Shown here: positions 1 through 64,000 of the stretch, in pieces
Position numbering within the stretch: position 1 is the stretch's first letter
How the letters are laid out: each line of letters begins with the position of its first letter
NCBI GenBank assembly: GCA_946641515.1
Contig: CAMPBT010000003.1
Span: 140,120 to 204,119 of the forward strand
Source of the DNA: an uncultured Bacillales bacterium
GTDB taxonomy: Bacteria; Bacillota_I; Bacilli_A; RFN20; CAG-449
DNA length: 64,000 nucleotides
Direction of reading: 5' to 3'
Program-made: the position numbers and the translations under genes
Notes under the pieces: generated by a model
Database searches by the model: none
The model's input: only the letters and a program-made list of their open reading frames with translations
Told to the model about the DNA's origin: nothing

Positions 1-1887
1 TAAATATGAGTTATTCATATCATCTGTGAAGCCGAGTTTGTTTAATTTCTTTCCAGGGATAGCAATTCTATTGTGGAGGGAAACCTTCTTTGTAGAATAT
101 GCTGTCATAATTTCTTCAACATCTTTGAAGACTGAACCTTCCATATTTGCATAGTGAGTATATAAATCACCTTGCATATTGTCGCCTCTGTCATAGCAAT
201 CTTTAGCATGTCTCATGAAGTCAGCTTGATCTTCTTCTGTTGTTAAATAGAAGTTACCAAGAATCATATCTTGAGATGGGTTAGCGATTGGGTGACCATC
301 CTTAGGACCAAGGATGTTGTTTGAAGCGAGCATTAATTCGAGAGCTTCTTGCTGAGCTTCTTCTGATAGTGGTACGTGGATAGCCATTTGGTCACCATCG
401 AAGTCAGCGTTGAAACCAGCACAAACTAATGGGTGTAAACGCATTGCTCTACCATTGACAAGTACTGGCTTGAAAGCCTGGATACCAAGTCTATGTAATG
501 TAGGAGCACGGTTTAATAATACTGGATGCTGTGGGACAATTTCTTCTACGATATCAAGAACCTTTTCATCGTAGTGGTCAATCATCTTGTTAGCATTTCT
601 ATTTGAAGTAGCGATACCTCTTTCAATCATGACTGAAGCAATAAATGGTCTAAATAATTGAACAGCCATTTCTCTAGGAACACCACATTCGTACATCTTT
701 AAAGATGGACCAACAGCGATAACTGAACGACCTGAGTAGTCAACACGTTTACCAAGTAAGTTCTGTCTGAAACGACCTTGCTTACCTTTTAAGCCTGATG
801 ATAATGATTTTAATGGTCTTCCGCCAGCACCTGTAACAGCCTTAGTTCTACGGCCGTTATCGATTAAAGCATCGACTGCTTCCTGAAGCATACGCTTTTC
901 GTTCATTAAGATAACGTCAGGAGCGTTCATGTCGATTTCTCTCTTTAAACGCATATTACGTGTAATAACACGTCTATATAATTCGTTTAAGTCAGAAGCA
1001 GCATATCTACCACCGTCTAACTGCAACATTGGACGTAAATCTGGTGGTATGACTGGTAATGCATCAAGAATCATCCATTCTGGACGATTGCCTGAGTTCT
1101 TAAATGCTTCAACACATTCAAGTCTCTTGTAGAGTTTCTTTCTTTCAGGTGAAGTGACAGATGTTTTCTTAATCTTTTCAGAGATTTCAACGAATAATTT
1201 GTCTAAATCAACTTCAGAAAGTAATCTCTTTAATGCTTCTGCACCAGAACCGAATTCAGCGCCAGTATATTTGTTGATGAAATTAGCACATGCATTGAAG
1301 TTGAAGACATCTGCTGCTGATTGTAATCTTGCGATTAATTCTTCACCTTTTCTGTAATCATAAGATTCAGGATCTAATGTAGAAATGATTTCTTTGATTG
1401 CAACTGGGAATTCTGTTCTTGAAACTGTTTCATCAAGAACTTCGCCGTATTTTAATACTTTTGAAGTACCTGCATTTAAACAGATATGTGAAACGAAGTA
1501 AGTGACTTCTTCAAGTTTCTTAGGTAAGATACCTAAGATTAAACCAATTCTTGAAGGTACACCTTTTAAATACCAGATGTGAGCGCATGGTGAACATAAT
1601 TCAATGTGACCCATTCTTTCACGTCTAACTGCCTTTGTAGTAACTTCAACACCACATTTTTCACATACGATGTCTTTGAATCTAATTTTCTTATATTTAC
1701 CACAGTGACATTCATAATCTTTAGCAGGGCCAAAGATCTTTTCACAGAATAAACCATCCATTTCTGGTTTCTGTGATCTATAGTTAATAGTTTCAGGTTT
1801 TGTAACTTCACCATGAGACCATTCTCTAATTTTTTCAGGGGATGCTAAAGCAACCTGAACTGCTGCAATTTTATTTACATCAAACAT
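1..1887 (-). CDS. rpoC: RNA polymerase beta' subunit, 5' part (runs off left edge)
   Basis: Not in the ORF track; translated by hand from ATG at 1887: [28 protein letters not shown]..., Zn-finger ECHCGKYK...[20 protein letters not shown] and catalytic NADFDGD; RBS GGAGG upstream. Confidence 0.99.
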
Positions 1888-1900
1888 TGTTTAGTACCTC

Positions 1901-4900
1901 CTAGTCAGCGTTCTCTTCTTCTTGAGAGATAGCCTTTGTTTCAGAAGTTAACTGCTTAACTTCCATAGAAATCTTTCTTGCTTCTTTTTCGTTATCTTTA
2001 GCGAGGTTAGAAACATCGATTTCTTTTGATTCATTATCAAGTAACTTAACATCAATTGCTAAGCCTTGTAATTCTTTAGTTAAAACACGGAATGCTTCTG
2101 GCATACCTGGTTTTGGAATATTGTTACCCTTGATAATTGCTTCGTAAGTTTTTGCTCTACCTACCATATCATCTGACTTAATTGTCATGATTTCTTGTAA
2201 GATGTGAGCAGCACCATAAGCTTCAAGAGCCCAAACTTCCATTTCACCAAATCTTTGACCACCGTTTTGAGCTTTACCACCAAGTGGCTGCTGAGTAACA
2301 AGTGAGTAAGGACCAGTTGCACGAGCATGTAATTTATCATCGACCATGTGGACTAATTTAATCATGTACATGACACCGACTGAGATTCTATCATCAAATC
2401 TTTCGCCAGTTCTTCCATCATATAAAACTGTCTTTCCGTCTTCATCCATGCCAGCTTGTTTCATTAAATCGAAGATTTCATCATTTGAAATACCATCGAA
2501 AACTGGAGTAGCAATCTTAAGACCGCCTAACTTCTTACAAGCCATACCTAAGTGTAATTCAAGGATTTGACCGATGTTCATACGTGAAGGAACACCTAAT
2601 GGGTTTAACATGATATCAACTGGAGTTCCATCTGGTAAATATGGCATATCTTCTACTGGAAGGATTCTTGAAATAACACCTTTGTTACCGTGTCTACCAG
2701 ACATCTTATCACCTTCAGAGATCTTTCTCTTTTGAGCGATATAGACTTTGATGACTTCGTTAACGCCAGCATCAAGTTCAGCACCATCTTCACGTTTGAA
2801 TCTCTTGACGTCTACAACAATACCTGCACCACCATGTGGGACACGTAATGAAGTATCTTTGCCGTCTTTAGTCTTTTCTGCAAAGATTGCCATTAATAAT
2901 TTTTCTTCTGGAGTTGGTTCAGTAACACCTTTTGGTGTAACTTTACCGACTAAGATATCGTCTTCCTTAACTTCTGCGCCAGGGATGATGATACCATTTT
3001 TGTCTAAGTTAGCTTTCATGCTTTCTGAGACGTTTGGAATATCTGAAGTAATTTCTTCATCACCAAGTTTTGTTGTTCTGCATTCGACTTGGTATTCTTC
3101 AATGTGGATTGAAGTATAGACATCGTCTTTAACAAGTCTTTCTGACATGATGACAGCATCTTCGTAGTTATAACCATTCCAAGTCATAAATGCGACTGTA
3201 ACGTTTTGACCTAAAGCGAGGTCACCATTATCCATAGCAGGGCCATCAGCAAGGATTTCACCCTTTTCAACTTTTTGACCAATCTTAACAATTGGAGTTT
3301 GGTTGAAGCAAGTGCCTGCGTTAGAACGTGTGAACTTTTGGAGAATGTAATTTAAATCATTACCTTCTTCATCAGTAACAATAATATGTTTTGAATCGAC
3401 ATATTTAACTGTACCACCAACTTTTGCTACAACTGCTGAACCAGCATCGTGAGCAATGTTGTATTCCATACCAGTACCAACAAATGGTGCATGTGGTTTT
3501 AAAAGTGGTAAAGCTTGTCTTTGCATGTTAGATCCCATTAAAGCTCTATGAACGTCATCGTTTTCAAGGAATGGAATACATGCAGCAGCGACTGAAACAA
3601 TCTGCTTTGGAGAAACATCAACGTAGTCAATTCTTTCTCTTAAAGCTAAGACGTTTTCACCATTTAATCTTGCGATAATATGTGAATCTAAGATTTCATT
3701 GTTAGGCCCCATATTTAAATCGGAAGATGCAATGTAGTGATTTCTTTCGTTATCTGCTGATAAGTAAACTGTTTCATCAGTAACTACTGGAACGATTTCA
3801 CCATTGATTTCCTTATGAACAACTTTACGATATGGAGTTTCAATGAAACCATACTTATTAATCTTTGCGTATGTTGCTAAGTTGTTGATTAAACCAATGT
3901 TTTGTCCTTCAGGTGTTTCAATTGGACAGATTCTACCATAGTGAGAATAGTGAACGTCACGAACTTCAAATGAAGCTCTATCTCTTGTTAAACCTCCAGG
4001 GCCTAAAGCAGAGATACGTCTCTTATTTGATAATTCTGCAAGTGGGTTAACCTGATCCATGAATTGTGATAACTGTGATGATGAGAAGAATTCTCTAATT
4101 GCAGAAACTAAAGGTCTGATATTTGTTAATGTCTTAGCAGTAACAACACCTTCAGTAGTTAATGACATCTTGTCTTTAACTGTTCTTTCCATTCTTGTTA
4201 AACCAATTCTGAATTGGTTCTGGATTAATTCACCGACAGCCTTAATACGTCTATTTCCTAAGTGGTCGATATCATCAATATTACCAACGCCATCTATAAC
4301 GTTTGTATAGTATGAGAAACATGCAATGATATCAGAAATTGTGACGTAAGAGCAATCAATGTTGAGGTCATTACCAATAACATTAACAACTTTTGTCTGT
4401 TCTGCATCAGCATAAACTTTAACGATGTTTACAACGTTGTGATTATCGAGTTGTTCGTTAATATCGAGGTGATATACGTGAGCACCCTTTTCAAAGAATT
4501 TATCTGCAACTAATTGTGCAAGAACTTCTTTAGTAATTGTCTGTCCTGGTTCTAAGACGACTTCACCATCAACAGAAACTAATGGTTCAGCGACTACTCT
4601 ATCAAGTAATCTGTCGTAGATACCTAACTTCTTGTTAAATTTAAATCTACCAGCTCTTCCTAAGTCATAGTGTTTTCTATCAAAGAAACGTGCTCTTAAG
4701 AATGAAGCAGCAGAATCATTTGGAGCAGGTTCGCCTGGTCTTAACTTGTTATAGATAGCAAGTAAAGCACCCTGTGAAGAATAATCGAATGGTTTTCCAT
4801 CTTTTTCTTCTTTAGTTACGATTGATTCCTGTTCCTTTTGAATTGTATTTGCAAGGAATGAGTCATCACCAAATAATTCAATCATCTTATCGAAATCAGT

Positions 4901-5509
4901 GATACCTAATGCTCTTAAGAAGATAGTTACTGGTAATTTTCTATTTCTATCAATTCTAACTGAAATTGTTTCTTTTGAGTCAGATTCAAATTGTAACCAT
5001 GTACCACGCTGAGGGATTAAATCACCAGAGTATGATGTGTTACCAATTTTGTCCTTTTCCTTGTGCATATAAGCACCAGGTGAACGAACAATCTGAGAAA
5101 CGATAGCTCTTTCTGCGCCGTGGATGATGAATGTACCAGAATCTGTCATTAATGGGAAGTCACCCATGAAGACTTCGTTTTCTGTAATTTCACCAGTGTC
5201 CTTTTTGAAAAGTCTTAATGTAGCTTTTAAAGGTGCGCAGTAGTTTAAGTCTCTTGATTTGCATTCTAAGTAATCGAACTTAGGTGCATCGAAATGGCAA
5301 CCGACATAATCGATTTCAAGTTTGTCATTTCTATCTGAAATTGGATAGATGTCTCTGAAAACTTCATCGATTCCTTCTTCAAGTAACCATTTGTAAGACT
5401 CAGTTTGGATTTCAACTAAGTTTGGTAATGGATATGTACCTGATAACTTAGAATAATCTCTACGTCCATTGTGAAGGTATTTGTAATTTTTTTCTAAATT
5501 TTTGCTCAT
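1901..5509 (-). CDS. rpoB: RNA polymerase beta subunit
   Basis: 1202 aa with [21 protein letters not shown] and [18 protein letters not shown] motifs. Confidence 0.99.
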
Positions 5510-5682
5510 GCAAATTCTCCTTCTTGATTAGCTCTTTTTCCTGCCTCAAGTTCCAGGTGATTTTTCACACGTATATATGTATGCGCGCGCAGCATTATAA
5601 AATCATTATTTTGCAAATACCCCCTATATAAGGGTATTTACACCATAAAAATGAACCGGATTTTGTATGGGTATAAATGGGC

Positions 5683-5716
5683 AAAAACCTACCCCATGAA
5701 AACATGAGGCAGGTTT
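5683..5716 (-). terminator. Intrinsic terminator after rplL
   Basis: Hairpin AAACCTGCCTCATG-TTTT-CATGGGGTAGGTTTTT on the minus strand. Confidence 0.6.
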
Positions 5717-5744
5717 ACCTATTTTTTAATGAACGAAATTAAAC

Positions 5745-6116
5745 TTATTTAACTTCAACTTCTGCGCCAGCTGCGACTAAAGCTTTCTTGTGTTCTTCAG
5801 CTTCTACTGGTGAGATGTGTTCTTTGATTGTTGATGGGCATGCATCAACTAATTTCTTTGCATCAATTAAGCCTAAGCCTGTGATAGCTTGAACTGCTTT
5901 GATAACTGCAACTTTTGCTGAACCAAATGATTTTAAGATTAATGAAACTTCTGCTGGTCCTTTTGCTGCTTCTTCTTCTGCTGCTGGTGCTGCTGCAACT
6001 GCTGCTGCTGCTGTTACACCGAATTCTTCTTCGATTGCTTTAACTAAGTCGTTTAATTCAACAACTGTCATTTCTTTAACTGAAGCAATGATTTCTTCGT
6101 TTGTTAATTTTGCCAT
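5745..6116 (-). CDS. rplL: 50S ribosomal protein L7/L12
   Basis: [20 protein letters not shown], Ala-rich hinge, KVAVIKAV...[12 protein letters not shown]. Confidence 0.98.
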
Positions 6117-6140
6117 TTTTAAATTCCTCCTAAATAATGG

Positions 6141-6626
6141 TTATTGTTTTTCTGCTACAGCCTTGATAGCACATGCTAAATTTCTGACTGGAGCCTGTAA
6201 TACAGAGAGTAACATTGATAATAAGCCATCTCTGCCTGGAAGTTTTGCGAGTGTTTTAATTTCATCTGCGCTTACAACTTTGCCGTCAACTAAGCCACCT
6301 TTGATAACTAAGTTTTCGTGTGTCTTAGCGAATTTTGCGACTACATTTGCACCTGAGATTTCATCGTTTGCGACTACTAATGCGTTAGGGCCTTCTAAGA
6401 ACTGATCGAGTTCTTCATAGCCTAATTCATCATTTGCTTTTGCAACCATAGTGTTCTTGTAGACGAACATCTTTGCGTCTTTCTTAAGAAGATCTCTCTT
6501 AAGAGAAGAAATTTCAGAAACTGTTAAGCCACGGTATTCAACGATAACGACTGACTTTGAACCTTTAATTAAGTTAACGATTTCTTCAACAGTTTTCTTC
6601 TTGTTTTCTAAAACGTTCTGATTCAT
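6141..6626 (-). CDS. rplJ: 50S ribosomal protein L10 (start moved to ATG 6626, MNQNVLENKK)
   Basis: EYRGLTVSEI, VYKNTM, LEGPNA, LAKLPGRDGLLSMLL; AAGGAGG RBS at 6634-6640. Confidence 0.98.
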   Translation of the reverse strand: MNQNVLENKKKTVEEIVNLIKGSKSVVIVEYRGLTVSEISSLKRDLLKKDAKMFVYKNTMVAKANDELGYEELDQFLEGPNALVVANDEISGANVVAKFAKTHENLVIKGGLVDGKVVSADEIKTLAKLPGRDGLLSMLLSVLQAPVRNLACAIKAVAEKQ

Positions 6627-6699
6627 TCTGGCGCCTCCTTTTCTTATTTTTTTGTTTGTTGGATTTAGCAACAATATACAGAGTTTGTATACATTATAG

Positions 6700-6755
6700 T
6701 ATTTACCTCGGCAACATTATTAAGACCCTTGTCCGTTGCTGTCTATGGTATATTG
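6700..6755 (-). promoter_or_regulatory. L10 leader (autogenous ribosomal protein leader)
   Basis: Minus strand CCATAGACAGCAAC...TTAA...GTTGCCGAGGTA matches the AGACAGC...CCGAGG pattern of L10 leaders, directly upstream of rplJ. Confidence 0.75.
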
Positions 6756-6772
6756 GAGCTTTAAAAAAGTGA

Positions 6773-7459
6773 TTATCTGCCGTCAAATGTTAATCCAATT
6801 GCTGGACCCATTGTTGTGTGAACGACAGCGTTCTTAACATAAACACCTTTGACTGCTGCTGGTCTAACCTTAACGATTGTATCAACAACTGACTGGATGT
6901 TGTCTGCTAATGTGTTAGCATCGAATGAGACTCTGCCAACTGAGACGTGGATGTTACCATCTTTGTCTGTTCTGTATTCAACTTTACCAGCCTTGATTTC
7001 AGCAATTGCTTTGCCGATATCTGGAGAGACTGTACCTGATTTTGGGTTAGGCATTAAACCTTTAGGGCCTAAGATCTTACCCATTTTACCAAGTTCAACC
7101 ATCATATCTGGAGTAGCGACAATGACGTCGAAGTCGAACCAGTTTTCTGTTTTGATTTTGTCGAGCATTTCTTTGCCACCAACATAATCTGCACCAGCTT
7201 CTTTAGCTTCTGCTTCTTTATGTGTGATTGCTAAGATTTTCTTTGTTTTACCGTTACCGTGTGGTAATACGATAGTTCCTCTTAACTGTTGATCAGCTTG
7301 TTTTGGATCAATGTTGAGGTTGAATGAAAGATCAACTGTTGCATCGAACTTAACTGTTGATGTTTCTTTTACTAATGCACTTGCTTCAGCGATTGTGTAT
7401 AACTTTGTAGAATCGACTTTAGAAGCAGCTGCTTGATATTTTTTACCGAACTTCTTCAT
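6773..7459 (-). CDS. rplA: 50S ribosomal protein L1
   Basis: KFDATVDL, QQLRGTIVLPHGNGK, LGPKGLMPNPKSGTV, TTMGP. Confidence 0.99.
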   Translation of the reverse strand: MKKFGKKYQAAASKVDSTKLYTIAEASALVKETSTVKFDATVDLSFNLNIDPKQADQQLRGTIVLPHGNGKTKKILAITHKEAEAKEAGADYVGGKEMLDKIKTENWFDFDVIVATPDMMVELGKMGKILGPKGLMPNPKSGTVSPDIGKAIAEIKAGKVEYRTDKDGNIHVSVGRVSFDANTLADNIQSVVDTIVKVRPAAVKGVYVKNAVVHTTMGPAIGLTFDGR

Positions 7460-7472
7460 AATTTCCTCCTAC

Positions 7473-7886
7473 TTAGTCCTTGATTTCAATACCCATATTC
7501 TTTGCTGAGCCTTCAACAATCTTCATTGCTGCTTCGACATCATAGCAATTTAAATCTGGGAGCTTGTATTCAGCAATCTCTTTTAACTGTGCTTTTGTGA
7601 TTGAGCCAACTTTGTTTGCTTTTGAGTTAGCTGAACCTTTTTTAACGCCTGCTTTTTCTTTTAATAATTCAGCAACAGGTGTTGTTTTGATGACATAGTC
7701 GAATGACTTGTCTTCATAAGCTGTAATGATAACTGGAACAGTCTTGCCGTTTCTATCAGCTGTCTTAGCGTTAAAGTCTGTACAGAACTTTGGCATTAAG
7801 ATACCTGCAGATGCAAGTTTTGGTCCTGGTTTTGCTTGTCCACCTGGGATTTCAAGCTTTACAACTTTTGCGATTTTCTTACTCAC
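7473..7886 (-). CDS. rplK: 50S ribosomal protein L11 (GTG start)
   Basis: KFCTDFNAKT, PVIITAYEDKSFDYVIKTTP, EGSAKNMGI. Confidence 0.98.
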   Translation of the reverse strand: MSKKIAKVVKLEIPGGQAKPGPKLASAGILMPKFCTDFNAKTADRNGKTVPVIITAYEDKSFDYVIKTTPVAELLKEKAGVKKGSANSKANKVGSITKAQLKEIAEYKLPDLNCYDVEAAMKIVEGSAKNMGIEIKD

Positions 7887-7923
7887 GTGACATTCCTCCT
7901 ATAAAAAATTTTGTGTCCGTGCC

Positions 7924-7970
7924 GTGGTTAAATGGATCTGTAATCCTTTGAGGATTAGATATCCTCCCAC
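7924..7970 (-). promoter_or_regulatory. Structured rplK leader hairpin, candidate L1-binding site
   Basis: GTGGGAGGAT-ATC-TAATCCT-CAA-AGGATTA-CA-GATCC-ATTTAACCAC: GTGG/CCAC outer stem with a GGAG internal loop. Confidence 0.5.
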
Positions 7971-8023
7971 TGCCGCATAATTGTGGTAGATTTGTCTACT
8001 CCTGACAAAATCCACGCTCGCTT

Positions 8024-8052
8024 ATTATATGTTAATAACATAGTTATTGCAA
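8024..8052 (-). promoter_or_regulatory. Sigma-A promoter of rplK-rplA
   Basis: TTGCAA-17 bp-TATAAT on the minus strand. Confidence 0.7.
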
Positions 8053-8176
8053 GCATTATTTAATAATTTTGAAATATTATTCCTTTTACTTTAGTAAAAT
8101 GCTACAAATACGTCCTATAGATACGCACTTTGGTACGCCAAAATCCGTTAACATAACATACGTAATAAAAAAGGGT

Positions 8177-8201
8177 AAAAAAAAGGAGGTAAAACCTCCT
8201 T
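8177..8201 (-). terminator. Intrinsic terminator after nusG
   Basis: AGGAGGT-TTT-ACCTCCT followed by a T run. Confidence 0.8.
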
Positions 8202-8205
8202 AAAA

Positions 8206-8760
8206 TTAGTCAACTTTTTGAACTTCTGAGAACTTAACTTGAATCTGAGTATCTCTACCGAAGAATGTTGTTCCGATAGTAACTTCACCAGTTTCTTGAT
8301 TAATTTCTTCAATTTTACCTTCGAGTCCTTCAAATGAACCTGTGAGAACTTTGACAATATCACCTGGTTGATATGAAGAATACATATCTGAATCGACAAT
8401 ACCCATAATCTTTAAGACTGGTTCAATCTGTTCTTGTGGAATTGGTGTAGGTTTTGTACCTCCACCTGAAGATCCTACGAACCCAGTAACACCTGGTGTG
8501 TTACGTACGATAAACCAAGCTTCGTCTGTCATAATCATTTCAACGAAGATATAGCCTGGGTATAAGTTTTTGATTTTTGTTTTACCTGTAGGTTTGCCAT
8601 CTTTCATAACAGGAACTTCGTGTTCTGCTACGACTACTCTAAAGATATAATCTTGTAAACCTTGTGTTTCAATACGTTTTTCTAAGTTTTCTTTAACTTT
8701 ATTTTCGTGTGAAGAGTATGAAGAAACAGCATACCATTCTTTTTCTTGCTTTAATTCCAT
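8206..8760 (-). CDS. nusG: Transcription elongation factor NusG
   Basis: WYAVSSYSSHENKVK, NLYPGYIFVEM, VRNTPGVTGFVG and a C-terminal KOW domain. Confidence 0.98.
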   Translation of the reverse strand: MELKQEKEWYAVSSYSSHENKVKENLEKRIETQGLQDYIFRVVVAEHEVPVMKDGKPTGKTKIKNLYPGYIFVEMIMTDEAWFIVRNTPGVTGFVGSSGGGTKPTPIPQEQIEPVLKIMGIVDSDMYSSYQPGDIVKVLTGSFEGLEGKIEEINQETGEVTIGTTFFGRDTQIQVKFSEVQKVD

Positions 8761-8771
8761 CTTAAAATCTC

Positions 8772-9035
8772 CTATTTAATCATTAACCAAGTATTAATAA
8801 CTCTCATTGCTGCTGCAGCAGATGATGAATCAGCGCTTGTTCCTTTTGGGAAAGCACCATCTAAGTCTTGTAAGAGTTTTGAAATAATAAGGTCATCAAC
8901 AACTAAACAAATCGCAACAAAAATAACAACGCATAATACTGTTGCAACTGCTGTCGCTAATTCTTTTCTCTTTGGCCATCTGACCATCTTTCCTTGCTTC
9001 CAAACACCTTGGAAGTATCTTCTAATCTTGTACAT
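8772..9035 (-). CDS. secE: Preprotein translocase SecE, with C-terminal extension
   Basis: KMVRWPKRKEL plus one TM helix; located between rpmG and nusG. Confidence 0.9.
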   Translation of the reverse strand: MYKIRRYFQGVWKQGKMVRWPKRKELATAVATVLCVVIFVAICLVVDDLIISKLLQDLDGAFPKGTSADSSSAAAAMRVINTWLMIK

Positions 9036-9046
9036 AGACTCCCCCT

Positions 9047-9196
9047 CTATTTGGATTCTTTATGCAATGTCATTTGATTGCATTTTGGGCAAAATTTTTT
9101 AAGCTCCATCCTTTTACTAGATTGGTCTTTTTTCTTGGTAGTACTATAGTTTCTGGATAGGCATTTTGAGCATATTAAAATAACTTTTTCTCTCAT
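9047..9196 (-). CDS. rpmG: 50S ribosomal protein L33, zinc-binding (C+) form
   Basis: Below the ORF-track cutoff; [49 protein letters not shown], two CxxC motifs. Confidence 0.97.
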
Positions 9197-9243
9197 CTAT
9201 TATCACTCTACCTTTCATTTTGCTGTAGTAATTATACATAGTA

Positions 9244-9804
9244 TTAAAATTTTTTACAATTCTTTTTTTCTAAAAGGTTACGTAAGTATTCTTTTGCTTT
9301 ATGAATCTCGTATTCAACATTACGATATTTGATGTTTAATATCTTGCTTATTTCTTCTTGAGTATGCCCATGCATCCATAAAAACACGACCTTATAAGTC
9401 TTAGGATATTTCGCTTTTAATCGATCTAATAAGTTAGAAGAATCAATAGTAGCATCATCAAGTTCATAAGAGATTCCAAACCCTTCATCAAAGTTTCCAC
9501 ATTCTGTTGAATTAACTATTACTGTTTTCCTTCTTACTTCCTTAATTATTTCGCGCGTGTATATAAGAGCAAGGTAACTAATAAATTTTCCTCTATCTCT
9601 TTCATATCCTTCTAAAGCAATATACATAACATAATAAAGCATACTCTTAATCTCACTTAAGTCGTAAAAATAGTTTGAATATGGTTTTAAAATAAGTTTC
9701 ATAAAGTTTAAATTATTCTCATAACGAGAAAAAAGAAGCCTTTCGGCTTCCTTATTTTGTTGTTTAATTAAATAAATTAATTCGTCGTCACTTAAATATT
9801 CCAT
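9244..9804 (-). CDS. Alternative sigma-70 family factor (SigH/ComX-like)
   Basis: N-terminal LSDDELI, region-2-like YIALEGYERDRGKFISY, C-terminal HTH GHTQEEISKILNIKYRNVEYEIHKAK; at the conserved sigH position between rlmB and rpmG. Confidence 0.8.
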   Translation of the reverse strand: MEYLSDDELIYLIKQQNKEAERLLFSRYENNLNFMKLILKPYSNYFYDLSEIKSMLYYVMYIALEGYERDRGKFISYLALIYTREIIKEVRRKTVIVNSTECGNFDEGFGISYELDDATIDSSNLLDRLKAKYPKTYKVVFLWMHGHTQEEISKILNIKYRNVEYEIHKAKEYLRNLLEKKNCKKF

Positions 9805-9806
9805 GA

Positions 9807-10535
9807 TTATTTATTTGGATTACGTTTAGAAAAAATTTCCGAAATGAGAATAGCCGCCGCTACACTGGCATTAAGGGAATTAACGTGTCCAACCATTGGA
9901 ATTTTAACAGTAAAATCACTATTTTTTAAGACTAATTTACTAATCCCAAAACCTTCCGATCCTACTACCAAAACAGTCTTCATTTTGTAATCTAAATCAC
10001 GGTAATCATTAGTAGCTTCACCATCTGTAGAAACTACCCAATAGCCATTATCTTTAAGTTTTTTAATCGCTTGGTTAAGGTTAGTAACCATAGCACATGG
10101 TACATATTCAATTGCGCCAGTAGAAACTTTTGCAACTGTTGAGTTTAATCCAACTTGTCTATTTGCCCCAATAATTAGGCCATTTACGCCAAAAGCGTCA
10201 CATGATCTTAAGATTGCACCTACATTATGAGGATCTTCAATTCCATCGAGTAAAACAAGTAATGCATTTTCATTATTCTTGTTATCTTCAATAATTTTAT
10301 CTAAATCAACATAATCATAAGATTCAGTTTCTGCAATGATACCTTGATGAACGACATTACCTACCAATTTAGTAATTTCATTGTTGGAAACTACTTTATA
10401 TTTAAAATGTTTCTCTTTTAATAATTTAAAGATTCTGTCATCACGAAAGGAACTAGTCATCATAATGTTAGAAATAGAATCATTGTGAGATAAGGCATTT
10501 GCAACCATGTTTTTTCCATAAATATAGTCTTTCAT
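9807..10535 (-). CDS. rlmB: 23S rRNA (Gm2251) 2'-O-methyltransferase
   Basis: SPOUT motifs LDGIEDPHNVGAILRS, VGSEGFGI, SLNASVAAAIL. Confidence 0.93.
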   Translation of the reverse strand: MKDYIYGKNMVANALSHNDSISNIMMTSSFRDDRIFKLLKEKHFKYKVVSNNEITKLVGNVVHQGIIAETESYDYVDLDKIIEDNKNNENALLVLLDGIEDPHNVGAILRSCDAFGVNGLIIGANRQVGLNSTVAKVSTGAIEYVPCAMVTNLNQAIKKLKDNGYWVVSTDGEATNDYRDLDYKMKTVLVVGSEGFGISKLVLKNSDFTVKIPMVGHVNSLNASVAAAILISEIFSKRNPNK

Positions 10536-10554
10536 GATGTTTTCCTCCTATTAA

Positions 10555-11895
10555 TTATAATAATTCTTTTGAAATTAATTCTGCTCTTAAAGTATCAGCA
10601 GTTGCAAAATCTTTTGCTTTTCTTGCGGATTCATAATCGCTTAATAATTTCTTATCTTCATCAGATAAAATAGGTAAAGAGTATTCAAGACCAAGTACCC
10701 ATAATTCATCTTTTAATGTATAGAAAATCTTTTCAAGTTCTTCTTTAGTAGCATCTAATTTTCTTAAAGCGACATTACCTTGTTTTAATTCTGCATATAA
10801 TTCAGTTAAAGCATTTGGAGTATTTAAATCATCTGCCATAGCTTCTAAGAATTTTTCACTATCTAAAGAGCCTTCATATTTAGAATTGATATCAACTCCT
10901 AATGTTTGAAGTTTAATAGCAAGTTTTCTATATGTTTGTTCAATCTTTTTAACTTCTTTATCTGCACTTACTAATAATTCATCCGAGAAGTTAACAGGTG
11001 CACGGTAATAAGAGTTAATTAAAACAAATCTAACTGCATTACCTCCATAAGCTTTTAATAATTCTTTAGCAAGTTTAACGTTACCTAAAGATTTAGACAT
11101 CTTAACATCATCAATGTTAATAAAGCCATTATGCATCCAGTAATTTGCAATTTTATTCTTATGTGTTGCTTCTTGTTGAGCAATTTCATTTTCATGATGT
11201 GGGAATTTTAAGTCAAATCCTCCTCCGTGAATATCAATCATTCCACCGAAGATTTTATTGATCATAACCACACATTCTGTGTGCCAACCAGGTCTACCCA
11301 TTGACCAAGGTGTATCAAATTGAATACCAACATTAGTTTTTTTCCACAATGCGAAATCTAATGGAGATTCTTTCTTTGAATTTTCTTCAATTCTAGCACC
11401 TGCAATTAAATCATCAGGTTTCATATTAGATAAGCAGCCGTAATCAGTAATTTTGCTTACTCTAAAGAAAACGTCGCCATCAGCTTCATATGCATAACCT
11501 GTCTTAACTAAATTATCAATGAAAGAAATAATGTCTGGCATTGTTTCAGTTACTCTAGGTTGATAGTCAGGTTTTAATGAATGGATAGTTTCTCTATCTT
11601 CTTCAAATGCATTGATATATTTTTCTGCAACTTGTTTTTCATTTAAGCCTTCTTTAATAGCTTGATTAATGACTTTATCATCAATATCTGTAAAGTTTGA
11701 TACGAAAGTTACTTTATAACCTAAACGAATAAATAATCTTCTGAGTAAATCAAAAGTAACTACTGGTCTCATATTACCAATATGTACGAAGTTATAAACT
11801 GTAGGGCCACAGACATAACAGCTTACTTGTCCTTCTACGATTGGTTTAAATACTTCTTTTTGGTTGTGTAAACTGTTATATAGTTTGATTTCCAT
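10555..11895 (-). CDS. cysS: Cysteine--tRNA ligase
   Basis: YVCGPTVY, HIGN, GRPGWHTEC, FPHHENE, KMSKS. Confidence 0.98.
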   Translation of the reverse strand: MEIKLYNSLHNQKEVFKPIVEGQVSCYVCGPTVYNFVHIGNMRPVVTFDLLRRLFIRLGYKVTFVSNFTDIDDKVINQAIKEGLNEKQVAEKYINAFEEDRETIHSLKPDYQPRVTETMPDIISFIDNLVKTGYAYEADGDVFFRVSKITDYGCLSNMKPDDLIAGARIEENSKKESPLDFALWKKTNVGIQFDTPWSMGRPGWHTECVVMINKIFGGMIDIHGGGFDLKFPHHENEIAQQEATHKNKIANYWMHNGFINIDDVKMSKSLGNVKLAKELLKAYGGNAVRFVLINSYYRAPVNFSDELLVSADKEVKKIEQTYRKLAIKLQTLGVDINSKYEGSLDSEKFLEAMADDLNTPNALTELYAELKQGNVALRKLDATKEELEKIFYTLKDELWVLGLEYSLPILSDEDKKLLSDYESARKAKDFATADTLRAELISKELL

Positions 11896-11942
11896 AGTTT
11901 TTCCTCCTTGTTTAAATCGAAAATATTATAGCACAATTAAAA

Positions 11943-12608
11943 CTAGTTTCTATTGTTTTTAACAATAGTCAAAATTTCCTCTGCTGAAGACGCAAAGAAT
12001 TCTGGTTGATATTTTTCTAAAGTTTCTTTTGGTCTAAAGCCATAAGTGATTGCAACTTTCTTTATTCCAGCGTTACCCGCCACCATCATATCAACATCAG
12101 AATCTCCTAAATAAAGGACGTCTTCTTTAGCAATACCAAATTCATTAATAAGATTATTTAATGAAGTTGGATCAGGCTTTAATGGTACGTCAACTCTTTG
12201 GCCTACTACTTCATCAAAAAGATTTTCTCCAAACATTTTGTAAGTAATAGCCTTAGTATTCTTTTCCACTTTATTAGACAATACCGCTATCTTAATACCC
12301 ATATTCTTAATTTCATTAAGAACTTCAGCAATATGAGGATAAGGCTTAGTATTATTAAACTGATTTAAAGCATATCTTTCAGAAAAAGTTTTAAAAACTC
12401 TTTCTTCATCTTCTAAAGTATGAGTAAAAGGTTTTAAAGCACGAGTTACAAGAACTCTAGTTCCTGAGCCTACTAAATATTTAGCCTCTTCATAAGTATA
12501 AACTCTATCATAACCATTAATTTTTAAAGCTTCATTGATAGAATCTTGTAAATCGTGAAGAGTTTCACATAAAGTTCCATCAAAATCAAAAATCATTAAT
12601 TTAATCAT
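11943..12608 (-). CDS. HAD family hydrolase (phosphoglycolate phosphatase-like)
   Basis: FDFDGTL, LSNK, KPDP, YLGDSDVD. Confidence 0.9.
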   Translation of the reverse strand: MIKLMIFDFDGTLCETLHDLQDSINEALKINGYDRVYTYEEAKYLVGSGTRVLVTRALKPFTHTLEDEERVFKTFSERYALNQFNNTKPYPHIAEVLNEIKNMGIKIAVLSNKVEKNTKAITYKMFGENLFDEVVGQRVDVPLKPDPTSLNNLINEFGIAKEDVLYLGDSDVDMMVAGNAGIKKVAITYGFRPKETLEKYQPEFFASSAEEILTIVKNNRN

Positions 12609-13515
12609 TTTTAAAATTCACCTTCAAATCTTTATTTAAAGAAATAATTTTATTCATATCTTGAGGTAAAGGACAATTTAAAGAAATAAATTCATTAGTA
12701 ATAGGATGTCTAAATTCAACGTGATAAGAATGAAGTCCTACTCTATTTAAGATATCTTTATTACCTCCATATAAAGTATCACCAAGTAAAGGGTGATTAA
12801 TACTTGCCATATGAACTCTAATTTGATGAGTTCTACCTGTTAATAAATGTAGATAAACCAAAGATACTAAACCTTTAGATTCAAGGACTTTATATTTAGT
12901 AATTGCAGGTTTAGAATTATCCCCGTTTCCTACTCTAAATTTATTATTAACATGACGATCTTTTGCAATATTTTTATTAATTGTACCTAGAGACGTATTA
13001 CTTTTAAAACGATTAGAAACAAGTGCTAAATAATCGCGAGTTAAAGTGTGATTTTCAATTAGTTCATTAAGTTTAGCCAATGTTAAAAAATCTTTAGCAA
13101 AGATTAGTATGCCACTCGTTTCTTCATCTAATCTATGAGCGTATCTAACGTTTCTATTAATGTTATGGTCTAAATAATATCTTGCCACTCTAGAACACAT
13201 AGTTTCTTTATCATTACCATCGCTATGAACAATAAGGCCTACTGGTTTATTAACAATTAATAAATAATCATCTTCATAAACTACATCGATAGTTTCTTTA
13301 GATGGTTTAACATCAACGTTTTCATTAACGACAATCTCTAATTTATCTTTAGTTTTCATAACAGTTTCCAAAGAAACTTGTTCACCATTAAGATAACAAG
13401 ATTTATTAACTCTAAGTTCTTCAATTTTACCTCTACCCACATTATATTCTTTTAAGAATTCTTTAATAGTAAAGGTATCAAATTGTTTTTGAATCTCAAT
13501 TACAATCTTATCCAT
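12601..13515 (-). CDS. RluA family pseudouridine synthase (start likely ATG 13515)
   Basis: VNKPVGLIVH, HRLDEETSG (catalytic Asp), LLTGRTHQIRVH. Confidence 0.93.
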   Translation of the reverse strand: MDKIVIEIQKQFDTFTIKEFLKEYNVGRGKIEELRVNKSCYLNGEQVSLETVMKTKDKLEIVVNENVDVKPSKETIDVVYEDDYLLIVNKPVGLIVHSDGNDKETMCSRVARYYLDHNINRNVRYAHRLDEETSGILIFAKDFLTLAKLNELIENHTLTRDYLALVSNRFKSNTSLGTINKNIAKDRHVNNKFRVGNGDNSKPAITKYKVLESKGLVSLVYLHLLTGRTHQIRVHMASINHPLLGDTLYGGNKDILNRVGLHSYHVEFRHPITNEFISLNCPLPQDMNKIISLNKDLKVNFKND

Positions 13516-13517
13516 AG

Positions 13518-14162
13518 TTATCTCCAATCTATTTCTTCTAAGCCTTTACTTCTTAAATAAGCATTTGCTTTAGAAAAAGGTTTAGAACCAAAGAACCCTC
13601 TATAAGCAGATAAAGGAGAAGGATGAGCACTCTCTAAAACTAAATGATTACTATTAGTAATTAATTGTTTTTTACTAATCGCGTTTTTTCCCCATAAGAT
13701 AAAAACTTTAGGATTATCATCTTTATTTAATTCTTTAATAACTTCGTCAGTAAAGATTTCCCATCCTTTAGAAGAATGAGAATTAGCTTTACCTTCTTCA
13801 ACAGTTAAACAAGTATTAAGAAGGAATACACCTTGCTTTGCCCAATCTTCCAAAGAAGAAGATAAACGAGTAATTCCTAAATCGTCATATAATTCTTTAT
13901 AAATATTTCCTAAAGATTTAGGTAAAGGATTACCTTCATTAACAGAAAACGCTAAGCCATTAGCCTGATTAACCTCATGATAAGGATCTTGTCCAAGAAT
14001 TACCACTTTAATACCATCAATATCTTTATATTTAAAAGCAGAAAAAATTTGTTCATAAGGAGGATAGCAAGTATGAGATGCATATTCTTCATCAACAAAT
14101 TTCATTAAGTTTATAAAATATGGTTTTTGTTTTTCTTGATTAATTAATTCTTCAAATGTCAT
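13518..14162 (-). CDS. ung: Uracil-DNA glycosylase (start likely ATG 14162)
   Basis: GQDPYH, GLAFSV, LLNTCLTV, AHPSPLS. Confidence 0.97.
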   Translation of the reverse strand: MTFEELINQEKQKPYFINLMKFVDEEYASHTCYPPYEQIFSAFKYKDIDGIKVVILGQDPYHEVNQANGLAFSVNEGNPLPKSLGNIYKELYDDLGITRLSSSLEDWAKQGVFLLNTCLTVEEGKANSHSSKGWEIFTDEVIKELNKDDNPKVFILWGKNAISKKQLITNSNHLVLESAHPSPLSAYRGFFGSKPFSKANAYLRSKGLEEIDWR

Positions 14163-14245
14163 AAAATTCACCACTTAAATATTAACCTAATATATAAGAA
14201 GTTTCTACAAAAAGAAAATCCACTATTTCTAGTGGATTAACTTAC

Positions 14246-15559
14246 TTATTTATTTTTTTCTTCTTTTGCAGCCATTTCTTCTTCAACAATTTGCTTTTTG
14301 TATTTACCTAAATCCATGCAGAGGTTAACGCAAGAAGCAATTACAAGTCCGCCAACTACAGCAATAGCAATACCTACATAAGATTTAACTCCGCCATTTT
14401 CTTTAATAACTGAGTTAGTTTCAAAGTTGACGTCTTGTCTCTTAGTATATAATTCTTTTTCAACCTTTGTTAAATCGTTTGTTAAAGTAATTAAAGAATT
14501 ATATTTATCTTCTAATTTATCTTCAAAAGCCTTAGAGTCGGTATTACCATTAGCAATTTGAGCTTCACAGACAGATTTTTCATATTGAAGTTCACCTTTT
14601 TTTGTTAATAAAGGAGCAAGTTCACTATTTAAAGTTTCAATAGGAGCAGTTAAATTGTCTTTATTATCTTTATTATATTTAGCAATTTGATCATCAATTT
14701 CCTTTTGTAAAAGTTTAATACTACAATCTAATTTTGCAATTTCTTGGTCTATAGCATTGATTTTAATATCAATAATTGATTTATATTTATCATATTGATA
14801 AACATATGAGTTCTTTTCAAGTTCACCATTTAAATCTGAAATATTTAATTCTGAAATTTGTGAAGAAACATAGTTTTTAACTTGAATTAATGATAAAGAA
14901 TCGCCAAGTGAAGAAATAGTAACAGAAGAAATAGTAGGATCTAAATATTTTTCAACTAAAGAAGTATATTGAGAATTAATATAACCAGCTTGATCAATTA
15001 ATTTAGAAATCATTTCACTATAAGTAGTAGATGTTTCTTTATAGTTTTTAGCGTATTTATTTAAATCTAACACATTAAGAATATCATTAGTTTCTCTAAC
15101 TGGAGTTTCTGCAATTGCTCTAACAAATTCACGAGCAACATCTTTACTAGGGAAATATCTCTTTTTTACAGTAATAGTATATGGTAAAGCATTTAAGTCT
15201 TTAGCAGTATCATTTAATGTGATTGAAATAGCAGAATCCTCAATAATTGAATCAACATCAATGCCTGAAAAAGCTTCATTAGATGATTTAACGGCATTTA
15301 AATTTTTTTTATTAATTAAATCTCTAGTGTTAAATGATTCACCATTTAAATATGTAGAACCATCAAATCCATTGATATTATAAGCAAAAGATGAAGTATA
15401 GTCTGTTTTAAGAGTATTGTAGCCTAATAATAAACCTAAAGAGATTGTAATACATGAAGTAACTGCAACTAATGCGAATGTGATTTTTCTTTTCTTAGTT
15501 AAGCCAATTGAACATTTAAGAACTTGACCTAATGTTAAACCTGAGTTTTCTTCTTCCAT
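14246..15559 (-). CDS. Membrane protein with two terminal TM helices and a coiled-coil loop (Wzz/polysaccharide co-polymerase-like)
   Basis: TM near residues 27-46, long heptad-rich region, C-terminal TM GVKSYVGIAIAVVGGLVIASCVNL. Confidence 0.5.
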   Translation of the reverse strand: MEEENSGLTLGQVLKCSIGLTKKRKITFALVAVTSCITISLGLLLGYNTLKTDYTSSFAYNINGFDGSTYLNGESFNTRDLINKKNLNAVKSSNEAFSGIDVDSIIEDSAISITLNDTAKDLNALPYTITVKKRYFPSKDVAREFVRAIAETPVRETNDILNVLDLNKYAKNYKETSTTYSEMISKLIDQAGYINSQYTSLVEKYLDPTISSVTISSLGDSLSLIQVKNYVSSQISELNISDLNGELEKNSYVYQYDKYKSIIDIKINAIDQEIAKLDCSIKLLQKEIDDQIAKYNKDNKDNLTAPIETLNSELAPLLTKKGELQYEKSVCEAQIANGNTDSKAFEDKLEDKYNSLITLTNDLTKVEKELYTKRQDVNFETNSVIKENGGVKSYVGIAIAVVGGLVIASCVNLCMDLGKYKKQIVEEEMAAKEEKNK

Positions 15560-15733
15560 AAGATTCCTTTCAAAATATTAATTATTAATATTTGTATGAC
15601 TAAGTCATACCATATACAATATTGATTTTACACTATTAAAATAATATTTTAAAGAGAATTAATTCTAATAATTTTCTATGCAAATTTGTCTAAAAAAATT
15701 CACGAGTAATTTAACTCATGAATTCTTTAATAA

Positions 15734-17026
15734 TTATGCAATATCTAAGTTTTTAATTTCTAAATACTTAGGTCCGTGGTAAGAAGGTAAAGTGACAGTT
15801 TCTTTTGAATAAACTGCAGAAGCTTTAACATCATTAAAATTGCCTGCAATAGAAAAGCCAGTAACTGGGATTTCTTTTTTACCATCAAAATAAAAGCCTA
15901 AACGAACTTCTCCACCGAATAATCCTGAATATGGATCTAGTTGCATATTAGAGAATTTAACACATCTAATATATGGAGTTTTCTTCATTTCATCAAATGA
16001 CTTAGAACCTTCTTTAACAACAATAACTGGGACTTCACCTGTAGGTTCATCTACACCTAGATAATAACCAAATCTATATGAACCATAATTTGCTTTAGCA
16101 ATACCTTCTTCAATTAAAGAAACTTCTTTTAAAACAACTCCGTCAAAATCAACTGCACTTGATTTGATTGCACCATCATAGATAGGAACTAATTTTAGAT
16201 TAAGTTTATCACCAGTAACATTTTCACCTTGAACTGATTCACCAAGGTTAGTTAAATTAAGTTTTTGGTATTTTGAGGAATAATTTAGGTCTCCTGCGAT
16301 GCTTCCAAAGACTTGGTAGACTTCCTCATCCTGAATAATAACATTGACGCCTGGAACGACCTTTTTAGCGTTTAACTTTTTAGCGCGTGATCTAGCTTTA
16401 GCAAGTTCTAAAGCAGTCTTAACTTGTTTAGTTAATTCTTTTCTGTTGAAAGTACCAAATCTAATCATTTCATATACTTCAACTTCTTCATCTTTCTTAT
16501 CCCATGAAGGAATAGTTTCAATATTGCCACTGAAAGTAGTAGAAGAAACTTTTACGCCTTTAGAATTTAAGATAGTTGTTGTTGTCTTATATAAGAAAAT
16601 TTCAGTCGCGGATAAATATCCATCTTTAAATTTATCAGCTTTAAAGACAGCTTTTTCTACTTCACCTACTAATTCATTAAATGGTTTCTTTCTTAAATTT
16701 GATTTAGATTTAACAGCTTTAACTTTGGATTTACCAGGAATATCGAAATATTTATTTAAAGTAAATGATGCTGCAAAAACTGTTTCATCAATTTTAGTTT
16801 TAATTTCTTCTTCACTCATAAATGGATAATAAGTAAATGAAGCATTACCTCTTAAGCCATCCTTATCAATGTATAAAGTGACATTATAATCAAAAGTATG
16901 CGTAGCGCGGTTAGTTTCAAGTTGCTTTAAGACATAGAAAAGTTCAGTCGATTCAGTTTCAACAATATTAACTTTCCAAGCAGAAATCTTTTTAGATTTC
17001 TTTAAAACTTTTAATAACTTTTCCAT
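15734..17026 (-). CDS. PmbA/TldE-like metallopeptidase partner (start at TAATG overlap, MEKLLKVLKK)
   Basis: TldD/PmbA-type C-terminus DFDGV...LIEEGI and PVTGFSIAGN, no HExxxH motif; translationally coupled to tldD. Confidence 0.8.
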   Translation of the reverse strand: MEKLLKVLKKSKKISAWKVNIVETESTELFYVLKQLETNRATHTFDYNVTLYIDKDGLRGNASFTYYPFMSEEEIKTKIDETVFAASFTLNKYFDIPGKSKVKAVKSKSNLRKKPFNELVGEVEKAVFKADKFKDGYLSATEIFLYKTTTTILNSKGVKVSSTTFSGNIETIPSWDKKDEEVEVYEMIRFGTFNRKELTKQVKTALELAKARSRAKKLNAKKVVPGVNVIIQDEEVYQVFGSIAGDLNYSSKYQKLNLTNLGESVQGENVTGDKLNLKLVPIYDGAIKSSAVDFDGVVLKEVSLIEEGIAKANYGSYRFGYYLGVDEPTGEVPVIVVKEGSKSFDEMKKTPYIRCVKFSNMQLDPYSGLFGGEVRLGFYFDGKKEIPVTGFSIAGNFNDVKASAVYSKETVTLPSYHGPKYLEIKNLDIA

Positions 17027-18429
17027 TAGCTTAATTTGCACCTCGCTTTCAAATATGGTCCTCCATCAGAAACGCAGACCCATTCCTTATGACCTTTTCC
17101 ACAGTGACCTGAACCAATAACTTCTAAATCAGAAGAAACCATAGAAATAGAATTTAATAAATCAGGGACGTATCCAGACATAACTACTGGAGAAACAATC
17201 TTTCCTGTGAATTTTCCATTCTTAATTTCCATACCGTATTCAGCAGTACACTGAATATTCCAGTTCTTAGGGTCTTCCATACCATTATTAGTTTCAAATA
17301 ACATGTAACCATGTTTAATTGATTTAATCATATCTTCAACCTTATCGTTACCAGAAGAGAAGAATGTATTAGTCATTCTAGTATAAGCTTTTCTCTTAGT
17401 AGATTCTCTTCTACCATTACCAGTAGGTTCTGTACCAAGTTGTAAAGCAGAAACAGCATCAGAAATACCAGTTTGTAAAATGCCATCTTTGATAATTAAG
17501 GTGTCGTGTGCTAAGACCCCATCATCATCAAAGAAATATGAACCTGCAGATAAAGTTGCAGAAGCACCATCATGCATATTAACTAAAGGAGAAGCAACTC
17601 TCTTATTAATATAGTGTCTAGATTTTGCTCTATGCTTAACAAACATATCCATTTCAACACCATGTCCAAAAGCTTCATGCGCAATTAAGCCAGTAATTGA
17701 AGGATGAGTAATAATATCATATGTACCAGGAGTAATATGAGTTGAAGATAATAATTTAATTGCAAGTTCTGCAACTTCATCACAAGTATCTTCAATTAAT
17801 TTAAATGACTTTTCGTAAGAATTATATGCTCCTACTTTTCTCGCCATTTTAACATTTCCACCGTCTCTAGCCACCGCTAAAGAAATAACATTCATCCAAG
17901 TATAAGTCTGAGTTAAATCTCTATTTCTAGAAATAAACATCGCGGATGTTTCATATACTGTATATGCTGCCATAGCTTGAATGATTTTATCTGAATAGCC
18001 TTTAAGTTTATCTTTAATACCATTTAATCTAGCCATTAAAACATCTAAAGATGGTTCTTCATCTTCAGTAGGTCTAACAAAGTCCTTAACTAAAGGTTCG
18101 TCAGGCATAACCTTTACATCTACATGATTATTAAGGACATCATTTGATAATGATGTTTTTTCAATGATATCTTTTTCAAGTTCATCGATAGTTGAAGACG
18201 AAATATCTGAGAAAGAATATTCTGAATATGTCTTACCATTATAGATTTTAACAACGAAACCGCATTGTTTTTCGTTAGTATCACCAATAGAAGTAGTTAC
18301 AGTATTAACTCTAATAGTTTTACCAGTAACGTGCTTACCAAGTAATGATACGTATTCATATCTATTTAGTAATCTATTAACTAATTCTTTACAAACATCA
18401 TGTCTATCACATAAATATTTTGAATACAT
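17026..18429 (-). CDS. tldD: TldD family metallopeptidase
   Basis: LIAHEAFGHG, YTRMTNTF, GHCGKG...VSDGGP. Confidence 0.92.
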   Translation of the reverse strand: MYSKYLCDRHDVCKELVNRLLNRYEYVSLLGKHVTGKTIRVNTVTTSIGDTNEKQCGFVVKIYNGKTYSEYSFSDISSSTIDELEKDIIEKTSLSNDVLNNHVDVKVMPDEPLVKDFVRPTEDEEPSLDVLMARLNGIKDKLKGYSDKIIQAMAAYTVYETSAMFISRNRDLTQTYTWMNVISLAVARDGGNVKMARKVGAYNSYEKSFKLIEDTCDEVAELAIKLLSSTHITPGTYDIITHPSITGLIAHEAFGHGVEMDMFVKHRAKSRHYINKRVASPLVNMHDGASATLSAGSYFFDDDGVLAHDTLIIKDGILQTGISDAVSALQLGTEPTGNGRRESTKRKAYTRMTNTFFSSGNDKVEDMIKSIKHGYMLFETNNGMEDPKNWNIQCTAEYGMEIKNGKFTGKIVSPVVMSGYVPDLLNSISMVSSDLEVIGSGHCGKGHKEWVCVSDGGPYLKARCKLS

Positions 18430-18466
18430 AAGTATCCTCCTTTCTTTAATAATTTATCTACAATTA

Positions 18467-19771
18467 TTATGCTGTAGTAGATTTCCAGCTATCAGGCATT
18501 GTTCTTACAAACATTTCTTTGTCGTCAATAGTAATTTTTAATTTCATCCAATCACTATCTTTTAATTTAGTAGTATTATTTGAACAAGCTAATCCTATAG
18601 AAATTTTATTAGATGTAGTATCTTTTCCACAAGATACAACAACATTACCATTCATATCTTTTCTACCTGTTGTATGAATGTATTGTCCACCAATTGCAAC
18701 ACCAGTTTTATCACTAGAAGTTTTACCATTTTTATCTGTTTTACTATTAGCAGTACAAATTTCATATGATTCATAAATAGAAGTGACATATACTTCATCA
18801 GTCCATTTAGAAATACGATCAATAAATTGTTGGGTTGGGAATTGATTTTCCGTTGCCCCAGTATATTCATCAGTACCACAGCAGCAAGAAACCACACACA
18901 TCTTAGGTTTAATAATATTTAATAAGCAGTCATTAGAAGATGTTTTAGAACCATGATGTCCTGCTTTAAATAAATCAACTTCAGGTAAGGTTTTTTCTTT
19001 AGTAGAACCATCATAATATGCTGATAATTTTTCTTCACCTTCTTTTTCAAGGTCACCTGTTAATAAGAAATATTTATTTCCTTCACTAGAAGCATATGTG
19101 AATAAAGTACAAACTGAATAATTGTTTTCATCACTAGAAGTGTTCCAGTAATAATAATTATAAACAATATCCATAGTTACTTTATCAGATAAAACATATG
19201 ATTTAGATGCACCTTCAACGTTATCAAAACATTGATCTGCATAAAACATTTTTGCACCGTTAGTACTTACTTGATTTTCAAATGCTGTTACCATTCTTTT
19301 ATAAGTAGCAGAATCTTTATTTGAATTTCTATTTTTAATAATAACACCTGCTGAATAATGTTCTAGGATTTTAGGGAAGGCATCAATATGGTCTTGGTCA
19401 CCATGAGTTGCAATAACATATTCAAGTTTTCCATCTTTTACATAATTATCCATGTAACTAATAGTAGTACTTGCAGAGCTTGAAAGAGAACCTGCATCAA
19501 TTAAAATATCGTTATCACCAGCTTTAATATAAACAGAGTCTCCAGCATATTCATTACCTAAAGTCATAAAATGAATTTGGAAATCATCATATACAACTCC
19601 TTCAATCTTTTCACTTTTATGAGAATGATTTGTATTATCTTCACTTGGTTTAATATCAAATAAGCCATTTGCTTGAGCGTATGCTCCCCCTGCTCCAATA
19701 GCGCATCCAACAATAAGTGATAATAAACTTAAGCCAAAAGTTAAGCCTACAGAAAATTTCTTTTTCGCCAT
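18467..19771 (-). CDS. Membrane-anchored ComEC/Rec2-like metallo-beta-lactamase fold hydrolase (probable nuclease)
   Basis: N-terminal TM/signal; GDSVYIK...LIDAG, THGDQDH, LLTGDLE, KAGHHGSKTSS. Confidence 0.8.
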   Translation of the reverse strand: MAKKKFSVGLTFGLSLLSLIVGCAIGAGGAYAQANGLFDIKPSEDNTNHSHKSEKIEGVVYDDFQIHFMTLGNEYAGDSVYIKAGDNDILIDAGSLSSSASTTISYMDNYVKDGKLEYVIATHGDQDHIDAFPKILEHYSAGVIIKNRNSNKDSATYKRMVTAFENQVSTNGAKMFYADQCFDNVEGASKSYVLSDKVTMDIVYNYYYWNTSSDENNYSVCTLFTYASSEGNKYFLLTGDLEKEGEEKLSAYYDGSTKEKTLPEVDLFKAGHHGSKTSSNDCLLNIIKPKMCVVSCCCGTDEYTGATENQFPTQQFIDRISKWTDEVYVTSIYESYEICTANSKTDKNGKTSSDKTGVAIGGQYIHTTGRKDMNGNVVVSCGKDTTSNKISIGLACSNNTTKLKDSDWMKLKITIDDKEMFVRTMPDSWKSTTA

Positions 19772-19772
19772 A

Positions 19773-20060
19773 TTAGAAAGTACCTCCTAATACTAATAAT
19801 GTTTTAAAGATAAATTTTGAAGCAATGAAATATCCGGTAGCAATACCAATAATTAAGAATAAAAGCATTAAAAATAATGTCACTGGATGAATCTTCTTAC
19901 TAACTTTATCTGTAGCACTTACTACTTTTCTAGAAGTAGATTTACTCATTCCAGTTGCGTCACTTAATTTATTTGTAGCCTCTTTTTTAGCAGTAGATTT
20001 TGCTTTGCTTTTTGCCTTAGTAGCAGTTTTGTTAGTTGTTGATTTTTTTGTTGTAGCCAT
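19773..20060 (-). CDS. Small membrane protein with Lys/Thr/Ala-rich N-terminus
   Basis: 95 aa, RBS present, single C-terminal TM, 1-bp gap to the MBL gene. Confidence 0.7.
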   Translation of the reverse strand: MATTKKSTTNKTATKAKSKAKSTAKKEATNKLSDATGMSKSTSRKVVSATDKVSKKIHPVTLFLMLLFLIIGIATGYFIASKFIFKTLLVLGGTF

Positions 20061-20068
20061 GTTATCTC

Positions 20069-20515
20069 CTAAAATAAGATAGAAACTAAATCTGCAATAG
20101 CTTCTAATGTCTTCGCATCTTCTTCATTAAAATTGTCATAATCATCCGAATCTAAATCAATTACTCCATAACATTCATTATTCTTAATGATAGGAATTAC
20201 AATTTCACTTCTAGATGTAGAAGAACATGCAATATGTCCTTTAAATTTATTAACATCAGGAACAAGCTGAGTAACCTTAGTATATGCAGCTTTACCGCAT
20301 ACTCCCTTATTAAAAGGAATTAAAGTACATGCCACAGATCCTTGGAAAGGACCTAAGAATAATTCATCATGCATTTCATTTGATAAATAAAACCCTGCCC
20401 AAGAAGTTCCTTTGATATTATCTTTAATAAGTGATGAGAGATTGCTTAAATTTGACACTAAAGGGAGCTTCTCATCAATTAATCCCTTTGCCATAGTAAT
20501 TAATTCATTATTCAT
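20069..20515 (-). CDS. msrC: GAF-domain free methionine-R-sulfoxide reductase (start likely ATG 20515)
   Basis: LGPFQGSVAC, KGVCGKAA, GHIACSSTSRSEIVIP: all three Cys of fRMsr are present. Confidence 0.85.
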   Translation of the reverse strand: MNNELITMAKGLIDEKLPLVSNLSNLSSLIKDNIKGTSWAGFYLSNEMHDELFLGPFQGSVACTLIPFNKGVCGKAAYTKVTQLVPDVNKFKGHIACSSTSRSEIVIPIIKNNECYGVIDLDSDDYDNFNEEDAKTLEAIADLVSILF

Positions 20516-22025
20516 CTTTTTCAAGCTCATAAATCTCTGAATATTTGTTTTCAAGATAATCACAATAATAATCAGGATTTAAATCTTCTCCTGTAACTTT
20601 CTTTATTAATTCTTTAGGTGAAAGCATTCTAGCTTCACTATAAATGTTTTTAGTTAACCAATCTTTAATGACATTGACTTTACCTTCACTTAATAATTTA
20701 TCAACATCAAGTTCTTCTTTCATCTTATGGTAGATTTGTGCAGAATAAGCATTTCCTACAGCATATGAGAAGAAATAACCAAAGCCAGTTGACCAATGTA
20801 CATCTTGTAAAATACCTTCTTTATCTGAAGGAGGGGTAATACCAAGATATTCTTTATATTTCTCATTCCAAATACGAGGCAAATCATTTACATCGATATC
20901 ATCATTATTGAAAATTAATTTTTCAATTTCATAACGAACAATAATATGTAAACAATAAGTAAGTTCATCCGCTTCTGTTCTAATTAATGAAGGTTGAACT
21001 TTATTAATTGCCTTATAAAATTCTTCTACAGATACATCTTTTAAAGTAGAAGGAATAATCTTCTTATATTTAGGGAAGATGTAATTAACAAAGTTCTTAT
21101 TCTTAGCAATGATGTTTTCAAAGAATCTGGATTGAGATTCATGAAATGCCATAGAACACGCTCCATAAACAGAAGTACCTTCATATTTCTTATTAAGGTT
21201 TTGTTCATAAATACCGTGTCCACCTTCATGAGCACAAGAATAAACATTACTAGTCCAATCATTTTCATAATAATGAGTAGTAATTCTTACATCATTATGA
21301 GTTAAGCCATTAGTAAAAGGATGTTCAGTTTCTTTAAGCATACCTCTACTAAAATCATATCCAATACTTTTAGCAGTTAACTTACCTAACTTTTCTTGTT
21401 GAGATTTATTAACTCTAGTATGTAAGAAATCAGTCCTAATATTAACTTTAGAATTCATTACTTTCTTAAGTAAAGGAACAATTCTCTTTTTTAATTTATC
21501 AAAGAAGATATCAAGTTCTTTTTCAGAAGTACCCTCTTCATACATATCTAAATAAGTATTGTAATAAGAGTTATCAACCGCTCCATAATATTTAGCAAGA
21601 ACTTTAGAATAATGAATTACTTCTTTAAAATAAGGTGCCCAAATAGAATAATCATCATTTTGTTTAGCCTCTTTCCAATAATAAGAAGATTGATTCATTA
21701 CTTTCTGAGCTTCTTTTGCAACTTGTTCAGGTACTTTACGATCTCTCTCTACATCTTTTAAATCAAGAGTTACTGCTCTTTGATATAAAGGAGGTAAAGA
21801 ATCATAATGCTTTTTCATTTCTTCTAGTAATCCTAAATATTCATTAGAAGTAGTTCTTTTAAAATATTCCATATAGAAATAATTTAAGATTTCTTCTCTT
21901 TCTTTATGAGCCTTTTTTGGAGCGTCAGTTTCATCTTCAAATCCAATAATAGATAAAGTATTTGAAATCATCTCATTAACTTTATAATACTCCCTATATT
22001 TTTTAATAAGTTCTTTAGTATTCAT
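20508..22025 (-). CDS. Carboxypeptidase, peptidase family M32
   Basis: HPF, DVRITT, HEGGH, HESQSRF, IRTEADE, GILQDVHW. Confidence 0.95.
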   Translation of the reverse strand: MNTKELIKKYREYYKVNEMISNTLSIIGFEDETDAPKKAHKEREEILNYFYMEYFKRTTSNEYLGLLEEMKKHYDSLPPLYQRAVTLDLKDVERDRKVPEQVAKEAQKVMNQSSYYWKEAKQNDDYSIWAPYFKEVIHYSKVLAKYYGAVDNSYYNTYLDMYEEGTSEKELDIFFDKLKKRIVPLLKKVMNSKVNIRTDFLHTRVNKSQQEKLGKLTAKSIGYDFSRGMLKETEHPFTNGLTHNDVRITTHYYENDWTSNVYSCAHEGGHGIYEQNLNKKYEGTSVYGACSMAFHESQSRFFENIIAKNKNFVNYIFPKYKKIIPSTLKDVSVEEFYKAINKVQPSLIRTEADELTYCLHIIVRYEIEKLIFNNDDIDVNDLPRIWNEKYKEYLGITPPSDKEGILQDVHWSTGFGYFFSYAVGNAYSAQIYHKMKEELDVDKLLSEGKVNVIKDWLTKNIYSEARMLSPKELIKKVTGEDLNPDYYCDYLENKYSEIYELEKDE

Positions 22026-22082
22026 ATTATATTCACCTACTTGTTTATATCTATTTTATAGATATTAATAATAGAAATGAAC

Positions 22083-22116
22083 AAAAAAACTCCACTTTAA
22101 CAAAAAGTGAAGTTTT
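22083..22116 (-). terminator. Second terminator downstream of the purine riboswitch
   Basis: AAAACTTCACTTT-TTGTT-AAAGTGGAGTTTT followed by further T. Confidence 0.7.
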
Positions 22117-22131
22117 CGTAATTTAATAAAT

Positions 22132-22168
22132 AAAAAAGTTGCGCTGATAAGGAAACGGTCAGGCAACT
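22132..22168 (-). terminator. Riboswitch expression-platform terminator
   Basis: AGTTGC-CTGA...TCAG-C-GCAACT followed by TTTTTATTT. Confidence 0.6.
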
Positions 22169-22180
22169 GAAAGGAAAACT

Positions 22181-22241
22181 TTCGTAGAGGTAGATTGTGG
22201 TCTACCGTAGAGACATTGGACCGATTTCCAATATATACGAA
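22181..22241 (-). ncRNA. Purine riboswitch aptamer, guanine-type discriminator
   Basis: UUCGUA-UAU-AUUGGA-AAUCGG-UCCAAU-GUCUCUAC-GGUAGA-CCACAA-UCUACC-UC-UACGAA: P1/P2/P3 pair perfectly, J2/3 is close to the consensus GUUUCUAC, the L2 GG/L3 CC kissing bases are kept, and position 74 is C. Confidence 0.85.
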
Positions 22242-22391
22242 TATAACTTATGAGCTATCCTACTTGCATAGGACAGTGATTAATATATTACATATCTAAA
22301 AAGAAAAAAGAAACACTTTTTTGAAAATTTTTGAATTTTCTTTCAAATGTTTCTTTTTGTATCAATTATTTAATTAATTTAAATACTTATT

Positions 22392-23780
22392 TTAATCGAT
22401 ATTCTCGTGTTCTTCGTCTACTTTGACTTCTGTATCTTTTTTACCAAATCCCGTAACAAAATATACTAAGATACCAAGAATTAAAGCACATGCAACTGAT
22501 GTTAATGTAACTTTACCAAATGTTAATGTAAGTCCACCGATACCTGCAATTAAGATAACTGAGACTGTGAATAAGTTTCTGCTATCACCAAGGTCTTCTT
22601 TTTGAATCATCTTTAAACCAGATACTGCGATGAATCCGTATAATGTCATACAAACACCACCCATGACACATGATGGAATTGTTGCAAGTAATGTAACGAA
22701 TGGTGCAATGAATGAGCAAACGATACATAAAATTGCTGTAGTAATAATTGTTGTAATTGAAGCGTTCTTTGAAATAGCAACACAACCTACTGATTCACCA
22801 TAAGTTGTATTTGGACATCCACCGAAGAATGCACCAGCGATTGAACCAACACCATCGCCGAGTAATGTTCTATGTAAACCTGGTTCTTCAAGTAAATCAG
22901 AACCAATGACTGATGATAAGTTTTTGTGGTCTGCAATGTGTTCTGCGAAAACTACGAATGCAACTGGAATGTAAGCAACTGCAATTGTACCAACATATCC
23001 CCATGAGAAGTTATCCCATGTTTCCTTTGAGAAGAATGCTTTTACAAATGTGAAGTCTGGATACCACTGCATTGAAGCAAATTTTGTGAAATCAATAACT
23101 TTTAATGCATCGTTATTTGCTAAATAACCAATACCTGTGAAGATAGCAGCGACTGCATAGCCTGCTAAGATACCTAAGATGAAAGGAATCATCTTAACAA
23201 ATTTTTTGCCATATACTGAACAAGCAACTACTGTAAATAATGTAACTAAGCCACAGAATAATGCTAAGAATTTATTTGTTGTAACAACACCTGCTGCATC
23301 TTTAAATGAGCCTGATAATAAATCTCCAACAGCATTTCCTGCTAAGCTTAAGCCAATGATTGCAACTGTAGGGCCAATTACAACTGCTGGCATAATTTTG
23401 TTGATCCATCCTGTACCACAGAATTTAACAACTAATGCGATTGCAACATATACTAAACCTGCAAAGAATGCACCTAAAATTAAACCTAAGTAACCAAGTG
23501 AAGCAGAAGTAGCACCTGCGAATGCTGCAAGCATTGAACCAATGAATGCGAATGAAGAACCTAAGAAGACTGGGCTCTTAAATTTTGTGAATAGTAAATA
23601 TACTATTGTACCAACACCTGCACCGAATAATGCTGCAGACTGGCTCATGCCGTTACCAATAATTGCAGGAACAGCGATTGTTGCTGCTAAAATAGCAAGC
23701 ATTTGTTGGAAAGCAAAGATTAATGTTTTTCCAACTGATGGTCTATCTGATACACCATAAATTAGACCGTTCTTTTCCAT
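22392..23780 (-). CDS. uraA: NCS2 family nucleobase permease, UraA/PyrP-like
   Basis: SPVFLGSSFAF, AEHIADH, PNTTYGESVG, GGVCMTLYGFIAVSG. Confidence 0.85.
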   Translation of the reverse strand: MEKNGLIYGVSDRPSVGKTLIFAFQQMLAILAATIAVPAIIGNGMSQSAALFGAGVGTIVYLLFTKFKSPVFLGSSFAFIGSMLAAFAGATSASLGYLGLILGAFFAGLVYVAIALVVKFCGTGWINKIMPAVVIGPTVAIIGLSLAGNAVGDLLSGSFKDAAGVVTTNKFLALFCGLVTLFTVVACSVYGKKFVKMIPFILGILAGYAVAAIFTGIGYLANNDALKVIDFTKFASMQWYPDFTFVKAFFSKETWDNFSWGYVGTIAVAYIPVAFVVFAEHIADHKNLSSVIGSDLLEEPGLHRTLLGDGVGSIAGAFFGGCPNTTYGESVGCVAISKNASITTIITTAILCIVCSFIAPFVTLLATIPSCVMGGVCMTLYGFIAVSGLKMIQKEDLGDSRNLFTVSVILIAGIGGLTLTFGKVTLTSVACALILGILVYFVTGFGKKDTEVKVDEEHENID

Positions 23781-23803
23781 AAGTTTTCCTCCCCTTCTAT
23801 TTC

Positions 23804-23836
23804 AAAAAAAAGGATTTGGCACTAATACCAAATCCT
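23804..23836 (-). terminator. Attenuator terminator upstream of uraA
   Basis: AGGATTTGGTA-TTAG-TGCCAAATCCT followed by T7, about 24 nt before the uraA start. Confidence 0.9.
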
Positions 23837-23942
23837 AAAAAGCAAAAATAGAAAATAAAGTCTTTTTTGAACGAGAAACAAGAGGACAAAAACCCCTTGA
23901 GCTTTCCTTATACTCAATTGGACGAATGTTTTTATTAACCAT
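23835..23942 (-). CDS. Putative 35-aa leader peptide MVNKNIRPIEYKESSRGFCPLVSRSKKTLFSIFAF
   Basis: GGGAG RBS 6 nt before ATG 23942; open frame to TAG at 23835-23837, which overlaps the terminator 5' arm. Confidence 0.6.
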   Translation of the reverse strand: MVNKNIRPIEYKESSRGFCPLVSRSKKTLFSIFAF

Positions 23943-24009
23943 ATTTGTCTCCCAATTCCTGTTTTTTATAATAACAAATATTAGGTAATTCGTGAAGATG
24001 GTTTTTTTA

Positions 24010-24023
24010 TGAAATCGGTTACA
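24010..24023. promoter_or_regulatory. cre (CcpA box)
   Basis: TGAAATCGGTTACA matches TGWAANCGNTNWCA exactly; upstream of the uraA leader. Confidence 0.55.
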
Positions 24024-24113
24024 TTCAAAGTCTTAAGTATAACTTAAGAAATTTTAAAAAATTATATATTTAATAAAATAAAAAGTTATCATAAGATAGC
24101 CTTCAAATAAAAT

Positions 24114-24707
24114 TTATCTTAGTTTATTTACTAAAGGTATAATTGTTTCTTCTTTTTGTTCTTCCGTTAAAACATGCTTCGCGCCTTCAATTAAAGTAAC
24201 ATGATCTTCCCCAAACTTTTCTAAAACAATATCTTTTGTAGTAGTACAAATTTCATCCTTAGTTCCTACAATAATATAAGTATTCTTTAAAGTCATAGGA
24301 TGAATATTACTTAATGCATCTTTAGCAAATCTAGAAACAGATTCGACAAAATAATCATCAATTGAGAAATCTTTTTCTTTAGGGTTTTGTCTAGGTGAAG
24401 AAAACTTATGTCTACCTAAAGCGACAGTTTTGCCAAATACAGAAGAAGGATCAACACATGGGTTAACTAAGATTCTTCTAACTGATTTATTGTTTAAACA
24501 TAATGCATATAATCCTCCAAGAGAATTACCTACAACTAAATCAATACCATAATTATCCACAATATAGTTGATGATATAGATAGCTTCAGAACAATTAACA
24601 GGAACATCAAAAGTGATGACTTCATCATTTTCTAAGTTCTTTTTGAGAACTTTATAGACACCATTTTCTCCTGCAGAAGCAAATCCATGGATATTAAGAA
24701 TTTTCAT
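24114..24707 (-). CDS. YqiA/YcfP-like alpha/beta hydrolase (start likely ATG 24707)
   Basis: ILNIHGFAS, nucleophile elbow GNSLGG, LVNP, GTKDE, C-terminal His. Confidence 0.85.
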   Translation of the reverse strand: MKILNIHGFASAGENGVYKVLKKNLENDEVITFDVPVNCSEAIYIINYIVDNYGIDLVVGNSLGGLYALCLNNKSVRRILVNPCVDPSSVFGKTVALGRHKFSSPRQNPKEKDFSIDDYFVESVSRFAKDALSNIHPMTLKNTYIIVGTKDEICTTTKDIVLEKFGEDHVTLIEGAKHVLTEEQKEETIIPLVNKLR

Positions 24708-25212
24708 TTTTTTCTCCTCTACTTTTTCTTTTTTTAGGTACATCAGGTACCTGATAAATATATTCATCCTTTAAGATTTTAGAAAATCCTAATGAAGTAA
24801 ACATCTTCTTAGATTGAGTATTAAAAGGATAAATTTCCGCATATAAGATTTTCATTTCTTTTTTCTGTGCGAGTTTAATTATACCTTGAATTACTCTTCT
24901 TCCAATATGTTTATTTTGATATTCATTACAAATAGTTATAGAAATATGACCATCTTTAAAAAGAGTAACATCACCTACTAATAGATTCTGATATCTAATG
25001 TAATATAACCAACCTTCATGTTTTAAAGCAGAATACATAGTTTTAACTCTCTTTAAAGAAAAAGGTTCTTTAGAATTACTAACTTGCTTAACAAGTTGTA
25101 GGTCCTGATACCACGACAAAGTAACCTTATAATTAGGCTTATAAGGAACTAAAGTTATCTCATCATCAATTTTAATATTTCTAAAAGTAAGCATATCTAT
25201 TTCATTATACAC
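24694..25212 (-). CDS. GNAT family N-acetyltransferase (start uncertain)
   Basis: LVGDVTL...ISITICNEYQNKHIGRRVI, NTQSKKMFTSLGF. Confidence 0.85.
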   Translation of the reverse strand: MYNEIDMLTFRNIKIDDEITLVPYKPNYKVTLSWYQDLQLVKQVSNSKEPFSLKRVKTMYSALKHEGWLYYIRYQNLLVGDVTLFKDGHISITICNEYQNKHIGRRVIQGIIKLAQKKEMKILYAEIYPFNTQSKKMFTSLGFSKILKDEYIYQVPDVPKKRKSRGEKNENS

Positions 25213-25340
25213 AATTTTAAAATATATGAAATATCCTCCTGTTCAATAATTGTAAACACTTTCATAATTTTTTGTATTAATTCTTATTCAATTTAAAATG
25301 AAGATTTAGTATATTTTATACACAATGATAGGAGGGGATC

Positions 25341-25892
25341 ATGGAAAAAGTTATTCTTTGTGAAGAAGAAATTAAAAGCATCACTAGTCTAATTGGCCAG
25401 CAGCTTTCAACTCGCTTCAGATTCAATGACTCTCCACCAATTATCATTGGCCTTATCGAAGATTCACTTCCATTTACAACAGATTTAGTAAATGAAATGA
25501 ATATTCCCTTATTACAAGATTACATCCAGATCGGTTCTATCAACGGTAGTAAGCATTTAGGAACTATGCTAAAGAAAGACGTTTCATTAGACATCTACAA
25601 GAAAGATGTAGTTATCGTCGCTACAGTCGTTGATACAGGTATTCAGATGCAATATTTATCAGATTACCTCATGAACAAATATAAGCCTACATCAATTACA
25701 ACAGTAGCGTTAATTGATAAAAAGGCTAACCGCAAAGTTCCTTTTAATCTAGATTATTACGGCAAAGAAATAAATACCGACTCTTTCTTAGTAGGCTATG
25801 GACTAGATTACCGTGGCTTTGGTCGTAATAGTAAAATCGTGTACATCCCAACTTCAGCCGAAATAAAGTCATGGGATTCTTACACTAATTAA
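25341..25892 (+). CDS. Hypoxanthine phosphoribosyltransferase homologue with degenerate PRPP-binding motifs
   Basis: EKVILCEEEI, LIDK...RK and FLVGYGLDY align to HPRT; ED is replaced by AT, LKG by IED, SY by SI. Confidence 0.8.
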   Translation: MEKVILCEEEIKSITSLIGQQLSTRFRFNDSPPIIIGLIEDSLPFTTDLVNEMNIPLLQDYIQIGSINGSKHLGTMLKKDVSLDIYKKDVVIVATVVDTGIQMQYLSDYLMNKYKPTSITTVALIDKKANRKVPFNLDYYGKEINTDSFLVGYGLDYRGFGRNSKIVYIPTSAEIKSWDSYTN

Positions 25893-26052
25893 ACATTGCT
25901 TGTTATTTCTCCCTAACTATTATTCATTTCAATCAATGTTTAATCCAAATTAAATGTCTTATTAAGATAAGACTTAGAATACGAGATTTGTTAATAGCAA
26001 ATCTCTTTTTTTATAAAAAAACCAGTTATTTCTAACTGGCTTAATATACTAA

Positions 26053-27255
26053 TTAAAGAACAACTTTCTTAAAGTTCTTTTTACCTTTTTTAACTAAGAT
26101 ACCCTTCTTTAAAGCTGCTTCATCATATCTAACTTTTGAATCAGTAACTTTGACATCATCAACACTGACACCACCTTGTTCTACAGCACGTCTAGCGTCA
26201 CCTCTAGAAGAAGCAAAACCACATTTAACTAAAACTGAACAAATGTCGATAGAACCATTAAGTAAATCACTAGCTTCTAAATTTAATGTTGGAGCGTTTT
26301 CACCATTTCCTGCAGCAAATAAAGATTTAGCCATTTCTTCAGCTTCTTTATATGCATCTTCTCCATGTATGAAAGTAATAACTTCTTTTGCTAAAGCCTT
26401 ATGAGCTTCTCTAAGTTCTGGATGTTCCTTATTCTTTCTTTCTAATTCTTCAATTTCTTCTTTTGATAAGAATGTTAAGAATTTTAAGTAGTCGATAACT
26501 TTGCTATCTTCACAGTTAACAAAGAACTGGTACATTTCAAATGGAGAAGTTTTATTCTTGTCTAACCAAATAGCTTTGCCATTTGTTTTACCAAATTTAG
26601 TACCATCTGATTTAGTAAGAAGTGGCATAGTAAACCCATATACAGTTTTACCTGTTTTCTTTCTAATTAAGTCGATACCTGCAGTAATATTACCCCACTG
26701 GTCTTGACCTGCAACTTCTAAAGTAACACCTTTAGTTTCCATTAAGTATTCAAAGTCATAAGCTTGTAATGTCATGTAAGAGAATTCTGTGAAAGTAATA
26801 CCTTCTTCAAGTCTTCTTCTAACAATATCTTTACCAAGCATAGAACCAATGTTGAAATATTTTCCAACATCTCTTAAGTAATCAATAATATTAATCTTCT
26901 TTAACCAATCACCATTGTTAACAACTTCAAAACCGAATAACTTTTCAGCTTGAGCTTTTAAGCAAGCGAAGTTATGTTCAACTTGTTCATAAGTAATCAT
27001 TGGTCTTTCTGCATCAGGTTTTGGATCACCAATTAAACCAGTTCCTCCACCTACTAAAAGGATTGGATTGTGGCCAGCATCCTTTAATCTTTTAGCAATT
27101 AAGAATGATGAAAAGTGACCGATGTGAAGTGAATCACCAGTTGGGTCAGTTCCAATGTAGAAAGTTAAACCTCCAGCATTTAATTTATCCTTGATAGCAG
27201 GATCTGAGACGTCTTTAATAAGACCTCTCCATTCTAATTCTTCATAAATTCCCAT
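26053..27255 (-). CDS. tyrS: Tyrosine--tRNA ligase
   Basis: DPTGDSLHIGH, GQDQWGN, KFGKT and a C-terminal S4 domain. Confidence 0.98.
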   Translation of the reverse strand: MGIYEELEWRGLIKDVSDPAIKDKLNAGGLTFYIGTDPTGDSLHIGHFSSFLIAKRLKDAGHNPILLVGGGTGLIGDPKPDAERPMITYEQVEHNFACLKAQAEKLFGFEVVNNGDWLKKINIIDYLRDVGKYFNIGSMLGKDIVRRRLEEGITFTEFSYMTLQAYDFEYLMETKGVTLEVAGQDQWGNITAGIDLIRKKTGKTVYGFTMPLLTKSDGTKFGKTNGKAIWLDKNKTSPFEMYQFFVNCEDSKVIDYLKFLTFLSKEEIEELERKNKEHPELREAHKALAKEVITFIHGEDAYKEAEEMAKSLFAAGNGENAPTLNLEASDLLNGSIDICSVLVKCGFASSRGDARRAVEQGGVSVDDVKVTDSKVRYDEAALKKGILVKKGKKNFKKVVL

Positions 27256-27277
27256 ATATACCTCTTTCTTCTAGGGC

Positions 27278-27505
27278 AAATAAAAAACGCCCTTAATATA
27301 AGGACGAAATATTCGTGGTACCACCTTATTTTATGAAAGTAATAATACTTTCACCTCATTAGATATTTTTACGCGTATCAAGCGTCTTCCCTACTATTAA
27401 TTCAAGAAGCTCTCCAGAACGTATTCATTTATTTACCACACTGTTTTTCATCAACCAACAGCTTTCTAAAGAGAATAAATAAACTACTCTTTTCCTTCAA
27501 CGATT
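27278..27505 (-). promoter_or_regulatory. T-box riboswitch with Tyr specifier
   Basis: T-box AAGGTGGTACCACG (27314-27327), specifier GAA-TAC-GTT (TAC at 27421-27423), AG box/GCTG...TGA stem I, terminator ending in a T run. Confidence 0.92.
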
Positions 27506-27645
27506 TATAAATTTTACAAGGTCATTATATATGGATAAGGATATTAAAACAAGTAACAAAACAAACTATTTTTATTTTTAGTTAGCAACTGCTAACCATT
27601 TTATTTAAATTATGTTATTATAATTTGGTTGAAAGGAGCATCTAT

Positions 27646-28455
27646 ATGAATTCAATCACTATTACGATTATATGTTTATTAATACTATTATTTTCCACAA
27701 CAATTGGTTCAGCATTTGTCTTCTTTTTCAAAAAAGAATTTGGTCCAAAGACTAACAATGTAGTTCTAGGTTTTGCAGGAGGAATCATGGTCTCTGCATC
27801 CTTATTTGGCTTAATTCTTCCATCAATAGAACAAAGTAAAGAACTATATCCAAACATCTCTTTCTTACCTCCAATACTAGGTTTTATCTTAGGAGGATTA
27901 CTCTTATGGGGAATGGATAAACTTATTCCACATATCCATAAGAACCAGCATGACCCTACTGAAGAAGGTGTTAAAACAGATAAAGTATCTCCAAATTTAA
28001 AATTCTTCTTTGCAGTAACTATACACAATATCCCAGAAGGTTTATCAGTAGGTTTTGCATGTGGACTAGCACTACACGCAATTAATACAGGAAGTGAATC
28101 TGCATTGATGTATTCTGCATTATCTCTTGCCATCGGTATAGGAATCCAAAATGTACCAGAAGGTGCAGCAGTATCTATTCCAATGCTAAATGAAGGTATA
28201 TCTAAACCAAAATCATTCTTATTCGGTGCAGCATCTGGAATTGTCGAACCAATCTTTGCAATAATAGGTTTATTCCTTGCACAACTTTCAATCATTACAC
28301 CTTGGTTACTAGCTTTAGCAGCAGGTGCAATGATTTATGTCACATTAGATGAAATACTCCCAGAAGCTAGAAAAGCAGGTTATGAACATTACGGTCTATG
28401 GGCATTTATGATAGGTTTTGTGGTCATGATGATATTAGAAATAACATTAGGATAA
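27646..28455 (+). CDS. ZIP family metal transporter (start ATG 27646)
   Basis: LGFAGGIM, HNIPEG, QNVPEG, AAGAMIYV...EILPEA. Confidence 0.92.
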   Translation: MNSITITIICLLILLFSTTIGSAFVFFFKKEFGPKTNNVVLGFAGGIMVSASLFGLILPSIEQSKELYPNISFLPPILGFILGGLLLWGMDKLIPHIHKNQHDPTEEGVKTDKVSPNLKFFFAVTIHNIPEGLSVGFACGLALHAINTGSESALMYSALSLAIGIGIQNVPEGAAVSIPMLNEGISKPKSFLFGAASGIVEPIFAIIGLFLAQLSIITPWLLALAAGAMIYVTLDEILPEARKAGYEHYGLWAFMIGFVVMMILEITLG

Positions 28456-28557
28456 AAAGAAAACTAATCGATTTATGTAGTTATTTCGATTAGTTTTTTT
28501 AGTTTCAAATTATATCTAAATTTATCTCAAAAATTTGTATAAAGTATAAACGTTCCA

Positions 28558-28853
28558 TCATTTATCTTTTATTATTTCCTCTGTAAGTTTTGAAAGTGGT
28601 ACACATTCATTATTATCGATTTCTTTATCCGCGATTATAAGCCTATCATTAAATTCTTTCTCGCTCATCAAATCAGCATTAACGCTTTTAGGCAATCCTA
28701 TAAAAAAGGAATTCCATTAGTATAAATAATTTGATGATATAAAGCATTAATAACTACTGATACTGGTATACCAAGTTTATTTAATATTTCTTCTGCCTGA
28801 ACTTTTATTTCAGGTTCTACTCTTGCTATAACATTTGCCGTTTTTACTGCCAT
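28558..28853 (-). pseudogene. Frameshifted RelB/DinJ-family antitoxin
   Basis: MAVKTANVIARVEPEIKVQAEEILNKLGIPVSVVINALYHQIIYTNGIPF then TAG (28698-28700) right after a T6 run; the alternative frame continues IGLPKSVNADLMSEKEFNDRL...EEIIKDK*. Confidence 0.75.
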
Positions 28854-28887
28854 AACACTTTCTCCTTTCTAATATAGAAATATCATT

Positions 28888-28910
28888 ATGTATATCGATT
28901 GTATATACAT
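28888..28910. promoter_or_regulatory. Palindromic operator upstream of the antitoxin pseudogene
   Basis: ATGTATAT-7 bp-ATATACAT inverted repeat overlapping the promoter region. Confidence 0.55.
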
Positions 28911-28971
28911 TTTTTTAATAATCCGTAAAAAAACATCTACCCGAAGATAGATGTTTGTCATTAAAATATTA

Positions 28972-29277
28972 TTAATTATCTTTCTTATCAGTATAGTCAA
29001 CGTCTACTGCATCATTTTTAGAAGATGATGTACCTTCTTTGAAACAGTAATATAAAGGCTGATCATTAAGTAATAATAAGATAATGTCACAGATTGCTAA
29101 GATGTTCCAGCCTAAGAATAAACCAAGTAATAACCAAACAATCATACCTACTTGATCGTTCTTAGAATAAGCTTTAATTACTCTATATACTGACCAAATA
29201 ATATCTAAGCCTGGTAAAGCTAAAATGATTTTTACTACTTTTGGTAAGTCATCCATTCCTTTTAAAAATTCTTTCAT
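28972..29277 (-). CDS. Small membrane protein of unknown function
   Basis: 101 aa, GGAGA RBS, hydrophobic segments, own terminator at about 28928-28957. Confidence 0.75.
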   Translation of the reverse strand: MKEFLKGMDDLPKVVKIILALPGLDIIWSVYRVIKAYSKNDQVGMIVWLLLGLFLGWNILAICDIILLLLNDQPLYYCFKEGTSSSKNDAVDVDYTDKKDN

Positions 29278-29338
29278 TGTATAGTCTCCTTTTTTTTAAA
29301 TTATATACTCAAATTTTTACACTTAAAATAAAAACTAA

Positions 29339-30847
29339 TTAATTACCCCAAATAGCGTCAATATATTCTGGATGGTCAATGAATGGGTTTCTATTACCTT
29401 GAGTCTTTTGACCGCCATTGTTTCTATGTCTTTCCCAATCATCAACTGGATCTTCATGTGCCCATTTAACAAATAAGTTTCTAGCATATGTAGTTAAACC
29501 AAAGTTAGGTGAACTAATGCTTGATGTAAATACTTTACTGCCATCTCCATTTGTAAATGTAGTTGAATTCCAAGCAACACATGCATAGAAATAAGTTCTT
29601 GCAAAATCACCTTTCCATTGATCATTTGGTTCAAATACTGTTCCACTGCATCCAGGGAAATTAGAATCTCCTAAGCCACAATAATTATTTGCAGCTGCTT
29701 TAGTAAATGAAGATACTTCTCCAAATGGAAAATTACTTCTTACACTATTAATCTTTCCATCAGTAGGATAAATAATATAGATATCACATCCTTGGTTTGC
29801 AGTAGATTCACCCCACCATGATTTAGGAATTGAATGTTCCCTATTATACATATCGCCTTCTTTTGAATAAGTAGAAGCGTGGTCACCAGGTTTATACTTA
29901 GATATACATGAATAATAGTCGTTAATATATCCATCAGATTTTAAATCAGTAACTTTATAAGCATCCCAAAGTCCACCATATCCAAGTGAATGATATCCTT
30001 TTTTAGATACAGTTTTTAATTCATCAAATAATGCCATGCCAGTTTTACCTTTACATGATGCATAATGTTCTACTAAATCACCTGTATCTACTGTATCTGT
30101 AAATGGTTCGTAAGTTGTAGAACCTCCAGTAGTACCCGAACCAGATGATCCTCCACTATTTGGATGATCAAAATTATAATCTGTGATTTCTACATCATAG
30201 AAATGTGCAGGATAAGAATCACTTAAATGTTTTGTTTCTGACAATCTAAAATAATTATTGCTTCCAAATGAACCAATATAGTATTTTTTAGAATCTAATG
30301 ATGTTAAGAATGTATTGTATTCAGCATCATATTCCCATACAGATGATGCAGTATCAGTTATATCTAAATTGTAAAAGGTTTTTTTATTACTTTTAGCAAT
30401 TACGGCATTAATATATTTTTTATTGCCATTAAGATTATATGTTAAATAATAACCGCCTTCTGCAGCCTCAATTTTTAATGTAACACTAGATGAAGGAGCA
30501 TCTGCAGTAGCAATATAATATTTTTGATTACTACTATATTCAGTTCCCTTCCAATAAGTCATCTTGTTTAGACCTTTATGGTCCATACCAAAGTAGTATT
30601 CAACCCCGACCTGAGGTTCCTTAACTAAAGGATCTTTTTGTTCTACTTCAGTTTTTCCACTGCTTGAATTAACTTCATTACCATTTCCCTCAGATGAAGT
30701 TGATTGTACAGATTCACTATTGTTAGATGTTTCTGAGATGGTGTCTCCACCATTATTTTTGCCGTTAACATCATTACTACCATTATTAGTTCCGCAGCTA
30801 ATTAAAAGTAATGAAGATAGAGCGGCAAGAATTAATCTTTTGCTCAT
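29339..30847 (-). CDS. Lipoprotein with C-terminal endonuclease I (EndA/Bsn-type) domain
   Basis: Lipobox LISC; NREHSIPKSW, YPTDGKINSVRSNFPFG, KGDFARTYFY, GNRNPFIDHPEY. Confidence 0.9.
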   Translation of the reverse strand: MSKRLILAALSSLLLISCGTNNGSNDVNGKNNGGDTISETSNNSESVQSTSSEGNGNEVNSSSGKTEVEQKDPLVKEPQVGVEYYFGMDHKGLNKMTYWKGTEYSSNQKYYIATADAPSSSVTLKIEAAEGGYYLTYNLNGNKKYINAVIAKSNKKTFYNLDITDTASSVWEYDAEYNTFLTSLDSKKYYIGSFGSNNYFRLSETKHLSDSYPAHFYDVEITDYNFDHPNSGGSSGSGTTGGSTTYEPFTDTVDTGDLVEHYASCKGKTGMALFDELKTVSKKGYHSLGYGGLWDAYKVTDLKSDGYINDYYSCISKYKPGDHASTYSKEGDMYNREHSIPKSWWGESTANQGCDIYIIYPTDGKINSVRSNFPFGEVSSFTKAAANNYCGLGDSNFPGCSGTVFEPNDQWKGDFARTYFYACVAWNSTTFTNGDGSKVFTSSISSPNFGLTTYARNLFVKWAHEDPVDDWERHRNNGGQKTQGNRNPFIDHPEYIDAIWGN

Positions 30848-30986
30848 AAGTTATCTTTTTCCCCCATATTTGCATAAGACTATTATAGTATTAATTTAAG
30901 ACTACATTCAATATGATAAGAACATTTGTTCCTTTCTTGTAAAGCGTAAAAAAGGCATATCTTTCGATATACCTTAAATAGTCTAT

Positions 30987-31346
30987 TTATTTTACATCCA
31001 CATCTTTAGTAATAACGATATTAGAACCTGTACCAAGTACATTTTCAATAACGATATCACCAATATGAACTGGAGCTTTAACACTTACCTTATGAATTTC
31101 ATCCATTACTTCAAAAATCTTTTCTTTTGGAATTGGAGCAGATGTTGCAACCGATGCACGATTAATTTCTCCACCTTCAACATAAACTGTAGAAGTAATC
31201 ATACGAGTAGGATGAGTCATTTCTTGTAAGACGTAGTTCTTACCTCTAATACATGTATTACCAGTTACAGAACCATCTTCGTGGACAGTAATGTGGCAGC
31301 CTCTAGGGCAGACAATACAAGTAAATTCTTTCTTTTCGTTAAGCAT
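30987..31346 (-). CDS. DUF1667 family small Cys-containing protein
   Basis: CIVCPRGC...GNTCIRG, HPTRMITSTV; third gene of the glpA-like trio. Confidence 0.8.
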   Translation of the reverse strand: MLNEKKEFTCIVCPRGCHITVHEDGSVTGNTCIRGKNYVLQEMTHPTRMITSTVYVEGGEINRASVATSAPIPKEKIFEVMDEIHKVSVKAPVHIGDIVIENVLGTGSNIVITKDVDVK

Positions 31347-32586
31347 TTTCTACCTCCACTTTAATATCTTCTGTTGTTAATACAACATTCTTTGGAATAA
31401 CAATTTCTTCCATTTCAGCAGGAAGCATATATTGTTTCTTAATTTGTTTAATTAATTTATCACCTTGATAAATATTAACAACGCTTAATTTATATGGTGA
31501 TCTAACACGGAAATTAACGTGGATATCATCAATATTATCTAAATCTACTTTTGAAGGCATTGTATAACCTACACCATTACCATTAGAGATATTGATATAT
31601 TGTTTAGAATCAAGTTCTCCTCTTAAATATTTAGCAGCATTTTCACCTGCTTTTTTACCTTCCTTAGTAACAAAGTCAACTAAGTCATGGACATGTAAAG
31701 AGTTACCACATGAGAAGATACCTGGAACTGATGTTTGTAATGATTCATCGACAACTGGGCCTCTTGTTGCAGGATGTAATTTAACACCTAAATCAACAAG
31801 TAATGGGTTATATGGTCTTAAGCCTACTGAAAGAAGTAATGTATCACATTCAAATTCTTTTTCAGTACCTTCAATATAATTAAATTTAGAATCTACTTCT
31901 GAAATGATAATCTTTTCTACTCTATTCTTACCAACAATTTGTTTAACTGTATGTGATAAATATAGAGGGATATCATAATCTTTTAAACACTGAACAATGT
32001 TTCTATTTAAACCATTTGAATAAGGCATAAGTTCTGCAACGCCTAAAACTTTAGCGCCTTCTAAAGTCATACGACGTGCCATAATTAAGCCAATATCACC
32101 AGAACCTAAGATAAAGACTCTCTTACCTGCTAAATAACCATCAATATTTAAATATTTCTGTGCTAAACCTGCAGTTAAGACACCTGATGGTCTATCTCCT
32201 GGAATACCAATAGCACCTGCTGTATTTTCTCCACATCCAGTTGCGCAGATAATAGCTTTAGCTTTAACTACTTGGTAACCTTCTTTTTCTGAAGATAATT
32301 CTAATGTCTTATCTTCATGAATTTTTAAAACCATTGTATCTAATTTAATATCAATAGGTCTTTCTTGAGCCATACGTGCGAATCTAGCAGCATATTCAGG
32401 GCCAGTTAATTCTTCTTTAAATGTAGTTAAACCGAAACCATTATGGATACATTGAAGTAAGATACCACCTAAATGTTTTTCTTTTTCTACAATAAGAATA
32501 TCTTTAACGCCGTTATCGTAAGCACTAACTGCAGCAGCAAGTCCTCCAGAACCGCCACCAACAACTACTAAATCATATTCTCTCAT
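31339..32586 (-). CDS. NAD(P)/FAD-dependent oxidoreductase
   Basis: GGGSGGL, GGILLQCIHNGFG, ILGSGDIGLIMARR, CGNSLHVHDLVD. Confidence 0.9.
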   Translation of the reverse strand: MREYDLVVVGGGSGGLAAAVSAYDNGVKDILIVEKEKHLGGILLQCIHNGFGLTTFKEELTGPEYAARFARMAQERPIDIKLDTMVLKIHEDKTLELSSEKEGYQVVKAKAIICATGCGENTAGAIGIPGDRPSGVLTAGLAQKYLNIDGYLAGKRVFILGSGDIGLIMARRMTLEGAKVLGVAELMPYSNGLNRNIVQCLKDYDIPLYLSHTVKQIVGKNRVEKIIISEVDSKFNYIEGTEKEFECDTLLLSVGLRPYNPLLVDLGVKLHPATRGPVVDESLQTSVPGIFSCGNSLHVHDLVDFVTKEGKKAGENAAKYLRGELDSKQYINISNGNGVGYTMPSKVDLDNIDDIHVNFRVRSPYKLSVVNIYQGDKLIKQIKKQYMLPAEMEEIVIPKNVVLTTEDIKVEVENA

Positions 32587-32587
32587 A

Positions 32588-34024
32588 TTATTTTCCCTCC
32601 TTATTGAGGTTTTCTTTTAAGATGTATGAACCAGTCTTACCATACATAACATCCATAACATTTTCATTTAATTCACGAGCAAGAATCTTTCCAACTTCAA
32701 CTTGGCAGAAGCCACCTTGGCATTTACCCATACCAGGTCTTACTCTTCTCTTAACACCTTTGATAGTTCTTGCACCACAATTTCTATGGATACAATCAAT
32801 GATTTCACCTTCAGAAACTGTTTCACATCTACAAACAATCTTACCAAGTTTTGGATTTTCTTTTACTAAAGCAACTTTAGTATCTAAATCCTTTTCTTTT
32901 AATCTAATAGTAGGTCTTCTAGTAGGATTATAATCTTTCTTTTCAACTTTATCTTCAATCATATCTACTACCATTCTAGCAATAGCAGGTGAAGAAGCTA
33001 AACCAGGAGACTGAATACCTGCAACGTTAATAAAGTGAGGTGTAGTTTCTTCAATGATAAAGTCCATACCTTTACCATTTAAGTCTTCAGCGTACGCTCT
33101 ATCTCCAGCAAAAGTTCTAATTTGTTCTCTGTAGTTAATTGAATCAAATAATCTACGTGCTTGTTCTTTTACATTCTTAATAGTTTCTGCATCAGTAGAA
33201 ACATCTTCTCTATCATCAACGAATTCTGCTGAAGGGCCGATTAAATAATTATGATGAGTTGTAGGTGAAATTAATACACCTTTACCTTTTGATGAAGGAA
33301 CATTAAATAAAGTATGTCTACAATATGAATTATCGAAATGATCTAAAACCATATATTCACCTTTTCTAGGTTTAATTCTAAAGAATGGTTCATTTACCAT
33401 ATCGTTAATTTCATCAGCATGAGTACCTGCTGCATTGATAACATATTTAGTTTCGTATTCTTTATCTTGTGTAGTAACTACAAAATGATCACCAACACGT
33501 TTAATTGATTTAACAGTTTGGTTTAAGAATAATTCAACGCCATTATCCATAGCATTTTCAAATCCTGCAACAGTTAATTCAAATGGGTTAACAATGCCTG
33601 CTGTAGGGCATAATAAACCTTGCTTAACTTGATCAGTAATATTAGGTTCAATTTCTTTTAATTCATCATGATTTAAAATCTTATAAGGAACACCATTTGC
33701 TTCACTTCTCTTAGCAAGGTCTTTAAGAACTTCAACTTCTTCATCAGTATTTGCTAAAGTAATAGATCCAATACGTTCAAATTGAACATCTAATTCACGA
33801 GCAATATCATCAAACATTGCGTTGCCTTCAACATTTAATTTTGCCTTTAATGTTCCAGGCTTAGGATCATATCCTGAGTGAACAATTGCAGAGTTTGCAG
33901 AAGAAGTTTCTTCACCGACATCATCTTCTTTTTCAAGAACGACAGTTTTTAAAGTATATCTACTTAATCTTCTCGCGATCATTGAACCAATGACTCCGCC
34001 ACCAATAATTAATACATCATACAT
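32588..34024 (-). CDS. FAD-dependent oxidoreductase with BFD-like [2Fe-2S] domain (glycerol-3-phosphate dehydrogenase GlpA/LhgO-like)
   Basis: IGGGVIG, TSSANSAIVHSG, PRKGEY, GIQSPGL, C-terminal CRCE...GKCQGGFC. Confidence 0.88.
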   Translation of the reverse strand: MYDVLIIGGGVIGSMIARRLSRYTLKTVVLEKEDDVGEETSSANSAIVHSGYDPKPGTLKAKLNVEGNAMFDDIARELDVQFERIGSITLANTDEEVEVLKDLAKRSEANGVPYKILNHDELKEIEPNITDQVKQGLLCPTAGIVNPFELTVAGFENAMDNGVELFLNQTVKSIKRVGDHFVVTTQDKEYETKYVINAAGTHADEINDMVNEPFFRIKPRKGEYMVLDHFDNSYCRHTLFNVPSSKGKGVLISPTTHHNYLIGPSAEFVDDREDVSTDAETIKNVKEQARRLFDSINYREQIRTFAGDRAYAEDLNGKGMDFIIEETTPHFINVAGIQSPGLASSPAIARMVVDMIEDKVEKKDYNPTRRPTIRLKEKDLDTKVALVKENPKLGKIVCRCETVSEGEIIDCIHRNCGARTIKGVKRRVRPGMGKCQGGFCQVEVGKILARELNENVMDVMYGKTGSYILKENLNKEGK

Positions 34025-34163
34025 ATTATTTCTCTCCTATCTCTTATATTCTAATATAAGAAAAGTCCAGTTTAAAGATATAATTTGAAAGCCCTTACAC
34101 ATTTTTTAGCAATTAATTAACAAAGTAAAATAATTTTAAAATTTTATATCAAAAAAAGTGTTT

Positions 34164-35003
34164 TTAATACTTCAATGCTTTGTTTAATAATATTTCAAGA
34201 TTACTGCAAACCTCTATAAAACTATAGCCATTTGCATAATCATAATTACTAACGTATTTATTCCAAAAATCATTCATAGTTTTAGATTTTTTTATTTCAT
34301 CTATGACGTTATGATAATTATTTAATTTATTAATACTGTCGCGATGTTCAAACGTTTTTATTATCGCTTTTTTTAGTAAATTATAATCCATTTTATCTTT
34401 GTAGTTAATTGACAAAATATTTACATCATAAAAGTCTCTAGGTCTAGTGTTTAAAACAGATCTAGAAATAATAGATTCAATTTTTTCGGCTAAGATAGTA
34501 TATATACTGTAAGACATGACATTAATTTTTCTATCTTCTAATAACAATTTATATTCATATTTTATAGCACTAGGAACAATTATATCTCCTGTTGTAATAT
34601 CAATTTTTAAAATTACTGATAATGGATTAAAATCTGCATTCAGCGTTACTCGATACCCTTTATATGTATCGTTTTCTCTAATTTCTTGAATATTATTAAA
34701 TTTAAAAACAAAATTATCATTTAAATCTATTTTACATATATCTTCTAAAATCCTTCTTATTGATTCTTCGTTAACAGGGAAATGGCAAATTGTCGTATCC
34801 ATATCCATAGTTGTTCTTGAACCAATACCAATCAAAGAAGAAATCAGTAATCCACCTTTTAAAATAAAGTTTTTATTATATTTTGAAATAGACATCCTTT
34901 CTAAAAATCTTTCCAAAACATAATTTTGAAGAACTTGTTGAGGAGATATATTCTTTTCTATTGAGATACGCTTGATATCTGATTTTAATTTCATTGAATT
35001 CAC
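34164..35003 (-). CDS. abiEii: AbiEii family nucleotidyltransferase toxin (type IV TA), GTG start
   Basis: FILKGG, RTTMDMD, KIDITTGD, ILAEK, NTRPRDFYD. Confidence 0.9.
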   Translation of the reverse strand: MNSMKLKSDIKRISIEKNISPQQVLQNYVLERFLERMSISKYNKNFILKGGLLISSLIGIGSRTTMDMDTTICHFPVNEESIRRILEDICKIDLNDNFVFKFNNIQEIRENDTYKGYRVTLNADFNPLSVILKIDITTGDIIVPSAIKYEYKLLLEDRKINVMSYSIYTILAEKIESIISRSVLNTRPRDFYDVNILSINYKDKMDYNLLKKAIIKTFEHRDSINKLNNYHNVIDEIKKSKTMNDFWNKYVSNYDYANGYSFIEVCSNLEILLNKALKY

Positions 35004-35596
35004 TATAATAAAACCTCCATGTATGCTTTCACTCTATTTTCCACATTAAATTTTTTAGCATAATCCATAAGCAGTTCTAATTGTTTATTAGAGTCAATTG
35101 CATATGATTTAAACGCAGAAGTAATAATTTGAATATCAACATTATTCTTCGATTGTAAGATTTCACATAAAGATCTTTCTTTGCAATAAGCCCATACTTT
35201 ATTTCCATACGGAGTCTTTATTTGTATTAATCCATCCTTGTAATATTTATCATTTATATTTTTACAATTTATTCCTCTTTTCTTTGGATTTGATAGATTA
35301 TATGTTTGAGGGAATGACATATCTAATTTTTCAGGTGTACGATCACTTAATCCATTTAGATATAAAGAAGTATTCAATGAATAAATTCCTTTTTTAAAAC
35401 GTATTTGTTCATTTAGAAAATTATCATCTAAATATTCAGGCATAATATATACGCCTCTTGAACTTTTTACTAATCTACCTTTTTTTACTAAATATAAAAT
35501 AGAACCTCTTTTTATATTCAAATTAGTAGCAGCCAAAGTAGTAATTACACCATTATTAGCTTCTGCTATTCTTAATAAGGCTGATTTTGTATTCAT
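35003..35596 (-). CDS. abiEi: AbiEi family antitoxin / transcriptional regulator
   Basis: N-terminal wHTH (NNGVITT...LVKSSRGVY), IYSLNTSLYLNGLSDRTP, ERSLCEIL; 1-bp overlap with the toxin. Confidence 0.88.
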   Translation of the reverse strand: MNTKSALLRIAEANNGVITTLAATNLNIKRGSILYLVKKGRLVKSSRGVYIMPEYLDDNFLNEQIRFKKGIYSLNTSLYLNGLSDRTPEKLDMSFPQTYNLSNPKKRGINCKNINDKYYKDGLIQIKTPYGNKVWAYCKERSLCEILQSKNNVDIQIITSAFKSYAIDSNKQLELLMDYAKKFNVENRVKAYMEVLL

Positions 35597-35613
35597 AATC
35601 TATCACCTCCTCA

Positions 35614-35662
35614 TTTTACTTTCTTGCTTAAATTATAATATTTTTTAAGCATAAAAGTCAAA
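35614..35662. promoter_or_regulatory. 19-bp imperfect inverted repeats over the abiE promoter
   Basis: TTTTACTTTCTTGCTTAAA versus the reverse complement of the right arm TTTGACTTTTATGCTTAAA (16/19 identical); TTGACT-18-TATAAT on the minus strand lies within. Confidence 0.7.
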
Positions 35663-35705
35663 TATTTAAAATCCATAAAAAAAGAATGCAAACCTTAATT
35701 AGGTT

Positions 35706-36158
35706 TTAAGCATTCACAGTTTCAATCATAATAGATTTAATATATTCTTCTTTAGTTTTGGAAAAATCTTTATTTGCACATAGAAATGCTAAAGCAATCT
35801 TAATCATTTCTTCATAAGCAATTTCACTCATTGCTTTAACACTAAAAACTAATTCTTGAATAAAGCTTTTAGTTTTTTCACTTGATAAAAGTTCTGGTAA
35901 ATAATTATTAACCATATCCCTAGTTACAGATGGATTAATAAATTTATGTAATAATTCATATTCTTTCTCATCACAAACTAGGTCACATCCTACAACACTC
36001 ATAATATAAATAAAATAAGCTTTAGAAGGATCAAACTTCATATTTTCAGATAGTTTGCTTAAAGAAGCCTTTAATGAATATAAACAAGTTTGTTGTTCAT
36101 CCATTAATTCTTCAATAGATTTAGAAAGATAATCTTTTACAATTTCTAAATAATTCAT
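35706..36158 (-). CDS. Hypothetical helical protein, possibly TerB-like
   Basis: 150 aa; GCDLVCDEKEYELL and FLCANKDFSKTKEEYI resemble the two degenerate A.DG....E repeats of TerB folds. Confidence 0.45.
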   Translation of the reverse strand: MNYLEIVKDYLSKSIEELMDEQQTCLYSLKASLSKLSENMKFDPSKAYFIYIMSVVGCDLVCDEKEYELLHKFINPSVTRDMVNNYLPELLSSEKTKSFIQELVFSVKAMSEIAYEEMIKIALAFLCANKDFSKTKEEYIKSIMIETVNA

Positions 36159-36418
36159 TATGCGTTAATAGCGGAAATTACATTAATTGCAGAGAAAGCA
36201 ATTGCAAAAGCAAGCAATACAAAAGCAGAAATGTACATAATCTTTCCATAGAAATTAGTTTTCTTTTCTAACTGGAAAATTAATGATTCATCTTGACAAG
36301 AAGCCTTTTGAGCATCAGTTAATTTCTTATTAAATACAAAATATAAAATTAATAAGGTGATAAACGCAACAAGTGATGCTGCAGTAAAACCTAATAAAAT
36401 ATAACGTGCAATATCCAT
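36158..36418 (-). CDS. Small two-TM membrane protein
   Basis: 86 aa, GGAGGGAG RBS, TAATG overlap with the next gene. Confidence 0.75.
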   Translation of the reverse strand: MDIARYILLGFTAASLVAFITLLILYFVFNKKLTDAQKASCQDESLIFQLEKKTNFYGKIMYISAFVLLAFAIAFSAINVISAINA

Positions 36419-36508
36419 CTTTCTCCCTCCAAAAATTTAAATGAATATATCGATTTTTATAATACTCTACAATTGTTTAGTCTTCAATAAATTAGTCCTT
36501 TACAAAGT

Positions 36509-37039
36509 TTAACTTTTTGTCTCTTTTAATAATTTAACGTACTTTAGAGTAGCTTTTTCACCCTTTTCTTGAAGCATAGTAAGCCACTCTTTAAGAGTTT
36601 CACGAGTCTTAGGTGCCATAGAAGCATATTTATCTGCTCTATTAAAATAATCTAAAGGATCAGAATCTTTATAAGCTTTACCAGCATAAATTCTAGAAGC
36701 TGCTATTCTATCTGCAAAAGATTCTTTTAAATATCTTAAAGGCATTTCAACAGGTTCATAAACATGAGTAAGAGGATTAATATCACTCCAATATTCATAA
36801 TGATGTTTATTTCTACCTTTATGATGAAGCCATGCTTTAGAAAAACCAAGAACCTCTCTAGATTTAGCATTCGGAGAACGATTACCCTGATAATATTTAG
36901 CACCTTCCCAAAATTCAGTAAATCCATATTTACTTAAATCATGGAATAAGCCTTGAAAACCAATTCCAAGTTTAAAACAATAATGGATAACTTTATGACG
37001 ATGTCTAGTAATAGTAATAAAGTGTTTAAATGGATGCAT
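36509..37039 (-). CDS. DUF5662-like HD-type metal-binding protein
   Basis: RHRHKV, HDLSK, HHKGRNKHHYEYW, ESFADR. Confidence 0.7.
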   Translation of the reverse strand: MHPFKHFITITRHRHKVIHYCFKLGIGFQGLFHDLSKYGFTEFWEGAKYYQGNRSPNAKSREVLGFSKAWLHHKGRNKHHYEYWSDINPLTHVYEPVEMPLRYLKESFADRIAASRIYAGKAYKDSDPLDYFNRADKYASMAPKTRETLKEWLTMLQEKGEKATLKYVKLLKETKS

Positions 37040-37041
37040 AA

Positions 37042-38733
37042 TTATTCAGCTTTCTTATCATCAGATTTAATCATAGAAGCATCAATTATAGGTGTTTCAG
37101 TAGTTTCAGGTTTAGTAGCAAGTTTTTTAATAGGAAGTCTACCCATATATTTATCAATAATAGCCTCTGCTACCTTTATTCCATCAAGCGCAGAAGAAGT
37201 AATGCCTCCGCCATGAGAAGAGCCTTCTCCTGAAGGATAAATGCCTCTAATTGAAGAATCAAAAGTATCTGGATCTCTAATAATCTTAATAGGTGAAGAT
37301 GATCTAGTTTCTACCCCAGTCATAACCGCATCATCATTATCAAATAGTGAGAAACGTCTACTAAAGACATTTAAAGCTTCCTTTAAAGATTCAGAAACAA
37401 ACTTAGGAAAAATTTTATTAAAATCTGCAAAATAGAAACCAGGTTTATAAGAAGGTTTTATCTTGCCTAAACCATCAGTAACCTTATTATTTAAGAAATC
37501 ACCTACTCTTTGAACAGGAGCATAGTAAGGATAAGTAGGATTAAACGCTAATCTTTCTAAAGATTCCTGGAAATACATTCCGTCTAGCGGAGAATTAACA
37601 TAATAATCTTCTTTCTTAATACCTACTAATATAGCAGAGTTACAGTTAATTCCATCACGAGCATGGTTGGAAAAACCATTAGTAACAACAGTATTAGGTG
37701 AAGTAGAAGTATTAGCAACTTCTCCTCCAGGACACATACAGAAAGAATAAACCCCTCTATCTAAGCTTCTAAATTGAGCGCTAATTTGATAATCAGCACT
37801 TCCAAGTTTAGGATTAGAAGAATAATCACCATATTGAATCTTATTAAGATCTTCTTGAAGGTGTTCAATTCTTACACCAACAGAAAAATCTTTAGCTTCC
37901 ATCTTAAGATTTTGTTCATATAAATTAACGAATGTGTCTCTTGCAGAATGACCAATAGCAAGAATGACATCATCAGTTTCAATTACACATTTATTATTTT
38001 CTTTATCAATATAAGTAATAGATTTAACTTTACCTTTTTCTTCAGTAAATGATACATAAGTAGATTCCCACATAAAAGTACCACCTAAAGAGATGATTTC
38101 TTTTCTAATAGAACGAACTACACCAGGAAGTAAATCACTACCAATATGAGGTTTAGCGTCATAATAAATTTCTTTTGGAGCACCATGGTTAATAAATTCA
38201 TTTAAGATAAATCTAACACGTCTATCATTAACGCGAGTAAATAATTTACCATCAGAGAAAGTACCCGCTCCCCCTTCACCAAAACACATATTAGAATTTT
38301 CATTAACTACTCTAGTTCTAATGAATTCTTCAATATCTTTTTGTCTATCTTCAACCTTCTTACCTCTTTCAATAATAATAGGTTTAGCGCCAGCTCTCGC
38401 TAAAATTAATGCTGCAAACATTCCAGCAGGACCAAAGCCAACAACTACTGGACGCTTTTCAGGTTTAATCTCATCAATATGAATAGTTTCAACTAAATCA
38501 CTTAATTTAACATTCTTGTTATCAAGGATATTCTTTTTATCTGATAATAAACTAACAAGAACTGTATAAGTATATAAAATATGAGACTTGTTTCTTGCAT
38601 CAAGTGCTCTTTTAACTACTTTATAAGATCCAATCTTGCCTTGATCAATTTTTAACATCTTGGCAATTTTAATAGGTAATAATGATTCATCATCATTAAT
38701 ATCTAAATACACGTTACTAACTAATATTTCCAT
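37042..38733 (-). CDS. NAD(P)/FAD-dependent oxidoreductase (uncharacterised FAD-dependent dehydrogenase family)
   Basis: VVGFGPAG, FGEGGAGTFSDGKL, VYSFCMCPGG, GVETRSSSP, GGITSSALDG. Confidence 0.9.
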   Translation of the reverse strand: MEILVSNVYLDINDDESLLPIKIAKMLKIDQGKIGSYKVVKRALDARNKSHILYTYTVLVSLLSDKKNILDNKNVKLSDLVETIHIDEIKPEKRPVVVGFGPAGMFAALILARAGAKPIIIERGKKVEDRQKDIEEFIRTRVVNENSNMCFGEGGAGTFSDGKLFTRVNDRRVRFILNEFINHGAPKEIYYDAKPHIGSDLLPGVVRSIRKEIISLGGTFMWESTYVSFTEEKGKVKSITYIDKENNKCVIETDDVILAIGHSARDTFVNLYEQNLKMEAKDFSVGVRIEHLQEDLNKIQYGDYSSNPKLGSADYQISAQFRSLDRGVYSFCMCPGGEVANTSTSPNTVVTNGFSNHARDGINCNSAILVGIKKEDYYVNSPLDGMYFQESLERLAFNPTYPYYAPVQRVGDFLNNKVTDGLGKIKPSYKPGFYFADFNKIFPKFVSESLKEALNVFSRRFSLFDNDDAVMTGVETRSSSPIKIIRDPDTFDSSIRGIYPSGEGSSHGGGITSSALDGIKVAEAIIDKYMGRLPIKKLATKPETTETPIIDASMIKSDDKKAE

Positions 38734-38845
38734 AACAAATCCTTTTTAAACTTATAATAAGTTTATACCAAAATTATAGTTTAATTAATTATCAAATACA
38801 ATAAAACGCCATTTAGACTATATATGTAAAAATTTGCAAAAATAT

Positions 38846-38872
38846 TTAGCAAAGCTATTGACAGAGTGCTAA
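38846..38872 (+). promoter_or_regulatory. CIRCE element 1 (HrcA operator) overlapping the -35 box
   Basis: TTAGCAAAG-N9-GAGTGCTAA; consensus is TTAGCACTC-N9-GAGTGCTAA. Confidence 0.75.
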
Positions 38873-38885
38873 AAAGAATTATAAT
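38858..38885 (+). promoter_or_regulatory. Consensus sigma-A promoter
   Basis: TTGACA (38858-38863), 16 bp spacer, TATAAT (38880-38885). Confidence 0.85.
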
Positions 38886-38889
38886 GTAA

Positions 38890-38916
38890 TTAGCAAACAC
38901 GAATAGTGAGTGCTAA
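38890..38916 (+). promoter_or_regulatory. CIRCE element 2 at the predicted +1
   Basis: TTAGCAAAC-N9-GAGTGCTAA. Confidence 0.75.
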
Positions 38917-39045
38917 ATGATATAGATTAGTAATTATTAGAAGTAGACGATTTAATAATTACCAGCCAAATCTAAATCAAAAAAACATAAATGTATGCTC
39001 CCCTAAACAAGAAAAAGATGTAGCCAGCCACTACATCTTTTCTAA
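38892..39045 (+). ncRNA. Candidate HrcA-controlled small RNA (~150 nt)
   Basis: Promoter, 10-bp perfect stem GTAATTATTA/TAATAATTAC, CTCCCCT motif and terminator hairpin AAAGATGTAG/CTACATCTTT; no RBS-led ORF. Confidence 0.45.
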
Positions 39046-39759
39046 TTATATAACTCTAACAATAACGTCTCTATGTAAGCGTTTATATAAATATGCACTT
39101 AATGCTGCTCCACCAAGTGGACCAACAAAGAAAACAAAGACTTGGGATAAAGCTTCAAGATCATGATTAAATATTGCAGTACCTAAGCTAGTAGCAAGAG
39201 ATCTAGCAGGATTAAGAGAACATCCTGTTAAATTAATACCAACTAATACTAAAAAGAAAATTGTTGCACCTACGATTAATGAAGAATAATTCTTTAATCG
39301 AGTTTTAGTATTACCAATACTTAATACAATATATATAAATAAGAATGTTAAGAAGAATTCTACAAGTAATGATTCGACAACTGTTTCAGTAGTTAAACCT
39401 GCTTTATGATTAATTACATATGTACAAGCATCCCCTGCTAAATCAAAATTAAAGAATTTAGCAAGACCAAATATTGCTAGTGCACCAGTAAATGTACCAA
39501 GAATCTGGCAGCCAACATAAGCACTGAAAGCTTTAAGAGACATTTTTTCATTAATTAATGATGCTAAAGATACTGCTGGATTAAGATGTGCTCCAGATAT
39601 TTTGCCAAAAAGATAAGATAGACCCGCAACTACTAAACCAAATACTAATGAGATACCAATAACGTTGTTACCTCCATCAATACATGCGTATCCACAAGCA
39701 ATAAAGACTAATATAAATGAGCCGAAATATTCAGCAATCGATTTTTTAAATAATTCCAT
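39046..39759 (-). CDS. MIP family channel (aquaporin)
   Basis: Two NPA motifs: SGAHLNPAVS and SLNPARS. Confidence 0.95.
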   Translation of the reverse strand: MELFKKSIAEYFGSFILVFIACGYACIDGGNNVIGISLVFGLVVAGLSYLFGKISGAHLNPAVSLASLINEKMSLKAFSAYVGCQILGTFTGALAIFGLAKFFNFDLAGDACTYVINHKAGLTTETVVESLLVEFFLTFLFIYIVLSIGNTKTRLKNYSSLIVGATIFFLVLVGINLTGCSLNPARSLATSLGTAIFNHDLEALSQVFVFFVGPLGGAALSAYLYKRLHRDVIVRVI

Positions 39760-39931
39760 AATACGTACTCTCCTAAATGCGTACCTCGAAATACTATCAC
39801 TATATAAAATAATAAATTATAAAAAAACGCTTACAGATATAATAACTAATTAAAAATGATATTAATAATAAAATAACTATCAAAAAAGGAGACTAGATTT
39901 CTCTAATCTCCCAAGGGGGAAGTAAATAATA

Positions 39932-42900
39932 TTATTTTTCTTCGACTACTTCATGGAACTTCTGGAGTTTATTCCATCTATCCTGAGCGTATTTTTCACA
40001 CTTTGTAAGTAATTCTTCACAATGTTCTGGGTTTACCTTTGGTAATTGTGAATAACGTGTTTCACAAAGTAAGAAGTCTCTAAACTTGCTCCAATCTGGT
40101 GTTGGGCAATCGATTGTTAAAGGATCTTTGCCTTCAGCTTTGAGTCTTGGATCGTATCTGAAGATTGGGAAGTAACCACATTCAACAGCTTTCTTTTCTG
40201 TTAATTGAGCATTTGCCATACCGCCTTTAATACCATGGTTAACACATGGAGCGTAACAAATGATTAATGAAGGTCCGTTGTATGATTCAGCTTCTTTTAA
40301 TGCTTTAATTGCCTGGAGTTTATTTCCACCCATTGCAACTTGAGCAACATAGACATGGCCATAAGTCATAGCGATTAATGCTAAGAACTTCTTAGCAGTC
40401 TTCTTACCTGAAGCTGTGAACTTAGCAATAGAACCAGTTTGTGATGACTTAGATGATTGTCCACCTGTATTTGAGTAAACTTCAGTATCGAGAACTAAGA
40501 TATTAACATCTTCTTCGTTTGCAATAACGTGATCAAGTCCGCCATAACCAATATCGTATGACCAACCATCACCACCGATAATCCAAACTGATTTATCGAG
40601 TAAATCGCCTTTTAATTTTAAGACTTCTTTTACGCCTTCACATGCTGATTTTTCAACAAGTTCGATTAATTTATCCTTAATTTCTCTTACGTGTTCTCTA
40701 TTCTTGATATTTGCTTCGTAATCTTCAATTAATGATTTGAGTTCTGGTTCAACAGCATCTTTGTTTTCATCAAAGATTCTGCAGATTTCTGCTAACTTAT
40801 AGTTAGTAGCAATTCTCATACCATAACCGAATTCAGCGTTATCTTCAAATAATGAGTTAGCCCAAGCAACACCTTCACCGTTCTTATCTGTACAGAATGG
40901 AGATAATGGAGTTGATGAGTTATAAATTGAAGAACAACCAGTAGTATTTGCAATTAACATATCTTTACCAAATAACTGAGTTGCAAGTCTATAATATGGA
41001 GTTTCTCCACATCCAGCACAAGCACCAGATACTTCTTGGTAAGGCATTAAGAATGCTGCACCCTTAACTGATGTTACTGGAGCACCACCTGTCTTGTATT
41101 CAATATTCTTGTATAAATAATCTGCACCTTCTTCATTGAAGAATTGTGATTTAGCTTCTTCCATAACAAGAGCTTTTTGTTTAACGATTGTTCCATCAGC
41201 TTGTTTAACTGGCTTACCTGGACATTCAGTAACACAAAGACCACATCCAACACAGTTTCTTGGAGAAACTTGAATTCTGAATTTTAAGCCTTTAGCTTGT
41301 GGTCCGCCCATTGCGTCAAGGACATCATCCTTAGCGTATTCTGGCATCTTAGCCATTTCTGCTTCATTGATTAAGAATGGTCTAATTGTAGCGTGAGGAC
41401 ATACGAATGCACACTGGTTACACTGGATACAGTTTTCCTTGTGCCATACTGGAACTCTATCAGCAATAGAACGTTTTTCTTGGAAAGCAACGTTATTTCT
41501 CATAGAACCATCAAGTAAATTGTCTTTTGTAAATCTTGATACTGGTAAATCGTAACCATCTAACATATTGATTGGATTAACGAATGTATCGAAGTATTCA
41601 TCACCTGTAGATTTATGTAATGATTTAACTTCAAGATTTGCCCATTCTGCTTTAACTGGGATTTCAACTAAACCTGCTGCACCCTGGTCGATAGCATCGT
41701 AGTTCATCTTAACGACATCATCACCCTTCTTAGCATAAGACTTCTTAGCGAATTTCTTCATCCATTCTTGAGCATCTGCAAATGGCATAATGTTCTGGTT
41801 GAGATAGAAGAATGATGCTTGTAAAACAGTATTTGTTCTTCTGCCTAGACCAATCTTACCGGCGATAGCGTTAGCATCGATAATGTAGAACTTAGCATGT
41901 TTTTCTGCTAATTGTTTCTTCATTAAATTTGGAAGTCTTGCTTCAATTTCATCTGCAGGAATATCTGTATTAAGTAAGAATGTACCTCCATCCTTTAAGC
42001 ACTTAATCATGTTGAACTTAAAGACATATGAATCAAGTGAGCATGATAAGAAGTCAGCTTCTTCAATATAATATGTTGAGTGAATTGGTTCTTTACCAAA
42101 TCTTAAGTGAGATCTAGTAACACCACCTGATTTACGTGAGTCATATGCGAAATATGCTTGAGCATATTGACCAGTAGCATCACCAATAATCTTAATAGAA
42201 GATTTATTTGCGGAAACTGTACCATCTGAGCCTAAACCATAGAATAAGCATGAAACGTAGTTTCCTTTTACTGAGAACTTTTCATCAACTGGGATTGATA
42301 AATGAGTAACATCATCATTAATACCAACTGTGAATGAGTTCCATGGATTGTTATTTAAGAAATCATAAACTGATTTTAAGTGTTTTGGCTGAGTATCTTT
42401 TGATGATAAACCATAACGTCCACCAACAAGAACATCAACTTTTCTACCTTCTTGTTCAAGAGCAGCAACTACATCTAAATAAAGAGGTTCACCTGCTGCA
42501 CCCATTTCTTTAGTTCTATCTAAAACTGCAATCTTCTTAACTGAAGCAGGAATTACTGAAACTAAATGTTTTGCAGAGAATGGTCTATATAAATGTACTT
42601 TAACAATACCAACTTTTTCTCCTCTTTCATTTAATGTATCAACAACTTCTCTTAATGCTTCTGTTACTGAGCCCATTGCAATGATAACTCTATCAGCATC
42701 TTTAGCACCATAGTAAACGAATGGAGCATATTCTCTACCTGTTAATCTTGTTGCTTCTTTGAAATATTCTTCAGCAACTTCAACAACGTGAGCATAATGT
42801 AAGTTCTGAGCTTCTCTACCTTGGAAGTAGATATCATCGTTTTCTGCTCCACCTCTTGTTACAGGATGAGTATGTGGGTTTAATGCATTGTCTTTGAATG

Positions 42901-43513
42901 CTTTTAATTGTTTCTGATCAACTAATTTTGACCATTCAGCTGAGTCAACAAATTCAACGTTCTGAATTTCGTGTGAAGTTCTGAAACCATCGAAGAAGTG
43001 AATTACTGGAGTATGTGATTTAATAGCGACTAAGTGAGCTACGTTTGCAAGGTCTGCACATTCTTGGACTGAGTGAGAAACAATCATTGTAGCGCCTGTT
43101 TGTCTAACTGCCATAACATCTTGGTGATCACCGAAAATTGATAATGATCTAGTAGCAAGAGCACGAGCAGATACGTGTAAGACTGCTGGTAAGCATTCAC
43201 CGACCCATTTATAAATGTTTGGAATCATTAATAATAAGCCTTGTGAAGCTGTGTATGTTGAAGCAAGAGCACCTGCTTGTAAAGCACCGTGAACGGTACC
43301 TGATGCACCAGCTTCTGACTGCATTTCAACAACTTTAACAGTTGAGCCAAACATATTAAGTTTGCCTTGAGCAGCATACTGTTCTACTAATTCTGCCATA
43401 GTAGATGATGGTGTGATTGGATAAATAGATGCAACTTCTGTAAAATTATAAGAAGCTAAAGCTGTTGCAGTATTTCCATCAACAGATAAGAAAGATTTCT
43501 TAATTTCTTCCAT
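39932..43513 (-). CDS. nifJ: Pyruvate:ferredoxin (flavodoxin) oxidoreductase
   Basis: YPITPSS, CIQCNQCAFVCP, CVGCGLCVTECP, GACAGCGE, GGDGWSYDIG. Confidence 0.98.
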   Translation of the reverse strand: MEEIKKSFLSVDGNTATALASYNFTEVASIYPITPSSTMAELVEQYAAQGKLNMFGSTVKVVEMQSEAGASGTVHGALQAGALASTYTASQGLLLMIPNIYKWVGECLPAVLHVSARALATRSLSIFGDHQDVMAVRQTGATMIVSHSVQECADLANVAHLVAIKSHTPVIHFFDGFRTSHEIQNVEFVDSAEWSKLVDQKQLKAFKDNALNPHTHPVTRGGAENDDIYFQGREAQNLHYAHVVEVAEEYFKEATRLTGREYAPFVYYGAKDADRVIIAMGSVTEALREVVDTLNERGEKVGIVKVHLYRPFSAKHLVSVIPASVKKIAVLDRTKEMGAAGEPLYLDVVAALEQEGRKVDVLVGGRYGLSSKDTQPKHLKSVYDFLNNNPWNSFTVGINDDVTHLSIPVDEKFSVKGNYVSCLFYGLGSDGTVSANKSSIKIIGDATGQYAQAYFAYDSRKSGGVTRSHLRFGKEPIHSTYYIEEADFLSCSLDSYVFKFNMIKCLKDGGTFLLNTDIPADEIEARLPNLMKKQLAEKHAKFYIIDANAIAGKIGLGRRTNTVLQASFFYLNQNIMPFADAQEWMKKFAKKSYAKKGDDVVKMNYDAIDQGAAGLVEIPVKAEWANLEVKSLHKSTGDEYFDTFVNPINMLDGYDLPVSRFTKDNLLDGSMRNNVAFQEKRSIADRVPVWHKENCIQCNQCAFVCPHATIRPFLINEAEMAKMPEYAKDDVLDAMGGPQAKGLKFRIQVSPRNCVGCGLCVTECPGKPVKQADGTIVKQKALVMEEAKSQFFNEEGADYLYKNIEYKTGGAPVTSVKGAAFLMPYQEVSGACAGCGETPYYRLATQLFGKDMLIANTTGCSSIYNSSTPLSPFCTDKNGEGVAWANSLFEDNAEFGYGMRIATNYKLAEICRIFDENKDAVEPELKSLIEDYEANIKNREHVREIKDKLIELVEKSACEGVKEVLKLKGDLLDKSVWIIGGDGWSYDIGYGGLDHVIANEEDVNILVLDTEVYSNTGGQSSKSSQTGSIAKFTASGKKTAKKFLALIAMTYGHVYVAQVAMGGNKLQAIKALKEAESYNGPSLIICYAPCVNHGIKGGMANAQLTEKKAVECGYFPIFRYDPRLKAEGKDPLTIDCPTPDWSKFRDFLLCETRYSQLPKVNPEHCEELLTKCEKYAQDRWNKLQKFHEVVEEK

Positions 43514-43705
43514 ATTAAAGTTTTCCTCCTAAAAACACGATTTAAGTATATACTCTTTTAGAGTAAAAGTAAAATGTAACCCCTTGCAAAATGGTGCAAA
43601 GATACATCAACTTTGCTTATGATAAAACCTATAAATACGCAAAAAGGAGAGGTTTTGTTCTCTCCTTAATCCATAATGATATAAATTTATGCTTTTAAAT
43701 TATTT

Positions 43706-44590
43706 TTATAGTTTAATGCTTTTAATATACTTAGCAACTTCATCATGTAAATCTTCTCTATCAAGAGCAAAATCAATAGTTGCTTTAACAAAGCCAAATT
43801 TATCACCGACATCGTAACGAGTACCTTCAAAGTCATATGCATAAACTTTTTGAGAATTCATTAATGTCTTAATAGCGTCAGTTAATTGGATTTCTCCACC
43901 TTTTCCAGGTGCTTGATGATCAAGAATATCGAAGATTTCAGGTGTTAAGATATATCTACCTAAAACTGCAAAATTAGAAGGTGCTTCTTCTTTCTTTGGT
44001 TTTTCAACGAAATCAGAAATAACAACTGTTCTTGAATCAAGTTTTGCTAATGGTTTAACAATACCATATTTGCTGACATCATCATCACTGACAGTTTGAA
44101 CTCCAAGAACTGATGCTTGGTAAGTATCAAATACATCAATTAATTGTTTTAAAGCTGGTTTACCATCTTTCTTTCTATTAACGACAACATCATCACCAAG
44201 TAAAATTGCAAATGGTTCGTCTCCCACGAATTCTTTACCTAATGAAATAGCATGACCAAGTCCTTTAGGATTATCCTGAGGAATATAAGTAATCTTTGCC
44301 ATTTCACCAATTTGTTTAACTAATTCAAATTCCTTAGTTTTCTTTGTTTCAAGTAATTTATTTTCAAGTCTAGCATCTCTACTAAAATGAGTTTTAATTA
44401 CTCCTTTATATTGATTATCAATAATTAAAATTTCTTCAATTCCTGAATCAATAGCTTCCTGAATAATATATTGAACTGTTGGAATATCAACAATTGGTAA
44501 CATTTCTTTTGGCATAGCTTTAGTAGCAGGAAGGAATCTAGTACCTAAACCCGCAGCAGGAATGATAGCTTTTCTAACTTTCTTTATCAT
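43706..44590 (-). CDS. galU: UTP--glucose-1-phosphate uridylyltransferase (start ATG 44590)
   Basis: KAIIPAAGLGTRFLPATK, GLGHA, LLGDD, VEKP, GEIQLTD. Confidence 0.96.
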   Translation of the reverse strand: MIKKVRKAIIPAAGLGTRFLPATKAMPKEMLPIVDIPTVQYIIQEAIDSGIEEILIIDNQYKGVIKTHFSRDARLENKLLETKKTKEFELVKQIGEMAKITYIPQDNPKGLGHAISLGKEFVGDEPFAILLGDDVVVNRKKDGKPALKQLIDVFDTYQASVLGVQTVSDDDVSKYGIVKPLAKLDSRTVVISDFVEKPKKEEAPSNFAVLGRYILTPEIFDILDHQAPGKGGEIQLTDAIKTLMNSQKVYAYDFEGTRYDVGDKFGFVKATIDFALDREDLHDEVAKYIKSIKL

Positions 44591-44839
44591 AATTATCTCC
44601 TTTGTAAGCGCGATATTAGTATTATATGATAAGAACAATTTTTTTGCTAGATACAAAATTTTTTCTCTCATTTAAGAAATATAATAAAAACATAGGAATA
44701 TAGGTATTTAATAAGGATTTTTAAAACAAAAATTAATCTTCAAGAAAGCCCTTACAATTAATTTTAATGATTATCTTTAAAAATATTGAAATTTTTAATT
44801 GATATATAATATCATTAATTTATCTAAGGGGGTACCTTT

Positions 44840-45112
44840 ATGAAAGAATTACATTGTAAAGTAAATAATGGAACTGGTGTAACATCAAGAATTTCCGCAG
44901 AACTCGTTGCAGAAGCAAACCGTGCAGAAGGATGCGATATTACATTAGTACTTGGCGACAACACTGCAGATTTAAAATCAATTATGAATATGATGAGTTT
45001 AGTCATTAGAGATGGCCAAGAATTCTTAGTTCGTATTGAAGGCAGTGATGAAGATGAAGTCTATGAATCATTCGCTTCCCTACTTCAAGATTTAAGATTA
45101 TTAAATCAGTAA
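44840..45112 (+). CDS. HPr-family protein lacking His15 (Crh-like)
   Basis: GVTSRIS where HPr has GIHARPA; ADLKSIMNMMSL keeps Ser46; IEGSDE at the C-terminus. Confidence 0.85.
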   Translation: MKELHCKVNNGTGVTSRISAELVAEANRAEGCDITLVLGDNTADLKSIMNMMSLVIRDGQEFLVRIEGSDEDEVYESFASLLQDLRLLNQ

Positions 45113-45133
45113 TTTATAAACTTTAGGCACTCA

Positions 45134-45247
45134 TTAAATGAGTGTCTTTTTTATTACAAGACAGACAGTATCGTTATTAGTGTTTAAATATACATCAAGT
45201 GCTATCTCACCATTAACATATTTAATGACTTCATAATTATCTTTCAT
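45134..45247 (-). pseudogene. N-terminal remnant resembling RhuM/virulence-protein family
   Basis: MKDNYEVIKYVNGEIALDVYLNTNNDTVCLVIKKTLI*: resembles the IY....G.I.LDV......TVWL start of RhuM proteins and ends inside the convergent terminator. Confidence 0.45.
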
Positions 45248-45388
45248 ATATACATCTGTATACGTCAAAATTTAACACGTATAATAAAAAAAGAAAAAGA
45301 TAATCTAATGTTATAGTTTCAAATTACTATAATTAAATTGATTATCTTTTTTGTTAATCCGCCAATTTCCGTCAGAGAGATTTCAACT

Positions 45389-45590
45389 CTATCTTATTTT
45401 TTTCAATATATTTTCAGAATATGGTAATAAATTTTCAATTGGTTCCTTATTAATATTTTCAAATACATAATTTAAATATTTCTCTACATTTATATTATTT
45501 ATAACTGCTGTTTGAATAATAGAGAAAAGCTTAGTAGTAATAGCTGCTCCTGCATATGAACCTGAGGTTTGAAACACCTTTCTTTTATAT
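45389..45590 (-). mobile_element. IS66-family transposase C-terminal remnant
   Basis: KRKVFQTSGSYAGA...FSIIQTAVINNINVEKYLNYVFE...LLPY resembles the IS66 C-terminal domain; the rest of the element is absent. Confidence 0.7.
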
Positions 45591-45658
45591 ATAAATAATA
45601 ATTTAAAACTATTTAAAGTTTAAAAAAAGCAACTTTTCAGTTGCTTAATAATCATAGA

Positions 45659-45734
45659 TGGTGGACCCTTGGAGAATCGAACTCCAGACCCACTGATTAA
45701 GAGTCAGTTGCTCTACCAGCTGAGCTAAGGGTCC
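45659..45734 (-). tRNA. tRNA-Lys (anticodon CTT)
   Basis: 76 nt: GGACCCT acceptor stem, ACTGA-CTCTTAA-TCAGT anticodon arm, TTCGATT T-loop, encoded CCA. Confidence 0.97.
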
Positions 45735-45784
45735 ATTGCTCAATTATAATAAAATATTAAATGAGCAATTGCAACTATAATCTT

Positions 45785-46414
45785 CTATTTTTTTAAAATT
45801 GATTTAACTTTTTCAATTAATAAGTCTGTCGCGACGCTGTGAGAGAAATCGTTAGGGATAATTAAGTCGGCATATCTCTTAGTAGGAGAAACAAATGAAT
45901 GATACATTGGTTTAACTGTTGCTAAGTATTGTTCAATGATTCCTTCAAAATCTCTGCCTCTTTCGACCATATCTCTTCTAATACGTCTGATCAATCTTAA
46001 ATCTTCATCGCATTCAACAAAGACCTTAATATCGGCAAGTTTTCTAATTCTAGCATCTTCAAGTGCTAAAATACCATCTAAGATAATAACTTGAGCAGGT
46101 TCTACTCTAGTTGTCTCTCTTCTTCTATTATGAGTTACATAATCATATGAAGGTTTATCAATAGCCTCCCAATTACGTAAAGCTTTTAAATGTTTATATA
46201 ATAAATCATTTTCTAAAGATGCAGGATGATCATAGTTAGTCTTTTTTCTTTCTTCTAAAGATAAATTAGACTGATCTTTATAATAATCATCATGCTTTAA
46301 AATAACTACTTCATTTGGTCCAAATGATGAAGCAATTTCTTCAACAACTGTAGTCTTACCAGAAGCAGATCCACCTGCTACCGCAATAAAAATAGGTCTT
46401 TCTTTGTTTGCCAT
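45785..46414 (-). CDS. udk: Uridine kinase (start ATG 46414)
   Basis: AGGSASGKTT, DDYYKD, NYDHP, IILDGIL, RRIRRDMVERGR. Confidence 0.95.
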   Translation of the reverse strand: MANKERPIFIAVAGGSASGKTTVVEEIASSFGPNEVVILKHDDYYKDQSNLSLEERKKTNYDHPASLENDLLYKHLKALRNWEAIDKPSYDYVTHNRRRETTRVEPAQVIILDGILALEDARIRKLADIKVFVECDEDLRLIRRIRRDMVERGRDFEGIIEQYLATVKPMYHSFVSPTKRYADLIIPNDFSHSVATDLLIEKVKSILKK

Positions 46415-46427
46415 AATATTCTCCTTA

Positions 46428-47342
46428 TTAATCGTCTGCAACTCCGTCTTTAAAAGCAGGAGCATTTTCTTTTTCTCTAGCAGTTTCTAATTCTTCTTTA
46501 GTTGAATATAGAACCTTATTCTTATCATCAATAACTCTAGACACTGCGAAGAAATCATGTAAAGCTTGATTCTTCTTGTTATAAACTGCCATTGTAATAG
46601 AAATAAATAGAGGTATTAATAAAGTAAATATAGATAAAGCAAGTTCAATAATAATGAATGATGATTGTCTTAAAGCAATTCTCTTCTTATTTAATCTAAT
46701 ATCATCTCTAGCATCAACTAAAGAAATATTAAGCGCTAATTTACCAATAGTTTTACCATTTTTTAAAACGAAAACTGGGAAAACAAAATATGTAATAAAT
46801 ACACTAACAAATAAAGATATACCAAATTCAGTGTATGTATAGAAAGCCACACGTCGAGCAATAGTATTTATAGTAGTATCTTCATTAATGTGCATAATAC
46901 CTTTTTCATAATAAGTAGTATAGAATTCAGTATATTTAGCGTTAGAAACATCAGCTTTCTTTTCATATTTGCCATCAGTTTCAGTAAATAAGCCTGATTC
47001 TTTCTTAGCAAGAGTATAATCCTCTCCTAACTGAGTTTCATTCTTTATAGTAGGTAAATATGTATAATAATAGAATTCTAATGCATCTTCATATTCACTT
47101 TCGTTTAAAGTTCTATATCCTGTATCAGAAATAGCATATAAACGAGTTTCAAGTAATGCTACTCTATATTCTTGAACATCAGAAGTATAAGAAGTAGCAT
47201 TCTTTAAAATAGGATCTCCTACTGCAAAATAACAAAGAACCATAAGTGCAATTACTATAATTACATCAATTAACGCTGCACTTAAACGCTTAAAAATAGA
47301 AGGAGTTGAATAACTAGTTGATAAATTATTATTAATCTGCAT
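46428..47342 (-). CDS. RDD family membrane protein
   Basis: KRLSAALID, GKTIGK, ALHDFFAVSRV; large loop between TM1 and TM2. Confidence 0.85.
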   Translation of the reverse strand: MQINNNLSTSYSTPSIFKRLSAALIDVIIVIALMVLCYFAVGDPILKNATSYTSDVQEYRVALLETRLYAISDTGYRTLNESEYEDALEFYYYTYLPTIKNETQLGEDYTLAKKESGLFTETDGKYEKKADVSNAKYTEFYTTYYEKGIMHINEDTTINTIARRVAFYTYTEFGISLFVSVFITYFVFPVFVLKNGKTIGKLALNISLVDARDDIRLNKKRIALRQSSFIIIELALSIFTLLIPLFISITMAVYNKKNQALHDFFAVSRVIDDKNKVLYSTKEELETAREKENAPAFKDGVADD

Positions 47343-48216
47343 TTTTGTTCTCCTTTTTGCCCTTTTTCTGACCTATATTTCTTAATGATTCAAGTTTAAA
47401 TCCATTCTTACCATTACCTTCTTCATCAACGATATATATTACTTGAGAATCCACAACCATATCGTGAATAGTTTTACTATCTTTAGTCGCCATCATTAAT
47501 ACAACCGAAACAATATTTGGAATAAAGAAAATAACGTATCCTAACGTAAGAATTAAGAAACGTAAGGCAAATTTACCTTCGCTAATCATTTCCTTCTTAC
47601 GTGGCATATAAACGCTTAATCCCATTACTTTATAACCAAGTGTTTGACCTTGTTTAAAAATTAATGGTAGAACATAGAATAACAATAAATAAGGAACTAC
47701 TATTGATGCACCTGCTACTGCAATAGTATAAGAATTATATTCAAATCTAACTTGTGCAAAAGTAGGATCAACTAATAAAACATTATAATAAGCATTTTTA
47801 ATCTCAGTAGTTAAAAATGAATTATATGTAGAAGGATTATAATCATCTAATAATTGATATTTACCATCACTATCTTTATAGAATAATTCACCAATATAAG
47901 CATCTTTAGCCTTATAATATGTATCAGCATTACCTTGATATTTTATATAAAACTTTTCAATAGCCTCATCCCTATCATCGCCATAAACAAAGTCAACTGA
48001 AGTTTTATCTAAGTCAGTGTAATTATACAAATTGCTTTCTACACAAATAGTATTGTATTGATTTTTAAGATTTAAATAAGAGTCTGATAATAAAACTGTG
48101 TAATTAAAAAAGATATTCATCAATAAAAAGAATAATCCAAAGAAGATAAAATCAATAATATATGCAATAACTCTTCTAGCTAAGATTGATTTTCCAGTTC
48201 TAAATTGCTCAGTCAT
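47332..48216 (-). CDS. RDD family membrane protein
   Basis: RRVIAYIID, GQTLGYK, TIHDMVVDSQV; similar inserted loop. Confidence 0.85.
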   Translation of the reverse strand: MTEQFRTGKSILARRVIAYIIDFIFFGLFFLLMNIFFNYTVLLSDSYLNLKNQYNTICVESNLYNYTDLDKTSVDFVYGDDRDEAIEKFYIKYQGNADTYYKAKDAYIGELFYKDSDGKYQLLDDYNPSTYNSFLTTEIKNAYYNVLLVDPTFAQVRFEYNSYTIAVAGASIVVPYLLLFYVLPLIFKQGQTLGYKVMGLSVYMPRKKEMISEGKFALRFLILTLGYVIFFIPNIVSVVLMMATKDSKTIHDMVVDSQVIYIVDEEGNGKNGFKLESLRNIGQKKGKKENKNAD

Positions 48217-48249
48217 AAAACTCCTTTATATTGCAATATATTATCACAT

Positions 48250-48276
48250 AAAAAAAGAACCTTTTGCAAGGTTCTT
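48250..48276 (-). terminator. Terminator of the ABC/nuclease operon
   Basis: AAGAACCTT-GCAA-AAGGTTCTT followed by a T run. Confidence 0.85.
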
Positions 48277-48291
48277 ATATGGATAATAATC

Positions 48292-49632
48292 TTATAATTG
48301 AGCAACTTTATCAAGTTGTTCCCAATCGATTTCTTTTCCGTTATATGAATTAGAAGAATAATCCCAATATGGATCAATTTCTTTATGTTCCTCATCAGAG
48401 AATAAACCTAATTTATTTTTCTTAGCGTATGCAAATGCGTTATTGAAATATGAAGCATATGGTACATCTTTATAGACTAATTCGTCTGATAAATCACCAG
48501 TATTACATTTTTCTGAATAACCATTTAATGTAGTTAAGAAGTTTGAGCAAATCCATTTTCCACGATAGTCATTACCTTTAACATCATATGCATTATGAAC
48601 AAAGACAAAGCCCATCATACGACCATATGTTTCAGTAATTTTACCACCGACATTAGAAACGACTGCAATTTCTTCTGCTGACTTTAATAATTTACCTGTG
48701 AATTCTTTAGCAACATAACCATATTCTTGAATATTTCCAGAATATGATTCAGCTGTATCGATAACTTCAAATCTAACGCTATCACTCTTAACATAAGTAG
48801 ATAAAGCAACAGATTGACCACCTAATTTAACAGTTTTAGGATGACTAAATTTAGCAGTATCGCCATCTACTGCAGAACTTAATGTTGATAAAATAGCACC
48901 ACCATTACCAAGAACTACATTGTTATCTCCATACTTTAAGAAATCTTTTTGGAAATAAGAATTGTCAATTTGAGGGCCAAGAAGTAATTCTTCAGGTGTA
49001 ACTGAGTTATCAACATTACCTAAATAATTCATATTATCAACACCATATTCAATCCAAGAATATGAATCCCATGATAATGAATCATTAGTTAATGTTTCAG
49101 GATTTAAATGATCTACTTTTCTAACATATGTAGTGTCTTTACCCCAATCTAATACTTTACCGATATTGCCAAGAACATCAACAACTTTACCATTGTGAGC
49201 AAGACCTAAAGATTGCTTTCCACGGAATTTAATTGTTGTAGAAGCATCACCCTTATTCCATAAATCAGTAGTAGCAGTATCAGAAACAATAACAAAAGTC
49301 TTCTTTGCTTCTAATGTACCAGATAATTTAACTGATGAAGTTGGTTTAATTGTATTAGCACCAGCTTTTGTATAGTAATAAATTTCATATTCACTTAAAT
49401 CAACAGTTTCATCGCTGAAATTGTAAATTTCTAAAGCTCTATTTTTATCATCACTACCAGAACCTTCAAAATATTCTGAGAAAATTAATTTAGTATCAGA
49501 TGAATATGTAGTAGAAGCAGGTAATGTACCTTCTGCTAATGCAACTAATTCTTTTCTATTCTCTCCACAAGAAGTAATGCATGGGAGTATCAATGCAAGT
49601 GTGAGAGGTAAGATAAATTTTTTATTTTTCAT
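48292..49632 (-). CDS. Lipoprotein with lamin-tail domain and thermonuclease (SNase) domain
   Basis: Lipobox ITSC; LIFSEYFEG...ALEIYN...VDLSEY (LTD); VDGDT, VRFEVIDTAE, TYGRMMG, AKKNKLGLF (SNase catalytic residues). Confidence 0.88.
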   Translation of the reverse strand: MKNKKFILPLTLALILPCITSCGENRKELVALAEGTLPASTTYSSDTKLIFSEYFEGSGSDDKNRALEIYNFSDETVDLSEYEIYYYTKAGANTIKPTSSVKLSGTLEAKKTFVIVSDTATTDLWNKGDASTTIKFRGKQSLGLAHNGKVVDVLGNIGKVLDWGKDTTYVRKVDHLNPETLTNDSLSWDSYSWIEYGVDNMNYLGNVDNSVTPEELLLGPQIDNSYFQKDFLKYGDNNVVLGNGGAILSTLSSAVDGDTAKFSHPKTVKLGGQSVALSTYVKSDSVRFEVIDTAESYSGNIQEYGYVAKEFTGKLLKSAEEIAVVSNVGGKITETYGRMMGFVFVHNAYDVKGNDYRGKWICSNFLTTLNGYSEKCNTGDLSDELVYKDVPYASYFNNAFAYAKKNKLGLFSDEEHKEIDPYWDYSSNSYNGKEIDWEQLDKVAQL

Positions 49633-49706
49633 AATAACTCCTTTAAGATAGATAAAGTAGATACCCTAAAAAGAGTATCTACTATTATTATTTAATTATT
49701 GTTAGA

Positions 49707-51578
49707 TTATTCAACTGTATAGAAACTTACAACAAAGTAATCTGTAGCATTCTTGACTGCACCAACATTAGTATATTTATTAGTATTACTTGTACCAATA
49801 AATTGGTCTTTATTGTCGTAAACTGTTTTTACAGACTTTGTAGCAGCATCCCATGTATAAACTGAACTTGCTGTTTTTTCAAAATAAATTCCAACATATG
49901 ATTTTCCTTCTTGTTTATAGAGGTTAACATATGATTTTACACCACTAACTGTTGAAGCTAAATTAAAACCACCAGTGACTTCTTCAATTGTAAAATCAGC
50001 ACTTTGTGAAATACTTGTAGTTGATCCTGCATAAGTTCCAGCCATAGCACCAGTTAAGAAATAAATATCTTCACCTTTGTTAGTATTAACAATACCAACT
50101 TTATATGTTTTGCCTGCTTCAACATTTTCTACTTTTTTAACATTTACAGAACTTGCTTTAATTTCAAAATCTTTTGTAAATGGTGTATCTGCGCCATATT
50201 CAACATTTAATTTTAATGTTGCTTTTCTTTCTTGTTCAGTTGGCTTAATTGTTAATTTGCCATTTGCTAATGTAAAGATATTTGAATCTGCACCATCTGC
50301 TAATGACCAAGTAGCAGTTACACCTGGGAACTTAGTTGCATCTAAAGATGGTAAAGTGACTTCTGTATCTTTTGTAACATTTGATGGAATTTCAACACTT
50401 GATACTAAAGCATTTTGGATTAATGTAACTTTTTGTTCTGCTGTTAATGATGCAAAGTTAAATGAAGGAGCTTTACCTGTGAAATAGAATCTTGTACCAT
50501 TTTCTGGTTTGCCAAATTTCACATCACCAACTTTACCACAATCATAACCTGTGTAATTTCTCCATAAACCATATACAGAGAATTCAACATCAAGAGTTAA
50601 ACCAGCAACTGATGCTAATTCTTTCATAACACCATCAAATCCATCATAACCAAGTAAGAACTTAGTATTATCTGTTGGATCGACAAGTAAAATCTTATCT
50701 GTTGATGTTTTTACAACTTTTGCGTTTGCTTTATATTTTGTAACGAATTCACCTGAAGGTTGTGCAAAGCCATCAGCATATGCATTTAATTTATTAACTA
50801 AATCTTTGATTGTTGTAGGTGTTGTTGCAGTATTAACTGTATTTGTTGTGTTATCATCAACAATATCATATGTTGGAGTAACACCTTCTGGTAAACCATA
50901 ATAACGATATGCACTAATTGCAGTGATAGATAATTTATTACCAACTTCAACGTTCTTAGCAATATTTGTATCGTAAATGTAGAATTCTGCTGATTCATCA
51001 GCGACAACTACACCAGAAGAAGCTTTTTCAACAACGACAACTTGGTTCTTTAAGCCAAATCTTACTGCAGTATCTTTTGCATTTGCACCATCACATGTAG
51101 CTAATGCAGCAGCGATAGTATCATATTGAGTAACGTTTTCACGTTCTGGAACTGTGAATTCAAATGCTTTTGATCTTGTTGCACCATTAACAGTGATTGA
51201 AGCTGTTAAGTGCATCTTTGATTCACCTGATCCTGGTTCTGTTAAAGTAACTTTAATTCTTGTCTTACCATCTTTTGCTTTAACTTCTTCAACTTTTGCA
51301 GAATCACCATAAGCTGTCCAGGTAATTGGGTATGATGTTTCTCCATAAACTACTGCTGAAACAACTTTGAATGATGAAGTAACAGTTTGTTTATTTTCAT
51401 TTAATAAAACTCTTTTTAAGATTGTATCTGCTAATTTTTCATCTTCAGTTGCAGCTGCTTCCTGAGTTGGAGGAAGAATTTCAGAGTGTTGATTTGTTGA
51501 ACCATTACCACCACAACCGACTAATGAGCCGATTGTGAGGATTGATAATGCAAGTGTTAATAATTTTTTGTTTTTCAT
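49707..51578 (-). CDS. Multidomain lipoprotein (Ig-like, OB-fold-like and beta-rich C-terminal domains)
   Basis: Lipobox LVGC; ITW...LTASITVNG...FEFTV (Ig-like); VVVADESAEFYIYD...VEVGNKLSIT (OB-like); domain calls by eye. Confidence 0.6.
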   Translation of the reverse strand: MKNKKLLTLALSILTIGSLVGCGGNGSTNQHSEILPPTQEAAATEDEKLADTILKRVLLNENKQTVTSSFKVVSAVVYGETSYPITWTAYGDSAKVEEVKAKDGKTRIKVTLTEPGSGESKMHLTASITVNGATRSKAFEFTVPERENVTQYDTIAAALATCDGANAKDTAVRFGLKNQVVVVEKASSGVVVADESAEFYIYDTNIAKNVEVGNKLSITAISAYRYYGLPEGVTPTYDIVDDNTTNTVNTATTPTTIKDLVNKLNAYADGFAQPSGEFVTKYKANAKVVKTSTDKILLVDPTDNTKFLLGYDGFDGVMKELASVAGLTLDVEFSVYGLWRNYTGYDCGKVGDVKFGKPENGTRFYFTGKAPSFNFASLTAEQKVTLIQNALVSSVEIPSNVTKDTEVTLPSLDATKFPGVTATWSLADGADSNIFTLANGKLTIKPTEQERKATLKLNVEYGADTPFTKDFEIKASSVNVKKVENVEAGKTYKVGIVNTNKGEDIYFLTGAMAGTYAGSTTSISQSADFTIEEVTGGFNLASTVSGVKSYVNLYKQEGKSYVGIYFEKTASSVYTWDAATKSVKTVYDNKDQFIGTSNTNKYTNVGAVKNATDYFVVSFYTVE

Positions 51579-51611
51579 AAGTATATTTTTTCTCCCAAAA
51601 GTTACTGTTTA

Positions 51612-53081
51612 TTATTCAGCTCTTGCTGCGTATTCACATTCAGCAATTGCTTCTTCGAATGCTTGATCAATTGTTCTCTGGTTACCTAAAACCTTTGTGA
51701 TAATTGAACCAACTTCAGTTCTAGCTGTTGATGAACCAACGAATGCTGGTGAAACGAAGTAATATGGCATTTGTGCTAATGATTGTTTTTGAGCTTTAGC
51801 AATAACGCCTGCTTTTGTCTTTAATTTTGCATCTGCATCAATTTTTGAAACATAAGCTGTATCTTCTTGAGCAGCTTTTAATGCTGGAATATAACCAGAT
51901 TGTTGAGCATATGCAATTTGAACATCTTTTGAAAGTAAGAACTTGATTAATTCCCAAGTTGCTTTGTTTTGTTGTTCACCTTTTTCAAACATACATACTG
52001 ATGGACCTTGTGAGATAACAGCATTTGTTCCACCTTCACCTGCTTGAGGGATTAATGTAACGCCTGTTTCGAAATCTGCTGAGTATTGATATTGAGCACC
52101 ACCAGTTGAACCAATACACATATAGCATTTTTCATCTGTTTTTGATGAGAATAATGATGATGTGTATGAACCGTATAATGTTTGTGTTGTAAAGTAACCA
52201 TTTGTTAAGTACTGGTTAGCTAAACCTTGAATCATAGTTTTTGCGGATTCGTTATTGAAATCGAATTTGCCTTCTGTATTTGTATAACCGAAGCCATACT
52301 GTTTTGCAAGTTCAATGAATAAGTTAGATTCTGAGTCAATACCTAGTGGAATTGAGTTTGGTTTGATTGATAAAATCTTGCCACATGTATCCCACATTTC
52401 ATCCCATGTTGTAGGAACTTTTGTGATACCTGCATTTTTAGCTTCATCTGAATTGAAGAAATCAACATTGTAATATAATGCTTCTGTTGATTTAGCAAAT
52501 GGTAAAGAATACATATGACCATCACCGAATGCAGCACCTTCAACGTAGAAGTTTGAAGCAATTGATGAAGCAAAGCCTTCTTCTGATTCAATGAAGTTGT
52601 CTAAGTGAGCAACAACACCAGCTTGGTTATATAAAGCGATGTGGTCTGGGTAGCAGAATGCTAAATCTGGTTGACCACCTGTTGGAATGTTTGTAATAAC
52701 TGATTCACGTAATGCATCATAGTTACCAACTGTAGTTAATTTAACTTCAATTCTTGGGCTACCTGATACAGAACCATCAAATCCTGGAAGATATTTTCCA
52801 TCAACTAATCTATCAGTAATAACTTTTTGTAATTCATGACCCATTGTTGACTGGAATGTAACTGTGTATGATTTTTCTGTAAATGATGAAGCAACTTTTG
52901 CGTTTCTACCATTTTTTTCAAGTTCAACTGTTGAAGAACCTGATGAAGTTCCATCTTCATATTTTTCTGTTAAAGGTTTTAAATCCCATGTAGAACCTTT
53001 TGCATTGTTAATTTGAGTGCCACATGATGTGACTGATAGCATTGCAACTGATAAAATTGCAAGTCCGAGTTTTTTCTTCAT
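51612..53081 (-). CDS. ABC transporter substrate-binding lipoprotein (family 1)
   Basis: Lipobox VTSC; QPDLAFCYPD, SLPFAKSTEALYYN, VPTTWDE, SQGPSVCMF. Confidence 0.9.
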   Translation of the reverse strand: MKKKLGLAILSVAMLSVTSCGTQINNAKGSTWDLKPLTEKYEDGTSSGSSTVELEKNGRNAKVASSFTEKSYTVTFQSTMGHELQKVITDRLVDGKYLPGFDGSVSGSPRIEVKLTTVGNYDALRESVITNIPTGGQPDLAFCYPDHIALYNQAGVVAHLDNFIESEEGFASSIASNFYVEGAAFGDGHMYSLPFAKSTEALYYNVDFFNSDEAKNAGITKVPTTWDEMWDTCGKILSIKPNSIPLGIDSESNLFIELAKQYGFGYTNTEGKFDFNNESAKTMIQGLANQYLTNGYFTTQTLYGSYTSSLFSSKTDEKCYMCIGSTGGAQYQYSADFETGVTLIPQAGEGGTNAVISQGPSVCMFEKGEQQNKATWELIKFLLSKDVQIAYAQQSGYIPALKAAQEDTAYVSKIDADAKLKTKAGVIAKAQKQSLAQMPYYFVSPAFVGSSTARTEVGSIITKVLGNQRTIDQAFEEAIAECEYAARAE

Positions 53082-53110
53082 AAATTTTTTTGTTTCCTTT
53101 TCCTTTTTTA

Positions 53111-54094
53111 CTATCCTTTTGTACCGCTTCTAGATACGCCTCTAATGATGTATTTTCTAAAGAATAAGAATACAAGGAATAAAGGTGTTGAAACGATAAC
53201 ACAAGCAGCCATCTGGATAGGATAGTTAGTATTACCAGTGGAGCTAGCAGCTCTATCAGCAGCTGAGACGAATGATGAGTTTCTTAACCATACAGAGATG
53301 AGCCAGAAGTTCTTATCGTCGTTAACTAACTGACACCAAATGTATGAGTTCCATGCACCCATCATCTTTAAGATGGTGATAGAAATAATTGAAGGCATTG
53401 CAAGTGGAATCATAACTTTTAATAAGTATTTGAAGTCTGATGCGCCATCAACTTTAGCTGCGTAATATAATTCATCAGGAATTTGTTTAAAGTTCTGTCT
53501 TAATAAATAGATGTAGAATACTGACACTAAGAATGGAACTATTAATACCTGATATGAGTTTTTCCAACCTAATGTTGAAACAGTTGCATAGTTTGTAATT
53601 GTGAATAATTCACCAGGAATCATCATTGTCATAAGTAAAACTGCAAACAATGTATCTCTTCCCCTGAATTTTAATCTAGCAAATGCATAAGCTGCTAAGA
53701 TTGTAATAACAATTGAAAGAAGTGTAGAAACAACTGCAACACCTAATGTGTTAATAAGTGCTCTCCAGAATCCTTCAACCTGTAAAGCTTCAGCATAGTT
53801 TCCCCAGCAGAATTCATGTGGGAAGAATGTTGGAATAACTAAACGATATTCTGTATCTGTTTTTAATGATGAAATAATCATCCAATAGAATGGGAATATT
53901 GTAATAAATGCAAAGAAAATTAAGAAGACATATGTTACTGTTTTAACCGTAATTTCTTTTGCTTTTTGTCTTTTTTGTAAAGTTTCTAAATCTGTATTAG
54001 TAATAGTAGCAATCTTATTGTTTTGTGAATAAGATTTCTTTTGAGTTTTTACAGATTCGACTTCTTCAGTTTTGACTTTGTTATCTACTTCCAT
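53111..54094 (-). CDS. CUT1 ABC transporter permease (MalG-like)
   Basis: AAYAFARLKFRG, EAA-like loop ELYYAAKVDGAS. Confidence 0.93.
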   Translation of the reverse strand: MEVDNKVKTEEVESVKTQKKSYSQNNKIATITNTDLETLQKRQKAKEITVKTVTYVFLIFFAFITIFPFYWMIISSLKTDTEYRLVIPTFFPHEFCWGNYAEALQVEGFWRALINTLGVAVVSTLLSIVITILAAYAFARLKFRGRDTLFAVLLMTMMIPGELFTITNYATVSTLGWKNSYQVLIVPFLVSVFYIYLLRQNFKQIPDELYYAAKVDGASDFKYLLKVMIPLAMPSIISITILKMMGAWNSYIWCQLVNDDKNFWLISVWLRNSSFVSAADRAASSTGNTNYPIQMAACVIVSTPLFLVFLFFRKYIIRGVSRSGTKG

Positions 54095-54105
54095 AAAACC
54101 TCCTA

Positions 54106-55023
54106 TTAATAATGTACCTTCTTAGATCCAACCCATCTTGAGAACATTGTGAATACTAAGATAATAGCGAATAAGATTAATGCACCTGCTGCAGCTCTAC
54201 CGAACTCAGCTAATGCGATTTGGTTATAAATGAAACCAACCATTGTGTTCATATCAATTGAGTTTAAATCGTTACCGAAAACAGCGACTGAAGCTGTATA
54301 TTCTTTGAATGAACCAATGAAACCTGTAATTAATACGTATGCAATCATAGGTGAAAGCATAGGTACTGTAATTCTCCAGAATGTCTTTGCTTTTGTAGCG
54401 CAGTCAATCTTTGCTGCATCGTAATATTGTTTATTAACACTCTGTAACGCACCAAGTAAAATCATAATTTTAAATGGTAAAGCGTTCCAAATAATGTAAA
54501 CACAAAGAACGAACATTCTAGTAAAGTGAGAAGCATTTGAACCGCCAATCATACTAATATTAATCCAGTTAATTTTAGTACCAAAGATTGTGTTAATGAC
54601 ACCGACAGTAGTAAATCTACTTGGTGTACCAATTACTGAGAACATAACAGCGAATACCATACCAATAGCAATAGTGTTAGTTACGTATGGTAAGAAGAAA
54701 ATTGTTTGTAAAATCTTTTGTAATGGTCTAATTGAGTTAAGTGCTACGGAAATTAATAGCGCAAGCATTGTTGAAATTGGAACAGTTACAATAGTAACAA
54801 TGATTGTGTTGTATAAACATGATGTGAACTTAGGATAATTGAATGCATCAATAAAGTTCTGAATACCAAATTCAAAAGTTTGGTTTGTAGCTTTTAATGG
54901 GTTATATCCATTTAAGAAAGTAATACCGATTGTCTTAAAAAATGGATAAAATGTAAAAACTGCCATTAATATCAATGCTGGTGCTAAGAAGATCCATCCT
55001 TTCCATTGATGTTTAGCTTCCAT
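54106..55023 (-). CDS. CUT1 ABC transporter permease (MalF-like)
   Basis: FFLPYVT, YYDAAKIDCA, ITVPMLSP. Confidence 0.93.
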   Translation of the reverse strand: MEAKHQWKGWIFLAPALILMAVFTFYPFFKTIGITFLNGYNPLKATNQTFEFGIQNFIDAFNYPKFTSCLYNTIIVTIVTVPISTMLALLISVALNSIRPLQKILQTIFFLPYVTNTIAIGMVFAVMFSVIGTPSRFTTVGVINTIFGTKINWINISMIGGSNASHFTRMFVLCVYIIWNALPFKIMILLGALQSVNKQYYDAAKIDCATKAKTFWRITVPMLSPMIAYVLITGFIGSFKEYTASVAVFGNDLNSIDMNTMVGFIYNQIALAEFGRAAAGALILFAIILVFTMFSRWVGSKKVHY

Positions 55024-55025
55024 AG

Positions 55026-56261
55026 TTATTTCTCCTTGCTTTCTTCAGAGTTTTCTTTAACTTCTTCAGCTTTTTCTTTTTTCTTGAAGACACCTTTGCA
55101 CTTATTCCATGCTTTTTGGAATGCATTTTCTTTCTTTTCTTCAAGTTGAACTTGTTCTAAACCTTTCATTACAACTGGAGCATCGTATACTTTATCATCT
55201 GAGATTCTAATTTCAGTTTCTTTGTTGAATAAGAATACTTTGTGTGGTTTTAAGTTAAACTTGTATGATTTAGCGCCTGTTTCTTCAAATTCTTCAACAA
55301 TAGATCTAATTAATGGTTTTAATGAACTTTCATGAGTTGAAAGAATTGATCTTTCTCTACCCATAACTTCTAAGTGGTCGAAGTTTAAAGTTAAAACGCC
55401 ATCTTTTGCAGGAATGAATCCTTCTGGTCTAATTGCAACGTAGATTTCCTGATCTGGTAATTTTGTATCCATGATCTTTTCTTTGCCGATGTAGACGCCA
55501 CCTTTCTTAATAACACCTGCGAATGTGTTAATTGGTGGAGTGCCTAAGAATTGAGCAACGAATAAGTTGTGTGGATCATCATAAATTTCTTGTGGAACGC
55601 CAACTTGTTGAACAACACCAAGTTTCATAACAACGATAACATCACAAATTGACATAGCTTCTTCTTGGTCGTGTGTAACGAATACTGTTGTAACCTGTGT
55701 TTCTCTTTGGATTCTCTTAATTTCTTCACGAGTTTGTAATCTTAAACGAGCATCTAAGTTTGATAAAGGTTCATCAAGTAATAAGACGTCTGGTGCTTTT
55801 GCTAACGCACGAGCAATTGCGACACGCTGTTGCTGACCACCTGATAATTCGCTTGGTTTTCTATCAAGTAAGTTTTCAATTTGAACAACCTTAGCAACTT
55901 CGTGAGCTCTTTCGATACGTTCATCTTTTGGCATGCCAATGTTTTCGAGTGGGAATAAGATGTTTTGTAATACAGTCATGTGTGGATACAAAGCATAGTT
56001 TTGGAAAACAAGTCCAATTCCTCTCTTTTGTGGTTCTAGATGAGTTACATCCTTATCACCGAAAACAATACTACCTCTTGTTGGTGCAAGAAGTCCGCTA
56101 AGCATGAATAATGTAGTTGATTTACCACAACCTGAAGGGCCAAGTAAACCTACTAATGTACCAGATGGGATATCGATGCTTACATTGTTTACAGCAATAA
56201 CTTTTGAATTCTTCTTTTTGTTTTCGAATTCTTTTGTTAAACCGTCTAAAACAATTTTCAT
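55026..56261 (-). CDS. ABC transporter ATP-binding protein (MalK/MsmK-like)
   Basis: GPSGCGKST, VFQNYALYPHM, LSGGQQQRVA, LLLDEPLSNLD, VTHDQEEA. Confidence 0.97.
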   Translation of the reverse strand: MKIVLDGLTKEFENKKKNSKVIAVNNVSIDIPSGTLVGLLGPSGCGKSTTLFMLSGLLAPTRGSIVFGDKDVTHLEPQKRGIGLVFQNYALYPHMTVLQNILFPLENIGMPKDERIERAHEVAKVVQIENLLDRKPSELSGGQQQRVAIARALAKAPDVLLLDEPLSNLDARLRLQTREEIKRIQRETQVTTVFVTHDQEEAMSICDVIVVMKLGVVQQVGVPQEIYDDPHNLFVAQFLGTPPINTFAGVIKKGGVYIGKEKIMDTKLPDQEIYVAIRPEGFIPAKDGVLTLNFDHLEVMGRERSILSTHESSLKPLIRSIVEEFEETGAKSYKFNLKPHKVFLFNKETEIRISDDKVYDAPVVMKGLEQVQLEEKKENAFQKAWNKCKGVFKKKEKAEEVKENSEESKEK

Positions 56262-56332
56262 TTTTCTCCTCCTAAATAATGTAATTTCAGTAATAGTATT
56301 TAACTATTAACGATTATCAATAAGCCAAGTTA

Positions 56333-56361
56333 ATTATAATAATTAAGAAATTTCTTGTAAA
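56333..56361 (-). promoter_or_regulatory. Sigma-A promoter of the ABC operon with a spacer palindrome
   Basis: TTTACA-17-TATAAT; 12-bp palindrome AAGAAATTTCTT at 56345-56356. Confidence 0.65.
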
Positions 56362-56941
56362 GATGGCCTGAATTGACAAAATTCAAACCAAGTCAAACTA
56401 TTTTTCTCTTAAATAATTAATCAAATGCCCTTGATTATCGAGATTAATAATGAGTACAAAAAAAGCGCTCAACGACATAAAAATAGCTAGTAATTTAGAT
56501 ATTTTTTAGTTTGAGTGCTCTATGATCATTCATTATCTTCTCTACCTTTAATATATTTATTATAAATATATTGCTTTATAATTATATGATATAGAAAATA
56601 ATTAATCAATAATGAATTTACAAAAGGCCTATACATAGGCATAAATATTGTTCAAATGTTATATTTATAACAAATAATAACATTTATGAAGATCATTTTT
56701 ATATATTAAATATATAAACTAATAAAATATATAGGACTGTATTTTTACTAATAATTGGGCAATTTTTAGCCGTTTTTTTAGCAATTCTATGCAAATTAAT
56801 TAATTTATAAAAATAACTTTTTTAAAATTGTAAATTATTGTCAAAATACCTCGTTATTATATAAAAAAACCAAGTTTTATTCTCATATTATAAGCATATA
56901 AATTTAAGTATATATTAATATTTTTATATATCTTTATTTAT

Positions 56942-56973
56942 AAAAAATAGAGCCATGACGAATCATGACTCTA
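56942..56973 (-). terminator. Terminator after tuf
   Basis: TAGAGTCATGA-TTCG-TCATGGCTCTA followed by a T run. Confidence 0.85.
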
Positions 56974-57000
56974 AATAGTTAATTCAGTAAGTTAAGAAAC

Positions 57001-58185
57001 TTATTTAATGATTTCGTTAACTGTACCAGCACCAACTGTTCTACCACCTTCACGGATTGAGAACTTTGTACCTTTTTCGATAGCTACTGGGTGGATTAAT
57101 TCAACTGTGAATGTAACGTTATCACCTGGCATAACCATCTGTACGTCTGCTGGTAATTCAACAACACCAGTAATATCTGTTGTTCTGAAGTAGAATTGTG
57201 GTCTGTAACCATTTAAGAATGCTGTGTGACGGCCACCTTCTTCTTTAGTTAAAACGTAAACTGAAGCTGTGAATTTTGTGTGTGGAGTAACTGAACCTGG
57301 TTTTGCTAAAACTTGTCCACGGACGACTTGGTCTCTGTTGACACCTCTTAATAAGATACCAGCGTTGTCGCCTGCTTCTGCGAAATCTAATGTCTTTCTG
57401 AACATTTCGATACCAGTAACGACTGACTTAATTGTATCGTGGATACCAACGATTTCAACTTCGTCACCCATCTTGATAATACCTCTTTCAACTCTACCTG
57501 TAACGACTGTACCACGACCTGTGATAGTTAAAACGTCTTCGATAGCGAGTAAGAATGGTTTATCTGTATCTCTTTGTGGAGCTGGAATGTATGTATCACA
57601 TGCATTCATTAATTCCATAATTGATTCTTCATACTTTGGATCGCCGTTGATTGCTTGTAATGCTGAACCACGGATAACTGGTGTATCATCACCTGGGAAA
57701 CCGTATGAGTTAAGAACGTCTCTAACGTCCATTTCAACTAAGTCGATTAATTCTGGATCATCGACCATATCGCATTTGTTTAAGAATACAACGATGTATG
57801 GAACACCAACTTGTCTTGCAAGTAAGATGTGTTCTCTTGTTTGTGGCATAACGCCATCTGTTGCAGCTACGACAAGGATAGCACCATCCATCTGAGCAGC
57901 ACCAGTGATCATGTTTTTAACATAGTCAGCGTGGCCTGGGCAGTCTACGTGAGCGTAGTGTCTTGTTGCTGTTTGATATTCAACGTGAGCTGTGTTGATT
58001 GTGATACCACGAGCCTTTTCTTCTGGTGCAGCATCAATCTGTGCATAGTCTTTCTTTTCTGATAAACCTTTTTTTGCTAAGACTGTTGTAATTGCAGCTG
58101 TTAATGTTGTTTTTCCGTGGTCGACGTGACCAATAGTACCAATATTAACGTGAATCTTAGATCTGTCAAATTTTTCTTTTGCCAT
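57001..58185 (-). CDS. tuf: Elongation factor Tu
   Basis: [29 protein letters not shown]. Confidence 0.99.
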
Positions 58186-58296
58186 TATTGAATTTCCTCC
58201 TAATTAATTTGAATTTCAACGAATTCATAATATAGCATTTTTATTGATAAATCAATAGTTTGGTATAAATAAGAACTCGCAAAGAGCCCTAAAGGA

Positions 58297-60366
58297 CTAC
58301 TTTGCTTGTTTCTTAATGATTTCTTCCTGAATGAATTTTGGACATTCAGCGTAGTGATCCATTTCCATTGTGTAGTTGCCACGGCCCTTTGTCATAGATC
58401 TTAAATCTGTAACGTAACCGAACATATTTGCAAGTGGAACGAATGCATCGATAACTTGAGCATTACCTCTTTCTGTTTGACCTTGGATTTCACCACGTCT
58501 TGCAGAAACATCACCCATGATATCGCCTAAGTATTCAGATGGAACTGTAACTTCGACTTTCATGATTGGTTCGAGGATAACTGGATCACACTTTCTTGCA
58601 GCTTCTTTAAGTGCTAAAGATGCAGCAACTTTATATGCAGCTTCTGAAGAGTCAACATCATGGTATGAACCATCGAATAATGTTGCCTTAATGTCAATGA
58701 CTGGGAAGCCTGCGACTAAACCTCTATCTAATGATTCTTTTAAACCATCAGCTGTTGGTTTGATGAATTCTCTTGGAACTGTACCACCGACAATTGCATC
58801 GACGAATTCGAAGCCTTTGCCTGGGTTTGGTTCGAATCTAACCCATACGTGACCATATTGACCATGACCACCAGATTGTTTAATGTATTTACCTTCACAT
58901 TCTGCTGCTTTACGGATTGTTTCTCTGTATGCAACTTGTGGAGCACCGACGTTAACGTCGACTTTGAATTCATCTCTTAATCTAGTAACCATAACATCGA
59001 GGTGAAGTTCACCGACACCACCGATGATGTGTTGGCCTGTTTCCTGGTTTGTTGTGAAACGGAATGTTGGGTCTTCTTCTTGTAACTTGATTAATCCGAG
59101 TGTCATCTTTTCGAGGTCAGCTTTTGATTTTGGTTCAATAGCTTCTGAGATAACTGGATCAGAGAATTTGATTGCTTCAAGGATAACTTCGTGTTCTTCA
59201 TCACAAAGTGTATCACCTGTTGTTGTTGATTTTAAGCCGATAGCTGCGCCGATATCACCAGCGTATACTTCTTCAACTTCTTCTCTCTTGATTGAGTTCA
59301 TGATAACTAATCTTGAGAATCTTTCTTTAACACCCTTAGTTGAGTTTAAAACATATGAGCCAGCTTTTGCTGTACCAGAGTAAACTCTGAAGAATGCTAA
59401 TTTACCAACGAATGGGTCTGTCATGATCTTGAATGCTAATGCAGCGAATGGTGCATTATCATCTGGAATGCATTTAACTTCGTTACCTGCTTCATCATGA
59501 GCTGTAGCGTGGTCAATATCTACTGGAGAAGGTAAGTAGTCAACAACTGCGTCGAGTAATGGCTGGATACCTTTGTTCTTGTAAGCTGAACCACATAATA
59601 CTGGGAAGAATTCTGCTGTTAAAACAGCTTTTCTAATAGTTTTTTTGATTTCTTCAACTGATAATTCTTCACCATCGAGATACTTCATCATGAAGTCATC
59701 ATCGTAGTTAGCGAGTTTTTCAATTAAGAATTCTCTTAATTCTTCAACTCTTGCTTTGTATTCTTCTGGAACTTCTACTACAGTTGGGTGTTCACCTTTT
59801 GCATCAGAGAAGATATAACCTTTTCTTTCAACAATATCGATTACACCTTTTAACTGAGATTCAAGTCCAATAGGGTACTGAATTGGAGCTGCAGTAACGC
59901 CTAATTTATCATGAATTGATTTCCAAGACATTTCGAAGTCAGCGCCGATAGCATCTAACTTATTAACAAAGACAATTCTTGGAACATTGTACTTTGTAGC
60001 CTGTCTCCAGACTGTTTCTGTTTGAGGTTCTACACCTGATTTACCGTCAAGAACTGTAACAGCACCATCGAGTACACGAAGGGAACGTTCAACTTCAGCT
60101 GTGAAGTCGACGTGGCCTGGAGTATCGATTAAGTTGATTCTGTGTTCTTTCCAGAAGCAAGTTGTAGCAGCAGAAGTAATTGTAATACCTCTGTCTTGTT
60201 CCTGCTTCATCCAGTCCATAGTTGCTGTACCATCGTGAGTTTCACCAATCTTATAGACTTTACCTGTGTAGAAAAGGATACGTTCTGAACATGTTGTTTT
60301 ACCAGCATCAATGTGAGCCATGATACCGATGTTACGAGTTTTTGTGATATCGTACTGACGTGCCAT
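58297..60366 (-). CDS. fusA: Elongation factor G
   Basis: [31 protein letters not shown]. Confidence 0.99.
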
Positions 60367-60381
60367 AACTTTATCTCCTTA

Positions 60382-60852
60382 TTACCATCTGTAGTGTGCG
60401 TAAGCCTTGTTAGCTTCTGCCATTTTGTGTGTATCTTCTCTCTTCTTAACTGAAGCGCCTGTACCGTTAGCTGCATCGATGATTTCTGCTGCTAATTTGT
60501 CTTCCATTGACTTTTCGTTTCTGAGTCTTGCGTAACCGACTAACCATCTGAGGCCTAAAGTTACTCTACGTTCTGCTGAAACTTCAACTGGAACTTGGTA
60601 GTTAGCTGCACCAACTCTTCTAACTTTTAATTCAAGAGCTGGCATAATGTTTCCGATAGCAATTTCGAAAACTTCCATAGCTGGTTTTCCTGTTTTTGCT
60701 TCAATCTTGTTGAATGCATTGTATAAGATAGTTTGAGCTGTACCTCTCTTGCCATCTAACATAATTCTATTGATTAAACGTGTTACTAATTTTGAATTGT
60801 AAATTGGATCTGGTAACACATCGCGTTTTGCGACTTTTCCTTTACGTGGCAT
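60382..60852 (-). CDS. rpsG: 30S ribosomal protein S7
   Basis: [31 protein letters not shown]. Confidence 0.99.
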
Positions 60853-60916
60853 AAAAATCCTCCTTTCAAATATTTATAATTTATAGATTTTTTCCGTATT
60901 TAATGTTTTTTGCTAA

Positions 60917-61336
60917 TTACTTAGCTGCTTTTGGTTTTTTAGCACCATAGAGTGATCTTGACTGTTTTCTGTCAGCGACACCTGCGCAGTCTAAAGTACC
61001 TCTGATAACATGGTATCTAACACCTGGTAAATCCTTAACACGGCCACCACGAATTAATACAGTTGAGTGTTCCTGTAAGTTGTGTCCTTCTCCACCGATG
61101 TAAGCAGTGACTTCGAAACCGTTTGATAATCTGACTCTGCAGTATTTTCTTAAAGCTGAGTTAGGTTTCTTTGGAGTCATTGTGCCAACACGAGTGCAAA
61201 CACCTCTCTTCTGAGCTGATGCTTGGTTTGTTGTTCTCTTTGTTAATGAGTTCCAACGTTTGTTTAATGCTGGTGACTTAGATTTTTCAATTGCGCTTGT
61301 ACGTCCATTACGAACTAATTGGTTAATTGTAGGCAT
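60917..61336 (-). CDS. rpsL: 30S ribosomal protein S12 (start ATG 61336)
   Basis: [29 protein letters not shown]. Confidence 0.99.
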
Positions 61337-61578
61337 GAAATAATCTCCTTTCTTCAATAAAGTCTTGCTTGCCAACGAACCCGGGTGTTCACATCATCTT
61401 CTAAAAAAATGGATGCTAAGCATCATGAACACAGTGCCCGTGGCACATGCGGAATAATCATAATATAAATCTTATTAAAAGTGCAAGCACAAAATTTAAA
61501 AATAAAACATCTTTTTGGAACGCCTGGGTGTGTGCGTTTGTGCAAAAAGATGCTTAATTATTATATAATTAAATTATG

Positions 61579-62631
61579 CTAGATACATCCGTTACAAAAA
61601 TTAATAATTTTACTCATTAATTCTTCATTTAGTTCATATAATTTATCGTAATCTAGTTCGTCATAGAACTTCTTGAGAACGTCACGAGGAACGTTGTCTT
61701 TATATTCACCTTGAAGTCTACCTAAATCATCATTTGTAGATGCATCATACTTAGATGCTTCTAAAGATAAGACTGGTTTAGAGCCTACTTCAGGTAAAGA
61801 TTCAAATTTAAATCCTTCTTTATTTTCAAATACATCCTTAAAGACAAAATAGTTAGTATTGAAGTTAACCATTTGATCTTCTTCACCTGCAATGATATAG
61901 AAAGGAATATTACTTTGATCAAGAGATTCTAGAGAAGAATATTTACAATAATCTTTAAATCTAGACTTAATAATTGATTTAAATGCTCTAAAAATAATCT
62001 TTTGTCTCATTGAAGTTAACTTAGTAACCATTTCATACATATAAGACGCGTCATTATTAAATGGAGCAAGTGCAACTACGCCTTTAACACATGGATGATT
62101 TAAAGCAGTTACATTAATAGAAGCGTACGCTCCCATACAGTGTCCATATAAAACTACAGGTAAAGATTTTAATTCATCATTAGATTCTACATATTTTAAG
62201 CAATAATCTAAATCAATAAGAGCCTGAGTTTGACCTCCAAATGTTTCTCCATCTGATTCATTACATCCCTTATCATCAAAAGCTAAGACTTTATACCCTG
62301 CTTTAGCAAAATAAGAAATTTCTTTCATATAAGGTAAATGTCCCGCACCAATATCATGAGAAACAATTAATAGACCTTTATATTCGTTTACTTCTTTATC
62401 AGTAAAGATATGTCCTCTTAATATAGTTCCATCTAAAGTATTAAATTCAATCTTTTCATCATTAAGATTTAATTCATCAGCAGTAAAATATTTTAATGTC
62501 TGGTTATCATTAAATCTTTTATCAAAACTTCTTTTATAGACAGTTTTAGTAAAACGAATCATTAAAAAGAACGCTAAAAGAAAGACAAACAAAATTATTC
62601 CTATAACAATTAAAATAGTTTGCCACTGCAT
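61579..62631 (-). CDS. Membrane-anchored alpha/beta hydrolase
   Basis: N-terminal TM, AFDDKGCNESDG, GHCMGA elbow (Cys at the nucleophile position), AGEEDQMV. Confidence 0.8.
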   Translation of the reverse strand: MQWQTILIVIGIILFVFLLAFFLMIRFTKTVYKRSFDKRFNDNQTLKYFTADELNLNDEKIEFNTLDGTILRGHIFTDKEVNEYKGLLIVSHDIGAGHLPYMKEISYFAKAGYKVLAFDDKGCNESDGETFGGQTQALIDLDYCLKYVESNDELKSLPVVLYGHCMGAYASINVTALNHPCVKGVVALAPFNNDASYMYEMVTKLTSMRQKIIFRAFKSIIKSRFKDYCKYSSLESLDQSNIPFYIIAGEEDQMVNFNTNYFVFKDVFENKEGFKFESLPEVGSKPVLSLEASKYDASTNDDLGRLQGEYKDNVPRDVLKKFYDELDYDKLYELNEELMSKIINFCNGCI

Positions 62632-62645
62632 ATTCTTTCTCCTTT

Positions 62646-64000
62646 TTATTTATTAATAGTATAATTAATTTCATTAGTTTCTACATTTAATCTAAATACT
62701 ATTTTATCTCCGACTTTTACAGCTTCTGGGAATGTTGAATTTCCTTTATTTTCAATTAATTTGTTATTTGCAAAATCAATTGAATAATTATTAGGCTTCC
62801 ATTCATTAGGATATGTACCAATTTTTATTTCAAATGTAGAAATATTTGTGCCATTAACTACTTTATTTTTTGTACTATAAACAGTTAATGAAGCTTCATA
62901 AATATCGCCATCTTTTTTTACAAAGTGACACTGTTCATCATTTCCACCCCAAGAATTAAATGACCCTCTTAATTCAAGTCTATTCACATCTGAAATAGAC
63001 ACATTTAAGTTTACTTCATCTTCATTATCATTAGTAGTATTATCTACTTTCATACCTAGCGCTTTTTTAGTAGTAACTAACTTCGCATTAATATAATTTT
63101 CAAAAGTTAAATTATGTTTATCCGCTTCACTACTAACATCAATAGTAGGATAACTTGCCTTAATCTTATTTTCGTAGGCATTAAATGTTTCAACATTAAC
63201 CCAAGATGAATCTAAGATAGTTTTGATAAATTCAGTATATAAGCTATTACATTCAGTACCATTAGTTAAGATTGTCTTAGTTAATAAAGGATTACGTAAT
63301 TTATTATTTGAAGAATCTTTGTCATCGTAAGGTCCAATATCTTTTAAACCATTACCACGTGGATTATATCCATTAGTAATTCCCCAAGAACGGTCATTAT
63401 CAATAGGAATAATAACCATCTTGCCATCAGTTCTACGGAAATAGAATTGATAATTGTTGTAATTATTTCTAAGAGAATCTGGATTTCCAACAAAATAAGA
63501 TACTGCTTCTTCTACCGCTAAATATTCTAAATCTACAACATTAGAAATATCGTTATATGTTCCTTTATTAAATAAAGTAATCGCAGTTCTTAATAAATCA
63601 TCATTATATGTAGCATCAGTATTAGTCTTTCTTTCATAAGTAGGAATATAAGTTCCAGAATTATTTTTTATACCAATTCTGCTACCAGCAATGGAGTTTA
63701 AAGTCATATCCGCTCCTGAATTAGAAGCACCTTCTCCAACACCCCAAGAAGCTTTATAATAATCTCCATATTTAGCATCAGGTACTCCATATGTACCTTT
63801 GTTTTCTTGTTTCCAAGTAGGCATATTGATGAAGCCACCTTCATCTTTTAATGATCTTTTAATTAATGATTTACTTGCACTTTCAAATAATGTACATAGC
63901 CCAAAATCATTAACATATCCATCTTCTTGGTTAATTTTCATTGTAGTTAAACCAATATGTTGTGCGATAACTCCTGATGCCCTATATAAATAAGAAGAAT
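62646..64000 (-). CDS. CotH kinase-family protein with C-terminal carbohydrate-binding-like module (runs off right edge)
   Basis: Frame is open to the window end: YLYRASGVIAQHIGL...GLCTLFE, PDSLRNNYNNYQFY, IPIDNDRSWG; C-terminal LRGSFNSW. Confidence 0.75.
   Translation of the reverse strand, partial: SSYLYRASGVIAQHIGLTTMKINQEDGYVNDFGLCTLFESASKSLIKRSLKDEGGFINMPTWKQENKGTYGVPDAKYGDYYKASWGVGEGASNSGADMTLNSIAGSRIGIKNNSGTYIPTYERKTNTDATYNDDLLRTAITLFNKGTYNDISNVVDLEYLAVEEAVSYFVGNPDSLRNNYNNYQFYFRRTDGKMVIIPIDNDRSWGITNGYNPRGNGLKDIGPYDDKDSSNNKLRNPLLTKTILTNGTECNSLYTEFIKTILDSSWVNVETFNAYENKIKASYPTIDVSSEADKHNLTFENYINAKLVTTKKALGMKVDNTTNDNEDEVNLNVSISDVNRLELRGSFNSWGGNDEQCHFVKKDGDIYEASLTVYSTKNKVVNGTNISTFEIKIGTYPNEWKPNNYSIDFANNKLIENKGNSTFPEAVKVGDKIVFRLNVETNEINYTINK

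What the first reader, a model, noticed from the sequence alone, without database searches (positions are those of the whole stretch)
22083..22260. Guanine-type purine riboswitch with no purine gene behind it, followed by two terminators
A complete aptamer (P1 UUCGUA/UACGAA, P2 AUUGGA/UCCAAU, P3 GGUAGA/UCUACC; U22, U47, U51 and C74 kept in xpt numbering) lies downstream of uraA. It differs from consensus: U24, U73 and 6-nt L2 and L3 loops. A terminator follows (22132-22168), then after 15 nt a second one (22083-22116), then a plausible separate promoter (TTCATT-17-TAAAAT) for the carboxypeptidase. There are three readings: (a) a relic of a deleted xpt/pbuG-type gene; (b) a free-standing RNA whose length switches with guanine; (c) real control of the peptidase operon. 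Reading (c) has some support, since AAGUUUUC just after P1 is complementary to GAAAACUU in the second terminator's 5' arm, and UACGAA is repeated just before that arm.
Basis: partly seen in the sequence, partly recalled or inferred. Interest (0 to 1): 0.7.

Follow-up and report, generated by a model that had tools for sequence, protein, structure and literature searches.

The report
Gene-less guanine riboswitch with two terminators
A genuine guanine-sensing RNA switch, complete with a working stop/go structure, sits between a uracil permease gene and a peptidase operon with no purine gene behind it; a sister species keeps it intact, so it is probably still used, most likely to set the length of a small non-coding RNA.

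Summary
Rfam's purine model hits window 22260..22165 (minus strand) at 46.5 bits against a cut-off of 37. All ligand-contacting nucleotides of the guanine class are present. Two intrinsic terminators follow (T1 22168-22132, T2 22117-22082), then an M32 carboxypeptidase operon with no link to purines.

New findings:
- **Sister species.** One sister species (uraA 81% aa identity, fourfold-degenerate sites near chance identity) has the same unit after uraA. It shows three compensatory pairs in P3. The linker plus T1 are 92% identical, and T2 has changed in sequence but still folds. It lacks the M32 gene.
- **Antiterminator.** L2 plus the P2 3' strand pairs with the T1 5' arm and T1 loop (13-14 bp). 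This is present in both species and is stronger than about 98% of shuffled controls. T1 is therefore a guanine OFF switch.
- **T2.** T2 has no effective anti-structure.

Best reading (0.4): this is a self-contained, selected, gene-less unit in which guanine chooses between an RNA of about 145 nt and one of about 195 nt.

Rivals are leaky read-through into the peptidase operon, and an inert relic.

It is a known aptamer class in an unusual context. No usable expression data were found.

The parts
22298..22358 (-). Terminator of the upstream uraA-like permease gene (a long hairpin followed by a U-rich run). It separates the riboswitch unit from uraA transcription.
   Evidence: Folds at -16.9 kcal/mol (z = -4.5). 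The sister's equivalent folds at -17.8 kcal/mol. Its 3' half is conserved in the sister.
22285..22290 (-). -10-like hexamer TAATAT, the putative promoter of the riboswitch unit. The sister has TATAAT at the matching place. The -35 is weak (TTTCTT).
   Evidence: Read from the sequence. It is below the threshold of the consensus scan, so this is inferred, not shown.
22256..22275 (-). 5' hairpin UGUCCUAUGCAAGUAGGAUA. It lies in a segment that is gapped in the sister alignment (17 gap columns).
   Evidence: Alignment gap in the sister. It is predicted to pair in every fold.
22242..22255 (-). Conserved single-stranded leader GCUCAUAAGUUAUA, 5' of P1. It is a candidate seed for pairing with start-codon regions.
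   Evidence: 12 of 14 columns are identical in the sister, and GCUCAUAAGUU matches 11/11. It has a 13-nt perfect complement to the start-codon region of the nuclease lipoprotein, and an 8-9-nt complement to the uraA start-codon region in both species.
22181..22241 (-). Guanine-type purine aptamer, from the P1 5' strand to the P1 3' strand. The core is U22, A23, U24, G46, U47, C48, U49, C50, U51, A52, C53, U73, C74. P2 and P3 each have 6 bp and a 6-nt loop.
   Evidence: RF00167 at 46.5 bits; the sister scores 52.8 bits. 98% of cells are paired, and three P3 pairs are changed on both sides. No SNP was found in strains that are 2.4% diverged.
22169..22180 (-). Linker AGUUUUCCUUUC. In the ligand-free fold it forms the hairpin GAAAG/CUUUC, which takes up the 3' end of P1.
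   Evidence: 11 of 12 positions are identical in the sister. The pairing is present in both species.
22215..22229 (-). Antiterminator 5' strand, GGAAAUCGGUCCAAU (L2 plus the P2 3' strand).
   Evidence: Pairs with 22167-22151 (14 bp in the window, 13 bp in the sister). The two changes between species both favour it.
22151..22167 (-). Antiterminator 3' strand, GUUGCCUGACCGUUUCC (the T1 5' arm plus the T1 loop).
   Evidence: At the transcript length that ends in the T1 loop, the antiterminator fold beats the ligand-free aptamer fold by 3.0 kcal/mol (window) and 3.8 kcal/mol (sister). Only 9/500 and 11/500 shuffled tails do as well.
22132..22168 (-). Terminator T1, the guanine-dependent one: a 9-bp stem with a bulged C, an 11-nt loop and a U6 run.
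   Evidence: Folds at -10.4 kcal/mol, z = -4.4. 34 of 37 alignment columns (92%) are identical in the sister, and all 8 counted pairs are kept.
22118..22131 (-). Spacer of 14 nt between T1 and T2. It contains UUAAAUUAC, which is conserved in the sister.
   Evidence: 11 of 15 columns are identical. One strain has a substitution and a 1-nt insertion at 22131.
22082..22117 (-). Terminator T2, constitutive: a 14-bp stem, a 5-nt loop and a U7 run.
   Evidence: Reported by the consensus scan. Folds at -14.6 kcal/mol. The sister's stem differs in sequence but keeps the hairpin and has a U8 run. The strain SNP at 22092 turns a U.G pair into U-A, and the SNP at 22099 lies in the loop. No competing structure was found.
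22053..22081 (-). Promoter-like TTCATT-17-TAAAAT, directly abutting T2 and upstream of the M32 operon. The sister has TTTAAT-17-TACAAT in the same geometry.
   Evidence: Read from the sequence. It scores 8/12 and is below the scan threshold. The similarity of this stretch between the two species is not significant.
30842..30854 (-). AUAACUUAUGAGC, the start-codon region of a 502-aa lipoprotein with a C-terminal endonuclease I domain. It is perfectly complementary to the leader at 22255-22243 and is a possible trans target (a lead only).
   Evidence: It is invariant in strains that are about 5% diverged here. No ortholog was found at the syntenic place in the sister, so conservation could not be tested.

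Best explanation
The element is a functional guanine/hypoxanthine-class purine riboswitch that forms a small transcription unit with no gene of its own.

**Layout.** A -10-type promoter sits just after the uraA terminator. From there the RNA runs through a conserved leader, then the aptamer, then terminator T1.

**With guanine.**
- The bound aptamer keeps P2 and the L2-L3 loop contact closed.
- The T1 5' arm is then free, so T1 forms.
- The RNA ends after about 145 nt.

**Without guanine.**
- L2 and the 3' strand of P2 pair with the T1 5' arm and T1 loop. This is the antiterminator.
- The linker hairpin takes the end of P1.
- T1 cannot form, and the polymerase runs about 50 nt further to T2.
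- T2 is a constitutive terminator that insulates the peptidase operon, so the RNA ends after about 195 nt.

**Output.** The output is therefore a non-coding RNA whose length and fold depend on guanine.

**Origin and use.**
- The unit most likely began as the leader (aptamer plus T1) and trailing terminator (T2) of a purine gene that was lost before the two species split.
- It has since been kept by selection for a use of its own.

**What is shown and what is inferred.**
- Shown: the aptamer, both terminators, the alternative pairing and the conservation.
- Inferred: ligand binding, the promoter, the switching itself, the origin by gene loss and any function of the RNA.
For: **Aptamer.**
- RF00167 scores 46.5 bits in the window and 52.8 bits in the sister.
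- The core nucleotides are those of guanine-I aptamers. The deviations fall at the known variable positions 24, 48 and 73 (PMC2018637).

**Selection.**
- Between the two species, fourfold-degenerate sites are 43-66% identical, against about 44% expected by chance.
- The aptamer is 80% identical. Six of its 12 differences form three compensatory P3 pairs.
- The linker plus T1 are 92% identical, and the leader GCUCAUAAGUU matches 11/11.
- Strains that are 2.4% diverged have no SNP from 22100 to 22361, where about 6 would be expected. Their SNPs in T2 preserve the structure.

**Switch.**
- The antiterminator has 14 bp in the window and 13 bp in the sister, and 100% of its cells are paired.
- It is 3.0 and 3.8 kcal/mol more stable than the free aptamer before the T1 3' arm is transcribed. 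It becomes less stable than aptamer plus T1 afterwards.
- It is stronger than 98% of shuffled tails in both species.

**Insulation.**
- T2 is kept as a hairpin followed by a U run even though its sequence has changed.
- No competing structure for T2 was found.
- uraA has its own strong terminator upstream.

**No gene.**
- There is no ORF between the promoter and T2.
- The first downstream gene differs between the two species: M32 in the window and the GAF gene in the sister.
Against: **Missing evidence.**
- There is no expression evidence. Three rumen metatranscriptomes gave contigs on uraA and on the peptidase operon, but none on 22026-22440.
- The promoter is only a -10-like hexamer and is below the scan threshold.
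- Only two species carry the unit, so the covariation statistics are weak (58/500 shuffles reach the observed value).

**Doubts about the parts.**
- A73U abolishes binding in the B. subtilis xpt aptamer context (PMC2018637), and the 6-nt loops are atypical, so the window's copy might bind poorly.
- The extra 50 nt of the long form is just the T2 hairpin, whose sequence is not conserved. It is unclear what the long RNA could do that the short one cannot.

**Points that favour other readings.**
- In a third lineage (L094) the region after uraA is replaced, so the unit is not indispensable there, or it lies elsewhere.
- Evidence for a promoter of the operon's own after T2 is weak. This favours the read-through rival.
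Confidence: 0.4

Rival explanations
1. The riboswitch is the leader of the downstream peptidase operon (M32, GAF, 95-aa protein, MBL, TldD, PmbA). At low guanine the polymerase passes T1, and a useful fraction also passes T2. T2 would be leaky or controlled by an unknown factor. Guanine scarcity would then raise expression of the peptidases, much as GTP-sensing CodY does in other Firmicutes.
For: - Cis control of the next genes on the same strand is what riboswitches normally do.
- Purifying selection on the aptamer and antiterminator is most simply explained if read-through matters.
- The GAF-to-PmbA operon follows the unit in both species.
- Evidence for an independent operon promoter after T2 is weak: 8/12 matches, and the conservation is not significant.
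- The sister's T2 stem is A-U-rich and weaker (-9.4 kcal/mol in a 49-nt stretch, -11.1 kcal/mol in a 57-nt one).
Against: - T2 is maintained as a canonical hairpin with 7-8 U in both species and has no anti-structure. Selection that keeps a strong stop between a switch and its genes argues against cis control.
- No operon gene has a purine function.
- More distant relatives carry M32-GAF or TldD-PmbA without any riboswitch.
Confidence: 0.27
2. It is an inert relic. A purine gene between T1 and T2 was deleted, and the leader and trailing terminator survive by chance with no present function.
For: - The layout of leader, regulated terminator, 14-nt spacer and second terminator is exactly what a clean deletion of a riboswitch-controlled gene would leave.
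- The genome is small-genome-like and AT-rich (32% GC).
- Unchecked earlier notes report another gene-less riboswitch in this genome and an orphaned guanine riboswitch in Acholeplasma.
Against: - The same T1-spacer-T2 junction is present in the sister, so any deletion predates a split at which fourfold-degenerate sites are near chance identity.
- Since that split, the aptamer, linker and T1 have stayed 80-92% identical, with compensatory changes in P3 and structure-preserving changes in T2.
- Neutral DNA nearby is 25-58% identical.
Confidence: 0.12
3. It acts as a ligand-dependent 3' element of the upstream permease gene. uraA transcripts that escape the gene's own terminator would end at T1 or T2 depending on guanine, as the Listeria lysine riboswitch also terminates its upstream gene. 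Alternatively, the leader folds back on the uraA start region.
For: - The unit lies on the same strand directly after uraA in both species.
- The leader CAUAAGUU(U) is complementary to the uraA start region AA(A)ACUUAUG in both species.
- There is a precedent in LysRS (PMC8079631).
Against: - uraA has a strong terminator of its own in both species.
- Ending at T1 or at T2 does not change the coding content of the mRNA.
- An 8-9-nt match is within the tail of what other genes in the window show (3 of 54 genes reach 8).
Confidence: 0.08

Closest known systems
Guanine-I riboswitch of the B. subtilis xpt-pbuX type (Rfam RF00167)
   Same: - Three-way junction with the same ligand-contacting nucleotides (U22, U47, U51, C74).
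- GG/CC loop-loop pairs.
- An intrinsic terminator and a mutually exclusive antiterminator, so the predicted logic is a transcriptional OFF switch.
   Different: - No purine transport or metabolism gene follows it.
- P2 and P3 are each one base pair shorter, and each loop is one nucleotide shorter.
- It has U24 and U73.
- The antiterminator invades L2 and the P2 3' strand, not mainly the P1 3' strand.
- A second, constitutive terminator follows 14 nt after T1.
Rli55 (Listeria) / EutX (Enterococcus): non-coding RNAs controlled by an AdoCbl riboswitch (reviewed in PMC8079631, PMC5821096)
   Same: - A riboswitch with a ligand-dependent early terminator, followed by a second terminator and no ORF.
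- The ligand chooses between a short and a long non-coding RNA.
   Different: - In Rli55/EutX the extension is about 250 nt and carries ANTAR hairpins that sequester EutV.
- Here the extension is about 50 nt and holds only the T2 hairpin, whose sequence is not conserved.
- The ligand is guanine, not B12.
SreA/SreB of Listeria: terminated SAM riboswitches that act in trans (PMC8079631)
   Same: - The terminated riboswitch transcript could itself be a regulator.
- The conserved leader here is complementary to start-codon regions of other genes.
   Different: - SreA still controls its own downstream operon in cis.
- Here no gene is attached, and the trans pairing is only a computational lead.
Orphaned guanine riboswitch upstream of namA-ald in Acholeplasma laidlawii
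   Same: A guanine aptamer stranded in front of unrelated genes after loss of the genes it controlled, yet conserved.
   Different: That one was reported as no longer wired to a terminator switch. This one keeps a conserved terminator/antiterminator pair.

Membership tests
Purine riboswitch, guanine class (RF00167 / guanine-I) | Three-way junction P1-P2-P3 that matches the family covariance model above the curated threshold | tested here: met
   46.5 bits in the window and 52.8 bits in the sister, against a gathering score of 37. It is the best match in clan CL00123.
Purine riboswitch, guanine class (RF00167 / guanine-I) | Binding-pocket nucleotides U22, U47, U51 and C74, with an 8-nt J2/3 and a 2-nt J3/1 that carry no insertions or deletions | tested here: met
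   - J1/2 is UAU, J2/3 is GUCUCUAC and J3/1 is UC.
- There are no xanthine-II or guanine-II insertions (PMC9295807).
- U47 is present, so it is not an 8-oxoG riboswitch (PMC10556655).
- C74 means it is not an adenine riboswitch.
Purine riboswitch, guanine class (RF00167 / guanine-I) | L2-L3 loop-loop interaction (7-nt loops with two G-C pairs) | tested here: inconclusive
   - GG at the 3' end of L2 and CC at the 5' end of L3 are kept in both species.
- Both loops are 6 nt and both stems are 6 bp.
- The tertiary contact cannot be tested with these tools.
Purine riboswitch, guanine class (RF00167 / guanine-I) | Expression platform with mutually exclusive terminator and antiterminator | tested here: met
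   - The antiterminator pairs 22229-22215 with 22167-22151 and is conserved in the sister.
- It is 3.0-3.8 kcal/mol more stable than the free aptamer before the T1 3' arm exists.
- It is stronger than 98% of shuffled tails.
Purine riboswitch, guanine class (RF00167 / guanine-I) | Lies in the 5' leader of a purine transport, salvage or biosynthesis gene | tested here: not met
   - T2 comes next, then M32 carboxypeptidase, GAF, MBL, TldD and PmbA.
- In the sister, the GAF gene comes next.
Purine riboswitch, guanine class (RF00167 / guanine-I) | Binds guanine, hypoxanthine or xanthine | not testable with these tools
   - This needs in-line probing or ITC.
- A73U abolishes 2-aminopurine binding in the xpt context, but natural variants tolerate changes at position 73 (PMC2018637).
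Riboswitch-controlled non-coding RNA (Rli55/EutX type) | Ligand-dependent early terminator, then a second terminator, with no ORF in between | tested here: met
   - T1 and T2 are 14 nt apart, with no ORF.
- T1 is paired with an antiterminator.
Riboswitch-controlled non-coding RNA (Rli55/EutX type) | The long form carries a functional module that is absent from the short form | tested here: inconclusive
   - The extension is the spacer (UUAAAUUAC is conserved) plus the T2 hairpin, whose sequence is not conserved.
- No recognisable protein-binding or pairing module was found.
Riboswitch-controlled non-coding RNA (Rli55/EutX type) | Both RNA forms are detected in cells and respond to the ligand | tested here: inconclusive
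   The metatranscriptome contigs do not cover the unit, and absence from contigs is not informative.
Trans-acting terminated riboswitch (SreA type) | Base pairing with a distant mRNA that changes its translation | tested here: inconclusive
   - There is a 13-nt perfect complement to the start-codon region of the nuclease lipoprotein, and an 8-9-nt complement to the uraA start region.
- A 13-mer complement somewhere in the window arises in 62% of shuffles.
- No nuclease ortholog is available in the sister for a test.

The most novel reading that the evidence does not exclude
The unit is a guanine-gated small regulatory RNA, which would be the first example for the purine riboswitch class.

**Candidate targets.**
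- Its conserved 5' leader (GCUCAUAAGUU) would pair with start-codon regions of nucleobase and nucleic-acid scavenging genes.
- The match is 13 nt to the endonuclease I lipoprotein gene at 30854-30842.
- The match is 8-9 nt to the adjacent uracil permease gene in both species.
- The match is 8 nt to the OB-fold lipoprotein gene of the nuclease/ABC operon.

**How guanine would act.**
- When guanine is bound and the RNA ends at T1, the leader would be exposed.
- In the ligand-free long form, the freed T1 3' arm (CAACUU) could mask AAGUU of the leader.
- Plentiful guanine would then shut down extracellular nucleic-acid harvesting.
Probability: 0.13. Interest if true: 0.8.

Novelty: new variant of a known kind. 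Interest (0 to 1): 0.5.

Why it matters
Riboswitches are read almost by definition as controls of the gene behind them. Here a guanine riboswitch has no gene, yet it keeps its aptamer and its terminator/antiterminator pair under purifying selection in two species.

- **If it works as proposed:** it would extend the small set of riboswitch-gated non-coding RNAs, known so far for B12 and SAM, to the purine class.
- **Wider implication:** stranded leaders in reduced genomes could be recruited, not simply left to decay.
- **Practical caution:** assigning regulons from the position of a riboswitch alone would wrongly place an M32/TldD peptidase operon under guanine control.

Tried and rejected
The rest of this genome, including its other purine riboswitch, could not be examined.

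**Searches for more relatives**
- M32 against genome contigs found nothing above 47% identity, so it gave no sister genome.
- A degenerate aptamer pattern in metagenome contigs found only the same species.
- The expression-platform pattern found nothing in viral contigs.
- Laying rumen metagenome contigs at 80% likeness found no further relatives of the unit.
- More distant relatives have no purine riboswitch at these loci. This covers M32 at 51-60% identity, uraA at 75-76% and TldD at 73-75%.
- L094 (uraA 80%) has a rearranged region with a transposase-like gene after uraA.

**Expression data**
- The RNA runs X13, X14 and X21 are too sparse to say anything about the unit.

**Ideas tested and dropped**
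- Variant ligand classes (xanthine-II, guanine-II, 2'-dG, 8-oxoG, adenine) were rejected on the junction sequences.
- I first thought the sister keeps relics of a deleted M32 gene. The similarity is not significant (384/500 and 106/500 shuffles do as well), so the direction of the M32 indel is open.
- Walking the sister scaffold to find a nuclease ortholog failed. An IS110 element and unrelated genes lie at the syntenic place.
- A scan of the whole window for pairing partners of the linker, T1 loop and T1 3' arm gave nothing above background.
Full report
**What is there.** On the minus strand, Rfam's Purine model (RF00167) matches 22260..22165 at 46.5 bits against a gathering score of 37. It is the best match in its clan.
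- P1 is UUCGUA/UACGAA, P2 is AUUGGA/UCCAAU and P3 is GGUAGA/UCUACC.
- J1/2 is UAU, J2/3 is GUCUCUAC and J3/1 is UC.
- L2 is AAUCGG and L3 is CCACAA.

The pocket nucleotides of the guanine class (U22, U47, U51, C74) are all present. So are the supporting ones (A23, G46-C53, A52, U49, C50).

**Order of features along the RNA strand:**
1. The NCS2 permease gene (23780..22392). Its best match is uracil permease.
2. That gene's own long terminator hairpin, at -16.9 kcal/mol.
3. A -10-like TAATAT.
4. A 5' hairpin that falls in an alignment gap in the sister.
5. A conserved leader.
6. The aptamer.
7. A 12-nt linker.
8. T1 (22168-22132; -10.4 kcal/mol, U6).
9. A 14-nt spacer.
10. T2 (22117-22082; -14.6 kcal/mol, U7). 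It is the only hit of the terminator scan.
11. After a further 56 nt, the M32 carboxypeptidase gene, followed by the GAF, 95-aa, MBL-fold, TldD and PmbA genes.

None of the downstream genes has a recognisable purine function.

**Is it a variant ligand class?** No.
- Positions 24, 48 and 73 are the three known variable core positions of guanine aptamers. U24 occurs in high-affinity natural aptamers (PMC2018637).
- Xanthine-II and guanine-II carry insertions in J2-3 and J3-1 (PMC9295807). 8-oxoG riboswitches lack U47 (PMC10556655). None of these features applies here.
- Both hairpins are shortened symmetrically, by one pair and one loop nucleotide each. The GG/CC loop-loop pairs are kept.

**Where it comes from.**
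- Identical proteins place the window in sheep and cattle rumen metagenomes and in MAG GCA_002363635.1. The unit is invariant in five assemblies.
- The window is 32% G+C.

**A sister species.** The closest permease relative (81% aa identity by alignment; L090, extended as L098/L100) shows conserved synteny. The order is ZIP, tyrS, HPRT-like, GNAT, UPF0227, a 9.6-kb insert, then uraA. After uraA it has the same unit: an aptamer at 52.8 bits, then T1 and T2. These are followed directly by GAF, a 104-aa protein, MBL, TldD and PmbA, with no M32 gene.

- *How far apart the two species are.* Fourfold-degenerate sites in four shared genes are 43-66% identical, against about 44% expected by chance. 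Unconstrained sequence should therefore be close to randomised.
- *What is conserved.*
  - The aptamer is 80% identical.
  - The linker is 92% identical.
  - T1 is 92% identical.
  - The leader GCUCAUAAGUU matches 11/11.
  - Flanking non-coding DNA is 25-58% identical.
- *Compensatory change.* Six of the twelve aptamer differences are three double-sided changes that keep P3 paired. Overall 98% of cells pair, against 33-40% when the partners are slid.
- *T2.* It has diverged in sequence (64% identical) but is still a hairpin followed by U8.
- *Within the species.*
  - Strains that are 2.4% diverged have no SNP between 22100 and 22361, where about six would be expected.
  - The T2 SNP at 22092 turns a U.G pair into U-A.
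  - The T2 SNP at 22099 falls in the loop.
  - A third change lies in the spacer at 22131.

This pattern does not fit a decaying relic.

**The switch.**
- Folding the transcript up to the T1 loop gives the same alternative helix in both species.
  - GGAAA-(U)-CGGUC-CAAU (L2 plus the P2 3' strand, 22229-22215) pairs with GUUG-(CCU)-GACCG-UUUCC (the T1 5' arm plus T1 loop, 22167-22151).
  - The linker forms GAAAG/CUUUC on the end of P1.
- At that length the alternative fold is 3.0 kcal/mol (window) and 3.8 kcal/mol (sister) more stable than the ligand-free aptamer.
- Once the T1 3' arm is made, aptamer plus T1 is favoured by about 3-5 kcal/mol. This is the usual kinetic layout of an OFF switch.
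- Only 9/500 and 11/500 shuffled tails give as strong a competitor.
- All 13 shared antiterminator pairs hold in both species.
- The two differences between the species both fit the helix.
  - The P2 3' U becomes C, which turns U.G into C-G while breaking the P2 closing pair.
  - The L2 C becomes U, together with loss of its partner G in the T1 loop.
- This double duty explains why the T1 5' arm and loop are nearly invariant.

**T2 and the peptidase operon.**
- I found no structure that competes with T2. Its 5' arm is unpaired in the sister (pair probability at most 0.14).
- In the window, the second UACGAA can pair with the P1 5' strand, but this leaves an 11-bp T2. That state is also 3.7 kcal/mol less stable than the one with the full T2.
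- The AAGUUUUC/GAAAACUU complementarity cited for reading (c) is absent in the sister.
- A promoter-like TTCATT-17-TAAAAT abuts T2. The sister has TTTAAT-17-TACAAT in the same geometry.
  - Both score 8/12, below the scan threshold.
  - The similarity of this stretch is not significant.
  - An independent operon promoter is therefore plausible but unproven.
- The direction of the M32 indel is open.
  - M32 and GAF are adjacent in a 60%-identical relative without any riboswitch, which hints at loss in the sister.
  - The supposed relics of M32 in the sister are not significant.
- Relatives with TldD-PmbA at 73-75% identity have other neighbours and no riboswitch.

**Interpretation.** Three points are shown:
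- A bona fide guanine-class aptamer.
- A conserved terminator/antiterminator pair.
- A second conserved terminator, with no gene inside the unit.

Three points are inferred:
- Guanine stops the RNA at T1 (about 145 nt), and its absence lets the RNA run to T2 (about 195 nt).
- The unit is the leader and trailing terminator of a gene lost before the two species split. The T1-spacer-T2 junction is shared.
- The unit is kept for a use of its own.

I rank the readings as follows:

| Reading | Probability |
|---|---|
| Autonomous riboswitch-gated non-coding RNA | 0.40 |
| Attenuated feed into the peptidase operon | 0.27 |
| Inert relic | 0.12 |
| 3' element of uraA, by analogy with Listeria LysRS (PMC8079631) | 0.08 |

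Precedents for gene-less or trans-acting riboswitch RNAs are Rli55/EutX and SreA/SreB (PMC8079631; PMC5821096).

**A lead, not a finding.**
- The conserved leader is perfectly complementary over 13 nt to the start-codon region of a 502-aa endonuclease I lipoprotein (30854-30842).
- It is also complementary over 8 nt (window) or 9 nt (sister) to the uraA start region.
- Over 54 genes in the window, the in-register match lengths are 13 for the nuclease, 8 for uraA and 8 for an OB-fold lipoprotein. A fourth value of 8 is at an alternative start inside M32 that I judge not to be real. TldD has 7 and the rest have at most 6.
- A 13-mer complement somewhere in the window arises in 62% of shuffles. 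Only its position on a start codon and the nature of the gene make it notable.
- The sister has no ortholog at the syntenic place, so conservation could not be tested.

**Limits.**
- Only two species carry the unit.
- There are no usable RNA data. Contigs from three metatranscriptomes cover the uraA leader, the uraA 3' part and the operon, but not 22026-22440.
- The promoter is weak by consensus.
- Ligand binding is untested.

Noticed in passing
window 30842-30854 (minus) versus 22243-22255 (minus): There is a 13-nt perfect complementarity between the riboswitch leader and the start-codon region of a 502-aa lipoprotein with a C-terminal endonuclease I domain. Both stretches are invariant in diverged strains.
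   Followed up: partly
window start codons at 51578, 30847, 23780 and 18429; L098 at 15820 and 4907: The context ACUUAUG recurs at real start codons. Four of 54 genes in the window have ACTT at positions -4 to -1, against about 0.35 expected. They are the nuclease lipoprotein, the OB-fold lipoprotein, uraA and TldD. In the sister it occurs at uraA and the HPRT-like gene. This could be a preferred initiation context or a shared pairing site.
   Followed up: partly
window 23789-23949 (minus): The uraA leader, which ends in the hairpin AGGAUUUGG...CCAAAUCCU followed by U8, is assembled as a separate short contig in two of the three rumen metatranscriptomes examined. Its terminator and flanks are closely conserved in the sister. 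It looks like an actively used attenuator, and is the subject of another first-stage note.
   Followed up: no
L098 6281-15546 versus window about 24100: The sister species carries a 9.6-kb insert between UPF0227 and uraA that the window lacks. It holds four unnamed proteins, an ABC/FtsX pair, a radical SAM enzyme, a PLD-family protein and an ACPS. The sister also has an IS110 element where the window has the nuclease lipoprotein gene.
   Followed up: no
window 20508-22025 versus L090 7663-7794: The M32 carboxypeptidase gene is present in the window species and absent from the sister at exactly this junction. In the window its stop codon overlaps the GAF start. The direction of the change (gain or loss) could not be settled.
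   Followed up: partly
window 22256-22275 (minus): The window has a 20-nt hairpin at the predicted 5' end of the riboswitch RNA. It lies in a segment that is gapped in the sister alignment (17 gap columns). It may be a 5' stabiliser.
   Followed up: no
L091 7183-7257: A c-di-GMP-I riboswitch (57.4 bits) lies upstream of an unnamed gene in a more distant relative. In that relative, uraA sits in a cluster with upp, a phosphoribosyltransferase, a NUDIX gene and PRPP synthetase.
   Followed up: no
window 18467-19771 (minus): The MBL-fold protein of the downstream operon is most similar to the MBL domain of ComEC/Rec2 (62.5 bits, below the cut-off). That domain is a DNA nuclease domain.
   Followed up: no

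What the first reader, a model, noticed from the sequence alone, without database searches (positions are those of the whole stretch)
23800..23955. Leader-peptide, U-tract attenuator on uraA: a PyrR-independent UTP-sensing switch
Directly seen: a GGGAG RBS, a 35-codon ORF, 16 U among the 21 nt of its last seven sense codons (TTA TTT TCT ATT TTT GCT TTT), and a UAG stop whose AG are the first two bases of an 11-bp terminator stem with a U7 tail just before the uraA RBS. I found no PyrR binding loop (AGUCC.GUGAGG). Established knowledge: E. coli pyrBI and rph-pyrE use this layout, where RNAP stalls on U tracts at low UTP and the trailing ribosome blocks the terminator, whereas Firmicutes normally use PyrR, and B. 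subtilis RNAP outruns its ribosomes. Inference: this lineage may use coupling-dependent pyrimidine attenuation, which would be unexpected for Bacilli.
Basis: partly seen in the sequence, partly recalled or inferred. Interest (0 to 1): 0.8.

Follow-up and report, generated by a model that had tools for sequence, protein, structure and literature searches.

The report
Leader-peptide attenuator before uracil permease
A short translated reading frame with a very U-rich end stops exactly on a transcription terminator in front of a uracil-uptake gene; the same design replaces the usual PyrR RNA switch in several related gut bacteria, so it is probably a protein-free sensor of pyrimidine nucleotide supply like the E. 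coli pyrBI/pyrE attenuators.

Summary
A promoter (TTCACG-17-TGtTATTAT) is followed by a GGGAG Shine-Dalgarno and a 35-codon ORF (23942..23835). Its last 21 nt hold 16 U. Its UAG stop overlaps by two bases an 11-bp terminator with a U7 tail, 30 nt before an NCS2 uracil-type permease gene.

No PyrR hairpin is present. Rfam finds none, and a custom model that detects PyrR sites in 77 of 171 orthologous loci finds none in the window. The leader shows no antiterminator and no aptamer-like structure.

The layout recurs upstream of orthologous permeases in at least six sequence-unrelated versions, and 10 of those loci are uraA-upp operons. Their relatives on the permease tree lie behind pyrR or carry a PyrR site. 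Among 45 non-redundant terminator-bearing leaders, all 8 with a U-rich tract have an SD-led ORF ending at the terminator, against 4 of 37 others and 0 of 14 PyrR attenuators (Fisher p = 2e-6).

The best reading is a ribosome-operated attenuator, very likely, that senses UTP through RNA polymerase speed, which is inferred only. I found no published description. It is a new variant of a known kind.

The parts
23968..23996 (-). Promoter: -35 TTCACG (23996-23991), 17-nt spacer, extended -10 TGt-TATTAT (TG 23976-23975, hexamer 23973-23968). The inferred start of transcription is near 23961.
   Evidence: Consensus scan. In L161 and L162 the same hexamers sit at the same spacing while the spacer sequence varies. 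The transcription start is inferred, not mapped.
23949..23953 (-). Shine-Dalgarno GGGAG of the leader ORF, 6 nt before its ATG
   Evidence: Read from the sequence. An SD-like GGGA is kept in L161 and L162.
23835..23942 (-). Leader ORF: 35 codons plus UAG (MVNKNIRPIEYKESSRGFCPLVSRSKKTLFSIFAF*)
   Evidence: It is conserved as an ORF in L161 and L162, with a net 3-nt length difference. JGI gene calling lists it as a 35-aa gene on identical contigs. It has no Pfam match.
23879..23899 (-). Small G-rich hairpin (CAAGGGG-UUUUUGU-CCUCUUG) followed by UUUCUCGUUC, inside the leader ORF. Candidate RNA polymerase pause hairpin that could synchronise the ribosome with the polymerase.
   Evidence: Flagged as terminator-like. 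A G-rich hairpin followed by a pyrimidine stretch is kept in L161, L162, L167 and L170 although the flanks have diverged. The function is inferred only.
23838..23862 (-). U-rich tract at the 3' end of the leader ORF (ACUUUAUUUUCUAUUUUUGCUUUUU; 18 U in the last 30 nt before the stem). Proposed UTP-sensitive slow zone for RNA polymerase.
   Evidence: Averaged over 10 lineages, U content rises from 0.31 to 0.64 and G falls to 0.02-0.10 towards the terminator.
23804..23836 (-). Intrinsic terminator (attenuator): 11-bp stem 23836-23826 / 23821-23811, loop UUAG, U7 tail 23810-23804. The stem starts with the A and G of the leader stop codon.
   Evidence: hairpin -13.6 kcal/mol. The stem is kept through compensatory changes in L162.
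23788..23797 (-). Shine-Dalgarno region of uraA (GAAGGGGAGG). In the read-through RNA it can pair with the U-rich tract.
   Evidence: Minimum-free-energy fold. The pairing is not better than composition-matched shuffles (z = -1.3), so this is only a possible second layer.
22392..23780 (-). NCS2-family uracil-type permease gene (462 aa), the regulated gene
   Evidence: Best NCBIfam match is uracil permease, but below its cut-off. Orthologs lie in pyrR-uraA operons or uraA-upp operons.

Best explanation
This is a ribosome-operated transcription attenuator that controls a uracil permease gene. It works like the E. coli pyrBI and rph-pyrE attenuators but is not related to them by sequence.

Proposed steps:
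1. Transcription starts about 20 nt before a 35-codon leader ORF, which has its own Shine-Dalgarno.
2. RNA polymerase must then copy a very U-rich stretch, the last 25 nt of the ORF, and immediately afterwards a terminator hairpin with a U7 tail.
3. When UTP is plentiful, the polymerase runs ahead of the first ribosome. The hairpin folds and transcription stops 30 nt before uraA.
4. When UTP is scarce, the polymerase dawdles in the U tract. It may first have been held at a conserved small hairpin inside the ORF.
5. The ribosome catches up and reaches the UAG stop, which overlaps the first two bases of the stem. There it covers the 5' arm of the hairpin. The terminator cannot form and uraA is transcribed.

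What is shown: the anatomy, its conservation, its recurrence in place of PyrR sites, and the lack of any RNA antiterminator or aptamer.

What is inferred: that the ORF is translated, that the ribosome masks the hairpin, and that UTP is the signal.
For: 1. Anatomy as described.

2. Conservation.
- Relatives with 80%-identical permeases (L161, L162) keep the promoter hexamers, the SD, a 34-codon ORF (net 3-nt indel), the U tract, the UAG/stem overlap and the stem, the last through compensatory changes.
- Strains of the same species show 0-1 change in the 233-nt leader against 3-8 in the gene.

3. Recurrence. The same layout, with different sequences, is found in L167, L170, L163, L001/L132, L019/L098/L101/L110, L036 and L077. 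The ORFs have 22-37 codons. The stop lies 1 nt before the stem in 8 of 12 loci; in the others it lies 18 nt upstream (L001), 9 nt (L163), 3 nt (L167) or in the hairpin loop (L098).

4. Statistics with a set chosen without regard to ORFs. Of 45 non-redundant terminator-bearing leaders, 8 of 8 with at least 55% U before the stem have an SD-ATG ORF of at least 18 codons ending at the terminator. This compares with 4 of 37 others and 0 of 14 PyrR-site attenuators (Fisher p = 2.3e-6; U content Mann-Whitney p = 2.4e-6). The per-locus chance in composition-preserving shuffles is 0.004-0.07 where an SD precedes the ATG.

5. The signal should be pyrimidine supply.
- Orthologs sit directly behind pyrR (NCBIfam PyrR above cut-off; 60 loci).
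- Others carry a PyrR hairpin plus terminator (19 loci).
- Ten leader-ORF loci are uraA-upp operons.
- On the permease tree the leader-ORF type needs 3-6 changes and is interleaved with PyrR-type relatives.

6. No alternative sensor.
- No Rfam hit in the leader at E<=10.
- No PyrR hairpin in the whole window or in 13 leader-ORF loci with a custom model that finds held-out positives at 27-44 bits.
- The ORF body is no more structured than shuffles (z = -0.3 to +0.2).
- No antiterminator pairing with either terminator arm (z between -1.9 and +1.3).

7. Experimental precedent for the geometry. In E. coli a terminator a few bases after a stop codon is almost fully repressed by the ribosome, and repression is lost beyond about 27 nt (PMC4824070).
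Against: - There is no direct evidence that the ORF is translated or that read-through responds to UTP or uracil.
- Metatranscriptome contigs cover 23789-23949, but coverage of the organism is sparse and random, so they say nothing about attenuation.
It is only absent from the 64-kb window.
- Some lineages have only moderate U content before the stem (L110 0.37, L167 0.43, L019 0.47), and L167 lacks a clear SD.
- Within the window's clade a peptide or nucleotide block (GGGGUUUUUGYCCUCUU = G-F-C-P-L) and the terminator loop (YYAGUGYC) are conserved beyond what the simple model needs. A further factor may therefore act.
- Low UTP also slows the polymerase on the terminator's own U tail, which by itself favours termination. 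The model works only if the ribosome really catches up.
- In B. subtilis, polymerase is reported to outrun ribosomes (own knowledge).
Confidence: 0.55

Rival explanations
1. It is a ribosome-operated attenuator, but the signal is not UTP. Read-through would depend on ribosome behaviour. One version is stalling at the Phe, Leu or Ser codons that a U-rich tract necessarily encodes, reporting aminoacyl-tRNA supply or general translation capacity. Another is a nascent-peptide arrest triggered by a small molecule such as uracil.
For: The ORF and terminator geometry supports any ribosome-dependent model. The leader ends are rich in Phe codons: 3 of the last 8 codons in the window, and 3-5 in L036, L077, L163 and L167. 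The window's clade conserves the peptide blocks GFCPL and SKKTLFSIF. Known Bacilli leader-peptide attenuators work by ribosome stalling (PMC4191407, PMC6851288).
Against: The regulated genes are uracil uptake and salvage genes, and their orthologs are under PyrR, so an amino-acid signal makes no physiological sense. There is no antiterminator for a stalled ribosome to favour. Peptide sequences are unrelated between lineages, while U-richness and G depletion are shared, which argues against a specific arrest peptide.
Confidence: 0.13
2. The leader is an RNA element read by a trans-acting factor or a ligand, for example a divergent PyrR-like or other RNA-binding protein. The factor would bind the conserved terminator loop or the G-rich hairpin, or block the leader SD as proposed for Thermus PyrR. 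The ORF would be incidental or only auxiliary.
For: In the window's clade the terminator loop YYAGUGYC and the block GGGGUUUUUGYCC are conserved even in L167 and L170, where the flanks have diverged. Whether pyrR is present elsewhere in the genome is unknown.
Against: No PyrR hairpin is found by two models. No Rfam family matches, and neither significant structure nor an alternative pairing is seen. The conserved blocks are not shared with the other lineages that have the same layout. The association of an SD-led ORF with the terminator is far beyond chance and is absent from true PyrR attenuators. The HPRT-like gene is not next to the leader in L161 or L162.
Confidence: 0.1
3. There is no regulation. 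The 35-codon ORF is an independent small-protein gene with its own terminator, or a chance ORF, and uraA is expressed by constitutive read-through or from an unrecognised promoter.
For: The ORF is called as a gene by one annotation pipeline. An RNA contig spans the terminator. The per-locus chance of such an ORF is not negligible at 3-7%.
Against: Only 23-86 nt, mostly U tail and SD, separate the terminator from uraA, and no promoter is found there. Peptides are unrelated between lineages and match no family. The layout recurs specifically at this gene, in place of PyrR attenuators. It is unique among the 35 terminators of the window.
Confidence: 0.07

Closest known systems
E. coli / Salmonella pyrBI attenuator (pyrL leader peptide), UTP-sensitive and translation-coupled. 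Described from my own knowledge (Turnbough and Switzer review; Roland et al. 1988 as cited in PMC4824070).
   Same: A promoter-proximal SD-led leader ORF, a U-rich stretch inside it just before an intrinsic terminator that precedes the structural gene, and no RNA antiterminator. The ribosome itself is the antiterminator. The target is a pyrimidine-metabolism gene.
   Different: There is no sequence relationship. The regulated gene is a uracil permease (uraA, or uraA-upp in relatives), not aspartate transcarbamoylase. The leader has 35 codons and stops on the first bases of the stem, whereas the pyrL ORF runs through the attenuator (as L098 and L170 do here). The host is an uncultured Bacilli-type Firmicute, not an enterobacterium.
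E. coli rph-pyrE attenuator (own knowledge)
   Same: An upstream ORF ends a few nucleotides before or at the terminator hairpin, so a ribosome at the stop codon masks the 5' arm. A U-rich region precedes it. The target is a pyrimidine gene.
   Different: There the upstream ORF is a full-length gene (rph). Here it is a dedicated 35-codon mini-ORF with its own promoter.
PyrR-mediated attenuation of pyrP / pyr operons in Firmicutes (Rfam RF00515)
   Same: It occupies the same position (the leader of the uracil permease gene), has the same output (an intrinsic terminator before the gene) and presumably responds to the same physiological signal. Orthologs of this permease use it.
   Different: There is no PyrR-binding hairpin and no antiterminator here. 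A translated ORF is present instead, and such an ORF is absent from all 14 PyrR attenuators examined.
Ribosome-mediated transcription attenuators of Bacilli that sense antibiotics (bmrB-bmrCD PMC4191407; yxjB/tlrB with NusG-dependent pausing PMC6851288; vmlR PMC9226507)
   Same: A leader peptide plus an intrinsic terminator in a Firmicute. Polymerase pausing is needed so that the ribosome can act on the nascent leader.
   Different: Those respond to drug-stalled ribosomes and use alternative RNA hairpins. Here no alternative hairpin exists, and the proposed variable is polymerase speed on a U tract.

Membership tests
pyrBI/pyrE-type UTP-sensitive, translation-coupled attenuators (a mechanistic class, not a homology family) | Leader ORF with its own ribosome-binding site close to the transcription start | tested here: met
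   GGGAG lies 6 nt before the ATG, about 20 nt after the inferred start. SD-ATG is present in 11 of 12 related leaders. Translation itself is not shown.
pyrBI/pyrE-type UTP-sensitive, translation-coupled attenuators (a mechanistic class, not a homology family) | U-rich tract in the transcript immediately upstream of the terminator | tested here: met
   16 U in the last 21 nt of the ORF. Such density occurs at 9 places in 128 kb. The mean U content before the stem is 0.57 in leader-ORF loci against 0.25-0.36 in other leaders, and it rises towards the stem.
pyrBI/pyrE-type UTP-sensitive, translation-coupled attenuators (a mechanistic class, not a homology family) | Intrinsic terminator just before the structural gene, with the leader ORF ending at or within it so that a ribosome can mask the hairpin | tested here: met
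   The stop overlaps the stem by 2 nt, and the terminator ends 30 nt before uraA. In relatives the stop lies from -18 to +15 relative to the stem start, and at -1 in 8 of 12. The geometry lies within the range that represses terminators in E. coli (PMC4824070).
pyrBI/pyrE-type UTP-sensitive, translation-coupled attenuators (a mechanistic class, not a homology family) | No RNA antiterminator; the ribosome is the only antiterminator | tested here: met
   The best duplexes of either terminator arm with the upstream leader are no better than shuffles (z between -1.9 and +1.3 in 12 loci).
pyrBI/pyrE-type UTP-sensitive, translation-coupled attenuators (a mechanistic class, not a homology family) | Read-through rises at low UTP and needs leader translation | not testable with these tools
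   This needs reporter or in vitro assays. The RNA-seq data available are too sparse.
PyrR-dependent attenuators (RF00515) | PyrR-binding hairpin in the leader | tested here: not met
   There is no Rfam hit at E<=10 in 23600-24200. The custom model R1 (built) finds 77 of 171 ortholog loci, including held-out positives. Over the whole window with filters off it finds nothing better than 13.4 bits, and nothing in the leader.
PyrR-dependent attenuators (RF00515) | Antiterminator that competes with the terminator | tested here: not met
PyrR-dependent attenuators (RF00515) | pyrR gene in the genome | not testable with these tools
There is no PyrR homolog in the 64-kb window by tblastn at E<=1.
Classical amino-acid leader-peptide attenuators (trp, his, phe, leu type) | Run of codons for the pathway's own amino acid, plus alternative 2:3 antiterminator and 3:4 terminator hairpins | tested here: not met
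   Phe codons are frequent, but the operon is for uracil uptake and salvage. No antiterminator is present.
Riboswitches / structured cis-regulatory RNAs | Conserved, unusually stable aptamer fold upstream of the expression platform | tested here: not met
   The ORF body folds no better than shuffles in the window, L161 and L162 (z = -0.31, +0.16, -0.19). No Rfam family matches.
UraA/PyrP uracil permeases (NCS2) | Match to the uracil permease equivalog above its cut-off; pyrimidine gene context | tested here: inconclusive
   The best NCBIfam hit is uracil permease, but at 268.6 bits against a cut-off of 477, and TIGR00801 scores 266 against 291.8. The context of orthologs (pyrR-uraA, uraA-upp) supports uracil.

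The most novel reading that the evidence does not exclude
A repressor-free pyrimidine sensor, built only from a race between RNA polymerase on a U tract and the first ribosome on a mini-ORF, has arisen several times in uncultured gut Bacilli and Clostridia. It has displaced PyrR at the uracil uptake and salvage genes (uraA, uraA-upp). If true, functional transcription-translation coupling can be set up locally by programmed pausing. The conserved hairpin-plus-U element inside the ORF would be the synchroniser, even in Firmicutes, where polymerase is thought to outrun ribosomes.
Probability: 0.4. Interest if true: 0.75.

Novelty: new variant of a known kind. Interest (0 to 1): 0.62.

Why it matters
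Pyrimidine control in Firmicutes is textbook PyrR territory. UTP-sensing through coupled transcription and translation is known essentially from enterobacterial pyrBI and pyrE.

A convergent version at the uracil permease gene of Mollicutes-like Bacilli and Clostridia would show three things. First, this protein-free logic is easy to evolve. Second, it can replace an RNA-binding regulator at the same gene. Third, ribosome-polymerase proximity can be exploited in lineages where coupling is thought to be weak.

Practically, it flags a class of leaders that current annotation (Rfam, PyrR models) leaves blank. It also offers a compact, about 170-nt, ligand-free pyrimidine-responsive switch that is directly testable with start-codon, stop-shift and U-tract mutants.

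Tried and rejected
- **Rfam.** No family matches the leader at E<=10. At gathering threshold Rfam also misses the clostridial PyrR hairpins, so the Rfam negative alone was weak. I therefore built a custom model.
- **Riboswitch or aptamer.** Rejected, because the ORF body is not structured beyond shuffles.
- **Antiterminator of the trp or PyrR type.** Rejected.
- **U tract sequestering the uraA SD (translational coupling).** This pairing is present in the minimum-free-energy fold of the window clade. It is not better than composition-matched shuffles in any lineage, so I keep it only as a possibility.
- **RNA evidence.** Two metatranscriptome runs hold a 159-161-nt contig over 23789-23949. Coverage of the 20 kb around it consists of scattered short contigs at depth 2-4, so no statement on premature termination is possible.
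- **Plus-strand promoter-like site at 23945-23972.** There is no gene behind it. I take it as a chance match in AT-rich DNA.
- **Leader peptides against Pfam.** Nothing found.
- **Literature.** Six full-text searches found no description of a leader-peptide or U-tract attenuator at uracil permease genes in Firmicutes or Mollicutes. The Turnbough-Switzer review and Roland et al. 1988 are not held.

Full report
**What is there.** The feature lies on the minus strand. In the direction of transcription:

| Element | Coordinates | Detail |
|---|---|---|
| Promoter -35 | 23996-23991 | TTCACG, then a 17-nt spacer |
| Promoter -10 | 23973-23968 | TATTAT, preceded by TGt (extended -10) |
| Leader SD | 23953-23949 | GGGAG, 6 nt before the ATG |
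| Leader ORF | 23942-23835 | 35 sense codons plus UAG, MVNKNIRPIEYKESSRGFCPLVSRSKKTLFSIFAF* |
| U-rich end | last seven sense codons | TTA TTT TCT ATT TTT GCT TTT, 16 U in 21 nt |
| Terminator stem | 23836-23826 / 23821-23811 | 11 bp, loop UUAG; starts with the A and G of the UAG stop |
| U tail | 23810-23804 | U7 |
| uraA SD | 23797-23788 | GAAGGGGAGG |
| uraA | 23780-22392 | 462-aa NCS2 permease |

The best NCBIfam match of the permease is uracil permease, below the curated cut-off.

**Is it more than chance?**
- A 21-nt stretch with at least 16 T occurs at only 9 places in both strands of the 64-kb window.
- Of 35 terminator-like sites in the window, this is the only one on which an SD-led ORF of 12-60 codons ends with a gene start within 130 nt.
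- In shuffles that keep composition in 30-nt blocks, so that the stop-poor U tract is respected, an SD-ATG ORF of at least 18 codons ending between 20 nt upstream of the stem and the end of the hairpin appears in 4% of trials.

**What it is not.**
- Rfam finds nothing in the leader even at E<=10.
- Rfam's PyrR model also missed obvious PyrR hairpins in related Clostridia at gathering threshold. I therefore built a covariance model from 20 such hairpins (UCUUUAA - stem - CAGAGA/CCGUGA loop - stem - CAAGA).
- That model finds 77 of 171 orthologous loci, all on the sense strand upstream of pyrR or uraA, including held-out positives at 27-44 bits.
- It finds nothing in the window with filters off (best 13.4 bits, elsewhere in the window). 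It also finds nothing in the 13 loci that share the leader-ORF layout.
- The ORF body folds no better than dinucleotide shuffles in the window and its two closest relatives (z = -0.31, +0.16, -0.19).
- Neither arm of the terminator has a better-than-chance partner upstream in any of 12 loci.
- So there is no aptamer, no PyrR site and no antiterminator. The only element placed to prevent the hairpin is a ribosome on the leader ORF.

**Relatives.** The permease has thousands of homologs. I collected 171 loci from genome, metagenome and assembly collections.

*Close relatives.* L161 and L162, with 80%-identical permeases, keep:
- the promoter hexamers with a different spacer;
- an SD;
- a 34-codon ORF (MKLKNIKIKEDRCSWGFCPLNSHSKKTLFSIFIF*, MRKKNIVIKENGCSWGFCPLNSRSKKTLFSIFIF*), whose diverged 5' half differs in length from the window by exactly 3 nt;
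- the same U tract and the same UAG/stem overlap;
- in L162, a stem maintained by compensatory changes.

Strains of the same species have 0-1 change in the 233-nt leader against 3-8 in the gene.

*More distant loci.* These have the same architecture with unrelated sequence:
- L167: 31 codons, TAA abuts the stem.
- L170: the contig is cut at the 5' end, and the ORF runs through the terminator.
- L163: 28 codons, stop 6 nt before the stem.
- L001/L132: 22 codons.
- L019, L098, L101, L110: 29-37 codons.
- L036 and L077: 31 and 33 codons.

In 8 of 12 loci the stop codon begins 1 nt before the stem. In L098 a one-base shorter T run moves the stop into the hairpin loop. Part of this exactness follows from composition, because a U run meeting the purines at the base of a stem makes a stop in one frame of three.

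*Shared composition.* Averaged over ten lineages, U rises from 0.31 to 0.64 and G falls to 0.02-0.10 over the last 50 nt before the stem.

**An unbiased test.** I took all 45 non-redundant leaders with a detectable terminator 15-140 nt before the permease start, without regard to ORFs.

| Group of leaders | With SD-ATG ORF ending at the terminator |
|---|---|
| At least 55% U in the 30 nt before the stem | 8 of 8 |
| Less than 55% U | 4 of 37 |
| True PyrR-site attenuators (a subset of the second row) | 0 of 14 |

Three of the four in the second row belong to the L019 clade. Fisher p = 2.3e-6. U content of leader-ORF loci against the rest gives Mann-Whitney p = 2.4e-6.

**What signal?**
- Sixty orthologous loci place the permease directly behind pyrR (PyrR models above cut-off for the two tested; classification).
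- Nineteen carry a PyrR hairpin and terminator directly upstream.
- In ten leader-ORF loci the permease is followed by upp, uracil phosphoribosyltransferase.
- On a tree of the permeases the leader-ORF type needs 6 changes, of which at least 3 are forced by well-supported branches. It is interleaved with PyrR-type relatives. For example, L036 is sister to L069 (PyrR site), and the window clade sits next to L165, L166 and L168 (pyrR operon).

The leader ORF therefore occupies the regulatory slot that PyrR fills in relatives, at genes whose job is uracil uptake and salvage. That makes pyrimidine nucleotide supply the expected signal. A U tract read by RNA polymerase is the obvious way to sense it without a protein.

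**Mechanism proposed.** It works as in pyrBI and rph-pyrE (own knowledge; geometry supported experimentally for E. coli by PMC4824070). With ample UTP the polymerase outruns the first ribosome, the hairpin forms and transcription ends at 23810-23804. With low UTP the polymerase is slow in 23862-23838. The ribosome closes up, reaches the UAG and covers the 5' arm, and transcription continues into uraA.

A small G-rich hairpin followed by a pyrimidine stretch lies inside the ORF (23899-23879). It is retained in L161, L162, L167 and L170 although the flanks diverge. Hairpin-plus-U elements also precede the U tract in L036, L077 and L110. It may be a pause site that holds the polymerase until a ribosome arrives, as in the trp and his leaders. 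It would also be compatible with the NusG-dependent pausing that a B. subtilis leader-peptide attenuator needs (PMC6851288). This part is inference.

**Open points.**
- Translation, UTP dependence and masking are not shown.
- RNA data exist only as scattered low-depth contigs.
The closest permease relatives carry Clostridia labels.
It is not in the window.
- The conserved peptide or nucleotide block GFCPL and the conserved terminator loop YYAGUGYC in the window clade are not explained by the simple model.

**Novelty.**
- Six full-text searches gave no description of such an attenuator at uracil permease genes in Firmicutes or Mollicutes.
- Ribosome-mediated transcription attenuation exists in Bacilli for antibiotic sensing (PMC4191407, PMC6851288, PMC9226507).
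- Earlier AI notes of this scan list the same design in other genomes. They agree with my reading, but I treated them as leads only and derived the recurrence independently from loci fetched here.

**Verdict.** This is a real and conserved leader-ORF attenuator. It most likely senses UTP and is a convergent Gram-positive counterpart of pyrBI/pyrE at uraA: a new variant of a known kind.

Noticed in passing
window 22165-22260 (-); L161 5486-5581: A purine riboswitch aptamer (Rfam, 46.5 bits) lies just downstream of uraA. It precedes a 505-aa M32 carboxypeptidase-family gene (20508-22025, Pfam), not a purine gene. A purine riboswitch also follows uraA in relative L161, but there a different gene (a GAF-domain protein) lies behind it.
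   Followed up: no
L010, L020, L039, L043, L047, L049, L080, L091, L122, L123, L152 (150-220 nt upstream of the permease start): Eleven ortholog leaders share a different hairpin motif containing GGCAGAUGCG, followed in most by a terminator. It is found neither by Rfam at gathering threshold (L039 and L043 tested) nor by my PyrR-hairpin model. It could be a divergent PyrR site or an undescribed pyrimidine-related RNA motif.
   Followed up: partly
L013, L024, L026, L034, L037, L053, L058, L065, L069 and others: Rfam's PyrR model (RF00515) at gathering threshold reports none of the PyrR-type hairpins in nine Clostridia loci that a custom model scores at 21-48 bits. PyrR sites of this clade are under-annotated.
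   Followed up: yes
window 25341-25892 (+): A 183-aa HPRT-like protein scores below the HGPRTase cut-off (112 against 150 bits) and has weak similarity to PyrR models. It is not next to the leader in relatives L161 and L162.
   Followed up: no
L019, L098, L101, L110 leader ORFs: These leader ORFs contain UCU UUA AAC/U in frame (twice in L101). U_UUA_AAC has the form of a classical -1 frameshift slippery heptamer, and CUUUAA is also the invariant 5' half of the PyrR site. It may be a remnant or a coincidence.
   Followed up: no
L006, L012 (upstream of the permease start): These permease orthologs have no leader terminator. Instead a perfect palindrome, TACAATATATTGTA, overlaps the -10 region of a TTGACA promoter. 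It looks like an operator for an unknown DNA-binding repressor.
   Followed up: no
window 23843; L174; run X12: The only polymorphism seen in the leader among strains is G>A on the mRNA strand, changing codon 34 from GCU (Ala) to ACU (Thr). The same codon is AUU in L161 and L162, so this residue is free to vary.
   Followed up: yes
window 27297-27509 (-), 6664-6766 (-): A T-box leader lies before tyrS and an L10 leader before rplJ. These are ordinary Firmicute riboregulators and serve as positive controls for the Rfam scan.
   Followed up: no
L001 (leader): In L001 the U tract of the leader ORF can pair with the leader's own SD region (GAGGAGAAAAAACC with GGGUUUCUUUUUUUC) in the minimum-free-energy fold. 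This hints at self-limiting leader translation in that lineage.
   Followed up: no

What the first reader, a model, noticed from the sequence alone, without database searches (positions are those of the whole stretch)
25341..25892. HPRT homologue that keeps purine-binding residues but has lost the PRPP/Mg2+ machinery
Against B. subtilis HprT, the PRPP-loop IIEDIIDSGLT becomes IVATVVDTGIQ (GCT ACA at 25620-25625), VLKG becomes LIED and the SY loop becomes SI. The DK (6-oxopurine contact) and VGYGLDY segments are intact and the ORF is full length with a good RBS. This looks like a pseudo-enzyme. PyrR and PurR are PRTase-fold regulators, so a purine or (p)ppGpp-sensing role is plausible, and it lies within about 3 kb of the riboswitch and uraA attenuator (inference).
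Basis: partly seen in the sequence, partly recalled or inferred. Interest (0 to 1): 0.62.

Follow-up and report, generated by a model that had tools for sequence, protein, structure and literature searches.

The report
Catalytically dead HPRT kept by selection
This gut bacterium has kept its genus's usual purine-salvage enzyme gene (hpt) intact and under selection even though the residues needed for the chemistry are gone and a second, normal hpt does that job, so it is probably a bacterial "pseudo-enzyme" with an unknown non-catalytic role.

Summary
ORF 25341-25892 (183 aa) has a confident HPRT fold (pLDDT 93.5; TM 0.88 to S. aureus and B. anthracis HPRT). It carries K40E, G41D (loop I), Y67I (loop II), E94A, D95T and S/T102Q (PRPP loop). 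The purine pocket is intact (D98, K127, F149, V151, D156, R162). It scores 112 bits on TIGR01203, below the 150-bit cut-off.

It is the positional orthologue, next to tyrS, of the hpt found across the genus. That hpt is intact (157-168 bits) and the only hpt in 12 of 15 species genomes. Only three genomes also carry a second hpt ("hpt2", 163 bits here, 45 kb away). In exactly those three the tyrS-linked copy has altered active-site residues.

The degenerate state is shared by two 77%-identical metagenomic lineages. dN/dS among them is 0.13-0.21, similar to intact orthologues, so this is not neutral decay.

Most likely it no longer catalyses phosphoribosyl transfer and was retained after hpt2 took over catalysis. 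A (p)ppGpp-sensing role is unlikely, because the Glu/Asp side chains that contact (p)ppGpp are lost. Its actual role is inferred, not shown. I class it as a new variant of a known kind.

The parts
25341..25892 (+). hpt1*: 183-aa HPRT-fold protein, the positional orthologue of the genus's hpt, with a disabled PRPP/Mg2+/PPi site
   Evidence: ORF. PF00156 54.8 bits. TIGR01203 112.3 bits, below the 150 cut-off. AlphaFold2 pLDDT 93.5. Foldseek TM 0.88 to 4rqb, 1r3u and 3h83. Convergent hpt/tyrS synteny in five same-genus genomes, and on the same contig 4.4 kb apart in a sixth.
25458..25463 (+). Loop I codons E40-D41, replacing the family's Lys-Gly (PPi-binding turn)
   Evidence: In 150 representatives position 41 is Gly in 145 and position 40 is never acidic. 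P0002 and P0003 have D-E here.
25539..25541 (+). Loop II codon I67, replacing the flexible-loop Tyr
   Evidence: Tyr in 141 of 150 representatives.
25620..25625 (+). Codons A94-T95 (GCT ACA), replacing the Glu-Asp dyad of the PRPP motif
   Evidence: No representative lacks both acids. P0002 and P0003 have G-N here.
25632..25646 (+). Retained 5'-phosphate loop D98-T99-G100-I101, followed by Q102, which is specific to this clade (the family has Thr or Ser)
25716..25721 (+). Retained D126-K127 (the Lys that contacts the 6-oxo group of the purine)
   Evidence: The role of the equivalent Lys131 is described in PMC6783271.
25251..25264 (.). TGTAAACACTTTCA, a cre/LacI-family-operator-like 14-mer about 90 nt upstream of the ATG
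   Evidence: The same motif (TGTAAGCATTTTCA or TGTAAACGTTTTCA) sits upstream of hpt1 in nearly all same-genus genomes. Only 5 exact matches (4 distinct sites) occur in the 1.53-Mb genome.
25305..25337 (+). Conserved promoter-proximal block TTTAGTATATTTTA (-10-like) and ribosome-binding site AGGAGGGG
   Evidence: The block is identical in the window and in the P0002 and P0003 loci. Sequence.
25983..26013 (+). Intrinsic terminator-like hairpin plus T-run, which makes the gene monocistronic

Best explanation
This gene, which I call hpt1*, is the orthologue of the hypoxanthine-guanine phosphoribosyltransferase that most species of this genus of uncultured gut Bacilli use as their only HPRT. In the lineage of this genome a second canonical-type hpt (hpt2, 45 kb downstream and outside the window) coexists with it and supplies HPRT activity. 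Freed from that duty, hpt1* lost what it needs to bind Mg-PRPP/PPi and stabilise the transition state. The losses are the loop III Glu-Asp, the loop I Lys-Gly (now two acidic residues) and the loop II Tyr. It kept the fold, the 6-oxopurine pocket (D98, K127, F149, V151, D156), the backbone 5'-phosphate loop, its promoter and upstream operator-like site, and purifying selection.

It therefore most likely acts without catalysis. It probably binds a 6-oxopurine base or nucleoside monophosphate and carries out a second, non-enzymatic job that the ancestral enzyme may already have had. That job could be a trigger-enzyme or partner role, comparable to B. subtilis HprT acting with TilS on ftsH. It could also be modulation of hpt2.

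Shown here: the loss of catalytic residues, the orthology, the coexistence with hpt2, purifying selection, and a preserved fold as predicted by AlphaFold2. Inferred: absence of activity, ligand identity, and the nature of the non-catalytic output.
For: (1) Residue losses are verified and lie outside family variation. TIGR01203 gives 112-114 bits for this clade, 157-168 for intact hpt1 and 163-170 for hpt2.
(2) Orthology: the convergent hpt/tyrS arrangement is shared with G006, G001, G013, G010 and G012, and G007 has both genes on one contig 4.4 kb apart. UPF0227-GNAT-hpt1*-tyrS-ZIP synteny holds in the P0002 and P0003 loci.
(3) Of 15 species genomes in the genus, hpt2 is present only in G000, G014 and G007. 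Exactly these three have an altered hpt1, and 12 of 12 single-copy genomes keep every motif. Fisher p = 0.002, not corrected for phylogeny. The P0003 genome also carries hpt2, 81% identical to that of G000.
(4) Selection: dN/dS is 0.13-0.17 by NG86 and 0.04-0.21 by YN00 and ML. For the unsaturated pair P0003-P0002 there are 26 nonsynonymous and 35 synonymous differences (p = 1.4e-9 against neutrality). Intact orthologue pairs give 0.01-0.20.
(5) The tree shows a long stem (0.56 substitutions per site) followed by short tips, which indicates a burst of change and then constraint.
(6) Of 65 positions conserved in intact hpt1, 55 are retained. Seven of the ten changed positions lie in active-site loops.
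(7) The AlphaFold2 model is confident and HPRT-like.
(8) The upstream operator-like motif and -10 block are conserved.
(9) A 380-nt metatranscriptome contig covers 25534-25913.
(10) There is precedent for a non-catalytic HprT role: the TilS-HprT complex activates ftsH transcription (PMC8152036).
Against: No assay has been done, so inactivity rests on residue roles known from other HPRTs. D156 and R162 normally contact Mg2+ and PPi, and they are retained; this could mean some phosphate binding persists. The enrichment of changes in active-site loops is only suggestive (odds ratio 4.4, p = 0.075). Only three lineages, plus one 99%-identical variant, carry this exact state, so selection is measured on few branches and dS is near saturation for two of the three pairs. 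Nothing in the neighbourhood points to a particular partner or target. tilS-ftsH in this genome has no hpt beside it. The metatranscriptome contig could reflect DNA carry-over.
Confidence: 0.55

Rival explanations
1. It is still an enzyme, with a remodelled active site. One version is that the acidic pair has moved from loop III (E94, D95) to loop I (E40-D41, or D-E in the sister lineage) and still positions Mg2+ for phosphoribosyl transfer. The other version is that the protein now catalyses a different reaction on purine bases or nucleotides.
For: Loss of the loop III dyad coincides with the gain of two adjacent acidic residues in loop I in both sub-lineages (ED and DE). The general-base Asp98, D156 and R162, the purine pocket and the phosphate loop are all kept. 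Purifying selection fits an enzyme as well as a binder.
Against: Gly41 is nearly invariant (145 of 150), and no family member has an acid at positions 40 or 41. By established HPRT structural knowledge this Gly belongs to the tight PPi-binding turn. Loop II Tyr and the Thr/Ser102 phosphate ligand are also lost. Acidic side chains next to the pyrophosphate site should repel PRPP. There is no precedent in type I PRTases.
Confidence: 0.15
2. It is a dispensable gene in slow decay: redundant since hpt2 arrived, and not yet interrupted.
For: Same-genus orthologues are catalytically intact and a replacement enzyme is present. The stem branch is long. Other odd family members exist, such as P0179.
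Against: dN/dS is 0.13-0.21 within the degenerate clade and is rejected as neutral (p about 1e-9). The ORF is full length in all lineages, which are separated by dS of 0.4 to more than 1. 55 of 65 conserved positions are kept. The promoter, operator and RBS are conserved. The rate is similar to that of the active hpt2 (77% against 81% identity over the same genome pair).
Confidence: 0.1
3. It is a non-catalytic regulatory subunit that forms mixed oligomers with hpt2 and tunes purine salvage, as the PRPS-associated proteins and HisZ do for their enzymes.
For: HPRTs work as dimers and tetramers whose interfaces control activity (PMC6783271). hpt1* and hpt2 always co-occur. Both carry a similar operator-like motif about 90-97 nt upstream of the start codon.
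Against: hpt1* and hpt2 are only 25% identical and belong to different HPRT clades. Hetero-oligomers of such distant paralogues would need a newly evolved interface. The genes are not adjacent (45 kb apart here, 10 kb in the sister lineage). No direct evidence exists.
Confidence: 0.1
4. It is a (p)ppGpp sensor or sink.
For: Firmicute HPRTs bind (p)ppGpp tightly in the active site (PMC6783271). The genome encodes a long Rel/RSH enzyme. The guanine pocket is retained.
Against: The Glu99 and Asp100 side chains, the loop I geometry and the Mg2+ site that hold ppGpp are exactly what has been lost, and mutating the contacting side chains greatly weakens binding. The new acidic loop I should repel the 3'-diphosphate.
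Confidence: 0.05

Closest known systems
Bacterial hypoxanthine(-guanine) phosphoribosyltransferase Hpt/HprT (EC 2.4.2.8; TIGR01203; PDB 4rqa, 3h83/6d9r, 1r3u)
   Same: Same length and fold (TM 0.88), collinear over the whole protein. It shares the purine-binding Lys, the Phe/Val platform, the GYGLDY motif, the catalytic-base Asp and the DTG phosphate loop. It descends directly from the genus's own hpt, as synteny with tyrS shows.
   Different: It lacks the Glu-Asp dyad, the loop I Lys-Gly, the loop II Tyr and the Thr/Ser phosphate ligand. It falls 38 bits below the equivalog cut-off. It coexists with a separate hpt that passes the cut-off.
PRTFDC1, the vertebrate HPRT paralogue (PDB 2jbh)
   Same: A duplicate or paralogue of HPRT that kept the fold and is conserved alongside an active HPRT. 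It is a genetic modifier of HPRT deficiency in the mouse (PMC3144895, title seen). It is retrieved as a homologue (E = 7.5e-10).
   Different: From my own recall of the published PRTFDC1 structural study, which I did not check here, PRTFDC1 lost the catalytic-base Asp but keeps the Glu-Asp dyad and has residual activity. The present protein shows the opposite pattern. It arose independently and is bacterial.
Trypanosoma brucei APRT2, the kinetically inactive isoform of a purine PRTase pair (PMC8836349)
   Same: Two purine PRTase paralogues in one organism, of which only one is kinetically active.
   Different: A different PRTase subfamily (adenine), a eukaryote, a glycosomal isoform, and different residues involved.
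PRTase-fold regulators PyrR and PurR of Bacillus
   Same: Type I PRTase fold used for sensing nucleotides or PRPP rather than mainly for catalysis. They show that the fold can take on a regulatory role.
   Different: PurR has an added N-terminal winged-helix DNA-binding domain. From my own knowledge, not checked here, both keep the PRPP-motif acids. The query has no extra domain, matches PyrR models only weakly (34 bits against 218) and is acidic (pI 5.5). The genome has no PurR above cut-off.
B. subtilis HprT moonlighting with TilS as activator of ftsH (Lin et al. 2014, cited in PMC8152036)
   Same: A documented non-catalytic function of a bacterial HPRT. This is the kind of second function that could keep a catalytically dead copy under selection.
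   Different: That HprT is fully active and encoded within tilS-hprT-ftsH. Here tilS is followed directly by ftsH with no hpt between them, and no interaction has been tested.

Membership tests
HGPRTase (NCBIfam TIGR01203, EC 2.4.2.8) | Whole-protein score at or above the curated equivalog cut-off (150 bits) | tested here: not met
   112.3 bits. Sister sequences P0002 and P0003 score 112.6 and 114.1. Intact orthologues score 157-167.5 and hpt2 scores 162.8-170.2.
HGPRTase (NCBIfam TIGR01203, EC 2.4.2.8) | Type I PRTase fold, HPRT subfamily topology | tested here: met
   PF00156 54.8 bits. AlphaFold2 pLDDT 93.5. All top Foldseek hits are HPRTs, TM 0.81-0.91.
HGPRTase (NCBIfam TIGR01203, EC 2.4.2.8) | Two adjacent acidic residues in the PRPP-binding motif (ribose-hydroxyl and Mg2+ ligands) | tested here: not met
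   A94-T95. No representative of 150 lacks both acids; 3 full-length ones lack one.
HGPRTase (NCBIfam TIGR01203, EC 2.4.2.8) | Loop I (K/N/T/R)-Gly turn that binds pyrophosphate | tested here: not met
   E40-D41. Gly in 145 of 150 representatives, and acidic residues are never seen at either position.
HGPRTase (NCBIfam TIGR01203, EC 2.4.2.8) | Flexible loop II Ser-Tyr | tested here: not met
   S66-I67. Tyr in 141 of 150 representatives. There is also a one-residue deletion in the loop.
HGPRTase (NCBIfam TIGR01203, EC 2.4.2.8) | 6-oxopurine pocket: Lys (K127), aromatic platform (F149), Val151, Asp156, and catalytic-base Asp98 | tested here: met
   All are present and conserved in the three degenerate lineages.
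HGPRTase (NCBIfam TIGR01203, EC 2.4.2.8) | PRPP-dependent conversion of hypoxanthine or guanine to IMP or GMP | not testable with these tools
   Needs an enzyme assay or complementation.
PyrR (PRTase-fold RNA-binding attenuation protein) | Score above the PyrR equivalog cut-offs | tested here: not met
   Best PyrR model scores 34.5 bits against a 218 cut-off, over residues 77-147 only.
PurR (Bacillus-type purine repressor, TIGR01743) | N-terminal winged-helix DNA-binding domain fused to the PRTase domain | tested here: not met
   The protein is 183 aa and collinear with HPRT from residue 2. TIGR01743 finds no protein above cut-off in the genome and does not hit this ORF.
Pseudoenzyme (operational definition: homologue of an enzyme lacking key catalytic residues but maintained by selection) | Key catalytic or cofactor-binding residues are missing | tested here: met
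Pseudoenzyme (operational definition: homologue of an enzyme lacking key catalytic residues but maintained by selection) | Maintained by purifying selection after the loss | tested here: met
   dN/dS 0.13-0.21 among lineages that share the loss, p = 1.4e-9 against neutrality.
Pseudoenzyme (operational definition: homologue of an enzyme lacking key catalytic residues but maintained by selection) | Demonstrated lack of the ancestral activity | not testable with these tools
   Needs biochemistry.

The most novel reading that the evidence does not exclude
hpt1* may be an enzyme caught partway into becoming a regulator. On this reading it is a free-standing HPRT-derived sensor of 6-oxopurines or their nucleotides that controls another protein or a nucleic acid (for example hpt2, TilS, or a promoter) in a lineage with no PurR. 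The same HPRT subfamily would then have set out on this path more than once: this clade, the Asp-Lys to Ser-Arg clade of G014 and G007, and the isolated P0179. That would mean the ancestral enzyme already had a second, selectable function. Together these lineages would give a natural series for studying how PyrR- or PurR-like regulators arise from PRTases.
Probability: 0.25. Interest if true: 0.72.

Novelty: new variant of a known kind. Interest (0 to 1): 0.5.

Why it matters
Pseudoenzymes are well documented in eukaryotes, but dated and clearly polarised examples in bacteria are scarce. I found no described bacterial pseudo-HPRT in the searchable literature. In this case the ancestral state (intact, sole hpt), the trigger (coexistence with a second hpt) and the outcome (catalytic residues lost, purifying selection kept) can all be read from genomes of one genus. 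That makes it a tractable system for asking what non-catalytic function a purine-salvage enzyme can carry.

There is also a practical point for annotation. Database entries for relatives of this protein are named "hypoxanthine phosphoribosyltransferase". For metabolic reconstruction of these uncultured gut Bacilli, this clade should not be counted as an HPRT activity.

Tried and rejected
It returned only distant canonical HPRTs (41% identity or less), so it added no context beyond a taxonomic hint (Bacillales UBA4855, Candidatus Enteromonas).

(2) I looked for a PyrR-like gain of positive charge. None was found: pI 5.46 against 4.8-5.4 for intact orthologues.

(3) I tested whether changes at conserved positions are enriched in active-site loops. 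The result was 7 of 26 against 3 of 39, p = 0.075, which is suggestive only.

(4) I tried to define the regulon of the upstream 14-mer. There are only 4 distinct exact sites in the genome, and the others precede two unannotated ORFs of about 68 aa. The regulator remains unidentified, and I did not pursue whether it is CcpA.

(5) The context of another degenerate family member, P0179, is only a 724-bp contig.

(6) I tested the TilS-partner idea by synteny. tilS is followed directly by ftsH with no hpt, so synteny neither supports nor excludes it.

(7) I could not test the relocated acidic dyad geometrically, because model coordinates are not exposed to scripts.

(8) Riboswitch control of this gene is rejected. 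The purine riboswitch is on the other strand, 3.1 kb away and beyond three genes.

Full report
**1. Observation**

The ORF at 25341-25892 (+) encodes 183 aa. It has an AGGAGGGG ribosome-binding site at 25330-25337 and a terminator-like hairpin at 25983-26005. It is an HPRT homologue: PF00156 scores 54.8 bits, and the best solved-structure matches are all HPRTs (S. aureus 4rqa E = 3.8e-23, plus T. thermophilus, T. tengcongensis and B. anthracis). It scores only 112.3 bits on the HGPRTase equivalog model TIGR01203, whose cut-off is 150.

- L38-I39-E40-D41 where HPRTs have (V/L)-(L/M)-K-G.
- S66-I67 for S-Y.
- V93-A94-T95-V96-V97-D98-T99-G100-I101-Q102 for V-E-D-I-(I/V)-D-(S/T)-G-x-(T/S), with GCT ACA at 25620-25625.
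- D126-K127 and F149-LVGYGLDY-157 are intact.

To judge whether this is ordinary family variation, I aligned the 150 best representatives from a search of 1.84 billion 50%-identity clusters.
- None lacks both acids. Three full-length ones lack one, and a fourth exception is an 82-aa fragment that does not cover the loop.
- Position 41 is Gly in 145 and never acidic.
- Position 40 is K, N, T or R and never acidic.
- Position 67 is Tyr in 141.
- Position 102 is Thr or Ser in 146 and never Gln.

**2. What the gene is: the genus's own hpt**

A protein search found a tight group:
- P0001, 99% identical.
- P0002 and P0003, 77% identical.
- P0004-P0009, 47-59% identical.

Below these there is a gap to canonical HPRTs at 35% or less.

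P0004-P0009 carry all the canonical motifs (VMKGA, SSY, IVEDIVDSGIS, DKK). P0002 and P0003 share the degenerate state but with different replacement residues (TMDEA, GSID, IVGNVVDTGIQ).

Searching 40 related genomes showed that this subfamily, which I call hpt1, is the HPRT of the genus and of most of its family. It has a characteristic QLSTRYRF segment and a C-terminal FIPxxEEIxSW tail.

In G006, G001, G013, G010 and G012 it lies convergent with tyrS, exactly as in the window (tyrS 26053-27255, with its T-box at 27297-27509). In G007 the two genes are on the same contig, 4.4 kb apart. The P0002 and P0003 loci share the order UPF0227-GNAT-hpt1*-(RimK-like)-tyrS-ZIP with the window. The query is therefore the positional orthologue of an intact enzyme. 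It is not an old paralogue.

**3. A second hpt, and the correlation with it**

The genome holds a second HPRT gene, hpt2, at G000:C3:211164-211709. That is 45 kb downstream of the query and just outside the window. It scores 162.8 bits, above the cut-off.

The genus has 15 species genomes. hpt2 is found only in G000, in G014, and as a contig-edge fragment in G007. The metagenomic genome carrying P0003 also has hpt2, 10 kb from hpt1* and 81% identical to that of G000.

hpt2 sits next to the same FAD-dependent protein gene in G000, P0003 and G014. In G014 it forms purA-upp-hpt2. In the tree it groups with the HPRTs of other families of the order, not with hpt1.

All 12 genomes with a single hpt keep every catalytic motif. 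The three with hpt2 all have an altered hpt1. Fisher p is 0.002 without correction for phylogeny.

The G014/G007 form, which I call degB, differs from the query. It keeps Glu-Asp and Tyr but has Lys to Asn in loop I and Asp-Lys to Ser-Arg at the 6-oxopurine site. It scores 150-152 bits. Asn at loop I and Ser-Arg at that site occur in other HPRT representatives. degB may therefore be a shift in specificity rather than a dead enzyme.

Both altered clades share a one-residue insertion (D147) and have long stem branches (0.56 and 0.58 substitutions per site, against 0.1 or less for neighbouring internal branches). An AU test does not reject their forming one clade (p = 0.54, and the constrained tree is 2.2 lnL units better). 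The simplest history is one ancestor with both genes, followed by divergent remodelling of hpt1. Long-branch attraction cannot be excluded.

**4. Decay or function**

Three lines of evidence argue against decay.

*Selection.* Among the three lineages that share the loss, dN/dS is:
- 0.133-0.168 by NG86.
- 0.13-0.21 by YN00.
- 0.04-0.16 by ML.

For the one unsaturated pair (P0003-P0002, dS about 0.35) there are about 26 nonsynonymous and 35 synonymous differences. That is p = 1.4e-9 against neutrality.

For comparison, over comparable or the same genome pairs:
- Intact hpt1 pairs give 0.01-0.20.
- degB gives 0.11.
- hpt2 gives 0.07.
- tyrS gives 0.04-0.11.
- The neighbouring GNAT gene gives 0.16-0.30.

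*Conservation.* Of 65 positions that are at least 85% conserved in 22 intact hpt1 sequences, 55 are unchanged. Seven of the ten that changed in all three degenerate sequences lie in active-site loops (odds ratio 4.4, p = 0.075, suggestive only). AlphaFold2 gives a confident HPRT fold (pLDDT 93.5; TM 0.88).

*Expression signals.* The -10-like block TTTAGTATATTTTA is identical in the three lineages. A 14-mer, TGTAAACACTTTCA (25251-25264), resembles a cre/LacI-family operator. The same motif is conserved upstream of hpt1 in nearly all genomes of the genus. A one-mismatch copy lies at the same distance upstream of hpt2.

A 380-nt contig from a gut metatranscriptome covers 25534-25913 with one synonymous difference. 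Other RNA runs cover the neighbouring genes. This is weak support for transcription, because DNA carry-over is possible.

**5. Mechanism**

The residue roles below come from established HPRT structural work.
- The Glu-Asp dyad holds the PRPP ribose hydroxyls and the Mg2+ water shell.
- The loop I turn binds pyrophosphate through its backbone.
- The loop II Tyr closes over the transition state.

All three elements are gone, and loop I now carries two carboxylates that should repel pyrophosphate. PRPP-dependent catalysis is therefore very unlikely. This is an inference, not an assay.

The residues that read a 6-oxopurine are kept (D98, K127, F149, V151, D156), as are the backbone 5'-phosphate loop and R162. 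The protein could therefore still bind hypoxanthine, guanine or IMP/GMP.

The (p)ppGpp idea fares poorly. In the Hpt-1-ppGpp complex, the ligand's ribose and 5'-phosphates are held by the Glu99 and Asp100 side chains. Its 3'-phosphates are held by loop I amides, Arg165 and Mg2+. Mutating the contacting side chains greatly weakens binding (PMC6783271). The organism can make (p)ppGpp, since a 738-aa Rel is present.

The genome has xpt, a likely apt next to rel, and no Bacillus-type PurR.

I conclude that hpt1* is a non-catalytic derivative, retained for a role that does not need phosphoribosyl transfer. The best precedent is B. subtilis HprT, which acts with TilS as an activator of ftsH (PMC8152036). 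Here, however, tilS is followed directly by ftsH with no hpt, and no partner can be named. Modulation of hpt2 through mixed oligomers is possible, but the 25% identity between the two argues against it.

**6. Comparison and novelty**

It resembles known PRTase pseudo- or low-activity paralogues: vertebrate PRTFDC1 (PDB 2jbh, retrieved; PMC3144895) and T. brucei APRT2 (PMC8836349). More loosely it resembles the PRTase-fold regulators PyrR and PurR.

It is not a member of the functional HGPRTase equivalog, since the cut-off and three defining motifs are not met. It is not a PyrR or PurR either.

Literature searches found no described bacterial pseudo-HPRT. Earlier unverified notes of this scan report degenerate HPRT-like proteins in two other genomes, so the phenomenon may be recurrent.

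I class it as a new variant of a known kind. Its main value is the clear evolutionary polarity: an intact sole enzyme, then redundancy, then a catalytically dead copy that is still under selection.

Noticed in passing
window 25251-25264; also L006-L019 upstream regions and G000 C3 about 94 nt upstream of hpt2: A cre/LacI-operator-like 14-mer (TGWAARCRYTTTCA) is conserved 70-100 nt upstream of hpt1 in nearly all genus genomes. A one-mismatch copy lies at the same distance upstream of hpt2. Only 4 distinct exact sites exist in the 1.53-Mb genome, and two of them precede unannotated ORFs of about 68 aa (C1:50444, C18:134). The regulator is unknown.
   Followed up: partly
L014, L017, L121 (G014, G007); P0060-P0064: A second altered hpt1 clade coexists with hpt2. 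It keeps Glu-Asp and Tyr but has loop I Lys to Asn and Asp-Lys to Ser-Arg at the 6-oxopurine site. The state is stable across five sequences of 85-99% identity, with dN/dS 0.11. It may be a change of base specificity rather than a loss of activity.
   Followed up: partly
G000 C3:211164-211709 (L001:1477-2025), outside the window; L131:19980-20531: The presumably active hpt2 has Val (G000, P0003 genome) or Asn (G014) in place of the loop I Lys, and a one-residue insertion after the DK-equivalent EKK. It still passes TIGR01203 (163-170 bits). In G014 it is the last gene of a purA-upp-hpt2 cluster.
   Followed up: partly
P0179 / L158 (724-bp metagenome contig): Another hpt1-subfamily member, 44% identical, has a different set of losses: Glu to Val in the dyad, loop I Gly to Ser, GYGLD to GYGLS, and Arg-Asn to Leu-Pro. 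No genomic context is available. It may be an independent degeneration.
   Followed up: partly
L131:10652-11524 and L134:2212-3084: A RimK/ATP-grasp gene sits between hpt1* and tyrS in the two sister lineages but is absent from the window, where hpt1* and tyrS are separated only by two facing terminators (25983-26042).
   Followed up: no
window 22165-22260 (-): A purine riboswitch (RF00167, 46.5 bits) lies between the uracil/xanthine-family permease gene and an M32 carboxypeptidase gene, with no purine gene downstream. An earlier report of this scan already covers it. It may be a relic of purine-gene rearrangement in this lineage.
   Followed up: no
G000 C6:53308-56653: tilS is followed directly by ftsH, without the hprT gene that sits between them in Bacillus. 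In this genus hpt has moved next to tyrS.
   Followed up: partly
window 24694-24767: The UPF0227 alpha/beta-hydrolase ORF (24114-24767) and the GNAT ORF (24694-25212) overlap by 74 nt as listed. The sister loci call a 14-nt overlap, so the true UPF0227 start is probably an internal ATG.
   Followed up: no

What the first reader, a model, noticed from the sequence alone, without database searches (positions are those of the whole stretch)
38846..39045. Double-CIRCE heat-shock promoter that drives no protein: candidate HrcA-regulated sRNA
Directly seen: TTGACA-16-TATAAT on the plus strand with one CIRCE over the -35 and a second at +1. About 150 nt follow with no RBS-led ORF, then a terminator shared with the convergent aquaporin. 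The transcript has a hairpin (GTAATTATTA/TAATAATTAC, closed further by TAGATT/AATCTA) and an unpaired CUCCCCU motif (38998-39004) complementary to AGGGGAG-type RBSs, such as the uraA RBS. The divergent gene has its own promoter (38773-38801) clear of the operators. Established knowledge: HrcA/CIRCE normally controls groESL, dnaK and clpB, and C-rich seeds typify Firmicute trans-acting sRNAs. Inference: this is either a heat-induced regulatory sRNA or the headless promoter of a deleted chaperone operon.
Basis: partly seen in the sequence, partly recalled or inferred. Interest (0 to 1): 0.78.

Follow-up and report, generated by a model that had tools for sequence, protein, structure and literature searches.

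The report
Orphaned heat-shock promoter of deleted hsp20
The ORF-less heat-shock promoter is what remains after a small heat-shock protein gene (hsp20) was deleted from between its own promoter and terminator; this is an ordinary gene-loss scar, and nothing yet shows that it became a regulatory RNA.

Summary
A perfect TTGACA-16-TATAAT promoter, the only one in the 64-kb window, carries two CIRCE-like operators. About 150 nt without an ORF follow, ending at the terminator shared with the aquaporin gene.

Comparison explains it. The two nearest sister lineages (75-76% identity in the neighbouring FAD protein) have the same promoter, the same operators and the same 3'UTR with the CUCCCCU motif and terminator. 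Between them they keep a GGAGG ribosome-binding site and a 152-aa HSP20 gene. A more distant lineage also drives an hsp20 from a double-CIRCE promoter. In the window, site and ORF (about 480 nt) are replaced by 57 nt of untraceable filler that forms the hairpin.

Ten independent contigs from at least seven samples share the identical junction, so it is a fixed deletion and not a misassembly.

The sRNA reading is unproven:
- No base pair covaries (0 of 45).
- No RNA contig covers the locus.
- Target prediction is not significant.
- Hints of continued constraint are marginal (p 0.002-0.05).

The parts
38846..38872 (.). CIRCE-like operator 1 (TTAGCAAAG-CTATTGACA-GAGTGCTAA). It overlaps the -35 hexamer.
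   Evidence: One search gives 3 mismatches, all in the inner left arm. The operator is conserved in L003, L001 and L092 upstream of hsp20.
38858..38885 (+). Sigma-A promoter TTGACA-16-TATAAT, with -35 at 38858-38863 and -10 at 38880-38885.
   Evidence: 12 of 12 matches, and the only perfect consensus in the window. It is orthologous to the hsp20 promoter of L003 and L001.
38890..38916 (.). CIRCE-like operator 2 (TTAGCAAAC-ACGAATAGT-GAGTGCTAA). It spans the inferred transcription start at about 38892.
   Evidence: One search gives 2 mismatches. In relatives an operator at the same position is followed by AATGGAGG and the hsp20 ATG. The transcription start is inferred from the -10 position.
38917..38919 (+). 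Last three bases (ATG) of the conserved hsp20 5' leader. The left deletion breakpoint lies after 38919.
   Evidence: In alignment A1, identity with L003 and L001 runs through GTGCTAAATG. The relatives then continue with GAGGTAAA...ATG.
38920..38976 (+). 57-nt filler that replaces the RBS and the 459-nt hsp20 ORF. It contains the hairpin at 38923-38974.
   Evidence: The filler is unique in the window. It has no significant similarity to hsp20 or to any fetched locus.
38977..39011 (+). Remnant of the hsp20 3'UTR, including the CUCCCCU motif at 38998-39004.
   Evidence: It aligns to the stretch directly after the hsp20 stop codon in L003 and L001. That stretch has no substitutions between L003 and L001, although third codon positions of hsp20 differ by 29%.
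39012..39042 (.). Bidirectional intrinsic terminator. It was the hsp20 terminator on the + strand and serves the MIP gene on the - strand.
   Evidence: 13-pair stem; conserved in all lineages. The + strand U-run is 4 here against 6 in L003 and L001.
37042..38733 (-). Divergent neighbour, an FAD-dependent protein (PF21688). It was used as the synteny anchor.
39046..39759 (-). Convergent neighbour, an MIP/aquaporin gene.
   Evidence: The same order MIP, hsp20, FAD is seen in L003.

Best explanation
The region is the regulatory shell of a small heat-shock protein gene (hsp20, alpha-crystallin family) whose ribosome-binding site and ORF were deleted.

In the ancestor, a strong sigma-A promoter carried two HrcA operators (CIRCE), one over the -35 and one over the transcription start. 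It drove a monocistronic hsp20 mRNA that ended in a conserved 3'UTR and a bidirectional terminator.

In the common ancestor of this species-level lineage, about 480 nt (GGAGG plus 152 codons) were lost. A 57-nt filler of unknown origin, which happens to be a palindrome, now joins the 5' leader (up to 38919) to the 3'UTR (from 38977).

Shown here:
- orthology of promoter, operators, 3'UTR and terminator with the hsp20 loci of relatives;
- absence of the ORF;
- fixation of the junction in many independent assemblies.

Inferred:
- The promoter still fires when HrcA releases it on heat shock.
- It then yields an RNA of about 150 nt (roughly 38892 to 39041).
- This RNA is a by-product of gene loss and not a dedicated regulator.

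I put the deletion origin at about 0.93. The figure of 0.6 applies to the full statement, including 'no selected function now'.
For: 1. Sister lineages L003 (JGI contig) and L001/L002 (ENA contigs) have 75-76% identity in the FAD protein. They carry a 152-aa PF00011 HSP20 gene divergent from the FAD gene.

2. Alignment A1 and the raw sequences show the same TTTAGCAAA..TTGACAGAGTGC.AAA..TATAAT..TTAGCAA..GAGTGCTAAATG in these lineages. They then have GGAGG-ATG-hsp20-stop, followed by TCATAAAAACATAAATGTACACTCCCCTAAAC and the same terminator.

3. Polarity: a more distant lineage (L092/L093, a 136-aa HSP20) also has a double-CIRCE promoter followed by GGAGG and hsp20. Its promoter matches window 38854-38918 at 79%. 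The promoter-hsp20 link is therefore ancestral and the window state is derived.

4. The same junction is present in L004, L006, L007, L008, L094-L097 and L098, and in contigs of runs X4, X5 and X7.

5. No coding potential remains, and there is no hsp20 elsewhere in the window.

6. No covariation: 0 of 45 predicted pairs vary.

7. The overall substitution rate of the remnant is 10 events in 200 nt. That is not clearly below neighbouring intergenic DNA, at 9/112, 11/90 and 13/172.

8. CIRCE-controlled sHSP genes are documented in lactobacilli (PMC3179173, PMC6503756).
Against: - Core promoter and operator positions have taken none of the 7 substitution events seen in 38846-38919 across the deleted clade. 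The hypergeometric p is 0.002 with outer half-sites counted as core, and 0.048 with full 9-nt arms.
- The transcript body at 38920-39011 shows 3 events where about 8 are expected at the four-fold-site rate (p about 0.035).
- Both results hint that something is still selected.
- The promoter remains a perfect consensus.
- Expression could not be tested either way. RNA contigs cover only the highly expressed PFOR gene.
Confidence: 0.6

Rival explanations
1. Exapted relic. After the hsp20 ORF was lost, the fused 5' leader, hairpin and 3'UTR transcript was kept by selection as a heat-inducible, HrcA-controlled small RNA. It would inherit its place in the heat-shock regulon from the parental gene, as OxyS did from a peroxidase mRNA. 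The C-rich stretch CUCCCCU would act as the seed against G-rich ribosome-binding sites.
For: - The promoter is intact and perfect, and a terminator follows.
- There are zero substitutions in -35, -10, the outer CIRCE half-sites, the hairpin stems, the C-rich motif and the terminator. This holds across a clade with about 9% events per four-fold site (p 0.002-0.05).
- The two changes at 38922 and 38975 face each other in the helix and turn an A.A mismatch into G.U.
- The 3'UTR segment carrying the motif was already under strong constraint in hsp20-bearing relatives.
- A precedent for this route of sRNA birth exists (PMC8825220).
Against: - There is no covariation.
- There is no transcript evidence.
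- The best predicted targets in the window are the permease at -16.9 and MIP at -16.5 kcal/mol. These are matched or beaten by 12% of shuffled seeds.
- The statistical hints are marginal and depend on how core positions are defined.
- The terminator is constrained anyway by the MIP gene.
- The minimum age of the deletion is short, so simple lack of time to decay explains most of the conservation.
Confidence: 0.27
2. The operators are retained for a DNA-level role. They could act as an HrcA decoy that tunes free repressor. HrcA-dependent convergent transcription could interfere with the aquaporin gene. Or they could control the divergent FAD-dependent gene.
For: - Core operator positions are conserved.
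- The + strand U-run of the terminator is shortened to 4, so some read-through antisense to MIP is conceivable.
Against: - The operators lie 44 nt or more upstream of the FAD gene's own -35. The distance is variable, with 20-35 nt more in L001 and L003.
- In L092 the same promoter sits beside unrelated genes, so there is no conserved link to either neighbour.
- No data on antisense transcripts exist.
Confidence: 0.07
3. A dedicated, ancestral HrcA-regulated sRNA gene that never belonged to a protein-coding gene.
For: It has promoter plus terminator architecture and a stable fold.
Against: Every conserved part of it is orthologous to the 5' or 3' end of an hsp20 transcription unit in relatives. 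The only lineage-specific part is the 57-nt filler.
Confidence: 0.02
4. Assembly artefact: a collapsed or chimeric join that removed hsp20.
For: Logan contigs of the source sample break at 38778/38856 because of strain polymorphism.
Against: The same junction occurs in ten independent contigs from ENA, JGI, Logan and GenBank WGS assemblies of different samples. Single contigs span 38856-40580 and 38300-39180.
Confidence: 0.01

Closest known systems
CIRCE/HrcA-controlled small heat-shock genes of lactobacilli (hsp16 of Lactobacillus acidophilus NCFM, PMC3179173; hsp3 of L. plantarum, PMC6503756)
   Same: A sigma-A promoter with the TTAGCACTC-N9-GAGTGCTAA type operator stands in front of a monocistronic alpha-crystallin sHSP gene. 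That is the ancestral state of this locus, as seen in L003, L001 and L092.
   Different: - There are two operators here, one over the -35 and one over +1, not one.
- The inner left arms are degenerate (TTAGCAAAC/G).
- In the window the sHSP gene itself is gone.
Class I heat-shock operons groESL and hrcA-grpE-dnaK of Bacillus subtilis (general knowledge)
   Same: The same operator family and the same logic apply: HrcA represses a vegetative promoter until heat titrates GroEL.
   Different: Those operons have a single CIRCE between -10 and the start codon and encode the major chaperones. Nothing of that kind is encoded here or at this position in relatives.
OxyS, an sRNA that evolved from a fragment of a peroxidase mRNA and kept the OxyR-controlled promoter (PMC8825220)
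   Same: A stress gene is replaced by a short non-coding unit that keeps the parental stress-responsive promoter and parts of the parental mRNA.
   Different: OxyS has demonstrated expression, targets and wide conservation. Here none of these is shown, and the event is young and confined to one species-level lineage.
Orphaned CIRCE after hsp20 loss noted earlier in this scan in another phylum (finding e1-1018887; AI note, unchecked by me)
   Same: It describes the same kind of scar: an HrcA operator left behind when hsp20 was deleted.
   Different: It is in a different genome, with a single operator and no retained perfect promoter and terminator pair.

Membership tests
CIRCE/HrcA operator | 9-nt inverted repeat TTAGCACTC-N9-GAGTGCTAA with an exact 9-nt spacer | tested here: met
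   One search finds two sites with 3 and 2 mismatches and exact N9. Shuffles give 0.03 expected. The right arms are perfect, and the mismatches are confined to positions 7-9 of the left arms.
CIRCE/HrcA operator | Overlaps or directly follows a vegetative (sigma-A) promoter | tested here: met
   operator 1 covers the -35, and operator 2 starts 4 nt after the -10.
CIRCE/HrcA operator | Precedes a chaperone or heat-shock gene | tested here: not met
   There is no ORF downstream in the window. The feature is met at the orthologous loci L003, L001 and L092, where hsp20 follows.
CIRCE/HrcA operator | hrcA present in the same genome, and CIRCE also at groESL or dnaK | not testable with these tools
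No chaperone gene or further CIRCE lies in the 64-kb window.
Gene-deletion remnant (orphaned regulatory region) | An intact orthologous gene at the syntenic position in relatives, with conserved flanks on both sides of the gap | tested here: met
   the order is PFOR, (MIP), hsp20, FAD, DUF5662. The promoter and the 3'UTR with terminator align on either side of the missing ORF.
Gene-deletion remnant (orphaned regulatory region) | Recognisable residue of the lost coding sequence | tested here: not met
   In one search the best local match is 10 nt (AAGTAGACGA), and 36-39% of shuffles reach it. tblastn with HSP20 finds nothing. The ORF is cleanly gone, and the filler is of unknown origin.
Trans-acting base-pairing sRNA | Own promoter and intrinsic terminator enclosing a short non-coding unit | tested here: met
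Trans-acting base-pairing sRNA | A detectable discrete transcript | tested here: inconclusive
   Six metatranscriptome runs (X19-X25, all Logan contigs) cover only PFOR, at depth 3-6. None covers 38300-39900. Depth 0 in contigs does not show absence.
Trans-acting base-pairing sRNA | Structure or seed conserved with covariation beyond neutral expectation | tested here: not met
   0 of 45 pairs vary. The rate tests are marginal.
Trans-acting base-pairing sRNA | Seed complementarity to targets better than chance | tested here: not met
   the best duplex is -16.9 kcal/mol with the permease translation-initiation region, and 12% of shuffled seeds do as well. Only the 52 genes of the window were tested.

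The most novel reading that the evidence does not exclude
The scar is a nascent regulatory RNA caught shortly after birth. Deleting the hsp20 ORF fused the CIRCE-bearing leader to an already constrained, C-rich 3'UTR module. That would create a heat-inducible, HrcA-controlled sRNA of about 150 nt that selection now maintains. It would be an independent Gram-positive parallel to the origin of OxyS from a peroxidase mRNA. It would also be the first sRNA assigned to an HrcA regulon in this group.
Probability: 0.25. Interest if true: 0.7.

Novelty: new member of a known kind. Interest (0 to 1): 0.3.

Why it matters
As it stands, this is a well-documented example of how a bacterium loses a stress gene but keeps its switch. 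It shows that an ORF-less CIRCE promoter should first be read as a deletion scar.

It also records that hsp20 genes of this uncultured gut Bacilli clade sit under a double-CIRCE promoter, and that they carry an unusually conserved 3'UTR.

If the remnant turned out to be expressed and selected, it would give a datable, population-level snapshot of an sRNA arising from a protein-coding gene and inheriting its regulon. So far that process has been documented mainly for OxyS.

Tried and rejected
- **Rfam:** an E-value-mode search over 38000-40000 found nothing meaningful. The best hits were snoRNA or miRNA noise, far below gathering scores.
- **Small ORF:** none has an RBS.
- **Origin of the 57-nt filler:** it does not come from hsp20 (not significant). 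It is not a repeat in the window. It shares no 15-mer, even with 1 mismatch allowed, with any fetched locus.
- **icaR-like pairing:** I tested whether the C-rich 3'UTR pairs with the hsp20 Shine-Dalgarno in L003 and L001. Duplex energies equalled the shuffle means, so I rejected the idea.
- **Target prediction for CUCCCCU within the window:** not significant.
- **Metatranscriptomes:** six runs were uninformative.
- **Genome-contig scans:**
  - The single-protein scan found nothing.
The nearest named genomes were therefore not obtained.
- **Metagenome-contig scans:**
  - My first pattern had a spacer one base too short and found nothing.
  - The corrected pattern returned one contig identical to the window.
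- **More distant FAD-protein relatives (55-58% identity):** their synteny differs, so they say nothing about this site.

Full report
**Setting.** The window is AT-rich (32% G+C) and reads in the standard code. It comes from an uncultured gut or rumen bacterium.
- The same DNA is found in cattle and other gut metagenomes.
- The nearest named relatives of the neighbouring protein are MAGs labelled Erysipelotrichales, Bacillales, Bacilli or Anaeroplasmataceae.
- Almost all genes run on the minus strand.
- The finding lies in the 312-nt gap between an FAD-dependent protein gene (37042-38733, minus; PF21688) and an MIP/aquaporin gene (39046-39759, minus). PFOR follows further on.

**Observation.**
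- Two CIRCE-like sites lie at 38846-38872 and 38890-38916, with 3 and 2 mismatches to TTAGCACTC-N9-GAGTGCTAA. Shuffles give 0.03 expected.
- They bracket a 12/12 sigma-A promoter at 38858-38885. It is the only perfect TTGACA-N16-18-TATAAT in 64 kb.
- Downstream there is no RBS-led ORF.
- The RNA from about 38892 to 39045 folds into the CIRCE stem, a long A/U-rich hairpin, an open stretch containing CUCCCCU, and the terminator. The fold energy is -32.5 kcal/mol, z = -5.95.
- Rfam has nothing for it.

**What it is.** I searched with the FAD protein and fetched the contigs of its closest relatives outside the species, at 75-76% identity.
- In L003 the order is PFOR, MIP, HSP20 (152 aa, PF00011, opposite strand), FAD, DUF5662.
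- In L001 and L002 the order is the same but without MIP.
- Reading those loci in the window's orientation and aligning them gives a one-to-one match up to GTGCTAAATG at window 38919. The match covers operator 1, the -35, the -10 and operator 2.
- The relatives then continue with GAGGTAAA, ATG, 152 codons and a stop.
- The match resumes at TCA(T/A)AAAAACATAAATGTA..CTCCCCTAAAC (window 38977 onward) and runs through the identical terminator stem-loop.
- The 'seed' CUCCCCU is therefore part of the hsp20 3'UTR and not a feature of a dedicated sRNA gene.

**Polarity.** An hsp20 search led to a different lineage, L092/L093.
- Its 136-aa HSP20 is preceded by aTAGCACTC-N9-cAGTGCTAA over TTGACA, then TATAAT, then TTAGCACTT-N9-GAGTGCTAA, GGAGG and ATG.
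- That promoter matches window 38854-38918 at 79%.
- The double-CIRCE promoter is thus the hsp20 promoter of a wider clade. The ORF-less state is derived, so this is a deletion and not an insertion in the relatives.
- HrcA/CIRCE control of sHSP genes is known from lactobacilli (PMC3179173, PMC6503756).

**Not an artefact, and fixed.** The identical junction occurs in these sources:
- L004, L006, L007 and L008;
- L094-L097;
- L098;
- contigs of runs X4, X5 and X7.

These come from at least seven samples and four sub-lineages that differ from the window by up to about 10% at four-fold sites. The hsp20-bearing sister lineage co-occurs in two of the same samples.

**Relic or new RNA?** There is no hsp20 elsewhere in the window. 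The filler cannot be traced to hsp20 or to anything else fetched.

Evidence on the transcript:
- None of the 45 predicted pairs varies, so there is no covariation.
- Positions 38922 and 38975 face each other in the helix. They read A.A in the window and G.U in L004 and L006. This is suggestive, but it is a single event.
- Six metatranscriptome runs contain this organism's PFOR mRNA. In four of them its contigs end at 39916/39917, at the predicted PFOR terminator. None covers 38300-39900. At depths of 3-6 for the most abundant mRNA, this says nothing about a repressed small RNA.

Substitution events on the clade's tree:

| Region | Events / sites | Rate |
|---|---|---|
| Four-fold sites | 62/686 | 9.0% |
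| Three neighbouring intergenic regions | 9/112, 11/90, 13/172 | 7.6-12% |
| Promoter and operators | 7/74 | 9.5% |
| Filler | 2/57 | 3.5% |
| 3'UTR remnant | 1/35 | 2.9% |
| Terminator | 0/34 | 0% |

Tests for continued constraint:
- All seven promoter-region events avoid the -35, the -10, TTAGCA and GAGTGCTAA. The p-value is 0.002, or 0.048 if the full 9-nt arms count as core.
- Filler plus 3'UTR have 3 events against about 8 expected (p about 0.035).
- These are hints of continued constraint. They are marginal and partly post hoc, and a deletion that is simply young would give the same pattern.

Tests of the C-rich motif:
- Pairing with the best in-window target, the permease RBS AGGGGAG, is not better than shuffles (12%).
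- Pairing with the hsp20 Shine-Dalgarno in relatives is not better than shuffles either.

One real oddity remains. In the hsp20-bearing lineages, the roughly 70 nt after the stop codon have no substitutions between L003 and L001, while third codon positions of hsp20 differ by 29%. The 3'UTR module was therefore under selection before the deletion, for an unknown reason.

**Mechanism proposed.** Ancestrally, HrcA bound both operators, occluded the -35 and the start site, and released them on heat shock to give hsp20 mRNA. Now the same switch most likely still works but produces only a leader-hairpin-3'UTR RNA of about 150 nt, which stops at the terminator shared with MIP.
- The + strand U-run is 4 here against 6 in relatives, which fits relaxed need for termination.
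- I rate the deletion origin at about 0.93.
- I rate 'no selected function now' at about 0.6.
- I rate an OxyS-like co-option (PMC8825220) at about 0.25-0.3.

I did not test it.

**Limits.** Presence of hrcA, other CIRCE sites and other sHSP genes in this genome is therefore unknown.

**Verdict.** The sRNA headline is unsupported but not excluded. This is an ordinary kind of feature, a gene-loss scar, in a neat and well-resolved example.

Noticed in passing
window 34164-35596: A two-gene module is present here: an AbiEii-family toxin (279 aa, PF08843) and an adjacent 197-aa gene, presumably the AbiEi antitoxin. It sits between the 150-aa gene and the DAO-family gene. It is absent at that position in L004, L006 and L001, so it is a strain-specific insertion of a type IV toxin-antitoxin or abortive-infection pair.
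   Followed up: partly
L003 4606-4681 and L001 5249-5324 (window 38977-39045): The hsp20 3'UTR plus terminator has no substitutions, only edge indels, between two lineages whose hsp20 third codon positions differ by 29%. The roughly 35 nt before the terminator, which include CUCCCCU, are under unexplained strong constraint. Pairing with the gene's own Shine-Dalgarno was tested and rejected.
   Followed up: partly
window 38982-39004, minus strand: On the MIP-sense strand, just past the MIP terminator, lies AGGGGAG-N9-ATG-TTT-TTT-TGA. This is a strong Shine-Dalgarno with a 3-codon mini-ORF. It is conserved as ATG-TTT-TTA-TGA in L003 and L001. It may only mirror the conserved 3'UTR sequence.
   Followed up: no
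L001 5197-5324: The L001/L002 lineage lacks the MIP/aquaporin gene between PFOR and hsp20, which the window and L003 both have. It still keeps the same hsp20 terminator, so that terminator is not conserved only because of MIP.
   Followed up: no
window 39887-39917: PFOR mRNA contigs in four metatranscriptome runs (X20, X21, X23, and nearly so X22) end at 39916/39917. That is the foot of the predicted terminator at 39912-39887. This is direct support for that terminator and for high PFOR expression in vivo.
   Followed up: partly
window 38922 and 38975: These two polymorphic positions face each other in the predicted hairpin. They read A.A in the window, L008, L094 and L097, and G.U in L004, L006 and L007.
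   Followed up: partly
window 38779-38856: Logan contigs of the source sample break here because at least two strains of the species co-occur. The variants are 38779 G>A and 38853 A>G. This is strain heterogeneity and not a misjoin.
   Followed up: partly
L001 6001-7878, L003 5380-7239: The FAD-dependent protein is called at 619-625 aa in the sister lineages, against 563 aa in the window's lineage. The cause of the length difference was not examined.
   Followed up: no
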